64,000 nt of DNA from a virus. Position 1 is the stretch's first letter, and every line of letters starts with the position of its first letter. Position numbers and translations under genes: made by a program. Of this stretch, positions 1 to 64,000 are shown piece after piece. The notes under the pieces are model-generated. The model was not told the origin of the DNA. It worked only from the letters and a program-made list of their open reading frames with translations, and made no database searches. The stretch is from IMG/VR virus record IMGVR_UViG_3300042988_000771, positions 14,016-78,015 of that record. The stretch is one strand, 5' to 3'.

Positions 1-1208
1 TTGAGGCGGCCCTTCTCCACGGCGTTGACGTACTCGGACAGCATGGCGTCCCGCTTCTCGCCCGTCATCAGGAACGAGCGAGCGCGGACATCAACGTAGT
101 CATTGACCACGTTGCCAAGTCCAGTGCCATCGTGAATAGCATCCGCGCTATATCGCTGTATCGCATCGTTGAACCACCCGATCATCTGTGGGTAGGGCCT
201 GCGGTTCACCCGCATGTAGTAGACCAGTTCGAAGGGCTCGCGGTCGGCTCGCCACACGCTGATGACCGTGTAGTCCTGCTCCTTGCCCCAGTCGGCGCCT
301 GCGACGTAGTGGCCGTCCCGCTCGTACTCCGCGAAGGTGTACTCCTCGAAGTCCTTGCTGACCTTCTCCTTCAGGGGCTCGGGAGCCTTGTCGAACATCC
401 TGTCCACGGCCTCGGTGTTGAAGGCGCGGTTGCCGATGGCAGGCTCACCGAGCTCGTACTCGGTGCGCCACATCTCGGCCGGGATCTCCAGCTTCTTGGC
501 GTCGATGGTCTCCTGGGTGAGCCAGCCGTCGATGGGGTTGGCCGAGCACTGGTAGCACCACTGCACGATGGGCAGCCCGCGGTCCTCGAAGCGCTTCCTG
601 ACCTCAGTGAAGGTTCCCTCAGGGTTCTGCCAAGTAGAGCACATTACGGTGTAGGGCTGGATGACCTCGCCGAGGTAGTTCTTCTGTGGCATCGGCTGGC
701 CGAGGGCCGCATCGAGGATGTCGATGTCCATCTCGTCGATCTCGTCGAGGATGAGGAACGGCGGGTGGGGGCCACGGACGGTCTTCTGGCTTGCCGTCAG
801 CGGGCGGATCTTGGCCTTGTTCGTCAGCTTGATGAGCGTCTGGCTCTCGGTCTCGATCATGTACCGAGGGCTGTTCTCGTAGTTGAGGGCGTTCCTCATG
901 TGCTCATGGAGGTTGGAGGACTGCGCGAGGGAGCCGCCCAGCAGGTTGGTGTCCGCGCCCAGCAGGAAGGTCTTGGTCAGCCCCAGGATGCCCAGCATGA
1001 AGGACTTGCCCGACAGGCCGCGGCTCCCATGCCACAGGCAGGTGCTCGGCCCCCTGTTGAAGTACGCGTCCGCGAAGGCCGTGAAGGGCGGGGTGTGGTC
1101 GGGGTTCCCGCAGGTGTGGCGCGGGATGACCACGCCCCACATCGTGTTGACGACGTGCCAGAGCTCGTCATCGGTCTCCGGCAGCCGCCCGAGGTAGAAC
1201 TGCGGCAC
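1..1208 (-). CDS. terL: Terminase large subunit (runs off the left edge)
   Basis: Manual translation from GTG 1208: MPQFYLGRLPETDDELWHVV..., Walker A-like HGSRGLSGKS, Walker B VRGPHPPFLILDEIDE, nuclease motif YVAGADWGKEQDYTV. Not in the ORF track because no stop lies in the window. Confidence 0.93.
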   Translation of the reverse strand, partial: MPQFYLGRLPETDDELWHVVNTMWGVVIPRHTCGNPDHTPPFTAFADAYFNRGPSTCLWHGSRGLSGKSFMLGILGLTKTFLLGADTNLLGGSLAQSSNLHEHMRNALNYENSPRYMIETESQTLIKLTNKAKIRPLTASQKTVRGPHPPFLILDEIDEMDIDILDAALGQPMPQKNYLGEVIQPYTVMCSTWQNPEGTFTEVRKRFEDRGLPIVQWCYQCSANPIDGWLTQETIDAKKLEIPAEMWRTEYELGEPAIGNRAFNTEAVDRMFDKAPEPLKEKVSKDFEEYTFAEYERDGHYVAGADWGKEQDYTVISVWRADREPFELVYYMRVNRRPYPQMIGWFNDAIQRYSADAIHDGTGLGNVVNDYVDVRARSFLMTGEKRDAMLSEYVNAVEKGRL

Positions 1209-1209
1209 C

Positions 1210-1890
1210 TCAGGCTCCGGGGTACTCGGCGACCGTGCCGTCCCCGGAAGCCTGGTAGTGGAAGTCGAAGGAGAGACCGAAGGCACCCACGGTGAAGGTG
1301 TCGGCCGCGTTCGCGCCCTCGCGGAACAGGCGGCAGGAGAACACGCTGCTCACCCGCTTGCCCGTCCCATCCAGCGGGGCGAACTGCGCGATCTGGTGGG
1401 AGTAGGCCACTCCCGCCGCAGCGGCATTCACGTAGAGCGTGGTGCTCGCCGGGAAGGCCTCCGTGGCGTTGGCCCACGTGTACTCCAGCCCCCAGCGGAC
1501 CACACCCGTGTTCGTGGAGTTGCCCGGCGACCAGTGCAGGTGCGGGCGGATCTCCGTGCCCTCGTCCCACGTGTGCGGGATCTGGGCGTCGAACATCACC
1601 GAGTTGGTGGCGTCCTGGATGAACCGGAAGCCCATCGTGGTGTTGCGGAAGTTGACCAGGGTCGGCGGGTCGGTGGACACCGCTGCCCGCACGATGGACA
1701 CCCGCAGGTCGTCCCACAGCGGGTTGTCCCCACTGGCCGACCCCACGGGGGCACCATCAGCCGTGATCAGGCCCTGCTTGATCCGCAGCAGAGCCGATGA
1801 CCCCAGCGACGCCGAAGGCACGACATCGCCGGGGCCATAGGTCACGCCGCCCACTGTGAGGGGGCGGACGGCGTAGTACGTAAGTGCCAC
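1210..1890 (-). CDS. Hypothetical protein, probably virion-associated
   Basis: 226 aa, good codon usage, beta-rich C-terminal part, abuts both endolysin and terL. Confidence 0.7.
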   Translation of the reverse strand: MALTYYAVRPLTVGGVTYGPGDVVPSASLGSSALLRIKQGLITADGAPVGSASGDNPLWDDLRVSIVRAAVSTDPPTLVNFRNTTMGFRFIQDATNSVMFDAQIPHTWDEGTEIRPHLHWSPGNSTNTGVVRWGLEYTWANATEAFPASTTLYVNAAAAGVAYSHQIAQFAPLDGTGKRVSSVFSCRLFREGANAADTFTVGAFGLSFDFHYQASGDGTVAEYPGA

Positions 1891-2297
1891 TAGTGCTTCA
1901 ACTCACCGAACGGGGTCCAGAACGAGTAGCCCAGGTAGCGCAGGCCCCAGCCAGGGAACGTGCGCGGGGCGTAGTCGATCTTGCCCTGCCGGACGTAGTC
2001 GTTGCTCAGGCACTTGTCGTGGGTCTTGATCCCCGCAGCAATGGCCACGTGTCCGTACTTTCCGCCCGCATAGTAGAGAAGCGCTCCGCGGGGAGCGGCC
2101 GTCACGGGCCGCCCGACGACCTTCTCGCGCCGGGGGATCTTGCCCCAGGCCGTGATGGCACTCGGGGCCCACGCCCTTACACCGTAAGCCTGCCTACAGT
2201 GGCTCTGGCAAAGTCCCTCCCACGACTGGGAGGGGTGCAGGATCTGGCCGCGGCTGAACAGGATGGCTTCGCGGACCGTGCGATCGAGGCTACTCAT
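1890..2297 (-). CDS. Endolysin, single CHAP/NlpC-P60-type peptidase domain
   Basis: Catalytic Cys (WEGLCQSHCR), SAITAW, GALLYY..GKYGHVAI His motif, YLGY; lies downstream of the holin. Confidence 0.8.
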   Translation of the reverse strand: MSSLDRTVREAILFSRGQILHPSQSWEGLCQSHCRQAYGVRAWAPSAITAWGKIPRREKVVGRPVTAAPRGALLYYAGGKYGHVAIAAGIKTHDKCLSNDYVRQGKIDYAPRTFPGWGLRYLGYSFWTPFGELKH

Positions 2298-2409
2298 CGC
2301 CCTCCTCCTCATTGGGCTGGTCGATGAACTTGCCGCTGGGAGCGGAAGTCTTCAGGTCGCCGTCCTCGTCATCGAACGGCAGGGCAGGCTGGTCATTCTC
2401 ATCAGGCAT
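2290..2409 (-). CDS. 39-aa acidic peptide between holin and endolysin
   Basis: MPDENDQPALPFDDEDGDLKTSAPSGKFIDQPNEEEGDE; overlaps the holin stop (ATGCCTGA) and the endolysin start (ATGAGTAG). Confidence 0.6.
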   Translation of the reverse strand: MPDENDQPALPFDDEDGDLKTSAPSGKFIDQPNEEEGDE

Positions 2410-2707
2410 TGGGCACATCCTTCTTGGGCGAGGTGGCTACCTCGATCTTCGGAGAGACCCCGTTCGGCTGCCAGAACCCCTTGTACGTGGCGATGGTCGT
2501 GACCATGACGACGAGGATGGCCGTGGTGATGTCCACCCCGTTCAGCCTCCCCTCGAACCATGCCGTCCCGAAGCCTGCAATGGCTGAGGCAGCGAACATG
2601 ACCAGCGAGCGCACCGGCTCGCTCCACGAAGGCTGCTGGACGACCGAGATGAGGATCGGCATGAAGAAGCCGACCACGAGTCCCCACATGACGAGATTGG
2701 TATCCAC
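2402..2707 (-). CDS. Holin (3 TM)
   Basis: 101 aa, three hydrophobic segments, charged C-terminus, next to endolysin, RBS GGGAGG. Confidence 0.8.
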   Translation of the reverse strand: MDTNLVMWGLVVGFFMPILISVVQQPSWSEPVRSLVMFAASAIAGFGTAWFEGRLNGVDITTAILVVMVTTIATYKGFWQPNGVSPKIEVATSPKKDVPNA

Positions 2708-2730
2708 TTGGGCACCTCCCTTTCCCCTTT

Positions 2731-2749
2731 AGTCTTTCACTCGTGTCAC
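2731..2749 (-). promoter_or_regulatory. Putative late promoter GTGACAC-GAG-TG-A-AAGACT upstream of holin
   Basis: One of six copies of GAC-N8-nAnnnT upstream of late genes. Confidence 0.55.
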
Positions 2750-3000
2750 CTAGGCCGGTTGATGACGATCTGCTCGGGGATGTGCCCGCCTACCGCCCTG
2801 GCCCATGCCAGACCCTCCTCGGTGATGTTCCGGGAGTGGCAGGGGCGCAGCCCCGCCTCGTTGGCGAGGCTCCACATGAAACGCCCGACGCCCTTGCGCC
2901 TCCACTCAGGTTCCACCCACACCTTGTCGATCACGCCGTCCTCCCTGACGACGAGCCTGCCGATCTGCCTGCCCGAGACGCAGACGGTGATCTCGTCCAT
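2746..3000 (-). CDS. Minimal GNAT-family acetyltransferase
   Basis: Acetyl-CoA-binding motif VWVEPEWRRKGVGR, followed by HS..ITEEG..W. Confidence 0.7.
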   Translation of the reverse strand: MDEITVCVSGRQIGRLVVREDGVIDKVWVEPEWRRKGVGRFMWSLANEAGLRPCHSRNITEEGLAWARAVGGHIPEQIVINRPR

Positions 3001-3356
3001 CAGTCGTAGGTGTTGCTGCCGAAGGAGTGGATGCGCGTGCTCGCCGTGCTGGAACTCGCCCTCTCCTCCCTCATGGTCCGGATGCGCGAGTGCCTCTCGT
3101 CAACCCCATAGCCATCATCCCTCTGCTTCATGCGCATGGGAATGACGTCCCCTAGATCCGCGACAACGTGCGGCAGGGAGAAGACCGCATATTCTCCCCA
3201 GTCCTCGTACTCGAACAGCGTGGTCTTGTAGCCCACCGCGAGGACGCTCTCCGCATACACCGTGACGGTGTTCCCGGTCTGCTCGTTGAACCGCGTGAGC
3301 GACACCTGCGAGGCGGCCGTCTCGCCCGTGACGGTGTTGAGCCAGTAGACCTTCAC
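3000..3356 (-). CDS. Hypothetical protein
   Basis: GTG start overlaps the upstream stop (GTGA); VKVYWLNTVTG... Confidence 0.6.
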   Translation of the reverse strand: MKVYWLNTVTGETAASQVSLTRFNEQTGNTVTVYAESVLAVGYKTTLFEYEDWGEYAVFSLPHVVADLGDVIPMRMKQRDDGYGVDERHSRIRTMREERASSSTASTRIHSFGSNTYD

Positions 3357-5176
3357 GTGGGCACGCCCTTGTCGAGCCACGGGGCGAAGGCGACATGTCC
3401 CAGCCACGAGCTGGCCCTGATCTGGGAGACAGAGTGCGGCTCCCAGTCTGGCGTGGGAATCGTCCGCCAGTCGTTCGTGTATGCCAGCACGTCACCCGCG
3501 GTAGTCAACTGGCGATAGTTGATGGAAGACCCGCCGTACTGGTAGAACAACATGTCCCTTGGGCTGATGGGCATTCGCTCCCAGAACTGCTCGCCTAGGC
3601 TCTCTATCGAACTGAGCGGTGGAGTGGCCCCTGTCCTATTGGGCCCCCACGGGGAGTTGAGGTCGCGCAGCTCGTAGTACCCGCCTCCTCGGTCAGTGGA
3701 GTCGATCTTGAACGTCATCGTCCCGGCTCCCCTACTCATCCACCCAGTGTTGCCGCACGGGTAGCTGTCGTAGCTGTAGTTCCTCCCCTGGATGGGATCG
3801 ACGCTGTACTCCCAGTAGGGAGGGCTGATGTCCTGATATCCCGCGACCGAGTGGTAGAAGGGACCGCCATACCCGAGGACGTCGTATGGGGTGGCGCCAC
3901 CGTCGTCCAGCTCCTCGTCCGTGGGCCACCGTGTGTCGATCTCCACATGGAAGTCGTGATAGCCGGGTGGCGGGATCGGGATGTCGAACGACACGGATGC
4001 CGTGCACCATTCGGTGTAGTGGATGCTGCCCATGCTCGTGCCGAGGTAGATGTGCCCGGTCCCGTACCCGATGTTCGTGGCCACCACCTCGCCGTTCACC
4101 CACATCGTCCCGTTGTGAGGGCCGTTCGCTGTCATGCGCTTGATGAAGGTCGGGTTGTTCTCGTAGCCGCCGAAGATGCCCGCGAGGAAGTAGCTGCTCC
4201 CCAATCCCCACGGGACCGAGAAGGTCATCGTGCACGACTCTGGGGTGTATACCGTGTCAAGCGTGTACCACGACCCGCCCCCGTAGGACCACCTCTCGCC
4301 GTTCGCATAGTCGGGCACGTAGAAGGTGTAGTCGTACTCCCCCTTGCTCCGCACCTCATTGGGGAACGTGGTCACGTCTTCATCGACAGGGCGCATTCCT
4401 GTCATCAAGCCTGGTTCGTAGGGGTACTCAGGCCAGGTGAACTCGTACGACTCCCATCGGTAGTTCCGCAGGAAGTGCACGGGGTAGATGACCGTCCCAC
4501 TGCTGCCCTCCAGGGACGAGTACATGCCGAAGTCGTTCCACCAGAACGGAGGAGTCGTGTTCTTCCACAGAAGCCTGTCGCCGGTGACGAACGACAGGAT
4601 CTCGCCCGAGTAGGGGTCCTCTTCGTAGGCATGGTCGATCTGCCTTTCCAGGACGTGAGCGCCAGTCAGGTCCCAGCCGTCGATGACGTAATCGTCGTAG
4701 ATGAAGATCCTCTGCGAGTCCTGACTCACAAACAGCGCTCCTGACTTCAGGCTGCTGTTCTGGAGAAGGATCTTGGTCACCTTGAGCTTCGACTTGCTCC
4801 GCTCGATGATGAGGGCGAATGTCTCCGTCTCGGGGTCCGCCCAGTTGTCCGGGTACGTGGCTACGCACAGCCCTGCATCGTTGAACGCGGTGTTGAACCT
4901 CTGGTCGGCCTCGAACCCGACCACGTAGGTGTCGATCACGATGGCGGGGATGTTCGTTATAGGGCTCGTCCGCCACAGCTGGAGCACCCGGTGATCTGCA
5001 TCGGTCCATGTCGTAGTGACGAAGTAGTCAGTGTCCAGGACTCCGACGATCCACGTCCCTGCGACTTCGCCACTGGGCACGTAGGTTTCGTAGTTGAATC
5101 CCCCGTTGTACGTTCCCGTCAGCGGCTGCGGCACCTCGGGAGAGGGAACCTTGGCAGGATCGAAGGGGTAGGCCAC
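3353..5176 (-). CDS. Minor tail protein, possibly receptor-binding
   Basis: 607 aa rich in Tyr/Trp/Gly/Thr; last gene of the minor tail cluster. Confidence 0.6.
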   Translation of the reverse strand: MAYPFDPAKVPSPEVPQPLTGTYNGGFNYETYVPSGEVAGTWIVGVLDTDYFVTTTWTDADHRVLQLWRTSPITNIPAIVIDTYVVGFEADQRFNTAFNDAGLCVATYPDNWADPETETFALIIERSKSKLKVTKILLQNSSLKSGALFVSQDSQRIFIYDDYVIDGWDLTGAHVLERQIDHAYEEDPYSGEILSFVTGDRLLWKNTTPPFWWNDFGMYSSLEGSSGTVIYPVHFLRNYRWESYEFTWPEYPYEPGLMTGMRPVDEDVTTFPNEVRSKGEYDYTFYVPDYANGERWSYGGGSWYTLDTVYTPESCTMTFSVPWGLGSSYFLAGIFGGYENNPTFIKRMTANGPHNGTMWVNGEVVATNIGYGTGHIYLGTSMGSIHYTEWCTASVSFDIPIPPPGYHDFHVEIDTRWPTDEELDDGGATPYDVLGYGGPFYHSVAGYQDISPPYWEYSVDPIQGRNYSYDSYPCGNTGWMSRGAGTMTFKIDSTDRGGGYYELRDLNSPWGPNRTGATPPLSSIESLGEQFWERMPISPRDMLFYQYGGSSINYRQLTTAGDVLAYTNDWRTIPTPDWEPHSVSQIRASSWLGHVAFAPWLDKGVPT

Positions 5177-5178
5177 GG

Positions 5179-7776
5179 CTACCTCGTGCTCAGGTCGCGG
5201 TACGCACGGCCCTTGACGTAGATCCAGCCAGCGTCACCGCTGACCACCTCGCCATCCTCGAACTGCGCATAGAGGGCAACACCGATGGAGATGCCGTTCA
5301 GGCCCGTCAGGACCTCCGTCCTGTTCTTGCCCTCCTCGCTGGGGTTGAAGTCCTTGTTCTGCCCAGAGAAGTCGAACGACCAGCCAGCGCCGTCCACCAT
5401 CATGCCCGTGGGGGTGGCGATGCCGTCCTTCATCCTCGGAGAGTAGCCAGCAGGGCGCTCGTAGGTGCCCCAGCCGATGATGAAGCCCTCCTGCGTGCGC
5501 GGGGCATACAGGTCGGGGTTGGGCCAGGGATTGCCGTTGGGCTGCCTGCTCTCGAAGGCGTTGGGGAACAGGGCAGCGTGCTGCGAGGTGTCGGGGTTGA
5601 GCGGCATGGACGATCGGTCGATGTTCCACACGTAGTAGAAGCTGACGTGGAACTCCACGGGCGCGAGCGTGCCGTCCTCGTAGTAGGCGGCGAACTCGGT
5701 GCGGTTGATCGACCCTGCCTGGGCCAGCAGCATGGGCATGAAGGCCCAGCGACGGTTCTGGTCGGCATCTCCCGCGTGCACGGCCACGTAGGGGTTCTTC
5801 CCCTGGTGGACGTCCTTGGTCACCGTGTTGAGCATCTTCTCCCCCATGAGGATGTGCCTGGGGGTGTTCGGCCAGTCGGTGATGGTGGTGCGATGGTCGG
5901 TCTTGTAGAACTTGGATGGCGGGTCGGACAAGGTGCTGACCTCCCCGTCCAAGTGGGGGAAGGACGTGCTCCAGTCCGTGAAGCGCTGGGAGCGCGGGAA
6001 GTAGCCCGAGCCAGCGGTGTTGTTCCACGGGTAGACGAGGTCGTCGATCATCACCGATCGCTTGTTGACCTGGAGCGCCTTGATGGGTGTGAGGGTGTCA
6101 CGACCGGAGGCGATGGCCTCCTCCACGGTCAGCAGGTCGCGGAACTTGGTGTCCACCGTCAGGGAGACCGACCCGCCCTGGGGGTTCATGTTCACCTGCG
6201 AGATGTGGAACTTGTTGATCCCCTGCTCCTCGGTGTTGAAGCCGTTGAAGCCCTTGACCAGGATGCACATGCCCGCGCGGATGTCCCACTTGCACACGGG
6301 GTCGCCATTGGAGTCGCGCAGGTCCACCTGGATGGTGATCTCCCCTGACCAGCCGGGGTCCTTGTCCCGCTCCAGCCAGTTCTCCGAGATCTCCTGCGCA
6401 TCGGCGAGGTTGATCCCATCGGGGAACTGCGCCATGCGCTCGGCCACCACGATGCCCTCGGTGCGCTCCGTCCAGCCCTCGTAGCCGTCATAGAGCCGCT
6501 GCACCTGGTCGTCGCTCCAGTAGAGCTCGGCCGGGTTCTTGGGGCTGGGCGTGGGGTCACGCAGCTCAGGGATGTCAGGATCGGTCGGGAGGGGCTCGTA
6601 GCCGTAGTGGTAGACGTTGATGCCCCGGACGTCCTTGATGCTCGCCAGCGGCTCCCATGCGCTCCACGGGGCATCGTCAGGCTGGAAGACCGTCGTCCAC
6701 GAGGTGTCGTCCATGCCGCGGCCGTTGCCGAACACCACGTTGGAGGCCTGATTGCCATCCCTGTTGACGCGCACCTCCACGCCCGGCTGCCCGTACCAGC
6801 ACACCAGGTCGGGCACGCGCGTCTGCTTGCGCACGTACAGGCGCGGGATGCGGCCGGGGTCCTTGGTGATCGTCCACTGGTCGCCCTTCATCAGGGCTGT
6901 GGAGGAGTCGGACTTGGTGTAGAGGATGCTCAGCTGGCCCTGGATGTAGCCCGTCAGGGCCTTCTCCCATGACCCCGAGTTGCGCGTGACGAAGCCCGTG
7001 AAGGGCGGGTCGGGCTTGACCACGTAGGTCGACAGGTCCGGGTCCCACTCGGTCCCACCGGGGTAGATGCCCGTGGGCACGTAGCGCGGGCCGAGGTCGC
7101 GGTACTTCTTGCGCTTGGCGACGGTGTAGCGGCGCGTCCAGTCCTCGCCGTCCCTGATCACGCAGTCCTTGGAGTCGGGGACCGTATCGGTGTAGGGGCC
7201 GTCCCCGAACTCGATCACCAGCGGCTGCGTCCACAGCCCGCGCCTGCGCGGGTCGAAGTAGCGGGCGATCATCGACTCCACGGTCTTGGGGCGCCACGGG
7301 AACAGGGGCTTGGCGAAGTAGCGATCCAGTTGGTACAGGCAGCCCTGGCAGGTGACCGATGTCCCTTCGGGAGAGGGATCGAGGCTGACGAAGAAGCCCT
7401 CCCACATGGGCAGGATGGGATCGCCCAACTGGTCCTTCTCGTGCAGATAGAGCGTGCGCTGGTTGGTGATGGGGTCGATGACCAACTGCTCGCCTGTGTT
7501 CCACTGCGTGGAGGTGCAGGGCAGCCAGTAGATGTCGACGTTGGTGAACTCCTTGAGCCACGGCAGGCTGGTCACCCCGTCGAAGCCTGTCACCTGGGCG
7601 AACTTGAGCACGGCCGTGGCATCCCCGAAGGGGTCGGCGAAGGTCATGTTCTCCACGACTGTGGGCACGCCGCGAAGGTAGGTGACGTCGTACTCGTCCC
7701 CCTTGGTGTTCCACACCTTGATCCAGAACAGCCCGTACCCGTTCGGGTTGACGCTGGTGTCGTAGGTCCAGCTCAT
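5179..7776 (-). CDS. Minor tail protein (hub/Tal-like)
   Basis: 865 aa; WEGFF, CQG.LYQLD, NVVFGNG, SGEITI...IRAG, ISQV patterns of tail hub proteins; follows Dit. Confidence 0.75.
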   Translation of the reverse strand: MSWTYDTSVNPNGYGLFWIKVWNTKGDEYDVTYLRGVPTVVENMTFADPFGDATAVLKFAQVTGFDGVTSLPWLKEFTNVDIYWLPCTSTQWNTGEQLVIDPITNQRTLYLHEKDQLGDPILPMWEGFFVSLDPSPEGTSVTCQGCLYQLDRYFAKPLFPWRPKTVESMIARYFDPRRRGLWTQPLVIEFGDGPYTDTVPDSKDCVIRDGEDWTRRYTVAKRKKYRDLGPRYVPTGIYPGGTEWDPDLSTYVVKPDPPFTGFVTRNSGSWEKALTGYIQGQLSILYTKSDSSTALMKGDQWTITKDPGRIPRLYVRKQTRVPDLVCWYGQPGVEVRVNRDGNQASNVVFGNGRGMDDTSWTTVFQPDDAPWSAWEPLASIKDVRGINVYHYGYEPLPTDPDIPELRDPTPSPKNPAELYWSDDQVQRLYDGYEGWTERTEGIVVAERMAQFPDGINLADAQEISENWLERDKDPGWSGEITIQVDLRDSNGDPVCKWDIRAGMCILVKGFNGFNTEEQGINKFHISQVNMNPQGGSVSLTVDTKFRDLLTVEEAIASGRDTLTPIKALQVNKRSVMIDDLVYPWNNTAGSGYFPRSQRFTDWSTSFPHLDGEVSTLSDPPSKFYKTDHRTTITDWPNTPRHILMGEKMLNTVTKDVHQGKNPYVAVHAGDADQNRRWAFMPMLLAQAGSINRTEFAAYYEDGTLAPVEFHVSFYYVWNIDRSSMPLNPDTSQHAALFPNAFESRQPNGNPWPNPDLYAPRTQEGFIIGWGTYERPAGYSPRMKDGIATPTGMMVDGAGWSFDFSGQNKDFNPSEEGKNRTEVLTGLNGISIGVALYAQFEDGEVVSGDAGWIYVKGRAYRDLSTR

Positions 7777-9077
7777 GAGGAGGGCTTCCCGTCCGTGATC
7801 GTGGGAGTGTCCATGTCCACCACGATGCCATGCAGCGCACGCAGGATGATGCCTCCCGCGACGGGTGGCGTGACGTCGATGGCAGCCTCAGGCGGGTCCT
7901 CGGGATCGGGCGTGGGCGGAACGTGGGGAGCAGGGGGCTCAGGCACCACGATGGTCTTGTGGACGATGGCACGACGCATCGTGGTGTCCATCGAGAAGGT
8001 GGCCGACCCCAGGGCGATCTCCGTGTAGAGGCTGGGCGGTTCGACTTCCGTGAGGTCCATGATCAGGATCTCCGAGAACACGGGGGCGAACAGCCACGGG
8101 GCGAACTGGAACACCCGCGAGGCATGCACGGTCAGCTCGGTGGCCATGTCCATGGAGCCGCTCAGTCCCTGGAAGGTCCAGATGTCCCCGGCAGGCTCGG
8201 TGCTGGCGTCGATGTTCCCGCTCAACCACTGGTACTCGTTCAGCTTCAGGTGTGCGGAGAGCTCCATGTCCATGGTCATGGACAGGTCGCCGTAGAAGGT
8301 CCGCTGGTCCCACATGACGGCGTCACCCACGAGGTCCGTCGCCATGTCCATGCGGCCGACAGCGTTCCAGGAGTAGTCCAGGTGGAGCGGGTCAACCTCA
8401 GCCGTGGCGTCGATGTCGCCATGGAGCTGGCCCACCATCGCGATGTCCTGGGAGAACTCCAGCCAGGTGTTGAGCGTGGTGGTCGTGGACCCGCTGGCTG
8501 TGGCATCGGCGTAGGAGCCGTAAGCCATAGCCTGGATGCTGGCGCTCATGGAGGTGGCCGAGACGTTGAATGCCCGGACGCCCACCTCGACGACGAGGCG
8601 ATCCCCATCGAGGGCATCCACGCTGCTCAGGGTTGCCCCTGTCGAGGCCCCACCGGGGAACCACGTCGTGTAGTACGAGGACGTCGACTGGGTCAGCTCA
8701 TTGGCCAGCGTGGTGGCGAGGTCACCTGCATAGAGCGTGCCCCGCACGGTCGTGCCATCCCCGGACACGACCTTGGCGATGATCTGCGGTCGGTAGTCGC
8801 CCGCCGTGCTGGACTCACGCGCGCGTAGGAGCGTCTTGAGCGTGCCCGAGATGGTCTGGTCACCGATCAAGGGGGCGGACACGAACTGGTAGGCGAGGTA
8901 GTCCAGTTGGGCTGTGGTGGAGGTCTCGGTGTTCACCACTGTCGTGGTGGTGGTCACCAAGGAGGGACGATGCTGGATGGCACGCCGAAGAGCGCTGGCG
9001 GTGACGTTCCACTCAGCGTCAAAGGCAGGCGATACCGGGGGAGTAGTCGCCTGGTCGACATACAGGCGAGTGGCCAT
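7773..9077 (-). CDS. Minor tail protein
   Basis: 434 aa, Thr/Ser-rich N-terminal domain, G.(I/M)D repeats, Pro-rich C-terminus. Confidence 0.65.
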   Translation of the reverse strand: MATRLYVDQATTPPVSPAFDAEWNVTASALRRAIQHRPSLVTTTTTVVNTETSTTAQLDYLAYQFVSAPLIGDQTISGTLKTLLRARESSTAGDYRPQIIAKVVSGDGTTVRGTLYAGDLATTLANELTQSTSSYYTTWFPGGASTGATLSSVDALDGDRLVVEVGVRAFNVSATSMSASIQAMAYGSYADATASGSTTTTLNTWLEFSQDIAMVGQLHGDIDATAEVDPLHLDYSWNAVGRMDMATDLVGDAVMWDQRTFYGDLSMTMDMELSAHLKLNEYQWLSGNIDASTEPAGDIWTFQGLSGSMDMATELTVHASRVFQFAPWLFAPVFSEILIMDLTEVEPPSLYTEIALGSATFSMDTTMRRAIVHKTIVVPEPPAPHVPPTPDPEDPPEAAIDVTPPVAGGIILRALHGIVVDMDTPTITDGKPSS

Positions 9078-9080
9078 GGA

Positions 9081-9503
9081 CTACGTCCCAGGCATCGTGA
9101 TGGTGAGTGCTCCTGGAGCGAAGGCAGCCTGGACACCAGTGAGGACAGGAGCGGGGTTGTCCAAGGCTCCCCAGCCCACGAAGTTGCCACCCGAGATGGC
9201 GTCGTAGATCACGAAGTGGGTGAGGTCTGAGCCCGAGGCCCAGTCGGCGGTGGCCACGGCGAAGGTGACGTTCTGGGCGTTGGCCTTGACCCGCGAGACT
9301 GCTGCGCTCCAGTAGGTGGCGCTGTTGGTCACGCCCACACGCGCATACCCGCTGCCTCCCGCAGGCTCGGTGACATTGGTGCCGGTGTCCGTGGGCTCGG
9401 TGCTGGACAGCCCGACGTAGAAGATCGCGGGGAAGGTGTTGGTCGCCTTGCCAAAGGCGATGTCCAACGTGAGGTTCGCGTACGTGTTCGACAACTTGCC
9501 CAT
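9081..9503 (-). CDS. Small tail/baseplate protein (paralogue 1 of 3)
   Basis: YVGL...P.DTG...E..GYARV...N...VTF..AT.DW...HF.IYDA..GGN pattern. Confidence 0.7.
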   Translation of the reverse strand: MGKLSNTYANLTLDIAFGKATNTFPAIFYVGLSSTEPTDTGTNVTEPAGGSGYARVGVTNSATYWSAAVSRVKANAQNVTFAVATADWASGSDLTHFVIYDAISGGNFVGWGALDNPAPVLTGVQAAFAPGALTITMPGT

Positions 9504-9519
9504 CAGTTCTCCTCAGTAG

Positions 9520-9945
9520 TCATCCTTCGCCGCCACCGCCACCGCCATCAGGCGGAAGGGCTGTCGTCCCGTCGTTCATCTGCAAGATCACCCGGTTCCA
9601 CCCCAGCACGAGGCTATCGCCCTCGCCCACGTTCACGTAGGTGCTGAATCCACCCGACCATGACACGTCCATCTCGGTCAGCCCGTTGACCACGAACCAT
9701 CCCGCGATGGCCCCTGCGGGCAGGTTGAGGAAGGTGATGTCCGCGTTGTTCGTCAACGCCGTCGTGTCATAGGGCTGGAGATCGGCATCGGGGACGAGGG
9801 CGACGCGGGTGCCAGCAATCTCACAGGCGGCCAGGTCCACCTTGGGCTCGCCTCCTGGGGTGTAGAGGCCGATGTACCACTCGTAGGCGAGGAAGGGCTC
9901 GATGCCCATGATGTGGTTGAGGATGGGGACGAGGTAGGAGCCCAT
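9520..9945 (-). CDS. Small tail/baseplate protein (paralogue 2 of 3)
   Basis: YIGLYT...E...R...N.ADITF pattern shared with its neighbours. Confidence 0.65.
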   Translation of the reverse strand: MGSYLVPILNHIMGIEPFLAYEWYIGLYTPGGEPKVDLAACEIAGTRVALVPDADLQPYDTTALTNNADITFLNLPAGAIAGWFVVNGLTEMDVSWSGGFSTYVNVGEGDSLVLGWNRVILQMNDGTTALPPDGGGGGGEG

Positions 9946-18107: not shown

Positions 18108-18332
18108 TCACATCAACTCCGGCATGACGTAGATGCAGGCGTTCAGGGCGTTCATGGCGGCCAACTGGACCTCCATGCTCGGGTCGGTGGACAGGATGTT
18201 GTACATATCATCCCGCCCAGCGGACTTGGCGGCGACGATCTTGGCGCACTGGAAGCAGGTTGCCGTCTCATACAGCCCGCAGGTGACTCCGTGAGTGGAG
18301 TGGCCGCACTCGGCCAGGTGTGGGTAGGGCAT
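18108..18332 (-). CDS. Hypothetical protein with His/Cys motifs
   Basis: H..EC...C...C..C. Confidence 0.55.
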   Translation of the reverse strand: MPYPHLAECGHSTHGVTCGLYETATCFQCAKIVAAKSAGRDDMYNILSTDPSMEVQLAAMNALNACIYVMPELM

Positions 18333-18340
18333 GTGATCTC

Positions 18341-18697
18341 CTAAGGCTGGAACGTCACGTAACTAGACCAAGCGCCAGCGCCTATCGCGTTGACTGCCCG
18401 AAGGCGGAAGTCGTGAGGGTCGCTGGAGCCGTCCATCATCGCAACGTCAGCGAGTGAACCGCTGACAGGACCGAACGATCCAGAAGTAGGGCTGAACGTC
18501 TGATTGGTCGCCTCCCACTCGTATCCGGTGATCGCTGATCCGCCGTTGCCGGGGACCGTCCATGTGATCGCCAGCCACCAGCCGCCAGCGTCCTCCCACG
18601 TGTTTCCCCAGTCGACAGCGAGATTGGTGACCTGATCGGGAACTGTGGCGACAACCTGCATCAAGAACGGGTTGATCAGGAGGTTCCCGCTCATCAC
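18341..18697 (-). CDS. Fibronectin type III domain protein
   Basis: VPD...L....ITW..P.NGGSAITGY...FRLRAVNAIG.G.WS. Confidence 0.85.
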   Translation of the reverse strand: MMSGNLLINPFLMQVVATVPDQVTNLAVDWGNTWEDAGGWWLAITWTVPGNGGSAITGYEWEATNQTFSPTSGSFGPVSGSLADVAMMDGSSDPHDFRLRAVNAIGAGAWSSYVTFQP

Positions 18698-20169
18698 GGC
18701 ACCGTGTAGTAGAGGACGACTTTCAGGCCCTTGGCCCCTGTCCCGGCCACGTCGATGTCGAAGGTGATCTCCGCATCGTCAGCGATGCTCGTGGTGACCA
18801 GGGAGGTGGCCGTGGCTGCTGTCGTGGAGGTCTTCTCGTTCGCGTCGATGGCCAGCTTGTTGGTGGCATGCAGGATGGAGGAGCCGCCCACGTTGATGTC
18901 CACCGTGGGGTTGCCCGAGCTGGACGCGGTGTTCAGGCTGGCGCGGGGGATCTGCGTGAGGATCATGGCCGAGGGCGCTCGCATGGTCACCTTGGCCGTG
19001 CCTGTCGTGATGGCTGTGGCCTCATCGCTCAGCGCCACGGTCATCGTCTGGTTGAGGATTCCGCCACCCGTGGAGTCCCGGTAGCGGATGAACACCACGA
19101 GGTCGGACCCCGCGACGGTGGAGCCGATCTGGTCGACGTCCACCGTCAGGTAGTCGCCCGCCGCGAAGGAGGTGACGTCCATGTTGGTGACCTCAGTCGC
19201 ATACAGGGCGGAGTCAGCAATAGCCGGTCGGTTGCCCTGCGTAGTGAAGATCGTGGTGCCGTTCTTGTTCACGTCCACAATGAGCGAGGCACCCGTGGGT
19301 GCTGTCCCCACAGCCGCGCTCACGCCGAGGATCGTGGCGGCGAAGGGGAAGCGGAACTTGGTGACGCCGGTAGCCACCGCAATAGTCCCAGCACGCCCGT
19401 AGGGGATGACCGACTGGCCGATGGGCCCCTGAGCGCCGGGTGCGCCGTCTGCTCCAACCCCGCCGAAGGGACCGACCGTGGACCCGTTGATGCGGGCGTA
19501 GAGGCCGCTCGTGGTGGTCCAGAGGTCGCCATTGGCGGGTGAGGTCGGGGCCACCCCGTGAGGGAGGTTCATGCTCGCGTACCCCGCCACCGAGGTGGCG
19601 AGGAGGAACTTGCCACCAGCGATGCTGGCGTAGGTGGGGTAGACGAAGAGGTTGGTCTCCGCCCCGGTGTCGTAGGCGCGGATCTTGGCGTGGCCATCGG
19701 TGTACGCGATGATCTGGGTGACGGTGTTCGTCGCGCTGTCTGACGAGTAGAACGCCCCGCTGGAGCCGGTCAGCATCATGTTGACGTCTTTGGTCCCGGC
19801 AGCCGAGAAGACGTCGACGGAGATCAGGGCTGGCGCTATCGACACGCTGCCGTAGTCCGTGGTGGGCGCGGCAGGAGCGCGGGAGATGGTGTCGAACGTG
19901 GAAGTGGTCGTCGTGGTGGACGTCTCGTCAAAGACGTTGCTGCCCGTGAAGGTCTGGTTGTTGGCGAGGTAGACGTCTCCGCCCCCACCACCGGTTCCCA
20001 ACGGGCCGACCGTTGCTCCGTTGACCCGCACGTACAGGCCTGCGGTGGTCGTCCACACGTCCCCGTTGGTAGGAGCGGAGGGCGCCGTACCGTGAGGGAT
20101 GTTGGCCGAGGCCCCGGCCGTCGTGGAAGCCGGGAAGGTGAAGGGGACTAGCGACTTCCTGCTCGCCAT
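18694..20169 (-). CDS. Tail fibre/appendage protein with internal repeats and a short collagen-like segment
   Basis: Duplicated PHG.AP..P.NGD.WTT..GLY.R.NG.TVGP, GxyGxy segment, two similar C-terminal domains. Confidence 0.75.
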   Translation of the reverse strand: MASRKSLVPFTFPASTTAGASANIPHGTAPSAPTNGDVWTTTAGLYVRVNGATVGPLGTGGGGGDVYLANNQTFTGSNVFDETSTTTTTSTFDTISRAPAAPTTDYGSVSIAPALISVDVFSAAGTKDVNMMLTGSSGAFYSSDSATNTVTQIIAYTDGHAKIRAYDTGAETNLFVYPTYASIAGGKFLLATSVAGYASMNLPHGVAPTSPANGDLWTTTSGLYARINGSTVGPFGGVGADGAPGAQGPIGQSVIPYGRAGTIAVATGVTKFRFPFAATILGVSAAVGTAPTGASLIVDVNKNGTTIFTTQGNRPAIADSALYATEVTNMDVTSFAAGDYLTVDVDQIGSTVAGSDLVVFIRYRDSTGGGILNQTMTVALSDEATAITTGTAKVTMRAPSAMILTQIPRASLNTASSSGNPTVDINVGGSSILHATNKLAIDANEKTSTTAATATSLVTTSIADDAEITFDIDVAGTGAKGLKVVLYYTVP

Positions 20170-20178
20170 AGACGAACT

Positions 20179-22029
20179 CTATCCGTGAATGACGAAGCGG
20201 TAGGTGTTGGCGGTAGGTGCAACCGCGAAGTTGAAGGTGGTCACCGAGGTGCTCGTGCACACCACGTCGACCTCCACCTGCGAGAGGGTCGCCACCTCGT
20301 AGACCTGGGCCATCACCCACTGCTGGCCGAGGTTGTGGGTGATGGCGATCGAGGTGGCCGAGGCGTGCGTGGCCGTGGTGAACAGCTGCGGGACATGGGC
20401 GTTGTTGGTGCCCGTGCGGTCCACTGCCACGGCGTCTGCCGTGACCGCGATGCCCGTGCCCGCGCCCACCGCGAGGATGTTGGAGGACTGGGTGAGGCCG
20501 TTGCCCGCCTGCGTGGCCGTGACCGTGAACATGAAGGCCCACGTGGAAGTGCTGGTTCCCGGCACCCATGGAGTGGCGGCAGTGGCGGTGCAGTAGTAGA
20601 ACGTGTTCGCCACGCCCGTACCGGCTTCGACCGGGACCACCGTTCCGATGCCGATCTCGCCATTCGCATCAGCGTCTGTCGCACGCGTGGGCGCACCCGA
20701 GGAAGCAACGATGTAGATGCCGTTCTCAGCCGCTGCCGTCTGGCCTGCCAGCAGGATGCGGTCGCCCGTGGCCAGCGTGAGGCCGTTGAGGGTCTGGCCG
20801 TTGGCGTAGGCGGTGGCGAGGGCCCCCTGCGTGAGGGCGATGGTGCGGACCGAGGCCTTCCAGTCCAGCCCCTGAATGAGTCCCTGCACCTGTCCCCATG
20901 TGGCCGCGTCAGTGGCCGCCGTGCCATCAGTCAGGTTCGTGATCTTGTGCGAGGCCATCGAGAAGTCGGCGGTGGTCGCACCGAGGTGGTTGATCGTGAC
21001 TGCCGAGTGGGCAGCACCGTCGTGGGTCGGCCCCTGATGCTGGTGGTTGGCCAATGCAAGCGCAGTGCCGGTTCCGTTGGAGTTGGTCCCTCCGAATGCA
21101 ACGGAGACGGGGGTTCCGATGGCCACATCGAACTTGACGTCCGACTGGGACGAGACGTCCGTGGCCGTGGCCGTGGTGTAGGTGCCGTTGACGAAGTTGA
21201 TGACGTTGCGCTGGGTGATCGCCGCAGCGTTGTTGGCCTTGATCGACTGGTTGTAGACCGTGCCGCCAGCCGAGGCCCACGTACCCGGCGTGCCGCCCGC
21301 GGTGCAGACCCACATCACGCCGTTCTGGGAGACGATCCAGTCACCCGTGACGAACGTGCCGGTGGCCGGAGAGCCCGAGGCGGTGGAGCCGACGTAGCGG
21401 GAGGCGGCCGTGGCACCCGTCAGGCCAGTGGCGATGAGCGCCGTGCCCGAGATGGTGTTCGACATGGTGATCGAGCCAGTGCCCGACACCGCCGCGTTGA
21501 AGGCGTTCGTGCCCGACCACGTGTTGTTCGCGCCGAAGACCCAGTTGCCGACCCGCGCCCAGGTGCCGGGGGTGCCGCCCGAGGTGTTGATCCAGACGTC
21601 GCCGCCCGTGGTGACGATCCAGTCGCCCGTGGCGAAGGTGCCCGAGGCCGGGGCGCCGGAGGCCGTGCCGCCCGCGTACTTGGTGGACACCGCAGCGCCG
21701 GTCTGGCCGGTGGCGGTGTGCTGGGTGGCGCTGAACACGCCACCGACGCTGGACCCGCCCACGCCGGTCAGGTTGATGGTGCTATTGCCCGTGACCGCGC
21801 CGTTGAAGACGTTGGTGGAGGTCCACGTGTTGGCCAGTCCCAGCAGGGAGGCCGGGTTCAGGTTCACCCAGGCGGAGTTGCTCCGGTACCACGGGGAGTG
21901 GGAGACCGTGTCGTGGTAGATCTGGCCCTCAACGGGGGTGCCAGGAGCTGCCGCCAGGTTCTGGATGACAGCGTTCTGGATCTCCAGCTTCTGGAAGTCG
22001 AAGGGTACGCCTACCTTGCGTGCGGCCAT
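20179..22029 (-). CDS. Tail fibre protein
   Basis: 616 aa; duplicated G.TASG.P..GTF.TGDWIV...GGTPGTW, KITNL.DGT..TDAAT, GDRILL..Q....ENGIY, C-terminal HNLG domain. Confidence 0.82.
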   Translation of the reverse strand: MAARKVGVPFDFQKLEIQNAVIQNLAAAPGTPVEGQIYHDTVSHSPWYRSNSAWVNLNPASLLGLANTWTSTNVFNGAVTGNSTINLTGVGGSSVGGVFSATQHTATGQTGAAVSTKYAGGTASGAPASGTFATGDWIVTTGGDVWINTSGGTPGTWARVGNWVFGANNTWSGTNAFNAAVSGTGSITMSNTISGTALIATGLTGATAASRYVGSTASGSPATGTFVTGDWIVSQNGVMWVCTAGGTPGTWASAGGTVYNQSIKANNAAAITQRNVINFVNGTYTTATATDVSSQSDVKFDVAIGTPVSVAFGGTNSNGTGTALALANHQHQGPTHDGAAHSAVTINHLGATTADFSMASHKITNLTDGTAATDAATWGQVQGLIQGLDWKASVRTIALTQGALATAYANGQTLNGLTLATGDRILLAGQTAAAENGIYIVASSGAPTRATDADANGEIGIGTVVPVEAGTGVANTFYYCTATAATPWVPGTSTSTWAFMFTVTATQAGNGLTQSSNILAVGAGTGIAVTADAVAVDRTGTNNAHVPQLFTTATHASATSIAITHNLGQQWVMAQVYEVATLSQVEVDVVCTSTSVTTFNFAVAPTANTYRFVIHG

Positions 22030-22038
22030 GTCTATCTC

Positions 22039-22443
22039 CTAGGTGCAGTAAGCCGTTCCGGCGAATGCGAACGACGAGCGTGAGTACAAGGAGTTCAGGT
22101 CGATGTACTCGATTTCAGTCTCCCATGACGTTCCACCAGAGTCCTGGACCGCGACGTTGGGGTGGTACCCGAGGTTGTGGACGATCAGCCAGACGTCCGA
22201 GGCAACCATCTGGTCGTGCTTGTAGTAGACGTTCCCCGTGACCGTGACGTCGCCGGGATCGCCTTTGGGTCCGGGTGGGCCGGGGACTCCGGGGTCCCCA
22301 GCGGGGCCGGTTCCGCCCTGCAATCCGGTGGCGGCGATCTCCACCACGACGACGGCAGGCTCAATGACCACCTCTGGGGGAGCCGTGGTGTCCACCGTGA
22401 CGACGAGGAGGTCCTCGTTGAAGGTGACCTCGGAGACGCTCAT
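22039..22443 (-). CDS. Collagen-like fibre-associated protein
   Basis: (Gxy)n including GPPGPKGD; C-terminal HNLG.HP.V.V.D domain. Confidence 0.75.
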   Translation of the reverse strand: MSVSEVTFNEDLLVVTVDTTAPPEVVIEPAVVVVEIAATGLQGGTGPAGDPGVPGPPGPKGDPGDVTVTGNVYYKHDQMVASDVWLIVHNLGYHPNVAVQDSGGTSWETEIEYIDLNSLYSRSSFAFAGTAYCT

Positions 22444-22832
22444 TCGGCCACGTTCTTCCAGACGATCCAGTCACCCACCACGAAGGGGACCTCCTGGCCG
22501 GACGGCTCCTCCAGGAGGATGTCCAGCTTCCCGCTTCGCAGGCCCACCAGGGTCATGTCCTCGTCGGGTACGACGATCTTCACCCAGGTCCCTGTCAGGG
22601 GCGCGAGAGCCGCCTCGAAGGTGATCGACCCATCGTCCGATGAGGCGGTGACGACAGGGGTCTCGTCGTACTTGGCGGTCATGGCGAAGCGGGCCTTGTA
22701 GCCCGTGGAGTTGGTCAGGCCAGCGTGACGGATGTTCATCCGCAGGGTCCTGCCACGGAAGACCAGGACGCTGATGGAGCCGTCGTCGTTGAGGACGATC
22801 GGCTGCTTCGGGGTCGGGTTCCCCATGAGCAC
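22440..22832 (-). CDS. Fibre attachment protein (BppU-N-like)
   Basis: 130 aa beta protein; first gene of the fibre module. Confidence 0.55.
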   Translation of the reverse strand: MLMGNPTPKQPIVLNDDGSISVLVFRGRTLRMNIRHAGLTNSTGYKARFAMTAKYDETPVVTASSDDGSITFEAALAPLTGTWVKIVVPDEDMTLVGLRSGKLDILLEEPSGQEVPFVVGDWIVWKNVAE

Positions 22833-22844
22833 CTCCCAGTACCA

Positions 22845-22863
22845 AGCGTACTGAGCGGGTCAC
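22845..22863 (-). promoter_or_regulatory. Putative late promoter GTGAC-CCGCT-CA-G-TACGCT heading the fibre module
   Basis: Repeated motif with conserved spacing. Confidence 0.55.
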
Positions 22864-22868
22864 ATCAC

Positions 22869-22940
22869 TCAGAAGACTCCGACCACGGCGAGGACCAGAA
22901 GGATCACCAGCACGATGATGATGATCCCTACGAGGCTCAT
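22869..22940 (-). CDS. 23-aa hydrophobic peptide
   Basis: MSLVGIIIIVLVILLVLAVVGVF; ATGA overlap with the upstream peptide. Confidence 0.55.
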   Translation of the reverse strand: MSLVGIIIIVLVILLVLAVVGVF

Positions 22941-23020
22941 CTTCGCCAGCCGAGCAGCACCAGGATGAGGATGACGACGAGCAGGACGGTGTCGATGATC
23001 AGCAGTACGTTGTTGTCCAT
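22937..23020 (-). CDS. 27-aa hydrophobic peptide
   Basis: MDNNVLLIIDTVLLVVILILVLLGWRR; GC3-rich codons. Confidence 0.55.
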   Translation of the reverse strand: MDNNVLLIIDTVLLVVILILVLLGWRR

Positions 23021-23047
23021 ACCCACCACAGTCCTCGCATGTGGGGC

Positions 23048-23080
23048 AAAAGGAAAGGCCCCCAGGTTTCCCTAGGGGCC
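23048..23080 (-). terminator. Intrinsic terminator ending the replication operon
   Basis: GGCCCCTAGG-GAAA-CCTGGGGGCC followed by TTTCCTTTT. Confidence 0.8.
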
Positions 23081-23234
23081 GTCCTCGGTCAACTAACGGC
23101 CAAGGCCGGTCGTCTACCTACTTCCCCACCTACGGGATTTCAGGTCCCGCTGGAGTCCTCGGGCCACGGGGGTCCTGAGGCGCTTGAGTCCGGTTCCCTC
23201 GCAGGTTCCGGTCCGTGGTTCAGCAAGGAGGAAT

Positions 23235-23426
23235 CTAGGTGTCCTCCGCGCTCATGTCAAGCACCCTGTAGGTGATGGAGCCATCGGGGTTGTTGAACCT
23301 CTGGAGGACGTCAGTCGTCTTCAGATTGAGCATCGTGCTCACGGTGACGGTGATCTCCCCACCCGCCTGAGCCACCAGCAGGGTGATGGCCCGAACAGCC
23401 TCGTAGAACAGATCCTCATCGTCCAT
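23235..23426 (-). CDS. Hypothetical protein
   Basis: MDDEDLFYEAV..., RBS GGGAG. Confidence 0.6.
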   Translation of the reverse strand: MDDEDLFYEAVRAITLLVAQAGGEITVTVSTMLNLKTTDVLQRFNNPDGSITYRVLDMSAEDT

Positions 23427-24123
23427 TGCCACTCCCGTCGATGATGGCGAGGACATCCAGCAGGTACTCCATCGCTCGCTTGACTGTCGCTGATCCGTCG
23501 TCGGTCTTAGCGATCAGTTCGCACTCAGCGATCCACTTCTCCCGCTCGTCACGCTGGCCGTAGCCAACGATCTGACGGGCGATGACCCGCAATCCCTCGT
23601 CGGTGTAGGTGATGTCCAGACCGATGGTCTGGAGCAGTTGCACCGCGTCGTCGACGGACTGGCAGGCGTCTAGAGCGGCTCGCTCGTCCCGCACGCCCTG
23701 CTCGTAGCGCATATTCCCGTACTCCACGGTGTCGATGCGAGCGGGCGCCCCGTAGTCCTCACCAGCCGGGGCCACGCTGGTTTCGGAACCGATGGGGGCG
23801 GTGGCGTGAGGAGTTGACGCCTCACCATCGGGGGAGGTCTCTGGGTGGCAGTTGCAGGAGCCACCAGATAGGAAGGTGCAGTCCGTACCGTGGATTCCGC
23901 CACCCGCAGCGATGGCGTCACGCTGGCCCTGCTCCTCGCCGTCTGCGTACCCATCGGCGTAGGCCTGCGCCCAGTTCACGGTGAGGTTCTTGCCTTCCTT
24001 GATGCCACGTCGCTCGGCCTCCGCGACGGCGGCAACGTGGTCGGCGTAGGTGACGTAGCGGCCACCAATCGACGGTTCCATGCGCCCGACCACGCTTACC
24101 TGCGTCCACCGCTGGATGCTCAT
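23416..24123 (-). CDS. Hypothetical protein with repeated EQGxRD motifs
   Basis: EQGQRD / EQGVRDER / GYGQRDER. Confidence 0.6.
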   Translation of the reverse strand: MSIQRWTQVSVVGRMEPSIGGRYVTYADHVAAVAEAERRGIKEGKNLTVNWAQAYADGYADGEEQGQRDAIAAGGGIHGTDCTFLSGGSCNCHPETSPDGEASTPHATAPIGSETSVAPAGEDYGAPARIDTVEYGNMRYEQGVRDERAALDACQSVDDAVQLLQTIGLDITYTDEGLRVIARQIVGYGQRDEREKWIAECELIAKTDDGSATVKRAMEYLLDVLAIIDGSGNGR

Positions 24124-24425
24124 GGTGTCTCCTCCCCGTCGATGACAGCGAGGATGCCATCTACTGACGTGACAGCCGTCAGGTGCGCCCACTTGTCACC
24201 GGGGTCTGCCCAAGTGACGTGGATGACCTTCAACCCCTCCACCGCCTTGCGGATACGGTCCTGCTCGGATTCGACAGCGACCTTGATGTGACCCGGCTCA
24301 CCCCACCCGTCGTCCATCGCCTCGCCGTACCCACGGTCGCGTGCCAGGCGAAGCCGGTCGCAGATGCAGACGCCGCTCACGATGACGGTTTCGGCTAGGA
24401 AGCACTCGGGCAGATGCTCAGCCAT
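24120..24425 (-). CDS. Hypothetical protein
   Basis: H.PEC...CICD.L motif. Confidence 0.55.
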   Translation of the reverse strand: MAEHLPECFLAETVIVSGVCICDRLRLARDRGYGEAMDDGWGEPGHIKVAVESEQDRIRKAVEGLKVIHVTWADPGDKWAHLTAVTSVDGILAVIDGEETP

Positions 24426-24690
24426 TGAGAGCCTTCACGTTGATGTCGGGATGGACGTAGACCGGCCACTTGCGACGGTCGGTCTCGTTGCCCTCGTCGT
24501 CCACGTAGATCCGCGCCATCCACTCCAGCCGGTACCGGATGACAGGGAACTCGGCCAAGGGAGTCTCCTCAGCGGTGAGGAAGGCAGCAGGCGGCAGCAT
24601 TCCCGGCTCCATGTACTCCTGCGGAAGCGGATCGGGGACGTTGTACTCCTCGCCATCCCTATGACCGCCGAAGATGGTGACCCTAGTCAT
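24418..24690 (-). CDS. Hypothetical protein
   Basis: MTRVTIFGGHRDG... motif. Confidence 0.55.
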   Translation of the reverse strand: MTRVTIFGGHRDGEEYNVPDPLPQEYMEPGMLPPAAFLTAEETPLAEFPVIRYRLEWMARIYVDDEGNETDRRKWPVYVHPDINVKALNG

Positions 24691-24946
24691 GGACGTGCCC
24701 GACGTCCACGGCCTCCTCGTGGACATGGTCGTCAGCGCGGTGGATCTCGTAGACCCGCTTGGTGACCATGACGTCCCCGTTGTGGAGCATCAGCTGACCG
24801 GCGATCTTCCCGCCGTCTACGGGCACCCGCACGTAGAGGGTGATGATCACGCCGTTGGGGCTGATCAGGATCTCGGCCACATCGTTGGGGTCGACCTCGG
24901 CCTCAAGGATGAGGGCGTTGATGGTGTCGAACTCGATCATGTTCAT
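24683..24946 (-). CDS. Hypothetical protein
   Basis: Coupled ORF, good codon usage. Confidence 0.55.
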   Translation of the reverse strand: MNMIEFDTINALILEAEVDPNDVAEILISPNGVIITLYVRVPVDGGKIAGQLMLHNGDVMVTKRVYEIHRADDHVHEEAVDVGHVHD

Positions 24947-25347
24947 AGCGAATCCGCCCTTCTGGCGTCTGCGAGGAGTGCTTCCTGGGTGAGTCGTCGG
25001 GAACCGAGGTCAGCGCACTTGCGAGCAAGCTCGATGAAGGCCTTCAGTTCCCCTGTCCTGAACTTATAGAGCGGCGAGCCACGGTGGACCAGCCCCTCGC
25101 GCTCGGCCGCGTGGATGCGCATGTCGATCTCCTGCGCTCGGGCGTAGTAGGCCGTAGCGACCTCCATCATGGCGAGGTAGGGCGAGTCAATGGGCGAGGG
25201 CTCGCGGCCCAGCAGGATGTCCACGTAGCCCTGCAACTCGGCCCACAGGTGCTCCACGGAGTCCAGGCCGATCTCGACCTCGACGCTGGACAGCGTCCTG
25301 CCGAACTGGACGTCCGTGGAGCTGGCACGCCGGATGCGAACGCTCAC
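24943..25347 (-). CDS. Helical hypothetical protein downstream of the exonuclease
   Basis: GTG start coupled to the Cas4-like gene. Confidence 0.6.
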   Translation of the reverse strand: MSVRIRRASSTDVQFGRTLSSVEVEIGLDSVEHLWAELQGYVDILLGREPSPIDSPYLAMMEVATAYYARAQEIDMRIHAAEREGLVHRGSPLYKFRTGELKAFIELARKCADLGSRRLTQEALLADARRADSL

Positions 25348-26114
25348 TCCTTCCCCCTCGGGAAGATCTTGATCTTCAGGCAGGAGTCCTTGAACGGGCA
25401 GTTGCGGAAGGGACCGACCGGAGACATCGCCGCGCACTCAGGCAGGACGGGCGGCAGCTTCTTGTTGTCCAGGTACTCGTTCAGCCGCTCGATGGACTCG
25501 CGGACGTCCCTGATCGTCTTCTCGTTGCGGGGGACGAGGAACTCCCGCCACTCCTGGGTGTCCTTGTTCTCGTAGACGATGGAGAAGTGGTCCAGGCCCC
25601 CGAGGTACATGTAGTGATGGACCTGGAAGTCGTGCATGTCCTTCGGGCCGTAGGTGTTGACCGACCCGAAGCCACGGGAGTTGATGCTCTTGAGCTCGAA
25701 CCCGCCGTCGTCATGGCAGATCCCGTCCATCGTGCCACCGGCCCGCAGGTCGTCCCGGTCCACCGGGACCTCGGCCACCTTGAGCCAGCCCGCCGTCAGG
25801 CCCTGCATCTGCCACTTGAGGTGGATGAAGTGGCCCGTGGCGAAGATGGCGGCGAGGTCGGGGGTGATCTTCTCCATCTTCGGGACACCTGCCATGGCGA
25901 GCACCTGCCTGCGGGTGCACTGACCCGCCGAGGATGCGCGGAACATGCGCTTGCGCAGCCGCTGGGAGCCGGACTTGCCTGCCAACTGCGTGGCGGCGAA
26001 CTCCTGGGCTGCCTTGGAGTAGTGCGGCTCGGGGTTGGCAGTCATCCACTCCTCGTGCATGACCGTGATGGGCAGGCCCTTCTGGACCGCCGCGATCTGG
26101 CTCTTGAGACTCAC
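25344..26114 (-). CDS. Cas4-like PD-(D/E)XK exonuclease
   Basis: RASS...C.R, G...H, DG....ELKS, Q...Y, three C-terminal Cys (Fe-S staple). Confidence 0.87.
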   Translation of the reverse strand: MSLKSQIAAVQKGLPITVMHEEWMTANPEPHYSKAAQEFAATQLAGKSGSQRLRKRMFRASSAGQCTRRQVLAMAGVPKMEKITPDLAAIFATGHFIHLKWQMQGLTAGWLKVAEVPVDRDDLRAGGTMDGICHDDGGFELKSINSRGFGSVNTYGPKDMHDFQVHHYMYLGGLDHFSIVYENKDTQEWREFLVPRNEKTIRDVRESIERLNEYLDNKKLPPVLPECAAMSPVGPFRNCPFKDSCLKIKIFPRGKE

Positions 26115-26320
26115 ATCTGCTCCTCGTACGGCTCGGTGTAGGTCCAGCGGATCTCCCACGTCGGCTCAGCGTCGTCAGGCCAGCCTTCCTTGGCCTTTGT
26201 CTTCTCGAACGACTTGCGTAGGGTCCCCATGAAGATGCCCACGATGTCCACCGCCGCCCGGTTGAGCGCCGCGTCAGTGAACAAGGTGTGGTCGCCCCAC
26301 GTCCTCGGCATGCGGCTCAT
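26111..26320 (-). CDS. Hypothetical protein
   Basis: Coupled ORF. Confidence 0.5.
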   Translation of the reverse strand: MSRMPRTWGDHTLFTDAALNRAAVDIVGIFMGTLRKSFEKTKAKEGWPDDAEPTWEIRWTYTEPYEEQM

Positions 26321-26520
26321 GCCCGGCACGCGTTCCCGCGGTCGATGAGCTGCCGGGACAACTCGGAGACGTAGCCCTCCCACGCGGGCGGCGTGTCGGC
26401 CGGATCAAGGTTGATGAGCATGGTCGCCAGCGCGAAGGCATCGGTCGCGTCCATCTCCATGACGACCCTCTTGGACTGCGTGCTCGGAGTCATCGTCAGG
26501 GCGGTGTAGATCTGGATCAT
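26317..26520 (-). CDS. Hypothetical protein
   Basis: Coupled ORF. Confidence 0.55.
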   Translation of the reverse strand: MIQIYTALTMTPSTQSKRVVMEMDATDAFALATMLINLDPADTPPAWEGYVSELSRQLIDRGNACRA

Positions 26521-26852
26521 GAGGCCCTCCTCGGGTACTTGGCGGACAGGTACTGGTCGGACCCGTCGTAGACGATCTGGCCGTTCTCAGTGGTGATGTA
26601 ACCGTCGATGAGGACATCGCCCTTGTAGGCATCCCCGCCATCAGCGCACTCATGGCAGCGAGGGCACAGCGCGATGAGGTGGTAGGTCTCGTTGATGGAG
26701 TCGAGGATGCGTCCTCCACGGGCCTTGGTCAACGCGTGGTGAACCTCCACGGGTCCGAGCCCGCATCTAGTCCAAGCGTCGGAGCCTTCGATGTAGACCA
26801 TCGCCTCACAGTGTCCGTTGGCCCTCTGACGGACCAGTTCGATGTTCTTCAC
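26517..26852 (-). CDS. HNH endonuclease-like protein
   Basis: RA.G.CE...C....EVHH....RGG.....LIALC..CH. Confidence 0.8.
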   Translation of the reverse strand: MKNIELVRQRANGHCEAMVYIEGSDAWTRCGLGPVEVHHALTKARGGRILDSINETYHLIALCPRCHECADGGDAYKGDVLIDGYITTENGQIVYDGSDQYLSAKYPRRAS

Positions 26853-29527
26853 CGGCCCTCCAGGAGATCGTCCAGCGCCCCGGCCTCGTGCAGCTTGCCG
26901 ATGACCCCGATCTGGAGGTCGCCGTCCTCCAAGTAGGGGCCGGACCCGCTGACCTTGGTCAGGCGGCACAGTTCCTCCATCGAGGTGAACCCCTCGGCAG
27001 GGCGGGCAGCGGTGATCTTGTCCGCCGTCTTCGGGCCGATGCCCTTGATCGACCCCAGCCCCTTGCGGATGGCGTTCGTCCTCTTGTCCACGGTGTAGGA
27101 CGAGCCGGAGATGTTGACGTCCGCACGGCGCAGGCTGATGCCCCGCTCGCGGGCGTTGCGGAGGTAGATCTGCTCCTTGGTCTCCCGCTCCCCCTTGCGC
27201 TTCTGGCTGCCCTCAGCGACCTTCAGCAGGGCGGCGAAGAACTCCACGGGGTGGTGGGTGGCGAGGTAGGCGCAGCGGTAGGCGGTCAGCCCGTAGGCCG
27301 TGGAGTGGGCCTGGTTGAACCCGTAAGCGGCGAAGCCCTCGATGGCCTCCCACAGCCAGTCCCAGTCCTTGCTGGTGAAGCCCTCGTCGATGGCCATGTC
27401 CCGCACCTGCGCCCGGTAGCCCTCGATCACCTTGCCCGCGTCCCCGATGGACTCGTTCGACGCCTTGACCGCCTTCAGGAAGGCGGTGAGGTCGTCGGCG
27501 CCCATCCCCAGGTCGCGCAGGATGGAGATGACCTGCTCCTGGAAGAGCATGATCCCGTAGGTCTTGAGGGTGTGGCGTTCGATGATCTCGTGGCGCTTGG
27601 GCACCTCCCACTCGCCCTTGCGCCGGGAGATGTAGTCGTCCGTGGCACCGGAGTTCATCGTGGCCGGGCGGAACAGCGCCATGGCCGCGACGATGTCGGC
27701 GATCTTGGTGGGCTTGAGACGACGGCAGCCCTTGGCGGCCGTGTAGCCCTCCAGCTGGAAGACGCCCGCGGTGTCGCCGCGGCTGATGGCTGCGTACGTC
27801 TTGGGGTCCGACAGCGGAATCCAGTCCAGCCCCGCGTAGATGTCCCGGCCGAGGTTGTCCATGCACTCGTGCAGCACGGACAGCGTCTTGAGGCCGAGGA
27901 CGTCCAGCTTGACCAGCCCAAGTGCTTCGACGTCCTTCATCTCGTACTGGGTGACGATGGTGTCGCTGGACGCCACCTTCATCAGCGGGACGAGGTTGTT
28001 CAGCTCCGCTTCGGTGGTGGTGATGACAAGACCCGCCGCATGAGTCCCATACGCGCTAAACGGCGCGATGTCGGCGATGGCCTGGAGGTGTGCCTTGTCT
28101 GCCTCAGGGACTTCAGACCAAGCGCCAACAGGGCTGCCAGCCCGAGACTGAGCAGCGTAGTACTTGACGCGAAGGCTGCCCTTTGCCCCGTCGTCATCCT
28201 CGTCTTCTCCATGAAGGCTGTACTCCTGCCATGTGCCGATCTGCGTGACCGAGAACCGACCGCGCAGGTAGGTGATCAACTCCTTGCGTCGGGAGTGCTC
28301 CACATCCAAGTCGATGTCCGGGGGCTTTGTCCTGTCACGCGAGATGAACCTCTCGAACGACAGCCCCCACTTGAGCGGGTCGAACTGCGTGATGCCCAGC
28401 AGCCAGCAGGCCATGGACCCCGAGGCCGACCCGCGCGCCTGGTAGAACACCTTGTTGATCCGGCACCAGTCGGTGACCTCCTTGACCAGCAGGAGGTAGC
28501 CCGCCATCCCGGTGTCCTTGATGACCTCCAACTCGCTCGCCAGACGCGCACCGCGCTCGGCCTGCGCCTTGCCGCCGAACTTCATGTCCAGCAAGGCGTT
28601 GAAGCAGGTCGCCTCCAACTCCTTGTCGGGGTCGTCGACGGTGAACGGGATGTTGTAGTGGTAGGTGTCTAACTCGGGAATGGCAAGGTCATGGGCTCCC
28701 AGGAGGTCTGCAAGTCCCTCGGCGCCGTAGGCGTATCGGGCAGCATCGTGGCGATCTGCGAACCAGAGCGCGTCGGCAAGTCCAAAGCCGTCTCCTGGAA
28801 ACGTGGCGTCGTCGGGGTCAGGTCCGAACGAAACAAGTCGCTTGAGCGCATTGTGAATCTCCTGATCGTCATGCTCGCAGTAGTGCGAGTCCTGGGTGAG
28901 AACGGCTGGTATGCCCAGCCCGTAAGACATCTGGAACAACTGCTCGGCAAGGTCGTTGTCGTTCCAGCCGTCGCCGTGGTCGATGTTGTGGTTCTGCAAC
29001 TCCACGTAGAACTTGTCGAACCAGCCGTTATAGGCCTTCATCAACTGCATGGAGTGCTTGAAGTCGCCCGTGACGATGCCCTGAGCGATGAAGCCGAAGT
29101 AGCAGCCGGAAGTGGCGGCGATGCCCTTGAGCAGCCCCGCCTCGCTCAACTCCGCCATGTCGGCGTGGTCGATGACCGGCTTGTTGTAGAAGTTGCGGTG
29201 CGTCTGGCTGCTGAGTCGAACGAGGTTCTTGTAACCCTCGGTCGTGTAGGCCACGACGCACATGTGGTGGCGCTTGGCCTTCTTGTCGTTGCGGTCGTGC
29301 ACGACGTACAACTCGGAGCCGGGGAAGGGCTTGATGCCCGCGGCCTTGCAGTGCTTGTAGAGCTGGATGGTCCCCGCCATATTGCCGTGGTCCGTCAAGC
29401 CAAGGGCGGGCTGCCCGTAGCGAGCGACGGTCTTGACCATGTCCTTAACGTCGGGCAGCGCGTCGCCAGCGGAGAAGCGCGAGTGCGAGTGAAGGTTCCA
29501 GATGCTGCTGCTGCGCTTGATCCTCAC
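26849..29527 (-). CDS. dnaE: DNA polymerase III alpha subunit (DnaE-like)
   Basis: LHSHS.FS..D PHP motif, LTDHG, RGSASGS, PDIDLD, KLDVLGL, FQEQ, YGFN.AHS, GL..IKGIG; GTG 29527 overlaps the upstream stop. Confidence 0.97.
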   Translation of the reverse strand: MRIKRSSSIWNLHSHSRFSAGDALPDVKDMVKTVARYGQPALGLTDHGNMAGTIQLYKHCKAAGIKPFPGSELYVVHDRNDKKAKRHHMCVVAYTTEGYKNLVRLSSQTHRNFYNKPVIDHADMAELSEAGLLKGIAATSGCYFGFIAQGIVTGDFKHSMQLMKAYNGWFDKFYVELQNHNIDHGDGWNDNDLAEQLFQMSYGLGIPAVLTQDSHYCEHDDQEIHNALKRLVSFGPDPDDATFPGDGFGLADALWFADRHDAARYAYGAEGLADLLGAHDLAIPELDTYHYNIPFTVDDPDKELEATCFNALLDMKFGGKAQAERGARLASELEVIKDTGMAGYLLLVKEVTDWCRINKVFYQARGSASGSMACWLLGITQFDPLKWGLSFERFISRDRTKPPDIDLDVEHSRRKELITYLRGRFSVTQIGTWQEYSLHGEDEDDDGAKGSLRVKYYAAQSRAGSPVGAWSEVPEADKAHLQAIADIAPFSAYGTHAAGLVITTTEAELNNLVPLMKVASSDTIVTQYEMKDVEALGLVKLDVLGLKTLSVLHECMDNLGRDIYAGLDWIPLSDPKTYAAISRGDTAGVFQLEGYTAAKGCRRLKPTKIADIVAAMALFRPATMNSGATDDYISRRKGEWEVPKRHEIIERHTLKTYGIMLFQEQVISILRDLGMGADDLTAFLKAVKASNESIGDAGKVIEGYRAQVRDMAIDEGFTSKDWDWLWEAIEGFAAYGFNQAHSTAYGLTAYRCAYLATHHPVEFFAALLKVAEGSQKRKGERETKEQIYLRNARERGISLRRADVNISGSSYTVDKRTNAIRKGLGSIKGIGPKTADKITAARPAEGFTSMEELCRLTKVSGSGPYLEDGDLQIGVIGKLHEAGALDDLLEGR

Positions 29528-29853
29528 TTCTTGGACCCCCGCAACTGCCTGGTGTTGAACATGCCCGCCCACTCGGGATGCACGCGCATCATCTTGCGCG
29601 AGTAGTAGGCGGCGAAGTTCTGGTTGATCTTGTACTGGTCGCCCGAGGTGCGCATCATCGACCGCCACCGGAACTGCCCGATGATCATCTCGAACCCGCA
29701 GCGCTTGACGCCTGCGTCACGTACCTCCGCGCAGATGCGCTCCAACTCCGGGAACACGTGCGGATTCTTGCTGTCGAACTCCTTGGCGAGCCGCTCCCAC
29801 TTGGTTGAGCGGTCCTCAGGCTCCTTGCTTCGCTTGACGATGATGACTGCCAT
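29524..29853 (-). CDS. Conserved phage hypothetical protein
   Basis: F...NP.V...RW......YKIN.N..AYY.R..M..HPE..G.F..R. Confidence 0.65.
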   Translation of the reverse strand: MAVIIVKRSKEPEDRSTKWERLAKEFDSKNPHVFPELERICAEVRDAGVKRCGFEMIIGQFRWRSMMRTSGDQYKINQNFAAYYSRKMMRVHPEWAGMFNTRQLRGSKK

Positions 29854-29866
29854 GTCGTACCTCCGT

Positions 29867-29933
29867 GCACTGGCCCGACTCGAACGGGCAAGCGGCCACC
29901 GCACCTTCCCACGGATTGCGGCCCACGCAGCGC
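29867..29933 (-). ncRNA. tRNA-like element (acceptor-like stem plus T-arm, no canonical anticodon arm)
   Basis: GCGCTG...GCCCG-TTCGAGT-CGGGC-CAGTGC in the ssb-downstream intergenic gap. Confidence 0.55.
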
Positions 29934-29941
29934 TGGTGTTG

Positions 29942-30739
29942 CTAGACCCCTGCCTCATCCAGCAGGAGCCGAATGATGGTCGACTTCTTCGCCCCAGCGG
30001 GGATGTCGACCTCGGCCTTGGCCGCGATGGCCTTCAGCTCGGGGATCGTCATGTCGATGAGGGCATCCTCATCCAGCACCAAGTCGTCATCCTCTGCGGC
30101 AGAGGACTTGGTCTCAGAAGGGATCTCGTCCTCGTCGTCCTTGACGACACGGCGAGCCGAGCGCGGCACGACCTCGTCGCCCTCGTCGTCCTTCTCGAAG
30201 CGGGACGCCTTGGCGGGCTTGGCAGCCTGACCGGGGGCGTTCTCCTCGAAGGACTTCGCCAGGATCTCCTCGATGTCCTTGCCATCCTTCAGCAAGGCCT
30301 TGATGTTGACCTCGTACTTGTCGTCGGCCTCCACGTCGTAGTCCGTCTCCAGACCCTTGCCCGACCGCATGACGATGTAGTCGCGGTTGGTGATCGTCCC
30401 GTCGTTGCGCTCGGCGCGGGCGAACATGCGCTTCGCGAGGCTGATCGGGATGCGGTGAGGAGCAACGTAGTTGCCCTTGACCACGTGGACGTTGGTGGCG
30501 TACTTGCGGCTGGACCGCTGCACGTCCTCGTCGTCGCTGGTGCAGCCGGGGCACGTGTCCTTGTCCCGCGTGCACGGGAAGGAGCGGCGGTCGGAGGTGT
30601 AGTGCTCGCGGAACTCGATCCAGTCGTCCGTCTCCTGGAGGAAGCGGACCTTCTGCTCGCCGTCCTTGAAGTTGCGGAGGTACAGGCCGTCGTTGTCGAA
30701 CTCTTCGGGTGCTTCTGACTTCTTTGTTCCAAAGCGCAT
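29942..30739 (-). CDS. ssb: Single-stranded DNA-binding protein (gp32-like) with Rho-N-like C-terminal motif
   Basis: VRFL, EHY, C....CPGC, RDY...RSG.G..T.Y, acidic linker, MT..ELK.IA....I....KK..II. Confidence 0.78.
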   Translation of the reverse strand: MRFGTKKSEAPEEFDNDGLYLRNFKDGEQKVRFLQETDDWIEFREHYTSDRRSFPCTRDKDTCPGCTSDDEDVQRSSRKYATNVHVVKGNYVAPHRIPISLAKRMFARAERNDGTITNRDYIVMRSGKGLETDYDVEADDKYEVNIKALLKDGKDIEEILAKSFEENAPGQAAKPAKASRFEKDDEGDEVVPRSARRVVKDDEDEIPSETKSSAAEDDDLVLDEDALIDMTIPELKAIAAKAEVDIPAGAKKSTIIRLLLDEAGV

Positions 30740-30752
30740 TGTGCTCTGCTCT

Positions 30753-30950
30753 CTACTGGTAGTTGCTGACTGTTTCCACTGTCTGCTCGATGATCTCGAT
30801 CAGCTTCTTGTTGACCTGCTCGGCCAGCAGGTCGATATGGGTGTTGACGTCCATGCCCTCGGACACGTCGTCCGAGATGGCCAGACGCACCCACGACTTG
30901 TCACCCTTGATGGTGACCTCGTGGGTGATGCCGACTTCGATGCGCGTCAC
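30753..30950 (-). CDS. Hypothetical protein
   Basis: VTRIEVGITHEV...SWV; coupled. Confidence 0.6.
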   Translation of the reverse strand: MTRIEVGITHEVTIKGDKSWVRLAISDDVSEGMDVNTHIDLLAEQVNKKLIEIIEQTVETVSNYQ

Positions 30951-31423
30951 TTCTTCTTCAACTCCTTGACGATCTCGTCCACGCGCTTCTGCGCCGCGGC
31001 TGCCCCGGCTTCGTCGCCCCGCTCGGTGAGCAGCTTGACCCTGTTCTTCCAGTACCAGGACTTGGAGTACATCCGCGAGCGCCAGTCCCGCTCGGACTGG
31101 GTGTAGCGCGGAGGACGGCCGATCCGCTTGGCCTGCCCGTCGTGCTCGAACACCACGGTCTTGGACTTCATGTAGTTCTGGATGCTCTTGATGTCCTCGC
31201 GGGTGTAGAGGTAGATCTTCACCTTGCCGAACATCGTGTACTTGCTGGGCTGGCATCCCGGCACGTCGTCCGCGATGTACTTGCGCAGCACGTAGTCGCT
31301 CACCCCGCAGGAGGCAGCAGCCTCGCGGAGGAGGAAGTAGTCGCCCGGCAGCGAGCGCACGAAGCGCGTGGCCGGGTCGATGGTCACCGTGCGGTCCATG
31401 ACCTCAGGCGGGGTGATGCTCAT
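30947..31423 (-). CDS. HTH DNA-binding protein (MerR/Xis-like)
   Basis: LREAAA.CGVS..VLRKY...LYT.EDI. Confidence 0.7.
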   Translation of the reverse strand: MSITPPEVMDRTVTIDPATRFVRSLPGDYFLLREAAASCGVSDYVLRKYIADDVPGCQPSKYTMFGKVKIYLYTREDIKSIQNYMKSKTVVFEHDGQAKRIGRPPRYTQSERDWRSRMYSKSWYWKNRVKLLTERGDEAGAAAAQKRVDEIVKELKKK

Positions 31424-31815
31424 TCGGGGTCTCCCGTGTCCTTGGTCACCCGCACATAGGGCTTGTTCGGGGTGATGGAGATGAAGGCCGACAGGCTCTC
31501 AGGCGAGAGCGGCATTGCCGGGTCCTTGATCGCGGCCTCCAGCAGCTTCTTGTCCACCTTGTAGGTGCACAGGCGCTTGAACACGCGCTTGCCGAGGTAC
31601 TTCTCCAAGCCCTTCTCGTCCACGCGCACGGTCTCCCCTGCGACGACGGTGACCTTGTAGTCGTCGCCCCGAACGCAAACGAGGTCCGACTTGGTCTGGC
31701 TGACCAGCATCTCCTGGCACAGCTCGTTCTCGACCTTGTCGAACCTCTCCTTGGCGACCTCCAAGGCCGCCTTTGCGACCTGGTACTCGAAGACCAGTTC
31801 CTCGTTGATTGCCAT
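31420..31815 (-). CDS. Hypothetical replication/recombination accessory protein
   Basis: Coiled N-terminus, KVDKK.LEAAI...PYVRVT. Confidence 0.6.
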   Translation of the reverse strand: MAINEELVFEYQVAKAALEVAKERFDKVENELCQEMLVSQTKSDLVCVRGDDYKVTVVAGETVRVDEKGLEKYLGKRVFKRLCTYKVDKKLLEAAIKDPAMPLSPESLSAFISITPNKPYVRVTKDTGDPE

Positions 31816-31825
31816 GAGTGTGACC

Positions 31826-32647
31826 CTACCTTTGAGTAGATGTAGATGCAAGTGTCTTTGCCAAAGTATCCGAACGTGTATCAAGGTCCATCTCGCCAAG
31901 GTCCTTGAAGCGGTCGGACCAGAACAGGCGGCGGGTCAGGACGCCCGCGAGGTTGAGCGCCCACTCCGCCTTGCTGGCGCCCAGATGCCCCGCCCTGTCC
32001 ATGTCGTAGGCGATCCAGACGATGCGTGGGCCCAGCGCCACGATCTGCTTGACCTGCTTGTCGTCCAGCAGCGAGCCGTAGGACCCAATGGCATCATGCC
32101 CTGCCTGCCTGACAGCGCAGACGTCCATCGCGCCCTCCACGAGCACCAGGACGTCGGTCTGCACCAACTCGGGTACGCCGAACAGCAGCTCGGTCTTGCG
32201 TACGCCCTTGGGGTAGCGGTACTTGGGTCCACCGGGGTCGTCGATGTTGCGGTGCACCACGCCCAGCGGCCTGCCGTTCATGGCGCGGATCGGGTAGCAG
32301 GGCTGGTCCTTGAACCCGTCCCAGCCGAGACGGTAGGTGCGGGAGGTCTCCTCCTCGAAGCGGGCGATCCAGTAGTCGTGCACGGGGCCGGAGTCGAACT
32401 GGTCCAGCCACGACTCGGACTTCTCCAGCGACAGGTAGTCCAGCGTCTCCATGGCCTGGTCCAGCAGGAGGTCGACATCGGGGGTGTAGCCCTGCGTCGT
32501 GCCCTTGGCCCCGCAGACCATGCACACCCACTTGCCGGTGTTCACGTTCACCCGCGCCGAGGGGTTGGTGTCGTCGTGCTTGGGACAGGTGAACGATCGC
32601 CACTGGCCATGCCCCTTGGCCAGCGCCTGGTCCAACGTGATGAGCAT
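31826..32647 (-). CDS. DNA primase (Zn finger plus TOPRIM)
   Basis: CP.H.D..PS..VN...W.C..CG..G, PKY, LVEG.MD, YD.D.AG, KD. Confidence 0.93.
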   Translation of the reverse strand: MLITLDQALAKGHGQWRSFTCPKHDDTNPSARVNVNTGKWVCMVCGAKGTTQGYTPDVDLLLDQAMETLDYLSLEKSESWLDQFDSGPVHDYWIARFEEETSRTYRLGWDGFKDQPCYPIRAMNGRPLGVVHRNIDDPGGPKYRYPKGVRKTELLFGVPELVQTDVLVLVEGAMDVCAVRQAGHDAIGSYGSLLDDKQVKQIVALGPRIVWIAYDMDRAGHLGASKAEWALNLAGVLTRRLFWSDRFKDLGEMDLDTRSDTLAKTLASTSTQR

Positions 32648-33912
32648 CAGTCGTCCTCCTCCATCTGCGCGTCGCGCATGGCGATCTCCTTGGCCCGCTC
32701 CATCTTGATCTCCTCGAACCGCCCCTCGTTGGGCAGGAACATCGTGGAGTAGATGACTCCCGACTCCCCCGAGCGATTGGCGTCGATGAGGTAGGTGGCG
32801 ACCGACTTGCTGCGGCGCTTCATGGTGACGATGACGTCGGCGTCCTGACCGAGGGCGTCGGACTGCGCGAGGTTCTTGGTGCGCGGTGGCTTCCAGCCCT
32901 TGACCTCGCCCTCGCGGTTGATCTGCGCGGCAGCGACGATGGGGACGGAGTTGACCTGCGCGATCTCCTTGGTGATGTTGGAGATCGCGGCCATCATGCG
33001 CCAGTCCTCCACCGCCCTCTTGCCGAACGGGCTGATCAGCAGGCCCATGTGGTCGATCACGGCGAACTCGGTCTCCTTGGTGTGGGCGGCGATGGTCGCC
33101 GTGGAGATGCCGCCCTTGGAGGTGTCGATGACGAACAGTTCCGCACCGTTGAGGTGCTCGTTGATCTGCCCGACGAGCTTGCGGTAGCGGATGGGATCGA
33201 AGTGGCGCCCGTGCAGGTCCGTGTGCCGCACGTCCCTGATGCCCAACTCGTAGGCGAGCATGACGTGGATGCGGGTCATCACCTGCTTGCTCGGCATCTC
33301 ACAGGAGAACAGCGTCGTGCGCCTGCCCGCGAGCAGCGCGTGGACGATCATGCTCGCCAGCGTCCATGACTTGCCCTGCTTGAGCCGGGCGGCGACCACC
33401 CAGAAGTCCCCAGCAGAAGGCCCACCCGTCGTCTTCTGAAGGGTGGGCCAGGGCATTTCGATGGAGTCGATCTTCTCGTCGTAGGTGTCCAGGAAGCTGA
33501 GGTCCTGCAACGCATTCGTCAGCTTGTAGGTGGCGAAGTTGCTGGGGTGCTGGATGGACGAGAAGAACGCGTAGGCCTCGTCGGTGTCGCCGTTCCGCAA
33601 CGCCTCTCCTGCTCCTTGGAGTGCGGTCACCATGGTGCGGTGCGTGTGCTTGTCCTTGACCTCGTCGCAGATGAAGCCGACATCGACGAACGCCTCGGAG
33701 TAGGGGAAGTCGGGGTACTTGGTCTTCAGCGCCTCGGCGCTGGGCTGCTTGTCGTAGTTCGACGGGTAGGCGATGAGCCAGCGGTACTCCGACTGGTAGG
33801 TCTGGAACATCTCCGGAACCACCCCATACAGAGCCGCGGCCGAGGCATCGCCGATGTTGATCAGCGCACTGATCAACCTGGACTCGGTATTCGGTCGTTC
33901 GGGCATGGGCAC
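32647..33912 (-). CDS. dnaB: DnaB-like replicative helicase
   Basis: AARLKQGKS, FSCEM, IDHM.L, AAQINR, AQSDA..QDAD. Confidence 0.93.
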   Translation of the reverse strand: MPMPERPNTESRLISALINIGDASAAALYGVVPEMFQTYQSEYRWLIAYPSNYDKQPSAEALKTKYPDFPYSEAFVDVGFICDEVKDKHTHRTMVTALQGAGEALRNGDTDEAYAFFSSIQHPSNFATYKLTNALQDLSFLDTYDEKIDSIEMPWPTLQKTTGGPSAGDFWVVAARLKQGKSWTLASMIVHALLAGRRTTLFSCEMPSKQVMTRIHVMLAYELGIRDVRHTDLHGRHFDPIRYRKLVGQINEHLNGAELFVIDTSKGGISTATIAAHTKETEFAVIDHMGLLISPFGKRAVEDWRMMAAISNITKEIAQVNSVPIVAAAQINREGEVKGWKPPRTKNLAQSDALGQDADVIVTMKRRSKSVATYLIDANRSGESGVIYSTMFLPNEGRFEEIKMERAKEIAMRDAQMEEDD

Positions 33913-33961
33913 ATTCCTACACTCTATTTACTATTCTGTCCAGACAAGTAGAATCTTCAGC

Positions 33962-34420
33962 ATGAGAGAGCATCGTGGCCCTTCGTGGGAAGAGCGCTTC
34001 TGGAAGTACGTCACCGTTGGCGCACCGGACGAGTGCTGGTTGTGGAAGGGATCGCGGACCCGCGCATACGGGTCGATGATCATCCGCGGCAGGCATTGGT
34101 ATGCCCATCGAGTGTCGTGGACCATCGCGAACGGACCGATTCCCGATGGGGCCTTCATCCTCCACTCGTGTGACGTTCCGCTTTGCGTCAATCCGAGCCA
34201 CCTGCGCCCTGGTGACGCCGCTATGAACGCTCGCGACATGGTCGAGCGGGGACGGCACTTGTTCGCAGCGGGAGGCTGGTGCATCAACGGGCATCAGTAC
34301 ACGCCTGACAACCTGATGCCCCCAGATCATCAGTGGAAGTGTCGTGCGTGCTACGAGGCACGACGTGCTCCTATGTCCAAGCGAGGCAACCGCGGCATGG
34401 AGCTTGTCCTTCCTGCTTAG
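33962..34420 (+). CDS. Free-standing HNH homing endonuclease
   Basis: RFW..V....CW.W.G...YG...AHR.SW...GPIP....LH.CD...CVNP.HL; TAGAAT 7 nt before the ATG (possibly leaderless). Confidence 0.9.
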   Translation: MREHRGPSWEERFWKYVTVGAPDECWLWKGSRTRAYGSMIIRGRHWYAHRVSWTIANGPIPDGAFILHSCDVPLCVNPSHLRPGDAAMNARDMVERGRHLFAAGGWCINGHQYTPDNLMPPDHQWKCRACYEARRAPMSKRGNRGMELVLPA

Positions 34421-34635
34421 ACCTTGCTGTCCAGTCCCCTGTGCCGGGCGGGGCAGGTACTCCTGTTCCCGGAAAGCAAGGGGTCATGGGAGTCCTTGAG
34501 GCGAAAGGGTCAAGCTCCTACGACCCCGCCCGGCTGTGCATCCACACCGCCAGGAGACGGACGTCGAACGTAGCACCGCGTCCATGTACGTGTCTCGCCA
34601 TAGCCCGTACCCTGAGTAAGCGGGACAACCCGCGC

Positions 34636-35055
34636 ATGAAGATGGGAGCGCCGTTGTTCAACCACGATCTGACGGCCTTGGAGCACAAGATCGACCTGCT
34701 TGCCCACGCCCTTCACCACATCGACGCACGACTAGACAGATTGGAACACCGCATGGCTACTCTCGAAGAGGTCACCGTTGCCCTTGAGGCCGCTGTCGAC
34801 CGCATCGGCACGATCCTGACGGACGTCACGGCCGTCGCTACCAACGCACAGGCCGCTGCCACCGCAGCGCAGGAGGCCCTCGATGCCGCGAACGCCGCGG
34901 ATGCCACCGAGGACGCCGACTTCCAGGCGCAGATCGACGCGCTGACCGCTGCCCTCACCGAGGCGCAGGCTGCTCTCCAGGCCCAGGCCGACGCGAACAC
35001 CAACGCCGCTGCGCTCGTGCAGTCGCAGGTGGACGAGCTGAACGCCCTTCAGTAG
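34636..35055 (+). CDS. Ala-rich coiled-coil protein
   Basis: Heptad pattern, strong codon bias; start uncertain. Confidence 0.65.
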   Translation: MKMGAPLFNHDLTALEHKIDLLAHALHHIDARLDRLEHRMATLEEVTVALEAAVDRIGTILTDVTAVATNAQAAATAAQEALDAANAADATEDADFQAQIDALTAALTEAQAALQAQADANTNAAALVQSQVDELNALQ

Positions 35056-35075
35056 CCCCCCACGCTGAAGGGGAA

Positions 35076-35108
35076 GAGGCCCGCCACCGGTCAGCGGTGG
35101 CGGGCCTC
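35076..35108. terminator. Perfect 14-bp hairpin, terminator-like
   Basis: GAGGCCCGCCACCG-GTCAG-CGGTGGCGGGCCTC. Confidence 0.65.
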
Positions 35109-35147
35109 GCTGTTGACACCGGTCGGGATCGGGGTCTAGAAATGGAC

Positions 35148-35260
35148 CACCCCCGCCGACCGAGGCAGGTCAACGGGGGTGAACGTCCAGCGAGGTGGTG
35201 CCCTCGCGTATTCCGATCCTACGGAATACCCACACCTCGTGACAAGCCCGAGGTGTTTTC
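35148..35260 (+). ncRNA. Putative sRNA of four tandem hairpins
   Basis: Follows TTGACA-18-TAGAAA; last hairpin ACACCTCG/CGAGGTGT followed by TTT. Confidence 0.5.
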
Positions 35261-35261
35261 C

Positions 35262-35459
35262 ATGAACAACGGACAGCGTGGGTATTCCCAGCGCGAAGCC
35301 AAGCGCCGCCACCAGAAGACCATCTGGGTTGGCCGCACTCTTGGACGCGACGTCATCTGCCACAAGTGCAACAGCAGGATCTCGCGCGGCGAGCAGGGAT
35401 TCACCAAGGCGAATCAGGTTGATCTCACCGAGTGGCACTGCGAGCCCTGCGTGACCTAG
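35262..35459 (+). CDS. Small Zn-finger protein (CxxC...HCxxC)
   Basis: MNNGQRGY...CHKC...WHCEPC. Confidence 0.5.
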   Translation: MNNGQRGYSQREAKRRHQKTIWVGRTLGRDVICHKCNSRISRGEQGFTKANQVDLTEWHCEPCVT

Positions 35460-35680
35460 TCGGCTGGCGCCGACATCATCCCCGAGCGGCGTGGTTACAG
35501 CGGGGAGGCTGTCTGTCGGGTCCCGGTGGTTGGGCGACGGATACGCGAAGGATGCAGAACGCCCCCCCGCCTATAGGTGGCTCTTGTCTGAAAGCTGGTC
35601 ACTGATGCTGGTGAGGGGGGGCTCCGCCCCCCCCAAGCATGTGACTTGCGACATACGAACGAACTGTCTAACCTCAGACT

Positions 35681-35833
35681 ATGGAAGCGATGGGTATTGG
35701 AGAGTGCGATTCCTGCACTCGCCTCTACTTCCCCGGTGATGAGGTCTTCTCCCACATGGGTCAGACCTTCTGTTCCGCGTGCCATGTGAAGTCTTCCTCG
35801 CGGTTCGCTGGCATCCTGCTCTGCTCTCATTAG
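35681..35833 (+). CDS. 50-aa LIM-like Zn-finger peptide
   Basis: MEAMGIGECDSC...GQTFCSACH; no clear RBS. Confidence 0.45.
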   Translation: MEAMGIGECDSCTRLYFPGDEVFSHMGQTFCSACHVKSSSRFAGILLCSH

Positions 35834-35854
35834 GGACAGGTCTGCCCTGCGGGC

Positions 35855-35883
35855 TTGCACCACAGTAGAAGGTGCGCTATAGT
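35855..35883 (+). promoter_or_regulatory. SigA-type promoter TTGCAC-17-TATAGT
   Basis: Near-consensus; followed by structured RNA rather than an ORF. Confidence 0.65.
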
Positions 35884-35928
35884 GAACGTGTAAGTCGAGG
35901 TTGGCTCTGCTGATCATCCAACCGCCCA

Positions 35929-35986
35929 CAGCCTGAACAAGTGGTCACCCCGGTCGCCGGGAGGGGTTCGAGTCCCCAAAGGGCTG
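35929..35986 (+). ncRNA. tRNA-like domain within a ~140-nt ncRNA
   Basis: CAGCCT-[AAGTGGTCA]-CCCGG/CCGGG hairpin-GGGG TTCGAGT CCCC-AAA-GGGCTG. Confidence 0.55.
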
Positions 35987-36037
35987 AGACTGACACCCAG
36001 GCCGCTGAGGATTCCCTCGCGGCCTTCGATCTTGAGT

Positions 36038-36060
36038 CACACACGAAAGTGTGGTAAACT
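36038..36060 (+). promoter_or_regulatory. Early promoter/operator CACACACGAAAGTGTGGTAAACT
   Basis: Near-identical copy at 39012; extended -10 overlapped by an inverted repeat. Confidence 0.65.
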
Positions 36061-36173
36061 GTATGCGAGCGCCAGAGGTGTATCTGTCTCCCCCGTCAGA
36101 TTGCCTCTGGCGCTCGCTTTTTGACCCCCAGGCACTCCCGCCTGGGGGTTTCGTCGTGTAGGAGGTGGTCACC

Positions 36174-37220
36174 TTGGTCGCTGACCTTGGTGGTTTCGAT
36201 GACATGTCCAAGAAGCTCATCCGCTCGATGGAGGCGTGTGGATGGACGGGACGACGAACAAGCAAGGGGCACTGGATAGGCAAGGCGCCTGATGGCTACA
36301 CCATCACCGTCCCGCCGAAGATGTCCCGCGGCAATCGCACAGCGCAAAACTGCGAAGCGCAGTTCGCCCGCTGGCTACGCAGGCAAGCGCCTGAGGAGAT
36401 TGCCGCCATCGAGGGAACCGACCTCATCGAGGACCCCATCCTCGCGGAGACGGTTCGCAACAAGGCTGTTCAGAAGGCCACGGACGCCCTCTTGAAGAAG
36501 GCTCCCGTGGACCCGCTCAAGCAGTTCGAGCACGACATGGAGGTCCTCACCACGGCTATCACCGGCCCCAAGCCGGAGACCCGCGAGTTGGTCTCCACTC
36601 GCCCCTGGCTGGCCCGCAAGAAGCATGGGCCGATCGGTGGCGAGCGGTACGAGTCAGAGGCAGTGGTGGAGAACCGCTACTCCGATGGCTCCGTGGAGTA
36701 CGTCTGCGCCTTCGGGTGCGGCTACTCCAATCCGAACCCCAAGGGTGTGGCCGTCCACTACGGGCGCTCCCACACCATGAAGGGCGAGGTAGCGCCAGCC
36801 GGTGAGGGTCCACGCCACGTGGACGTCACCTACACCGAGCCGTCGTTCCACCGCGCCTACAACCCGCAGGAGCGCCTCGTGAAGGCGCTCACGTCGTGGT
36901 TGGAGGAGAACTGGACGGCCGAGCTGGACATGGACGAGGTCGCCACCATGTTCCTCACTTGGGCGCACGAGCGCCCCGATCTGGAGCATGTGGAGCGGGA
37001 CGTCACCGCCTACACCGACGAGGAGATGGTCCAGCGCATCCGCGCGATCGTGGGCCAGCCCTTCTCAGTGGAGTTGAAGGACGCCACTGCTGAGAACGAC
37101 GCTCTGAAGGCGCTGGTGGAACAGCGCACGATAGAGCGTGATGAGGTCACCGCGCAGCTCGCGAAGGTGCAGCGTGACCTCGATGCCATCCGGGACATGT
37201 TGGGTGGCATAGGGCACTAA
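36174..37220 (+). CDS. HicA-like N-domain, C2H2 Zn finger and coiled-coil fusion protein
   Basis: GW..RRTSKGHW...PDG..ITVP; YVC..GC.Y........VH.GRSH; start TTG 36174 or ATG 36204. Confidence 0.65.
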   Translation: MVADLGGFDDMSKKLIRSMEACGWTGRRTSKGHWIGKAPDGYTITVPPKMSRGNRTAQNCEAQFARWLRRQAPEEIAAIEGTDLIEDPILAETVRNKAVQKATDALLKKAPVDPLKQFEHDMEVLTTAITGPKPETRELVSTRPWLARKKHGPIGGERYESEAVVENRYSDGSVEYVCAFGCGYSNPNPKGVAVHYGRSHTMKGEVAPAGEGPRHVDVTYTEPSFHRAYNPQERLVKALTSWLEENWTAELDMDEVATMFLTWAHERPDLEHVERDVTAYTDEEMVQRIRAIVGQPFSVELKDATAENDALKALVEQRTIERDEVTAQLAKVQRDLDAIRDMLGGIGH

Positions 37221-37223
37221 CCC

Positions 37224-37253
37224 TTGACACTAAGTGTTAGGGTGTGGCATACT
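37224..37253 (+). promoter_or_regulatory. Early promoter TTGACA-18-CATACT (TGTGG extension)
   Basis: Consensus -35; shares GTGTGG-yAnACT with the 36038 and 39012 promoters. Confidence 0.7.
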
Positions 37254-37336
37254 AAAGGCATCGGGCGACAGCTGTCTCTCGATGCAGCCCCCACAGGGCC
37301 TTCCTGTGGGGGCTTTCGGCGTTCTAAGGAGTCATC

Positions 37337-37504
37337 GTGGCTACCACGACAACCGTTCGTACCGCTGGTCACCTGAGCGAGATGCTGGTGGACGGCGTCC
37401 AAATCCTGGTCGGATGCACCTGTGGCTGGACGTGCAGCTGCGCAGTCTCCGACCAGGTCACGGCGTACGCGATGTACGCCTCCCACGCCAAGGCTGCTCA
37501 GTAG
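37337..37504 (+). CDS. 55-aa Zn-binding peptide
   Basis: GH...CTCGW...H; RBS AAGGAGTCATC. Confidence 0.55.
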   Translation: MATTTTVRTAGHLSEMLVDGVQILVGCTCGWTCSCAVSDQVTAYAMYASHAKAAQ

Positions 37505-37512
37505 CCAAGGCG

Positions 37513-37557
37513 AGCCCGCATAGGCGCAAGTGCCAGGTTCGAATCCTGGGCGGGCTG
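37513..37557 (+). ncRNA. Minimal tRNA mimic (7-bp acceptor stem plus canonical T-arm)
   Basis: AGCCCGC-ATAGGCGCAAGTG-CCAGG TTCGAAT CCTGG-GCGGGCT-G. Confidence 0.65.
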
Positions 37558-37607
37558 CTAAGCCCCAGTCAACCGGCTGGGGCTTCTTCAATGATGAGGG
37601 AGTCATC

Positions 37608-37910
37608 ATGAGCATCTTCACCGACTTCACCGCAGCCCGCGAGACCCGCTACCCCGTGGGTGCCTATGTCGGGTACGACGGTTCCGTCGCAGAGTTCAAG
37701 GGCCACTGCGCCTTCGTGACGGACAGCGTCACGCTGGGCAGCGAGACCCGCTACACCCTCCGGTTCGGTAGCCGGGACGCCCTGACCAACGTCAGGGGCC
37801 AGTCGATCTACTACGTCGCCATCACGCCTGAGACGCGTGAGCGCGGCGAGGCCATCCGCCGAGCGTGGATGCTCAAGCGGGGCCGACTGAACGACCCCTA
37901 CGCGAAGTAG
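37608..37910 (+). CDS. Hypothetical protein (SH3-like beta pattern)
   Basis: RBS GAGGGAGTCATC-ATG. Confidence 0.65.
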   Translation: MSIFTDFTAARETRYPVGAYVGYDGSVAEFKGHCAFVTDSVTLGSETRYTLRFGSRDALTNVRGQSIYYVAITPETRERGEAIRRAWMLKRGRLNDPYAK

Positions 37911-37916
37911 GGAGCA

Positions 37917-37971
37917 GGGCGAAACGCCGTGAGGCGTCCGCGGGTTGGTCCCGCGCTGATGAGCCCATCAG
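37917..37971 (+). ncRNA. Type II hammerhead ribozyme
   Basis: GGGC-GAAA-CGCC GTGA GGCG-TC^-CGCGGG TTGGT CCCGCG-CTGATGA-GCCC: all core nucleotides and three stems present. Confidence 0.9.
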
Positions 37972-37991
37972 ACAGCGGTGAGGGAGTCACC

Positions 37992-38168
37992 ATGACCAAA
38001 GACGAGTACATCCGCGCTCAGTTCCAAGCGCAGATCGACGTCGCCTCGCTAGAGCTGACCACCACCCCGCTGGGGCGTCTGCTGGCTGTCGTCAGCGGCA
38101 CTCCTCCCCTGGGGTGGACGAAGGAGCAGTTCGAGTCCGCCGTCGCAGCCCGCGGCGGTGTGCTGTGA
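37992..38168 (+). CDS. Hypothetical protein
   Basis: RBS GAGGGAGTCACC-ATG. Confidence 0.6.
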   Translation: MTKDEYIRAQFQAQIDVASLELTTTPLGRLLAVVSGTPPLGWTKEQFESAVAARGGVL

Positions 38169-38194
38169 TTTTCAACTACAAGAAGGAGGAGCCC

Positions 38195-38797
38195 ATGGCA
38201 CAAGCCGGTGGCAGCAAGGAAGCGTGGAACGCCCGTCAGAACCTGATGGACGCTGCACACCTGATCGAATCCGCCTGCGCATGGGCGGAGAAGGACGAGG
38301 AGGTCTACGACCGACTCGCCGCGTTCGAGTGGAACGTCGTCTCTGCTCCACTCGAAGAGAGCGCCCAGGAACTCCGCAGGGCCGCGGAGTCCATCGTCAC
38401 CGCTCCTGCCCAGAAGTTCGAGGTCTGGGAGACCACCGAGCACCTGTGTGGCTACAGCGTGGCCTCCGGGGAATCGGACTACTGCTTCCACGAGGGCTGC
38501 TGGGAGGAGATGGTCTCGATCCGGCAGGCGCTCAGCTTGCAGCAGGCCGCGCGTCACCTCCTCCACAACTTCGAGGTGGACGAGGAGGACCGCTGGGACC
38601 AGGGCTACTCCTCCATGGTCACCAATCTTGCCGAGTGGCATGAGTGGTGGAACGCCTACATGAGCGGCTCCAAGAAGCAGTACGACGCGCTCACCGAGGA
38701 GCAGAAGCAGCGGATCTCCTCCGTTGTGGACAACGGAGGGAAGTTCGAGGACTTCATCGCCCGCGAACTCTTCTTCATCGAGGAGGGGTCGAAGTGA
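38195..38797 (+). CDS. Acidic hypothetical protein
   Basis: RBS AAGGAGGAG. Confidence 0.65.
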   Translation: MAQAGGSKEAWNARQNLMDAAHLIESACAWAEKDEEVYDRLAAFEWNVVSAPLEESAQELRRAAESIVTAPAQKFEVWETTEHLCGYSVASGESDYCFHEGCWEEMVSIRQALSLQQAARHLLHNFEVDEEDRWDQGYSSMVTNLAEWHEWWNAYMSGSKKQYDALTEEQKQRISSVVDNGGKFEDFIARELFFIEEGSK

Positions 38798-39021
38798 AGA
38801 TCAAGAAGTGGAACCCGATCTTCAAGGAGATGATCCGGCAGTACAAAGAGTGGAAGTTCCTGGACGGTAAGGACTTCACGGTCCACGTCGTTCCGCTGGA
38901 TGTCTCCGACGACATCTCCAACGTGCTCAACGGAGAGCCCATCCCCGACGACCTACGTCGAAGGTGGGCAGACACCTTGGTCTACGCCAAGACTCCGTCG
39001 ATCATGAAAGCCACACACTAA
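38794..39021 (+). CDS. Hypothetical protein
   Basis: GTGA coupling. Confidence 0.55.
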   Translation: MKIKKWNPIFKEMIRQYKEWKFLDGKDFTVHVVPLDVSDDISNVLNGEPIPDDLRRRWADTLVYAKTPSIMKATH

Positions 39022-39034
39022 AGTGTGGTAGACT
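39012..39034 (+). promoter_or_regulatory. Early promoter/operator CACACACTAAAGTGTGGTAGACT
   Basis: 21/23 identical to the 36038 copy. Confidence 0.65.
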
Positions 39035-39168
39035 AAGGGCCTTCCCTGCGACAGCTCTATCCGAAATCCACCTGTCAGCCGGTCTCGTACCGGCTGGCAC
39101 CGAGGCTTTTCGGAGCACTCAGCCCCAGACACTCCGTCTGGGGCTTTCGTCATGTTGAGGGAGTCATC

Positions 39169-39699
39169 ATGTCCAAGTCCGACAACGCTCTGACCGTCGC
39201 CAAGATCGCTGGCCTGTTCGCGCTGGCCGGTCTCGCAGGCTACGGCGCCTACGTGCAGGCAGAGGCCGAGGCCGCCACCGAGGCGACCGACGACCTGGCG
39301 ACCCGCTTCGCCAAGGGCCTGCTCACCGAGGAGTACACCTTCTCGGGCATCCGCCGCACCAACGAGAACACCGTCTTCGTCCTCCATGTGGTGGGCAAGG
39401 ATGAGCAGTTCATCGACATCGCCCTCCAGCAGGGCGAGCAGGCGCTCGTGATCGACACCAACCTGCCCGGCGTCAAGGTCGGCAAGGCTGTCGTCATCAC
39501 CAACGAGCGCCTCAGCGCGGAGGTTGACCGCTACGTCCGCACGGGCCACTCCTACTACGCGACCGATCGCCGCGTGCGGTTCTTCAGCATGCCGTTCGGC
39601 CAGCGCAACGAGGCCTTCCTCTTCGAGGTCCTCAAGAAGGGCGAGTTCGTCCCGATGTTCCTCGCGAACACGACGGACATGACCCTCTCGGTGCTCTGA
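39169..39699 (+). CDS. Hypothetical protein with N-terminal TM/signal
   Basis: RBS GAGGGAGTCATC-ATG. Confidence 0.7.
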   Translation: MSKSDNALTVAKIAGLFALAGLAGYGAYVQAEAEAATEATDDLATRFAKGLLTEEYTFSGIRRTNENTVFVLHVVGKDEQFIDIALQQGEQALVIDTNLPGVKVGKAVVITNERLSAEVDRYVRTGHSYYATDRRVRFFSMPFGQRNEAFLFEVLKKGEFVPMFLANTTDMTLSVL

Positions 39700-40154
39700 T
39701 GGAGCGCATCGAGCCCAAGCCGGGAGGCATCGTCCTCCCGGTGTTCGAGGAGAACGCCATCGTGCTGCATGCCGATGGGCAGTTCCACACCGTGGAGTTC
39801 CCCGAGAGCGAGAGTGAGCTGAACACGCTCCTCCACTCCACGGTGAACGGGTCACCGGAGCGCGTCGCCACCTACGTGGAGGGCGAGCGCTACGACCTGT
39901 GGGTCAACGACGAGTTCCTCGTCATCCCTGACCCGCCACCGTTCAACGTCATCGCGACGTTCTTCCACATGCTCGGACTCAAGGACGAGTTCAAGGACAC
40001 GGCCTTCATCGCGGGTGACGCCATCCTCACGGGTGGCGTCTCCTGGGATGGCATGACCCAGTCCTTGCGTCCCGAGCAGACCATGGCGCTCCTTGATCTC
40101 ATCGCCTCGATCAAGGAAGCCGTCGAACACCATAGGAGGCGCATGGAGGGGTAG
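39699..40154 (+). CDS. DUF3846-like protein
   Basis: V.G..E.V...LWVNDE.....N..AT...IAGDA.LTG. Confidence 0.65.
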   Translation: MERIEPKPGGIVLPVFEENAIVLHADGQFHTVEFPESESELNTLLHSTVNGSPERVATYVEGERYDLWVNDEFLVIPDPPPFNVIATFFHMLGLKDEFKDTAFIAGDAILTGGVSWDGMTQSLRPEQTMALLDLIASIKEAVEHHRRRMEG

Positions 40155-40673
40155 ATGGGCAAGGACCACTTGATGGTGCTGTCCGTCTGCCCCGAGCGGG
40201 CTCGACCGCCAAATCGCCCGCCCGGATACGAGCAGGCGGACAACATGCTCATAGTCGGCGCCAGCAAGTACGACTGCTGGACCGTCGCGCAGGACATCCT
40301 GCATCAGAACCAGCCGTCTTCGCAGTACCCCGACGAGGGGTTCGTGGAGAGCGATTGCTGGGTCCTCTCGTGTGACTTCGACTGGCCGGAGAACGGCGTG
40401 GTTCTGGTCGACGAAGAGGACGAGGACTATCAGTACGACGACATCTTCAGTCGCATCGACGCACTGTCCGACATGGTGTCGCAAGACGGTACCTACCTCG
40501 CCCATATGGACGGGGTGGATGCCACGCAAAACTGCGCCTGGTTGGTTGGGGACCTCCTCAACCTGACCTATCCCCAGGAGGGCGTCGATTTCTGGGAAGC
40601 GCGATGCGAGCCCTACGTGGAATGGCGGGCTTCGCTGTATGGCGGGAGGTTCCGCAACCGCACGGCCAGCTAG
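40155..40673 (+). CDS. Acidic hypothetical protein
   Basis: Adjacent ORF in the early gene run. Confidence 0.55.
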   Translation: MGKDHLMVLSVCPERARPPNRPPGYEQADNMLIVGASKYDCWTVAQDILHQNQPSSQYPDEGFVESDCWVLSCDFDWPENGVVLVDEEDEDYQYDDIFSRIDALSDMVSQDGTYLAHMDGVDATQNCAWLVGDLLNLTYPQEGVDFWEARCEPYVEWRASLYGGRFRNRTAS

Positions 40674-40722
40674 ACCGGACCCGTCAATCGTCGGGTCTGT
40701 GGCATCGAGGGAAGGAGCGGCC

Positions 40723-40902
40723 ATGCGCCGCAACTCTCTGTCACGCGCCGACAACGCGACCTTCCTGGGTCTCGTCGTGCTCGTGGTGCTGCTCACGGCT
40801 CCCATGTGGGCAGTTGCAGCGGCTGGCCTTGCCGCCCCGCTGCTGATCGCAGGCGTCATCGCCGTCGCGATCGTCGCTGGCATCGCCAGCATCTTCAGCT
40901 AG
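40723..40902 (+). CDS. Small 2-TM membrane protein
   Basis: RBS AAGGAG, hydrophobic. Confidence 0.6.
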   Translation: MRRNSLSRADNATFLGLVVLVVLLTAPMWAVAAAGLAAPLLIAGVIAVAIVAGIASIFS

Positions 40903-40937
40903 GCCTTCTAACCAACCAACCCTAGGAGCTGGGACAC

Positions 40938-41672
40938 ATGTCCGAGACCACCATCACGACGGCCGAGCCCGTCGTCGAGACGACTGAGGTCGTCTCCGAG
41001 GAGACTCCCAAGCGGGGCTTCCTCAAGCGCTTCGCCTCGGCCTTTGCGGCCAAGGTCACCCAGGCGGCCAAGGCCGTCCAGTCCGCGTTCGTCCGCCTCT
41101 TCGGAGACAACGAGACCGAGATCCCCGAGAACGAGGGCTTCGTTCGCAAGGCCGCACGGTTCATCACCGCGATCCCGAAGTGGGCCACGCTGGTGGCCCT
41201 CAAGGCAGCGCAGGCCGTCGTGTGGTTCGCGCTGCTCGTCATCACCGTGGTCGTCACAGTGGTGCTGCTCATCGCAGCCGCTATCGTCTTCGCAATCGCG
41301 CTGGCGATCCAGACGGTCTTCAAGGTGCTCCAGGGCATCGCGCTGATCGCCCGCACTCCCTACCTGCTGGTCCGTGGCGACGACTGCTTCGCGACCGACT
41401 GGAAGGGCTACCTCCTCGGCTGGACCCCGCGCTTCTTCATGACGACCAGCATCCAGCAGGTCTACTTCATGAGGCAGTTGGACGCCGAGACGGCCGAGAT
41501 CGTGGCGGAGAACCTCGCGGAGACCGAGGCCCCGCTGGAGGCCAAGCCCACGCTGACCGCTCACGCGGGTGGCAAGGGCAAAGCCACGCCGCGGCGCAAG
41601 CCGAAGTCCAGCCCGCGCACCAAGCGGACTGAACTCCACACGCTTGCTGGCACGGCCGTTGCGCCTGCGTAG
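40938..41672 (+). CDS. Membrane protein with a long hydrophobic hairpin
   Basis: About 40-aa uninterrupted hydrophobic stretch. Confidence 0.7.
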   Translation: MSETTITTAEPVVETTEVVSEETPKRGFLKRFASAFAAKVTQAAKAVQSAFVRLFGDNETEIPENEGFVRKAARFITAIPKWATLVALKAAQAVVWFALLVITVVVTVVLLIAAAIVFAIALAIQTVFKVLQGIALIARTPYLLVRGDDCFATDWKGYLLGWTPRFFMTTSIQQVYFMRQLDAETAEIVAENLAETEAPLEAKPTLTAHAGGKGKATPRRKPKSSPRTKRTELHTLAGTAVAPA

Positions 41673-41915
41673 ATGTCGTTCCTGACGCTGCGCAACACGA
41701 AGTGGACGGGCGGCGACGTCACCATCTCCGACGACGGTGAGTACATCGTCATCGAGATACGTGACGTCGCCCCCGTTCGCGGGTACATGATCGTCGAGAT
41801 CGCCACTGGCCAGGTCATCAAGGGCCAGTGGCGTTCGCTGTTTGAGGCCCAGACGGCTGCGAACAGCCTCCGCAAGTCAACCAATCAACCGGAAGAGGGA
41901 GAAACCCGTGGCTAA
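41673..41915 (+). CDS. Hypothetical protein
   Basis: Adjacent ORF. Confidence 0.55.
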   Translation: MSFLTLRNTKWTGGDVTISDDGEYIVIEIRDVAPVRGYMIVEIATGQVIKGQWRSLFEAQTAANSLRKSTNQPEEGETRG

Positions 41916-42165
41916 GGAGCCAGTGGTTCTTGTCGTCCACGTCGAGATCGTTCTCGACGACGGCAAGCTCAAGCCTGGTGTCAACCTGGACACCATCGCT
42001 GAGCAGATCGACACCGCAGTGTGGGGAGTGGTTGTCCCCCACAGCGAGATCAAGGCGACGCGCAAGCGCTGCCTGAAGTCCAAGGCGCACGTCCACGACG
42101 GTGCTGCGCCCTGCCAGAAGTGCGTCAACTACGCCTACAACGAGAGGAACTCCGAGAATGTCTAA
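41908..42165 (+). CDS. Hypothetical protein with C...H...CxxC motif
   Basis: RBS GAGGGAG. Confidence 0.55.
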   Translation: MAKEPVVLVVHVEIVLDDGKLKPGVNLDTIAEQIDTAVWGVVVPHSEIKATRKRCLKSKAHVHDGAAPCQKCVNYAYNERNSENV

Positions 42166-43783
42166 GCCCGCGACCATCAGTTACGAGGACCGCGAGTCCC
42201 TCTCCGTCGGCATTGACCACGGCGACCTGAAGAACCTGGACAAGATCGCCTATGCGGTCAACCTCGCCTCTGAGGACGCCCAGGAGGAGTACGGCAAGGA
42301 TGCCGTCCTCACCGTCAACGGCCAGCCGATCGACCCGCTGGTCGGTGCAGCAGCCATCCGTGCGGCCTACATCAAGATGCACGGGATCGAGCCGATCGGC
42401 ATGGAGTGGCAGGGGATGCTCCCGGTCACCAAGCCGTTCGAGACCCAGGACCGCCTGTTCCGCCTCATCAGCGGGGAGACCGTCCTGGAGACCGTCTTGG
42501 AGTCCCCGCGCATCTGGAACGCCGAGAAGCTCTCGATCTACCTGTCCGAGTGGCACCCCGAGTTCGTCCAGCCCAAGGTCGTCTACCCCAGCCACCGCAA
42601 GATGCTGCTGGCGGAGGTGCTCAAGGGCGCGACGATGATCGGCATGCCCACTCGCACGGTGGACGTGCCGTGGGGCGGCGTGGCGTGGCCGGTCAACGAG
42701 GACCGGGTGGACATGACCATCGTGGCCACCGAGAAGCCGGGCAACGAGTTCGGCCTGCCGAACAAGATGGTCGCTCGGTTCATCGTGGTCGCCAAGAAGA
42801 TGCACGCCGGGGCTGTGGACGAGTTCTACAGCCTGGTCCTGGAGGAGGTGCGCCGGGTCTACCAGAACAAGTACATCGTCTGGAACGACGGCCGCATCTC
42901 CTACGAGGACGTCCACACCAAGGTCAAGGTCGGGGAGATCATCCTCAACGAGGACTTCGAGGCGGAGCTGGAGACGCGCATCTACAAGCGCATCCGCAAC
43001 GTCGAGGAGTGCCGTCGCACCGACCGCCGGATGCTCAGCGCCAAGTACGTCTTCTCGGGCGAGGCGGGCACCGGCAAGACCATGACCGCCCAGTTGATCG
43101 CGATGGAGTCGCTCAACAACAACTGGACGGTTGTCCTCATCCAGCCGGGCGACGACGAGGACTTCGGTCGCGCGATGGACTTCGTCGCCCAGTTGGACGG
43201 TCCGGTCCTCGTGATCGTGGAGGACCTGGAGAAGATGATGCCCGACCAGGAGGGCCTGACCACCAAGCAGCGGATGGAGGAGCGCTCCAAGCTCCTTGAC
43301 CGCTTCGACGGCGGGGTCATCAAGGGCAAGGAGATCGTCTTCATCCTGACGACGAACTTCAAGATGATGTGGATCAGCGCCATGGCTCGCCACGGTCGCT
43401 GCGACGGATTCTGGGAGTTCGTCCCGCTCGATCGGGTGGGCTTCGAGAAGCTCATGCGGATCAAGCTCAAGGGGCGGCTCGCCGACGACGTGGACTTCGA
43501 CATCGTCTTCGAGTACGTCAAGGACATGTCGTCCTCGTTCCTGGCAGCCATGGCGGACTACGCCCGCGACGACTGCCTCGGTGAGGGCACGGACTACCGG
43601 CTGACCACGGATCGTCTGGTCGTGCTCACGCGCGGCCTGCGTCGCCAGTACCAGTGGTACATCGAGCTCGTGGACAACGAGTTGTCCCAGCGGGCTCAGA
43701 CGCTCAGCGAGCACTACGAGGCGCTGGTCGGTCCTATCGTGGACGCGAGGTTCGCAGCGGCGGGCTTCGCAACCGTCAAGTAG
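42158..43783 (+). CDS. AAA+ ATPase
   Basis: Walker A GEAGTGKT, Walker B VIVEDLE, sensor TTN, Arg finger RHGRCD. Confidence 0.92.
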   Translation: MSKPATISYEDRESLSVGIDHGDLKNLDKIAYAVNLASEDAQEEYGKDAVLTVNGQPIDPLVGAAAIRAAYIKMHGIEPIGMEWQGMLPVTKPFETQDRLFRLISGETVLETVLESPRIWNAEKLSIYLSEWHPEFVQPKVVYPSHRKMLLAEVLKGATMIGMPTRTVDVPWGGVAWPVNEDRVDMTIVATEKPGNEFGLPNKMVARFIVVAKKMHAGAVDEFYSLVLEEVRRVYQNKYIVWNDGRISYEDVHTKVKVGEIILNEDFEAELETRIYKRIRNVEECRRTDRRMLSAKYVFSGEAGTGKTMTAQLIAMESLNNNWTVVLIQPGDDEDFGRAMDFVAQLDGPVLVIVEDLEKMMPDQEGLTTKQRMEERSKLLDRFDGGVIKGKEIVFILTTNFKMMWISAMARHGRCDGFWEFVPLDRVGFEKLMRIKLKGRLADDVDFDIVFEYVKDMSSSFLAAMADYARDDCLGEGTDYRLTTDRLVVLTRGLRRQYQWYIELVDNELSQRAQTLSEHYEALVGPIVDARFAAAGFATVK

Positions 43784-43852
43784 AGAGCCGGGGTCGGGGC
43801 GGGGTTCACGACTCCCTCGCCCCGCCTCGGCCCCCTACAACGAAGGAGAGAC

Positions 43853-44167
43853 ATGTCAGACGATCTGTTGCAGGACGCCTTGGCGATGATGGAGGGCACC
43901 GAGGAGGTTCCTCCGTTCATCAGTGAGGCCACGATCGAGCACGTCGCCACCGACTTGGCGACGTGGTGCTTCGAGTCATTCCAGAAGGCGAACGAGGAGG
44001 CCCCCGAGGGGCTGGCCGAGGACGTCTTCATCGCGTTCGTGACGAACGCCATCGGGGCTGCCTTCATCGCAGGCTGCCTCAGCACATCAACCAACCCGCA
44101 AGAAGCCCCCAGCCACACCGTGGTCGGCGGGCAGTCAGGAGCCATCTACAACTTCTATTTCAACTAG
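43853..44167 (+). CDS. Acidic hypothetical protein
   Basis: RBS AAGGAG after a hairpin. Confidence 0.6.
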   Translation: MSDDLLQDALAMMEGTEEVPPFISEATIEHVATDLATWCFESFQKANEEAPEGLAEDVFIAFVTNAIGAAFIAGCLSTSTNPQEAPSHTVVGGQSGAIYNFYFN

Positions 44168-44176
44168 GAGGACCCC

Positions 44177-44476
44177 GTGGGGTTCATCGAAGCATTCAAG
44201 TCCATCTGCAAGCGCGTGATCGCCAACGTCATCTCGGCGATCCAGCGCATGTCAGCACAGGAGGTCGTCGTCTCCGAGGACGGCGAGATCATCATCCGCG
44301 AGCCGCTCGTCAAGGACATCGCGGACAAGCTCAGTGCGGTCGTCGTGGCCAGCGCTGCCCTGTTCTTCCTGATGTCTCCGCTCCAGGGAGCGACGGCGAT
44401 GAAGATCGGGGACCAGTTGCTCCGCCTGGCCACCGTGATGTGGAACGGCGAACCGGAGGTGGTGGTCAGTGGCTAA
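44177..44476 (+). CDS. Hypothetical protein, possibly membrane
   Basis: RBS AGGAGG. Confidence 0.55.
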   Translation: MGFIEAFKSICKRVIANVISAIQRMSAQEVVVSEDGEIIIREPLVKDIADKLSAVVVASAALFFLMSPLQGATAMKIGDQLLRLATVMWNGEPEVVVSG

Positions 44477-44789
44477 GCCCTACGTTCTTCCCGGCACTAC
44501 GACGGAGACGCTGGAACTGTGCGACTACTGCTTCCAGCAGCGAGAGCGTGAGACGCGTCTCAGCAAGCACACGGACGTCGCCATCTGCCGCGAGGAGAAC
44601 CTCATCGTGGAGGACGACTACGCCCACTACTTCTCGTCCTACACGCTGGAGACCTTGTGGTACTGCGATTACTGCGAGGAGATGAAGAACAGCGAGGACG
44701 TGTACGAGAAGGCCGTGGCGACCTGGTGCTGTCCGACCTGCCACGAGCAGTACGGCGACGAGTACGACGCAGCGAACTGCTGCGACTAA
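44469..44789 (+). CDS. Multi-CxxC Zn-ribbon protein
   Basis: CDYC, CDYC, CCPTC, CC. Confidence 0.6.
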   Translation: MAKPYVLPGTTTETLELCDYCFQQRERETRLSKHTDVAICREENLIVEDDYAHYFSSYTLETLWYCDYCEEMKNSEDVYEKAVATWCCPTCHEQYGDEYDAANCCD

Positions 44790-44809
44790 CCAACCGGGAA
44801 AGAGGGAGC

Positions 44810-45304
44810 ATGGAAGAAGTCAGGATGTACGACAGCTTCGAACAGATGCTGGCGGACATCGAACAGAACACCCAGATCGCCATCGCCAGCATGACTGACG
44901 AGCAGCGCGACCTGTGCGACGGCAACGAGCACTACGCGTTCTACCTCGATGCCGCAGACGGATCACTCGCCGTGGTCCACGTCCTGTCCCGCCAGCAGAT
45001 CCTGGATGGCAAGTACCCCGACGAGGTCGACCTCTGGTTCGACGACGAGGGGAAGGCCAGCCGGGGCTACCTGCCGTGTCGGACCTGGGACGCCGTGTAC
45101 TACGTGTGGCCTGACGATCCGGACCTGCACGACCGGCATGCGTCGATCCTCATGAAGTGCAGCAAGGAGGAGTTCGAGCACATGCGCGAGAACAAGTGTC
45201 TTTTCGCGCCCCTGTTGAACGACATGCACTACGTCAACCTGCTCAACAGGTACGTTGCCCTCCTCCACGAGAAGTACAGGAAGGAGCGCGATGCCAGGGC
45301 TTGA
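44810..45304 (+). CDS. Hypothetical protein
   Basis: AACCAACC...GAGGGAG start motif. Confidence 0.65.
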   Translation: MEEVRMYDSFEQMLADIEQNTQIAIASMTDEQRDLCDGNEHYAFYLDAADGSLAVVHVLSRQQILDGKYPDEVDLWFDDEGKASRGYLPCRTWDAVYYVWPDDPDLHDRHASILMKCSKEEFEHMRENKCLFAPLLNDMHYVNLLNRYVALLHEKYRKERDARA

Positions 45305-45866
45305 GAAGCAGGCAGTTGCCGCCATGGAAGGGGCGCGCGAGACCTACATGACCTTGGGGCACGACAACTTCGATCCCATGCTCCATGTCATCCAGAAGAA
45401 CGACGACCGCGACGTCATCATCCTGATGAAGGGTGTTCCCACGGGCTACCTCTACGAGGCGGTCCAGCGAGTGCTGTCGGAGATGGGACTTGATCCCGAG
45501 GCCATCTTCGTCATCAACGACGCCTACGGGGTCTACTACGGAGAGGAATCCACGCAGGAGCAGCGCGAGTACGAGGAGGCGCAGCTGGCTCTCGGAGGCA
45601 TGCGTACACCCCTGGGCGAGCGATTCGCCAAGGGTGATCCGTGGGTCCGGGAGATGCTCACGGTGACCGGGCTCTCGTCTACCGAGACGGTCCTGGTCAA
45701 TCAGATCTACCGGTGGACACCGGTAGACGGATGGGAGTGGAATGAGCCCAAGATCACCTCGGAGTCCACTACCGACTGGGTATGGGACAGGCTGGTCAAC
45801 GGCCAGCCCAAGCCCGAGATGACCGAGATGATCAACAGGGCTAAGGAGATCGGGGAGCAGGAGTGA
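45291..45866 (+). CDS. Hypothetical protein
   Basis: RBS AAGGAG. Confidence 0.65.
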   Translation: MPGLEKQAVAAMEGARETYMTLGHDNFDPMLHVIQKNDDRDVIILMKGVPTGYLYEAVQRVLSEMGLDPEAIFVINDAYGVYYGEESTQEQREYEEAQLALGGMRTPLGERFAKGDPWVREMLTVTGLSSTETVLVNQIYRWTPVDGWEWNEPKITSESTTDWVWDRLVNGQPKPEMTEMINRAKEIGEQE

Positions 45867-46096
45867 GCGTGTGGGTGGGGTTCTGGGTTCTTGGCGTTCT
45901 GGCTTTCGTGGCGAGCATCTGCTCGGCATACTGGTTCGGCAAGGACGCAGGGACACGTGAGGCCTACAAGTGGCGCACACGGTACGAGCATCAGCGGCGG
46001 GAGAACTCCCTTCTCCGGCAGACGATGAGCGCACCCTTCGAGTCCGCCTGGAACAACGTACGAGTCGTTCCAGACGAGTCCTACGACGCGTCGTAG
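45863..46096 (+). CDS. Single-TM protein
   Basis: N-terminal TM, GTGA coupling. Confidence 0.55.
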   Translation: MSVWVGFWVLGVLAFVASICSAYWFGKDAGTREAYKWRTRYEHQRRENSLLRQTMSAPFESAWNNVRVVPDESYDAS

Positions 46097-46165
46097 GCGC
46101 CCTTCGGGGCACGGCGGTTAGCGAAAGCGCCGCCACTCCTTGTAGTCGAAAGGAAGGACGAGCAT

Positions 46166-46489
46166 GTGTTTGACGCTCTGATGATGACAGCCGCTCTAGC
46201 ACTGCCCGCCAAGGACACAGCATCTCCTGCTGTGTCCTTTCTCAACTGCGTGATCGCGCATGAGAGTGGCGGGAATCCGCGGGCTGAGAATCCGACTAGC
46301 ACGGCTAGTGGGCTTTTTCAGTTCATCGACGGAACCTGGAGGCATTACGCCTCCAAGGTTCCCAGCGCTAGGAAGTACTACCACGCAGCGCACGCTCCTG
46401 CGAAGGTTCAATGGGAGGTCGCACTGCTGGCAGTCAAGTGGAACGGCCACGGGCATTGGCGTGGCACCAACTGCGGATATGGCACCTAG
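46166..46489 (+). CDS. Rpf-like / SLT lytic transglycosylase with putative signal peptide
   Basis: C...HESGGN..A.N....ASGLFQF...TW......A..A....Q..VA......G..HW...C. Confidence 0.85.
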   Translation: MFDALMMTAALALPAKDTASPAVSFLNCVIAHESGGNPRAENPTSTASGLFQFIDGTWRHYASKVPSARKYYHAAHAPAKVQWEVALLAVKWNGHGHWRGTNCGYGT

Positions 46490-46564
46490 GAACACGCAAC
46501 ACTGATCGCCCACAGGGAGGCCCCCGGTTCACGCCGGGGGCCTCTCGCTCATTGAGGGAGGAAC

Positions 46565-46993
46565 ATGTTCGGATCACGAGTCTGCACATCGACAGACCTG
46601 CTCTACATGGCCACCATGGCCGACAAGCACGAGTTCAACCGCAGGGTCGAAACAGAGAAGCTCGCTGCTCAGATCGACCACAACGGCATCAACATCATCG
46701 AGTGCATGATGATGTACCACCGCGCGTCCTTCGGGCCGACGCCCAAGGACAAGCCCATCTGGCCGGACCATCACCGCTGCTACGTCTACGCCAAGATCAA
46801 GGGCCAGGACGAGCCGGTCAACTTCTTCCTGGACGTGGAGGCGTCCTTCTGGGACCGCCTCAAGACCGTGGAGGAGTTGGAGGCGGCGATGGCCGACCCC
46901 ATCACGATGGGGATCGCCCGCGCACGACTGGCCTCCGTCGAGGAGCAGTTGATCCTGGACGGCGCATCGACCGTGGAGGACTCCGATGGCTGA
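46565..46993 (+). CDS. Hypothetical protein
   Basis: RBS GAGGGAGG after a hairpin. Confidence 0.65.
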   Translation: MFGSRVCTSTDLLYMATMADKHEFNRRVETEKLAAQIDHNGINIIECMMMYHRASFGPTPKDKPIWPDHHRCYVYAKIKGQDEPVNFFLDVEASFWDRLKTVEELEAAMADPITMGIARARLASVEEQLILDGASTVEDSDG

Positions 46994-47120
46994 GCACTAC
47001 CGCAAGGGCGTTACCTGCGAGCCGTGCTTGGACGGAGAGCACGCGACCACCGAGCACATCCTGGACAACGACGGCAAGTACGTGTCCACCGTGTGCCTGT
47101 GCTGTGAGGAGGAAGTATGA
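46986..47120 (+). CDS. 44-aa Cys-rich peptide
   Basis: CEPC...H...CLCC; coupled at both ends. Confidence 0.5.
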   Translation: MAEHYRKGVTCEPCLDGEHATTEHILDNDGKYVSTVCLCCEEEV

Positions 47121-47773
47121 GAAGCGAGGGCGAGTACGACCCCACGATGAACGTGGGACACATCATCACGGGACTGATGGACAAGATCAGCCAGCTCAAG
47201 GAGCAGCGCGACAACCTGGATGCTCGGGTGGCTTCTCTGGCAACGGAGAACGCCGACATACGCATCGAGTCAAACGACACGCTCAAGAGTCTGAGGGCGC
47301 AGGTCGATCAGCTGACCTACCGCAACGGCGTCCTGCACAACGAGATTCGCAATGAGCGTGAGCAGATCGGCAAACTGGAGGAGCATCTCCGCGCTTCTGA
47401 GAAGACCGCCAAGTACTGGGAGCAGGAGGCTGTTGCCCGCGCTCGTGCGGTCACTGACCTCATCAAGGCGAATCAGGAGTTGAAGGGCAACCCGCTCATT
47501 CAAGTAGACACGACGGCCCAGGCGAGGGTTGAGGAGCTGGAGGAAGAACTCCGTTCGGTTCAGTCTGACCGCGACTATTGGAAGACCTTGGCGCTGGAAC
47601 ATGGCGCGGCGCTTGCCGAACTGCGGGCCAAGGGACAGGCTCCTGTCTCTCATCCCGACGTCCTCTTGCAGCAGGCGCGCATTGACGACCTGCTCAAGGA
47701 CAACGAGGACCTGCGCCACAACATGCGCAACATCCGCGACAACGTCATGCGCTGGACTAACAAGTTCGTCTAA
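47117..47773 (+). CDS. Coiled-coil protein
   Basis: Long heptad repeats. Confidence 0.65.
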   Translation: MRSEGEYDPTMNVGHIITGLMDKISQLKEQRDNLDARVASLATENADIRIESNDTLKSLRAQVDQLTYRNGVLHNEIRNEREQIGKLEEHLRASEKTAKYWEQEAVARARAVTDLIKANQELKGNPLIQVDTTAQARVEELEEELRSVQSDRDYWKTLALEHGAALAELRAKGQAPVSHPDVLLQQARIDDLLKDNEDLRHNMRNIRDNVMRWTNKFV

Positions 47774-47792
47774 CCAACCGAAAGAGGGAGTC

Positions 47793-48638
47793 ATGAGTCA
47801 CTTCGTAGTGCTGGTCCTCGGGGGTACGCCCGAGACCATCGACGAGTACCTGGAGAAGACGCTGGAGCCGTACAACGAGAACACCCCGGTCGCGCCCTAC
47901 TGGGAGGAAGAGGCCACCAACGCCCAGGACCACTGGGCATGGAGCTACACCGAGGAGGCCGTGGTCCCCATCGCGACGATGGTGGAGTACGCCGAGTTCC
48001 TCAACAAGCGCTACTCGGAGGACGGGTACAAGTACCGCGTCCGCGATGGCGTGCTCCAGCGTCAGTCCACCTACAACCCTGAGTCCAAGTGGGACTGGTG
48101 GGTCGTCGGCGGTCGCTGGTCGAACATGCTGATGCTCAAGGACGGCAGGCACGTGGACGAGGCCTACATCCGCGACGTCGACTGGGTGGGCATGCGCGCC
48201 GTCGCCCGCAAGAAGGCCGAGGACGACTTCGACCTGATGTGGAACATCATCGGCAAGCGCACTCCGCTGGTCGCATGGAAGTCGTTCATGGCCAAGTACC
48301 CGAACGACATCGCCAAGGCTCGCGAGGAGTACAACGCGCAGGAGACCCTCAAGGTCCTGCGCAGCTCCAACGTCGCAGCGCCCGTCTTCGGATGCCCGGT
48401 GGAGACCTACCACCTGGACGCCCCCAATCCGAGGGAGTCCTTCGTCGAGGCCAGCGTCAACGCCATCCCCTGGTGCTACGCCGTCGTCAAGGACGGCAAG
48501 TGGGTCACCCAGGGGAGCATGGGCTGGTGGGGCATGTCGAAGGACGACATGACCGACGACGAGTGGAAGGCCATCGTCCGCAAGCTCATCGACGACAGCC
48601 CCGATGAGTACGTCACCGTCGTGGACTGCCACATCTGA
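47793..48638 (+). CDS. Conserved phage protein (NP.SKWDWW.VGGRW...VDCH type)
   Basis: MSHF.VLV, KWDWW.VGGRW, G.MGWWG, VDCHI motifs. Confidence 0.75.
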   Translation: MSHFVVLVLGGTPETIDEYLEKTLEPYNENTPVAPYWEEEATNAQDHWAWSYTEEAVVPIATMVEYAEFLNKRYSEDGYKYRVRDGVLQRQSTYNPESKWDWWVVGGRWSNMLMLKDGRHVDEAYIRDVDWVGMRAVARKKAEDDFDLMWNIIGKRTPLVAWKSFMAKYPNDIAKAREEYNAQETLKVLRSSNVAAPVFGCPVETYHLDAPNPRESFVEASVNAIPWCYAVVKDGKWVTQGSMGWWGMSKDDMTDDEWKAIVRKLIDDSPDEYVTVVDCHI

Positions 48639-48925
48639 TGGAGACGCGACTCAGCCCTGAGGCGAAGTGCAACAGGTGCGGGTATCCGATCGACACGGCC
48701 ACCGGGATCACAGGAAGGATTCCCGATCCCGGTGACCTGTCGGTCTGCATCGCCTGCGGCATGCCGGAGATGTTCATCATGTGCCCGACGGGGATGATCA
48801 CCCGCCCGTGCACGGAGGAGGAACTGACACAGGTCCTCACCGACGATGTGGCGGTCAAGCTGATCGCCATCATCGCTGTCAAGAGCGCCACCGATCCCGA
48901 CTGGCCGAAGGGACCAAGGGAATGA
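48638..48925 (+). CDS. Zn-ribbon protein
   Basis: C..CG...PGD.SVC..CG. Confidence 0.6.
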   Translation: METRLSPEAKCNRCGYPIDTATGITGRIPDPGDLSVCIACGMPEMFIMCPTGMITRPCTEEELTQVLTDDVAVKLIAIIAVKSATDPDWPKGPRE

Positions 48926-49170
48926 CATTCGACGACGACTTCATTCGCATCCCCATCTCAGTGATCGACCGGAGCATCAACGTCCCGCTGAAGATGTTGG
49001 GACTGGAGTGGCCTCCTCCCGAGGAGATCTCCTACTCAGGCTTGATCTACAAGCGCGAGCGCTACTCCGAGATCACCGACGAGCAGCGCAAGGACATGAC
49101 TCACGTCGTTCGCGGCGCGGAGTACTCCTACGTCGGGCTGGACCCCGACTACGTCAGAGGGCAGCAGTAA
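48922..49170 (+). CDS. Hypothetical protein
   Basis: ATGA coupling. Confidence 0.6.
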   Translation: MTFDDDFIRIPISVIDRSINVPLKMLGLEWPPPEEISYSGLIYKRERYSEITDEQRKDMTHVVRGAEYSYVGLDPDYVRGQQ

Positions 49171-49193
49171 CCAACCAACCGAAGAGAGGGAGC

Positions 49194-49616
49194 ATGGACG
49201 AACACTTCTGGAAAGACTGGGAGGAGGCCACGAACAAGTTCGTGGTCGTTGAGCATCGTGTGTGGGGTGTCCCCACCATGATGAACCGCTACCTGCACGC
49301 GGAGGCCGACACGGGCTCCAAGTACGAGGTGCTGGGAATGGACGCGCAGGCCGACTGGCGCTCGGTTGACGAGACGTACTTCATCACGGTGTCGCTGCCG
49401 TGGTGCGCGACGTGGACGTCGGCCTTCGGGTCGGTCATCTACCCCAACTACGCGATGGAGCACTGGCGCTCGCCCCGCAGGACGATGAACGAGATGCACG
49501 GCGGCGACGCAGCCGCCCTGACCATCGCGCTCAACATCATCTGCGGGCACAACCTGGAGCACGCAGTCTCCTTCGCCAAGTCGTTCATCGTTCCGGAGGC
49601 CAGCGATGCACAGTGA
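49194..49616 (+). CDS. Hypothetical protein
   Basis: AACCAACC start motif. Confidence 0.6.
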   Translation: MDEHFWKDWEEATNKFVVVEHRVWGVPTMMNRYLHAEADTGSKYEVLGMDAQADWRSVDETYFITVSLPWCATWTSAFGSVIYPNYAMEHWRSPRRTMNEMHGGDAAALTIALNIICGHNLEHAVSFAKSFIVPEASDAQ

Positions 49617-49914
49617 GTCGCATCCCCTGAAGGACAAGATCGTCCTTCTCAACTCCACCACCGAGGACCCCCTGAGGGGGCTGGTGGTGGAGGGAGCAGC
49701 CTTCGAGATTCTGGACTGGTGGGACCTGCTCACCGGCAAGTCCTGGATGGACTCGAACGGCAATCCCGCCTGCTTGCAGTACGCAGCGCGTTCGGGGCTC
49801 TCGCCCGCGAACATCCCCACGGACGACGAGGTCGTCTACGGGAAGATCCGCACCAAGGATGGGATTGGCCTCGGCCACCTCGTCCACGTCACGGAACTCG
49901 GAGAGGAGATCTGA
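49606..49914 (+). CDS. Hypothetical protein
   Basis: DWW....GKSW...GNPAC..YA.R...D.EV.YGK...LGHLVH. Confidence 0.65.
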   Translation: MHSESHPLKDKIVLLNSTTEDPLRGLVVEGAAFEILDWWDLLTGKSWMDSNGNPACLQYAARSGLSPANIPTDDEVVYGKIRTKDGIGLGHLVHVTELGEEI

Positions 49915-50126
49915 TGGGCTGGTGGAGCACGAACAAGGAAGGTCGGTCGTTCGCGGAGAACGACGGCCCGGAGATGCTGTGGGGCGACTCCGTCGCAGAC
50001 ATCATCGACGCAGCCATTGACGACGTCGTCAAGGTCTTCAAGGTGGACGTCGGCCGCGCCCCGACCAAGGACGAGTTGGTCGCGGGCTTCCGCTTCTCCA
50101 CCGCTGTCTACGGGGAGGACCGATGA
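49914..50126 (+). CDS. Hypothetical protein
   Basis: MGWW...WGD..AD. Confidence 0.6.
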   Translation: MGWWSTNKEGRSFAENDGPEMLWGDSVADIIDAAIDDVVKVFKVDVGRAPTKDELVAGFRFSTAVYGEDR

Positions 50127-50506
50127 CTGAGCCGGTCTACTTCAAGAGGGCAGACGTGGAGCGCCTGTGGAGCCACGGGGTGACGGTGTCCATCGCCAAG
50201 GACACCGGCGTCTACCTCATCTGCTGGGACGAGGAGAAGAACCCCACGGGCCCGCTGGACATGGCCTGTGGCTACCTCGGGGACGGGTTCTACCTGGACG
50301 AGAACGTCACGCCCAGGCAGGACTCCGCCAAGCACGCGGAGATCTGGGAGGCCTCGCGCTACGCAGTGGGCGGGGACGACTTCTGCGACGAGTTGGATGA
50401 CCCCTTGGTCACCATGCGCCCGCAGGACCTCTTCCTCGGCATCGAGGTCACGGAGGACGAGATCCGCATGCAGTGGACGTCCCTCAGCCTTCCGGGGGTC
50501 AAGTGA
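50123..50506 (+). CDS. DUF3085-like protein
   Basis: KD.GVYL...GGDDF.E/D pattern. Confidence 0.55.
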   Translation: MTEPVYFKRADVERLWSHGVTVSIAKDTGVYLICWDEEKNPTGPLDMACGYLGDGFYLDENVTPRQDSAKHAEIWEASRYAVGGDDFCDELDDPLVTMRPQDLFLGIEVTEDEIRMQWTSLSLPGVK

Positions 50507-50835
50507 TGGGCACTCTTGGCTTGTATAACCGCCATGGAGACCCCATCGGCATGGAGGTGTACCTCACCCTGCTGAGCGATTTCGACTACAAGATCGTTCA
50601 GCAGAATGCCCTTCCGAATGGGCGGTGGGTATCCACTGTCTGGCTCGGGTTGGACCACAGCCACTCACTGGGCGGCCCGCCGCTGATCTTCGAGACGATG
50701 GTCTTCCCGAGCAGGGACAACTTCGCCGAAATATGGTGCGAGCGGTACGCCACTCTGGAGGATGCACGGGAGGGCCACGAGCGCCTCCTGCTTGCCGCTG
50801 GAAGCGACCAGTGGCATGGGTACGACGATGAGTAA
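50506..50835 (+). CDS. Hypothetical protein
   Basis: VSTVWLGLDH.....P.IFETMVF...RY.T..DA..GH motif. Confidence 0.65.
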   Translation: MGTLGLYNRHGDPIGMEVYLTLLSDFDYKIVQQNALPNGRWVSTVWLGLDHSHSLGGPPLIFETMVFPSRDNFAEIWCERYATLEDAREGHERLLLAAGSDQWHGYDDE

Positions 50836-51139
50836 GCGGTCGCTGCCGGTCGTCCTGGAGTTCAAGCACCAGGACGACCACCCGCTCGTCAAGATCTTCC
50901 ACGAGATCCCTGCTGAGGCACAGCAGGAGGCGATGCTGGCGGTCTTCGACAGCGTTCTGGAGGCCGTCAACATGAACGGCTCCTGGTGCACGCTGACCCG
51001 CGGTCACCAGACCGACTGCGGGAAGTACTGCCCCTACCCCGACACCGAGTGGAAGCACGAGGGCTCGCCTTTGCCCAAGTGCCGCGGCGGGGACTGCACG
51101 CTGTGCGACGAGTTGGAGTGCACCTGTGGCCTCGGATGA
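50828..51139 (+). CDS. Cys-rich hypothetical protein
   Basis: Multiple Cys. Confidence 0.5.
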   Translation: MSKRSLPVVLEFKHQDDHPLVKIFHEIPAEAQQEAMLAVFDSVLEAVNMNGSWCTLTRGHQTDCGKYCPYPDTEWKHEGSPLPKCRGGDCTLCDELECTCGLG

Positions 51140-51263
51140 GCGCAAGCACAAGTGCGGCTGGTGCATCACCAACGACCACGCCAAATGCAAGGTCGTCACC
51201 GTCTACTACGACAAGGAATGGCGCTGCGAGTGCGGCTGCCAGAAACCAAAGAGGGAGGGCTAG
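51126..51263 (+). CDS. 45-aa Cys-rich peptide
   Basis: CGWC...H..C.......CECGC (manual translation). Confidence 0.5.
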   Translation: MASDERKHKCGWCITNDHAKCKVVTVYYDKEWRCECGCQKPKREG

Positions 51264-51431
51264 GAGAAGGAGATGTGAGCAGGTCCGTGTGGGAGACACG
51301 ATCCCACTCGCCGAGCAGCAAGCCCGTCAAGAACGGAAAGGGGACGGGTGAGGGGCTCAAGGTAATCGGCAGCAGCAACTGCTGGTGCGGAAAGAATCGG
51401 GGCCACGACGGCCCACACACCAAGGAGGGGC

Positions 51432-51782
51432 ATGGCAACAAAGGCACAGCTTGAGGCCGAGGTGAAGTCACTTCGCCGCAAGGCAGCGGAGTTCGACCTC
51501 TACAAGGCCAAGGTCCGCGACAAGGCCATTGAGGTGGCCAACGAGCAGGAGTGGTGCCGGGATGGGCTGAACGAGGCATTGGAGGACCTGGGGCTGACCA
51601 AGGTCCCCACCTACATGCGTCGGACGGCGGTCATCTCCGTCACCTACACCTACGACCCCACCAGCGATGAAGACGCTGGTGGGGAGATCTCGCATCTCGT
51701 CATCGGAGCCAATCGCTTCACCGATTACGAGATCGAGGCGTGGGACGCGAACCACGAGGAGCCGGAGGAGGTCTTCGAGTGA
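51432..51782 (+). CDS. Hypothetical protein
   Basis: RBS AAGGAGG; WC..G..E.L..LGL motif. Confidence 0.65.
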   Translation: MATKAQLEAEVKSLRRKAAEFDLYKAKVRDKAIEVANEQEWCRDGLNEALEDLGLTKVPTYMRRTAVISVTYTYDPTSDEDAGGEISHLVIGANRFTDYEIEAWDANHEEPEEVFE

Positions 51783-52042
51783 CGGAGCAGTGCTACTTCT
51801 GCTCCGAGCCCATCGAAGCCTCTCAGGAGGTCGCTGAGGGCCGCTTCTTCGACGCCTATGGCAACGAGCGCCGTAACCACCGCGAATGCGCCCTGAGGGC
51901 TGTGGTGGGCGGGATCGGGCATCTGACGGACCACATCCTGTGGTGCGTCGTCCGTGACGATCCCGACGCTGGTCGCACGTGGCGTCAGTCCTCGCTGGAG
52001 GTAGACGCGTGGGTGCGTGAGCACGGGTGGCCAAGTGCATGA
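51779..52042 (+). CDS. Zn-binding hypothetical protein
   Basis: C.FC.E.I...H.EC..R.V.G. Confidence 0.6.
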   Translation: MTEQCYFCSEPIEASQEVAEGRFFDAYGNERRNHRECALRAVVGGIGHLTDHILWCVVRDDPDAGRTWRQSSLEVDAWVREHGWPSA

Positions 52043-52048
52043 CGGCCA

Positions 52049-52095
52049 GGGGCCGAGTCCTTCGGGGCTCGGCCCCGCGGTCGCCCTATTTTTTT
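52049..52095 (+). terminator. Terminator at the convergence of the early arm and tape measure gene
   Basis: GGGGCCGAGTCC-TTCG-GGGCTCGGCCCC ... T-tract. Confidence 0.75.
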
Positions 52096-52121
52096 GCCCA
52101 CTCATGCCCGAAATGTGGCTT

Positions 52122-55100
52122 TTAGCCCAATCGGTGAGCGTTGGCGCCCTTGCGGAGGTTCGTCTGCTTCGCCCTGGCCTGCAACTGGCGCGTCAGGTCG
52201 TTGATGTCCTGCGCCTCCACCTTGGCCACGTGGAAGTTGTTCTCGTGCACGACCGTGGTGGAGTAGCCGTTCTGCCCGCGGTACTGGACCGGCGTGCCGT
52301 GACCGGCCACCCGGTAGGCCTTGGCCATCTCCTTGGTGATGGACACCGCCAGCGTGGCCATGGCGTGGTGGGCCTGTGGGCCACTGAGCGGGAACACGAA
52401 CTCGTCCCCGTGCTCGGCGATGCCTGCCAGCGTCGGGCCGCCCACGTAGCCTCCAGCGGCCAGCCAGGGCACCTTCTCGGGGTTCACGCCCCACGGGTTG
52501 TCGTTGGGGTTGGACGGTCCACCGGACCACGGGACGTAGGACGTCGGGCTGGGCTTGCGGGACTGCTCCTCCTCCCAGTCGCGCTGGGCCTGAGGGTCGT
52601 CCCACTTGTTCGGGTAGCGCGGGAAGTCGCCCGGTCCCCGAACAGTCGGGTCCTGCTCGGGAGGAGCGTCCGAGTTGTCCCCGTAGGCCTGCCGCAGCGC
52701 CCTCAGCCGCGTGGCGATGAACTCGGTGTCAGCGATGACGGTGTCCCGCGTGTTCTGGGACGCGTTGTTCAGCGCGATCTTGGTGGCAGCGGTGAGGCGC
52801 TTGTAGACGTCCTTGGTCTCGCCCACGACATCCTTGCCGTACTTCTGCCAGTCCTCGGTCATCCGGTCGATGGTCTTCTGGTTCTGGGTGATCGTCCGAT
52901 CGCTCTGGATGATCATCTCCTCGGCCGACCGAGACATCTGGCGGTTCTGGTCCTGCCGCGACCACCGCGTGCTCTGCTGGCTGTTCACCGAGCGCGTGGC
53001 AAGCGTCTGGCGCTGACCCACCTCGCTGTTGATGCTGGCGATGTACTCCTCGCCACCGCGCACCAACTCGGCCACCTGGAAGGACTGGTTCGGGTTCGTC
53101 AGGTCCAGCATGTCGATGGCCTGCTGGCTCAGGCCCATCTTCTTGAGCTTGGCGAGGTTCTTGAACTGGTCCTTCATCCGCTCGTTCTGGTCCTTGAGGT
53201 TGGTCACGATGGACCCAGACGACATGGAGCCAGGGTTGACCACCCGCGCGAACGGGTCGTAGATGCTCTTGGCAGCGGTCTCCGCGCTCCGCTTCATGTT
53301 GCGGGCGAAGTCGTCCATGGAGTACTGCATCTGCCGCTGCCAGTCGTCCCACTGGTTCTTGGTCGACGTCTGGTAGTCCTCGTTCATCCGGTCGACGCCG
53401 AGGTTCATCGACTCGGTGGTCTGGGCGAAGGCGAGCGCCAACTGGTCGCGCTGGAGCAGAATCTCCTTGCGCCGCTTCTTCAGGCTCACCTCGTCTTCGT
53501 CCGTGCGGTAGTCACCCGTCTTCAACTGGGTGTCGATGTCCTTGAGCTCGTTGCCCAGCGCCCCGAGCGAGCCACCCATGCGCGTGGCCTGGATCTGCCC
53601 GAGCTCCTTGGCCGCCTGCCCTGCCGCCGCCGTCAGCTGGTAGAGCGGGCTCTCCACATTGGTGATGTTCCGCTTGAGCTTGTTGACCTCCTCGGCCGCT
53701 CCCGAGAAGGAGGTCCCGCCCTTGGTCAACTCGTCGACCATGGCGTTGACGGCCTTGGAGATGTCCTCAGGCGATCCCATCTTGTCGCCCACGGTGGCAG
53801 CCTTGATGGCCTCGTTCTCGCGCGCGAAGGTGCCCAGGCTCGTCCTGCGGATCATCCGCTCCGCGGGGGTGAGGACCTCGCCGTTGACCATCTGGCCGAG
53901 CTTGTTCTCCGCCTTGGACGTTGACGAGATCTCTGCATCGCCGATGAGGTTGGCAAGGATCTTGGCGCCCTCGCTGTCCGCCCCGCGAACGAGGTTGAGA
54001 AGGTCCTTGCCGCTGTTGATGTCCATGTAGTTGATCTGCGCCGCGCCCGAGATCGGGTTCTCTCCCACGCGCAGTTCCTTGCCGCCCAGCAGCTCCTTCT
54101 CGATGGTCTTCAGGAAGTTGTTCCTGACGAGCCTTCCTTCGTTGGAGTTGTCAGCGAAGATGGCGTCGCCAGCCTCCATCAGGCGAGTGGCGAGAGTCTG
54201 GCTCCCCACCTCCTTGCCGAAGTTCTTGGTGTTGTCGCTCCACTCGGAGTAGATGGAGCCGATGCCAGCGTTGACCTGGTTCTTGGCTCCCTCGTCCATG
54301 AACGGCGAGCCACCGGGGATCATGTTGAAGGCGCTGCCGACTACGGGAATCCGCCCGATGGTCGTAGCCGCCTTGTTGATCCACGTATCAGCCTGAGTCT
54401 CGGCGGCACCCTTCATCAGCACGCCCTGGATGTCGTTGCCACCCATGTTCTGCATGTTCCCGGTCTGCTGCATGACCTGGCGACGGACCATCTCGCCCAG
54501 TGCAGGACCGAACTTGCTGACGGCGTCCATGGCCAGCGAGCGAGCCTGCTCGCCACTGAGCTCGCCCATGGACTTGATATAGGCGATGGCCTGGTCTGGG
54601 CCACGCAGGTCATTGAAGACCTTGTCCACCGGCTCGCGCGTCTGGGCAGCGAGGACCTCCCCTGCTGTCAGGGTCATGCCCTGGAGCGCCGTGGTGACCT
54701 TGCGCGTCTGGCCCGCTGCCTCGGCGACAGCGGAGGCGAAGTCCTTGACGGGCTCCGTGGCGATGCCCAGCGCCTCATTGGTGTTGGTGATGTTCCGCGC
54801 GCGCGAGGCGTCGAAGGTTGAGTCGGTGGAGTCGCGGGCCGTCTTGATGCCATACCCCAGCGCCGCCACACCGGCAATGGCCGCACCGGCTCCGGCGCCC
54901 ATGCCGACCATGCTGCCGAGCATCCCGAAGATGGACTTGCCCGCTGTCGCTGCTCCCTGGGCTGCCAGGGCCATGCTCATCTTGCCGTAGGCCACACCGA
55001 TGCCCGCAGCAGAGCGAGCAGCCCCAGCCATGGCCTTGCCCAGTTCGCCCGTGGTGCGAACGTGCAGGGAGTTGGCCGCAGCGGCTGCCTTGGTTGCCCC

Positions 55101-57095
55101 GGCCATGTTGTTGGCGGACTTGGCCGCCTCCTTGGTCGCTATCGCCTGCTCGCGATGCGCGTCCATCGTGGACTTGTACTCAGCGTTCGCCTTGTCCAGC
55201 GTCTTCTGGTAGTCGCCTGACCTGTCCGTGCGCATGACGTTCTCGGCGCGTGCCTGCGCCTCGGCCTTGGCCAAGGCAGCGTTGTAGCCACCCGTGTTGG
55301 CGTTGACCGCCGCGGCTGCCTGCGTGGGCGCGACTCCCCCGCCCGCGCGAGAGGCCCGCTGCGCAGCGAGGAAGGCCATCGGGTTGGAGAAGGCCTGGCT
55401 GATGGAGCCGCGCATGGTCTGCGACTTCCTCCAGGCATCGTCCAGCGGCTTGCCGATGAAGGACTTGCGGTCCAGCGGGTCCTGCATCGCCGCATTGGCG
55501 ATGAGCTGCTGGGTGGGCATGGCGTACCAGTTGGTGTAGGCGTTGGCCGCCCCGATCCCCGCACGCAGCGCCATCTGCCCCAATGGGCTGGGACCGGTCA
55601 TCGTGGGGAGCATTCCGCCGAGACGCTGAGCGGCCAGGTAGGGCGCACGCTGGTAGATCGGCATGCCGCCACCACCGGGAGCCATGCGCTGGCCAGCCGA
55701 GGTCACCGGGGTGTAGACGGCGCCCATCTTGGCGGCGCCTGCGGCGTAGGAGCCCTCCTTGAAGCCCTGAAGGCCCGCGCGCAGGGGAGACAGCCGGAAC
55801 AGCGTCATCGCCATCATGACGCTGCTCAGCGGCCCCAGGGCGGTCATGAGCAGGCCTACGGAGGCAGCCACGGGAGCGAGCAGCCCGCCGATGGCGCCTG
55901 CCACGGTCAGCAGCGGCTGGGCCACCTTGTTGACGGTGTCCAGCACGCTGTTCATGACGCCCAGGAAGGCCTTGGACACCGGGAGGATGCCGTCGCCGAT
56001 GGCCGAGGCGATCTGCTCCATGTTGTTCTTGAGCTTGGTCGTCTGGGCATCAAGGGAGTCGAAGGCGGCAGCAGCGCCCTTGTCCGTGGAGCCGTTGCCA
56101 TAGGCGCTCATGGACTCCTGGATGGCCTTGCGCAGCCCACCTGACTCTGCCGCGACGGCCTGGATGGACTTGGCTGCGCGGATGCCGTCGATGCCCAGTC
56201 GATCGAGCACCTTGACCGAGTCGGGGCCAGCCTTGTTCACGGCCTCGAACAACTGGACGATCCGCTCGACGGGGTCCATGTTGTTGAACTGCTCCACCGT
56301 GGCGCCGATGGTCTCCGCGTACTTGCCGATGGAGGGCGACCCGCTCATGGTCGCGCGGGCGATCTCGGTGACCATGGTGTTGAAGGCGTTGGCCGCCGCG
56401 AACCCGTCTGCCCCGGCCTTGGTGAAGGCCGTGGAGATGCCCAGGACCTCCTTCTGGCCGATCCCCGCCGCCCGTGCCATGGGGGCGATGGACTGGGCGA
56501 ACTGGAGGACCGAGGTGGCGCTGACGCCTGCCGACGAGGAGACGGTGGTCAGCGAGTCGGCGAACTTGCCGATGCCCTCGGCCCCGTTGCCCAGGGTGCC
56601 CATCTGGCGGGACAGCTCGATCAGCCCGGACGTCAGGGAGCCGAGGTCCTCGCCCGTGGCCGCCGAGAGCTTGGTGAAGGTCCGGGCCATGCTCAGCGCC
56701 TGCTTCTCGCTGGTCACGCCGAGCTGGTTGATCTGGGTCGTCAGGGCGATGATGGCGTCGCCGCTGATGGGCATCGAGCGGGCTACCGCGTCGATGCCCT
56801 TCTTGAAGTTGCCGTAGGACTTGTTCGTCAGCTCCATCTGGGCGCGGATGGTCGTCAGCTGCTTCTCGTGCTTGGCGGCGATGGCGACGTAGGCCGTCAT
56901 GGCCGCGGCATCAGCAGCGGAGAAGATGAGCAGCTTCTTGCCCACCCGCTTGGTGATGCCGTCCATCGACGCGACGAGCTTGTTGATGGACTCGGTCAGG
57001 GCGTTCGTCTGACGTGTCGCCTGCTGCATCCCCTGCTGATAGGGGTCGACATTGGCCGTCAGGACGACATTGGCGTTCCTGGTCTCATCGGCCAC
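52122..57095 (-). CDS. Tape measure protein
   Basis: 1657 aa, Ala/Gly-rich, follows the chaperones; C-terminal A.GG.V.GPT.A..AE.G.E.V.P motif. Confidence 0.95.
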   Translation of the reverse strand: MADETRNANVVLTANVDPYQQGMQQATRQTNALTESINKLVASMDGITKRVGKKLLIFSAADAAAMTAYVAIAAKHEKQLTTIRAQMELTNKSYGNFKKGIDAVARSMPISGDAIIALTTQINQLGVTSEKQALSMARTFTKLSAATGEDLGSLTSGLIELSRQMGTLGNGAEGIGKFADSLTTVSSSAGVSATSVLQFAQSIAPMARAAGIGQKEVLGISTAFTKAGADGFAAANAFNTMVTEIARATMSGSPSIGKYAETIGATVEQFNNMDPVERIVQLFEAVNKAGPDSVKVLDRLGIDGIRAAKSIQAVAAESGGLRKAIQESMSAYGNGSTDKGAAAAFDSLDAQTTKLKNNMEQIASAIGDGILPVSKAFLGVMNSVLDTVNKVAQPLLTVAGAIGGLLAPVAASVGLLMTALGPLSSVMMAMTLFRLSPLRAGLQGFKEGSYAAGAAKMGAVYTPVTSAGQRMAPGGGGMPIYQRAPYLAAQRLGGMLPTMTGPSPLGQMALRAGIGAANAYTNWYAMPTQQLIANAAMQDPLDRKSFIGKPLDDAWRKSQTMRGSISQAFSNPMAFLAAQRASRAGGGVAPTQAAAAVNANTGGYNAALAKAEAQARAENVMRTDRSGDYQKTLDKANAEYKSTMDAHREQAIATKEAAKSANNMAGATKAAAAANSLHVRTTGELGKAMAGAARSAAGIGVAYGKMSMALAAQGAATAGKSIFGMLGSMVGMGAGAGAAIAGVAALGYGIKTARDSTDSTFDASRARNITNTNEALGIATEPVKDFASAVAEAAGQTRKVTTALQGMTLTAGEVLAAQTREPVDKVFNDLRGPDQAIAYIKSMGELSGEQARSLAMDAVSKFGPALGEMVRRQVMQQTGNMQNMGGNDIQGVLMKGAAETQADTWINKAATTIGRIPVVGSAFNMIPGGSPFMDEGAKNQVNAGIGSIYSEWSDNTKNFGKEVGSQTLATRLMEAGDAIFADNSNEGRLVRNNFLKTIEKELLGGKELRVGENPISGAAQINYMDINSGKDLLNLVRGADSEGAKILANLIGDAEISSTSKAENKLGQMVNGEVLTPAERMIRRTSLGTFARENEAIKAATVGDKMGSPEDISKAVNAMVDELTKGGTSFSGAAEEVNKLKRNITNVESPLYQLTAAAGQAAKELGQIQATRMGGSLGALGNELKDIDTQLKTGDYRTDEDEVSLKKRRKEILLQRDQLALAFAQTTESMNLGVDRMNEDYQTSTKNQWDDWQRQMQYSMDDFARNMKRSAETAAKSIYDPFARVVNPGSMSSGSIVTNLKDQNERMKDQFKNLAKLKKMGLSQQAIDMLDLTNPNQSFQVAELVRGGEEYIASINSEVGQRQTLATRSVNSQQSTRWSRQDQNRQMSRSAEEMIIQSDRTITQNQKTIDRMTEDWQKYGKDVVGETKDVYKRLTAATKIALNNASQNTRDTVIADTEFIATRLRALRQAYGDNSDAPPEQDPTVRGPGDFPRYPNKWDDPQAQRDWEEEQSRKPSPTSYVPWSGGPSNPNDNPWGVNPEKVPWLAAGGYVGGPTLAGIAEHGDEFVFPLSGPQAHHAMATLAVSITKEMAKAYRVAGHGTPVQYRGQNGYSTTVVHENNFHVAKVEAQDINDLTRQLQARAKQTNLRKGANAHRLG

Positions 57096-57453
57096 GGTAC
57101 GCCTCGGCCTTCAGCCGCTGGAGGCGCTTGGCTGCCTTCTGGCCCCTGGAGGGCTCCATGATGATGGACGTGCCGGGCATCTGCCCGCCGCCCTCGTCGG
57201 CCATGTGCTTCAGGTAGCAGCCCATGCAGAACTTCTCCACTGGCTCATAGGCGCGCCTGTCGGCGTCCCATTCCCATTCTGCCGTACCGCACATGTCACA
57301 CCGGAGCGCCTTTTCCATGAGGAAGGCCAGGGCCTTGGCCCGATCCTCAGGGCTCCATTCGAGGAACTCCGAATGCGGGATGCCGTGCTCGTTGCAGAAC
57401 GACATCTCCATGTAGAGGGCGGAGTCGTACCTCAGGCGCTCGCGCTGAAAGGG
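57085..57453 (-). CDS. Tail assembly chaperone, -1 frameshift extension
   Basis: Open -1 frame from slippery site C CCT TTC (57447-57453); C..CGT...EW...C.GC. Confidence 0.75.
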   Translation of the reverse strand, partial: PFQRERLRYDSALYMEMSFCNEHGIPHSEFLEWSPEDRAKALAFLMEKALRCDMCGTAEWEWDADRRAYEPVEKFCMGCYLKHMADEGGGQMPGTSIIMEPSRGQKAAKRLQRLKAEAYRGR

Positions 57454-57878
57454 ATGTTGAACCCGCTGGTGCACAGGTTGACGGCGGCCGCGTACAGGTC
57501 GCCGATCTCCCCGCGACTCCAGGTGTCCGACTCCCAGATCTCCGTCCACTCCTCGGACGACAGCACGGGCTCCACGCACACCCGCGCCATCAGCGCAGGC
57601 GGGAAGGTGTCCGTGTTGAACGGATTGCCATCGGCACGCTGGGCGTTGGTGGGCGGGTGCTTGGAGACCAGCAGGTCCCACTCCTTGGCACCGATGGAGC
57701 GGAACAGGAAGGACATCTCGTCGTCCCCAAGACGTACGACGACTTCCTTCTCCTGCGGTGCCTTGGAGCGCAACTGCGCGAACGTGGCGCGGTTGGACTT
57801 CGGCTTGGCACGACGAGTGGCCCGGTTGGGCTTGTACTCCTCGGTCGTAACTTCGGTGGTCTCGTCCTGAGTGGGCAT
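57432..57878 (-). CDS. Tail assembly chaperone
   Basis: Between major tail and TMP; HPP...FN.DTF.PAL. Confidence 0.85.
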   Translation of the reverse strand: MPTQDETTEVTTEEYKPNRATRRAKPKSNRATFAQLRSKAPQEKEVVVRLGDDEMSFLFRSIGAKEWDLLVSKHPPTNAQRADGNPFNTDTFPPALMARVCVEPVLSSEEWTEIWESDTWSRGEIGDLYAAAVNLCTSGFNIPFSASA

Positions 57879-57894
57879 TCAGGAACTCCTTTGG

Positions 57895-58383
57895 CTAGGC
57901 GAGGACGGTCGCGGCCTCGTTCGGAACGATGTTGACCGCGCAGGTGATGGTGAAGGTCTGGACGGCGTTGTTCTGCATCGCGGCGGCGGTGCGGGAGACA
58001 ACCTCGATCGGCCACACCTCGACGACGTCACCGGCGATGGGGAGCTGATCGGTGCCCGATCCGCCGAAGCGGGAGATGACGACGAAGCCCTTGGTGCCGC
58101 GCGGGAAGGTGTCCCAGGCGGTGTCCGCGGAGTCGTCGCGGTAGAAGTCGGCCGTGAAGGTGGCCTGGCTCGTACCGACGATGCTCGTCTCGAAGAGCGA
58201 GTCAAGGCTCGGCGTGGGGACCTGGTTGCCCTGTGCCGAGGCGTTGATGCTCATGAGGAAGCCGGTCAGGTCGACACCGCCACTGACCTCGGCCGCAGTG
58301 GGCGCGAGGGTCGCAGACGCGATGCCCGGAGTGGTGTCGATGAAGCAGACGTAGGTCTGCTCATTGGGGATTACGCGGCCCAT
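57895..58383 (-). CDS. Major tail protein
   Basis: APT.AE...G.DLT, YRD...D.AW, GD.VEVWP. Confidence 0.88.
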   Translation of the reverse strand: MGRVIPNEQTYVCFIDTTPGIASATLAPTAAEVSGGVDLTGFLMSINASAQGNQVPTPSLDSLFETSIVGTSQATFTADFYRDDSADTAWDTFPRGTKGFVVISRFGGSGTDQLPIAGDVVEVWPIEVVSRTAAAMQNNAVQTFTITCAVNIVPNEAATVLA

Positions 58384-58419
58384 GGCGGGTCCTCCATTGT
58401 CTTGGGAGCTGCTGATTCG

Positions 58420-58438
58420 ATCATTCCACCCTCGTCAA
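58420..58438 (-). promoter_or_regulatory. Putative late promoter TTGAC-GAGGG-TG-G-AATGAT upstream of major tail
   Basis: Repeated motif with conserved spacing. Confidence 0.5.
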
Positions 58439-58885
58439 TCAGGCCGGTGTCAGCCAGAGGGTCATCACATCGACCTGGCCCCAGTACGCGGGCTCGGTCT
58501 GGTCAACACGCTGGAGGCCGCCGATGACGTCCGTCCGAACCTGCTGAATCTTGTAGGTGCCATCCCCGAGGACGACCGTGGTCTTCTTCAGGGCCTCGAC
58601 GGCGGCGCGGAGCTTGTCCGCCACCCACTCGGTCTGCTCGGGCATCACGCCGAAGGCGGAGACCGAGTAGGGCAACTGGCGATCGGCCTGGGGGTCGGAC
58701 AGCGATCCCGTCGCCTGTGTCGCGGTGTTCGGCGTCACGACCCCGTAGGGGACGAAGTCCGAGGTGGTCAGGTTGGGCTGCCCGTTCCACCCACCGCCAT
58801 CCGGGGCGTGTGCCAGGCCCACGGGGATGCCCGTGGTCTCCGCGGCCGTCACGATGGCTGCGCTCAGGAGCCTGCGCTCGATCAT
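58439..58885 (-). CDS. Tail terminator protein
   Basis: Position; PY.V, G....Q...VAD..R. Confidence 0.75.
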   Translation of the reverse strand: MIERRLLSAAIVTAAETTGIPVGLAHAPDGGGWNGQPNLTTSDFVPYGVVTPNTATQATGSLSDPQADRQLPYSVSAFGVMPEQTEWVADKLRAAVEALKKTTVVLGDGTYKIQQVRTDVIGGLQRVDQTEPAYWGQVDVMTLWLTPA

Positions 58886-59367
58886 CCGTTTGGTCCCTTC
58901 GCGATGAGGGCGGCGCCCGCGTCAGCCAGCGAGGCCGCCAACTGGTCGCCCATAGCCTGCCGGAAGGCCGGGCGCATGAAGGGGTGGGGACGGACGCCGG
59001 GATGGGTGACCGACCTGGCGTAGATGGTCCGGTTGCCGATCTTGAACACCAGGACGCCACCAGGGCGCTTGGGGAGGATCTTGTAGGGAGTGCCGGGGAA
59101 CTCTCCCCGCGAGCCCGTGCCGTACTCCTGATAGACCGCGTAGGGCACATGCGGCCCGATGACGGCCGTCAGCGGATCGGGGTAGCCGATGCTGATGGAC
59201 TCGCGCAGCGCCCCGCTCTTGACCGGGGCCATGGACTGGGCAGCGGCCTGAACCCGCTGAGCCGACTGCTGGAGGATCTGCTGGGCACTGGCCATGATCC
59301 CCTGGCCGCTGGCGGACTCCAGGTCGTTGGCCAGCGACACGAGGTCGGCGGTGACGGCGTTAGCCAC
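58882..59367 (-). CDS. HK97 gp10-like tail completion protein
   Basis: APV.SG.LR.SI, YA.Y.EYGT, HPG..P.PFMRPA. Confidence 0.88.
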   Translation of the reverse strand: MANAVTADLVSLANDLESASGQGIMASAQQILQQSAQRVQAAAQSMAPVKSGALRESISIGYPDPLTAVIGPHVPYAVYQEYGTGSRGEFPGTPYKILPKRPGGVLVFKIGNRTIYARSVTHPGVRPHPFMRPAFRQAMGDQLAASLADAGAALIAKGPNG

Positions 59368-59785
59368 TGAAGTGCGCGTTCTCGACGATGCCGGTGATGT
59401 GCATCCGGCGCGTGGCCCGCATGTGCCCGCCGCCGTCGACCGACATCACGCGGAAGGTGCGCCCTGGGAGGTCGGGATCGTCGTTCATGACGAGGACCTC
59501 GATGATGTCGTCGTTGTGCGGGACGGGCTCGTGATCCCACGGGATGGAGCAGTAGGTCGCCCGCAGGGGGAAGGTGGCCTCGCCCACGCTCAGCGTGCCT
59601 GCCTGGTCCAGCTCCCAGATGCGCGCGACGCCCTCGTAGACCAGCGTGGCGGTCGGGGTGTAGGTGCCGGTCGTGTCATCGAAGATCGGCTCCCCCGCGC
59701 GAGTGATCTGGATGACGCAGTCGAACTGGGCCTCGGCGGCTCGGCGCACGTAGGCCTTGGAGCGGTGCGAGACGGTGCGCGGCAT
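59360..59785 (-). CDS. Head-to-tail stopper
   Basis: I.R.....D..TG.Y.....VYEG.AR, DPDL.GR.F.V. Confidence 0.75.
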   Translation of the reverse strand: MPRTVSHRSKAYVRRAAEAQFDCVIQITRAGEPIFDDTTGTYTPTATLVYEGVARIWELDQAGTLSVGEATFPLRATYCSIPWDHEPVPHNDDIIEVLVMNDDPDLPGRTFRVMSVDGGGHMRATRRMHITGIVENAHFSG

Positions 59786-60267
59786 CAGCCCGGTACTCCG
59801 CTCTCCCCGCCGAGCTCGTAGTTCTGGGACGCACTGGTGCCCGTCTCCTGGTTGCCTGCGCGGGCGTTGTCGTGCATCCCCACGGACCACAGCGTCGGCT
59901 TGATGGTCGGGTCGTGAGCCTCCGCGTAGAGGATGCCGCCCACGACGGGACCCGATCCGATGTCGTACTGCTTGTACTGGTCGCGCAGGGACAGCGCGAG
60001 GTTGTTGTACTTGTCCTGGAGGTCCTGGACGCCCACGCTCACGCCATCGGCGGAGTAGGCGACCTCACGAGTGAACTTGGCCGCGATGGCCTCCGCGACC
60101 ATGGAGGCGACCATGAGGTTGTTCCCGTAGACCGGGGTCCACTGGGCGATGAGGAACTCGATCTCCTCGTCGGTGATCAGCTGGTCGGCAGTGTCCGTGT
60201 CCTGGACGTAGAAGCGGATCGCGTCCAGGTCCGACTCAGACGGATCACCGGAGTAGGTCCAGGTCAT
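59785..60267 (-). CDS. Head-to-tail adaptor
   Basis: WTYSGDP....D..RF...DT.....L.DEEI. Confidence 0.85.
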   Translation of the reverse strand: MTWTYSGDPSESDLDAIRFYVQDTDTADQLITDEEIEFLIAQWTPVYGNNLMVASMVAEAIAAKFTREVAYSADGVSVGVQDLQDKYNNLALSLRDQYKQYDIGSGPVVGGILYAEAHDPTIKPTLWSVGMHDNARAGNQETGTSASQNYELGGESGVPG

Positions 60268-60269
60268 GG

Positions 60270-60515
60270 TCAGGCCTCAGCAGCTTCCTCATCAGCCTCT
60301 TCGATGACTTCGACGACCTTGGCCGACTTCTTGGCAGATGCCTTCTTGGCCACCGGCTTGACCTCCTCGGGCTCCGCGTCGGGAACCTCGATGATCATGC
60401 CTGAGCGGATGAAGCCCTCGGCGCGGAAGAAGTCCTGGGGGAACCCGTGGACGACCTCGCCGGGACGGTAGTGGACGCCCTTGAACACAAACGGCTTGCG
60501 GGCAACGAATGCCAT
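60270..60515 (-). CDS. Small hypothetical head-region protein
   Basis: RKPF.F.G..Y.PGE. Confidence 0.65.
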   Translation of the reverse strand: MAFVARKPFVFKGVHYRPGEVVHGFPQDFFRAEGFIRSGMIIEVPDAEPEEVKPVAKKASAKKSAKVVEVIEEADEEAAEA

Positions 60516-60532
60516 GCTCTTCTCCTAGGTCC

Positions 60533-60841
60533 TTATGCGGGAAGTCTGCCTGAGCCCTTGAGTCCCGGCACCTTCCCAGCCGTTCCGCCACGCCCAACGG
60601 CGTATTCGCTGAGGCTGTAGTTGGCGGCGGTCTTGTTGCCACTGCCAATGTCCTGCTTGCCGCCAGGGTTGGGCTTGCCAGCCTTGTGCCCCAACTGACG
60701 GGCATAGGCGCGGTTGTGGAGGAAGTACTCCCTACCGGGAGCCATCGGCCCTGTCGGTCGCCTGAGGCCGAGACGCATGATCTCTGCCTTGGCGTTCTTG
60801 GAGACCACGTCCCCGTGGTCAACTCCGAATGCTGAGTACAT
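60533..60841 (-). CDS. Basic AFGV-motif protein directly downstream of the capsid gene
   Basis: MYSAFGVDHGDVVSKN...; RBS GGAGGGAG. Confidence 0.7.
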   Translation of the reverse strand: MYSAFGVDHGDVVSKNAKAEIMRLGLRRPTGPMAPGREYFLHNRAYARQLGHKAGKPNPGGKQDIGSGNKTAANYSLSEYAVGRGGTAGKVPGLKGSGRLPA

Positions 60842-60861
60842 CCCGCTCCCTCCGAAGGAGA

Positions 60862-60895
60862 AGGGGCTGGCAGGCAACCCTGCCCACCAGCCCCT
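60862..60895 (-). terminator. Hairpin after the major capsid gene
   Basis: AGGGGCTGG...CCAGCCCCT followed by a pyrimidine tract. Confidence 0.6.
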
Positions 60896-60910
60896 CACCC
60901 GTGCGTTCGA

Positions 60911-61912
60911 TCAGGCGACGACCGTGTTGAAGAAGATACCCATGTCCGAGGACACGACCTTCATGTCGTAGGTCATCTCGCACTCCAGCCGATCGGAGGC
61001 GATGTGCTCCATCCGGAACTGCTTCATCCGGATGCCCTCGCTGTTGCCACCGTGGTAGCCGTTCCACACGAAGGTGTACCCGGCTGACGGGGTGAGCAGC
61101 GACGGGCTGGCAGGGGCGTAGCTCATCATCATGGACTTGGTGTCCGCGAGGAAGGAGTACGTCGCTGCGGCGTCCTGGAGCCGCGCATCGTTGATCCGGA
61201 TGTCGTTGTCGACCTGGGAGGCCAGCGGGACGAGGATCTCGGGGATGTTGAACAGGCTCGCGAGCAGGTCGCGAGTGACAACACCGCGCTGGGTGTACTT
61301 GATGCGGTCGATGATGTCCGGGTGCGACATGAGCGCGAGCTCAACTTCCGCGCCCATGATCAGCTTGGTGGGCAGGTAGCCCGTCAGGAGCTTGTAGTCC
61401 AGCTTCCACTGGGCCACGTCCTTGATCGGGTCCGAGGCCGCATCGTTCCACTGGAGGAACTCCCCAGCACCGACGCCGGACGCCACGCCCGTGTACTCGG
61501 TGGCCCAGACACCCGTCTTGAAGTAGGTGCTGACCCAGTCGAGCTCACGCTTGAGGAGCATCTGGTTGGTCAGGAACTTGGTGGAGTCCGAGTCCAGCGA
61601 GAAGTTGGAGTCGGCGTTCGCACGCACCTGGTCGTCGATGTCGCGGTGGACCGCGTACACGTGGGCGAAGTACGTATCGGTGTCGTAGTTCCAACCGACA
61701 CCGGCAGACTCGGTGCCCGGCGCACGCTTGACGACGTCGGTACGGCGCCAATCGGACTTGCTCCACTTCCAGAACAGATCGCTCTGCTTCTGGACGGGAA
61801 CCTTCGGGAACACCTTCTGGCAGACATAGTCGCCTGCGTCAGGGATGTACGCGATGCTGACGTTGGTCAACGGGACGTTGACGTGAAGGTCAGACTGGGT
61901 CGGGTTCGGCAT
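60911..61912 (-). CDS. Major capsid protein
   Basis: 333 aa; LTN.SIAY, FP.VPV, W....SDPI.D, P.I..RIKY, PSAGYTF, G.FF..VVA. Confidence 0.93.
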   Translation of the reverse strand: MPNPTQSDLHVNVPLTNVSIAYIPDAGDYVCQKVFPKVPVQKQSDLFWKWSKSDWRRTDVVKRAPGTESAGVGWNYDTDTYFAHVYAVHRDIDDQVRANADSNFSLDSDSTKFLTNQMLLKRELDWVSTYFKTGVWATEYTGVASGVGAGEFLQWNDAASDPIKDVAQWKLDYKLLTGYLPTKLIMGAEVELALMSHPDIIDRIKYTQRGVVTRDLLASLFNIPEILVPLASQVDNDIRINDARLQDAAATYSFLADTKSMMMSYAPASPSLLTPSAGYTFVWNGYHGGNSEGIRMKQFRMEHIASDRLECEMTYDMKVVSSDMGIFFNTVVA

Positions 61913-61927
61913 TTGTCTCTACTCCCT

Positions 61928-64000: not shown

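Follow-up and report, generated by a model that had tools for sequence, protein, structure and literature searches.

Gene Organization Around the Intergenic Element

The window analyzed here is a stretch of 64,000 nucleotides comprising bases 14016-78015 of a 78,015-bp viral genome (IMG/VR record, 99% complete). A short structured element is located between two genes of the plus strand, in a gene block with the following features.

37224..37253, plus strand: promoter-like site, TTGACA-18-CATACT with TG (consensus scan)
37609..37910, plus strand: upstream gene, 100 aa, with ATG 37609 after the RBS GAGGGAG, stop codon TAG at 37908-37910 and a GC3 of 0.84
37980..37986, plus strand: RBS GAGGGAG of the downstream gene, 8 nt past the tail of the element (direct read)
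37992..38168, plus strand: downstream gene, 58 aa, with ATG 37992

The order of genes and features is a 55-aa ORF (37337-37504), a tRNA-like minihelix and a hairpin, the 100-aa ORF, the ribozyme, the 58-aa ORF and a 200-aa ORF. The mechanically assigned start of the 100-aa ORF is GTG 37530, the first in frame. ATG 37609 is the likelier start codon, because it is preceded by GAGGGAGTCATC, which resembles GAGGGAGTCACC in front of the downstream ATG. The putative promoter at 37224-37253 could be the start of the ribozyme-bearing transcript, and we found no terminator-like site between it and position 39300. The original prediction had placed the element on the coding strand in the gap between two cistrons, 6 nt after the stop codon, and this agrees with what we found; the RBS, which had been put about 10 nt past the tail, is 8 nt past it.

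Pfam and PHROG searches of these neighboring ORF products returned no family match, and the flanking proteins therefore give no functional clue. A DnaB-type helicase is encoded on the opposite strand at 32647-33912. The flanking genes may be early genes, a reading drawn solely from the adjacency of the replication module and the promoter-like site. The DnaB helicase shares only about 31% identity with homologs from Gordonia phages, and the host is probably an actinobacterium.

The placement is typical for hammerheads in phages. In a set of 377 non-redundant copies from phages, the median distance from the stop codon to the ribozyme is 1-2 nt, and that from stem II to the next start codon is 23-27 nt; the corresponding distances in the window are 6 and 25 nt. 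Only about 15 of 149 genes downstream of phage hammerheads had a Pfam match, among them ArdA, DUF932, GemA, a superinfection immunity protein and SNF2 helicases, a set that fits with early-expressed accessory genes.

Other structured elements were seen in the window. The tRNA-like minihelix (37509-37557) lies between the 55-aa and 100-aa ORFs, 360 nt 5' of the ribozyme, and consists of a 7-bp acceptor-like stem and a CCAGG-UUCGAAU-CCUGG arm. It was not called by ARAGORN, which found no tRNA in the window, and is nearly identical in the syntenic contig L020 (about 11749-11797). It may provide this operon with another type of RNA processing site. A 5-bp hairpin, GGUGA/UCACC, at 37977-37991 holds the RBS sequence GGGAG in its loop just 5' of the ATG and is not conserved in L020. 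A match to the BjrC68 sRNA family on the minus strand at 23047-23117 was below threshold (27.7 bits compared to 39, E 0.005).

The Element Has All Parts of a Type II Hammerhead Ribozyme

The element at 37917-37971 had been described as a complete type II hammerhead, and every part was found at the position given for it. This includes all core nucleotides and the cut site after C37938, which is the consensus position for cleavage, the cleavage itself being predicted. The parts are as follows; the subclass and the masked copies used for comparison are described below.

37916, plus strand: unpaired A immediately 5' of stem II; A in 65/69 subclass copies and in 93/93 masked copies
37917..37920, plus strand: stem II 5' strand, GGGC, pairing with 37963-37966 (direct read; stem II pairs covary)
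37921..37923, plus strand: core G12 A13 A14 (direct read and Rfam alignment)
37924..37937, plus strand: stem III hairpin, A15.1-U16.1, A-CGCC-GUGA-GGCG-U, 5 bp with a GUGA loop
37938, plus strand: C17, with the predicted cut between 37938 and 37939 (consensus position)
37939..37955, plus strand: stem I hairpin, CGCGGG-UUGGU-CCCGCG, 6 bp with the loop UUGGU
37956..37962, plus strand: core C3-A9, CUGAUGA (direct read and Rfam alignment)
37963..37966, plus strand: stem II 3' strand, GCCC (direct read; pair covariation)
37967..37971, plus strand: 3' tail AUCAG, the reverse complement of core C3-U7
37956..37971, plus strand: masking hairpin, CUGAUG-AGCC-CAUCAG, 6 bp (folding; N7:partner covariation)

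Membership was judged by the criteria given in the methods of Perreault et al. (2011; PMC3088659). The set C3 U4 G5 A6 N7 G8 A9, G12 A13 A14, A15.1, U16.1 and H17 is complete, and the pairs adjoining the core are the standard ones: G-C (10.1-11.1), C-G (1.1-2.1) and A-U (15.1-16.1). All pairs are perfect in stem II (4), stem I (6) and stem III (5). Stem II is open while stems I and III are closed by loops, which is the type II topology. Two other arrangements were considered and rejected: a minus-strand hammerhead sharing the palindrome would have the core CUGAUGG, and a stem II lengthened by the tail would need an A-A mismatch.

A structural descriptor found a single site in the 64-kb window, namely this element. 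In 300 dinucleotide shuffles searched on both strands there were two loose descriptor matches and none with equally good stems, so that fewer than 0.01 such motifs are expected by chance per window. The suggested check against Rfam Hammerhead_II gave a mixed outcome: RF02276 aligned over its full model length, but the score of 29.6 bits is below the gathering score of 37, because stem I is short and the AG-CCA tail is missing. At gathering scores no Rfam family matched anywhere in the window, and in a permissive Rfam scan of the whole window Hammerhead_II was the only ribozyme family matched.

We trained a covariance model on 90 hammerheads from other phages, excluding the copies in the window and in contigs L020 and L184; it recovered the element at full length with 70 bits (E about 3e-16). 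The next match in the window reached 15 bits and is not a hammerhead. No second hammerhead was found by Rfam, by a relaxed descriptor run over all 78 kb, or by the subclass covariance model with filters off. A look for sequencing runs recorded as RNA gave none for this part of the genome. Altogether, we consider it probable that the locus encodes a functional type II hammerhead, predicted to reside in the mRNA of the plus-strand gene block of an uncultivated high-GC 78-kb phage.

A Phage-Borne Subclass with a Short Stem I

The element is a member of a phage-borne subclass with a short stem I. Its defining features, taken from the present data, are a stem I hairpin of 17 nt, a stem II of 4 bp, an A that precedes stem II and a U that opens loop I. 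The stem I hairpin is exactly 17 nt long, stem II has 4 bp in 62/71 copies, and the first base of loop I is U in 65/69 subclass copies and in 93/93 masked copies. As judged from this conservation, A37916 and the first loop I base, U37945, are candidates for a tertiary contact that could replace the pseudoknot in the subclass.

In 93 aligned copies every position of stem I was found with four to six standard pair types. These copies had been filtered for pairing beforehand, which makes the percentage of paired positions circular, whereas the variety of pair types is not. Family membership aside, conservation and covariation are seen in all three stems and in the masking pair.

In 13 loci holding about 35 copies by the descriptor, Rfam at its gathering score reported one hammerhead. 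The threshold largely misses the subclass, and phage annotations therefore undercount these ribozymes. Our pattern scans of IMG/VR returned many phage contigs, many of them with two to seven type II hammerheads by the descriptor. One viral contig that bears two masked hammerheads (L093) also has a 66-nt match to the tmRNA model on the minus strand at 6081-6146, with 53.6 bits and above the cut-off.

When 1.1 kb around the site was compared by blastn to 50,697 phage records, only the ribozyme matched, in the Streptomyces phages R4 and phiELB20. The R4 homolog is located between gp80 and gp79 (NC_019414), is the closest relative by sequence and scores above the Rfam cut-off. The right-end 4.6 kb of R4 contain six matches to RF02276 above the cut-off, located at 1611-1673, 2113-2173, 2796-2856, 3015-3091, 3912-3976 and 4557-4618 of our R4 segment (L001; 46407-51071, reverse complement). 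On the same segment the CDS gp75.1 (3898-3999) overlies one ribozyme, and the start of the "acetyltransferase" gp79 (2159) falls inside another; both gene calls are probably in need of revision.

Contig L020 is syntenic with the window phage, with similarity at the protein level from 33000 to about 37600. It retains the element with the same immediate flanks. Two base pairs of its stem I are replaced through compensatory double changes (G-C to A-U and G-C to C-G), and the genes to the left and right bear no relation to their counterparts in the window, which means that the ribozyme has been kept across a mosaic joint. In a comparison of window positions 37582-38000 with L020 11820-12425, homology was seen to end about 330 nt 5' of the ribozyme, the ribozyme and its immediate flanks excepted. 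Hammerheads may be markers of, or even joints for, the exchange of gene cassettes.

The 3' Tail Is Complementary to the Catalytic Core

A pseudoknot between loop I (UUGGU) and the tail (AUCAG) had been proposed, but as stated it was not supported by the subclass. We compared loop I with the first 12 nt past stem II and used tails permuted among members as the control. At least four loop-tail pairs were possible in 8/69 copies of the 17-nt stem I class, compared to 9.6 ± 2.4 expected from the permuted tails. The classical class with a long stem I passed the same test, with at least four pairs in 37/44 copies compared to 26 ± 2.3 expected.

It is nevertheless conceivable that AUCAG pairs with loop I, holds stem I parallel to stem II and accelerates cleavage, in which case the match between tail and core would be secondary. 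Several observations point this way. Five loop-tail pairs are possible in the window, two of them G-U, and the window is one of three RUCAG-tailed copies able to form five. The loop sequence UUGGU is unchanged in the window, L020 and L184 despite the changes in stem I. Among RUCAG-tailed copies, 17 of 93 loops (18%) can make at least four pairs with the tail, compared to 1-2 of 59 control loops (2-3%), and for other type II hammerheads the pseudoknot has been proven (PMC3088659). On the other hand, the pseudoknot is out of reach for 82% of the RUCAG-tailed copies, the subclass as a whole has no loop-tail enrichment although the positive control does, and the pairing would engage all five loop nucleotides and leave no linker. 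The tail also covaries with core position N7 and not with loop I. We therefore regard this explanation as unlikely: the pseudoknot is possible in the window, but the tail is conserved for another role.

AUCAG has its conserved partner in the catalytic core, CUGAU. The tail pairs with C3-U7 and the last C of stem II pairs with G8, which gives a 6-bp hairpin. This hairpin is conserved and able to hide the core, and the tail is more probably one of its two arms than a pseudoknot partner. The IMG/VR pattern scan for masked copies allowed either pyrimidine at N7 (Y) and either purine at its partner (R), and returned at least 120 contigs. Among at least 112 non-redundant phage copies, the N7:partner combinations were U:A in 65, C:G in 45, U:G in two and C:A in none. 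In the 93 copies they were UA in 57, CG in 34 and UG in two, with none unpaired. The window has U7 opposite A37967, with the RUCAG tail directly 3' of stem II and the R matching N7.

In a sample of 134 copies for which the tail was left unconstrained, all six mask pairs were present in 15 (11%), compared to 0/134 for a control 6-mer taken 6 nt further on, and the distribution of pair counts was bimodal. Hammerhead function does not depend on the mask, which only about 11% of subclass members possess. Shorter mask variants with G-U pairs (contigs L027 and L029) speak for pairing in RNA rather than for a DNA palindrome. A DNA palindrome serving as a protein-binding site was considered and found unlikely, given the G-U variants in other phages.

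Only 10 stretches with the masked pattern, from mixed phyla, were found in 185,579 species genomes, so the pattern is mainly phage-borne; a more specific pattern scan of the species genomes gave no match. In the literature consulted, which lay mostly outside subscription journals, we found no description of the core-masking hairpin or of the features of the subclass.

Energetics of the Two Folds

The hammerhead and the masked fold are mutually exclusive, because the tail adjoins stem II without a linker. For the window we calculated -25.9 kcal/mol for the hammerhead fold and -26.6 kcal/mol for the masked fold, energies that ignore the tertiary contacts and Mg2+ by which natural hammerheads are stabilized. 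The masked fold was slightly more stable in 101 of the 112 copies listed (at least 112 exist), and in the same copies the masked-minus-hammerhead difference had a median of -1.5 and ranged from -3.8 to +0.6.

For a growing transcript the hammerhead was the minimum-energy fold when the 3' end was at 37968-37970, and the masked fold took over once G37971 was added. In the ensemble of the uncleaved RNA (37911-37975), considering secondary structure only, stem II had a probability of 3% and the mask 96%. According to this model the mask could keep the ribozyme largely inactive, unless tertiary contacts offset it. The predicted 3' product (37939-37975) folded into two adjacent hairpins with -18.1 kcal/mol (z = -3.3).

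A Model for Cleavage and Masking

The most likely role of the element, and the standard reading for such ribozymes, is to cut the polycistronic transcript between the two genes. Self-cleavage in the cell is an inference here, as are the sequence of steps and its consequences for the stability and translation of both messages; the following describes what would be expected. During transcription, stems III and I would form first and the core and stem II next, whereupon the RNA would cut itself after C37938. The upstream message would retain its stop codon, and its 3' end would be the stem III hairpin bearing a 2',3'-cyclic phosphate. The downstream message would carry a 5'-OH and start immediately with the stem I hairpin, with its RBS about 25 nt further on. 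The products would separate, because they are held together by the 4-bp stem II alone. AUCAG would then pair with CUGAU, joined by a pair between G8 and the final C of stem II. Such a mask would hide the core, block re-association and leave two adjacent hairpins at the new 5' end. Since the mask also competes with the active fold before cleavage, it can set the rate of cutting or the fraction of the transcript that is cut as well.

The best reading is that the mask tunes or locks the predicted cut. We tentatively propose, rating it somewhat short of an even chance, that selection has maintained the alternative hairpin, with the tail as one of its arms, and that this hairpin renders these phage hammerheads bistable, either as an off-switch or as a lock that fires once after cleavage. 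An alternative, in which the mask acts mainly before cleavage as an attenuator or switch and most transcripts stay uncut until a ribosome, a protein or temperature opens the hairpin, would make cleavage regulated. The slightly greater stability of the masked fold in the window and in most of the listed copies speaks for it, as do the ensemble probabilities. Sites of ribosome action moreover adjoin both ends of the element: with the stop codon 6 nt before stem II and the RBS 8 nt past the tail, ribosomes could shift the balance between the folds. The energy model behind these figures omits tertiary contacts and Mg2+, however, no ligand- or protein-binding element is evident, and a lock formed after cleavage fits the same data. 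We consider this alternative possible but somewhat doubtful.

Far less probable, and in our view very improbable, is that the motif is a decayed or chance structure without activity, or a short conserved DNA sequence that serves mainly as a recombination joint for cassettes. Its score is below the Rfam cut-off, and it sits exactly where homology between the window and L020 breaks off on both sides, as such an explanation would have it. Yet the core is intact at every position, the stem I changes relative to L020 are compensatory, the subclass covariance model gives 70 bits, and the shuffles produced no match with comparable stems. The G-U variants of the mask in other phages likewise point to pairing in RNA and not in DNA.

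With the preferred reading, in which the mask tunes or locks the cut, the covarying mask bears on whether phage hammerheads are constitutive cutters or tuned and regulated. If the mask acts before cleavage, ribosomes at the adjoining stop codon and RBS could regulate cutting, which would give phage hammerheads a regulatory function.

Comparison with Known Hammerhead Systems

Type II hammerheads of bacteria and prophages were described by Perreault et al. (2011; PMC3088659; Rfam RF02276) and have been known in phages since 2011. Self-cleavage has been published for clustered prophage hammerheads, both in vitro and in vivo (PMC3088659), and in Desulfovibrio vulgaris for type II copies located close to phage genes (PMC8782182). 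The role that they play in phages is still described as open (PMC3088659; PMC6765202). The hammerhead in the window is itself of a known kind in a known setting, and the find is ordinary apart from the masking hairpin; the element is a further clear case of a ribozyme set between a stop codon and an RBS.

The element shares with the type II hammerheads of Perreault et al. (2011) the catalytic core, the permuted topology, the intergenic setting in a phage operon and the presumed cutting of a long transcript. It differs from them in its stem I of 17 nt, compared to about 21-24 nt, and in its stem II of 4 bp, compared to 2-3 bp. A pseudoknot of at least four pairs between loop I and the tail is found in most, but not all, type II members (Perreault et al., 2011; PMC3088659); the window lacks the consensus UGG/AGCCA pseudoknot and has the core-masking tail. 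Compared to the hammerhead between gp80 and gp79 of R4 and phiELB20, stem III and the core are identical, and both elements lie between a stop codon and the next gene. The R4 copy has a long stem I and an AGCC tail and passes the Rfam threshold with 39.3 bits, whereas the copy in the window has a short stem I and an AUCAG tail. R4 also carries six copies in 4.6 kb, while the window phage has one in 78 kb.

In hammerheads of the sTRSV type, loops I and II contact each other, stem I has about 6 bp and stem II 4 bp, as in the window. The "loop II" of the window element is open, unlike that of the sTRSV type, because the RNA enters and leaves there. The invariant U of loop I and the A at the end of stem II could make the same kind of U-A contact, judging from their conservation.

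RiboJ-like synthetic insulators place a hammerhead just before the RBS, where it cuts away the RNA on its 5' side and gives the message a structured leader that is always the same. The window element differs from these in being natural, in its type II topology and in its extra hairpin, which is made of its own core. In viroid hammerheads a competing inactive fold prevents formation of the core and protects the circular RNA genome. Compared to these inactive folds, the window element uses a tail of 5 nt, and does so in the mRNA of a DNA phage.
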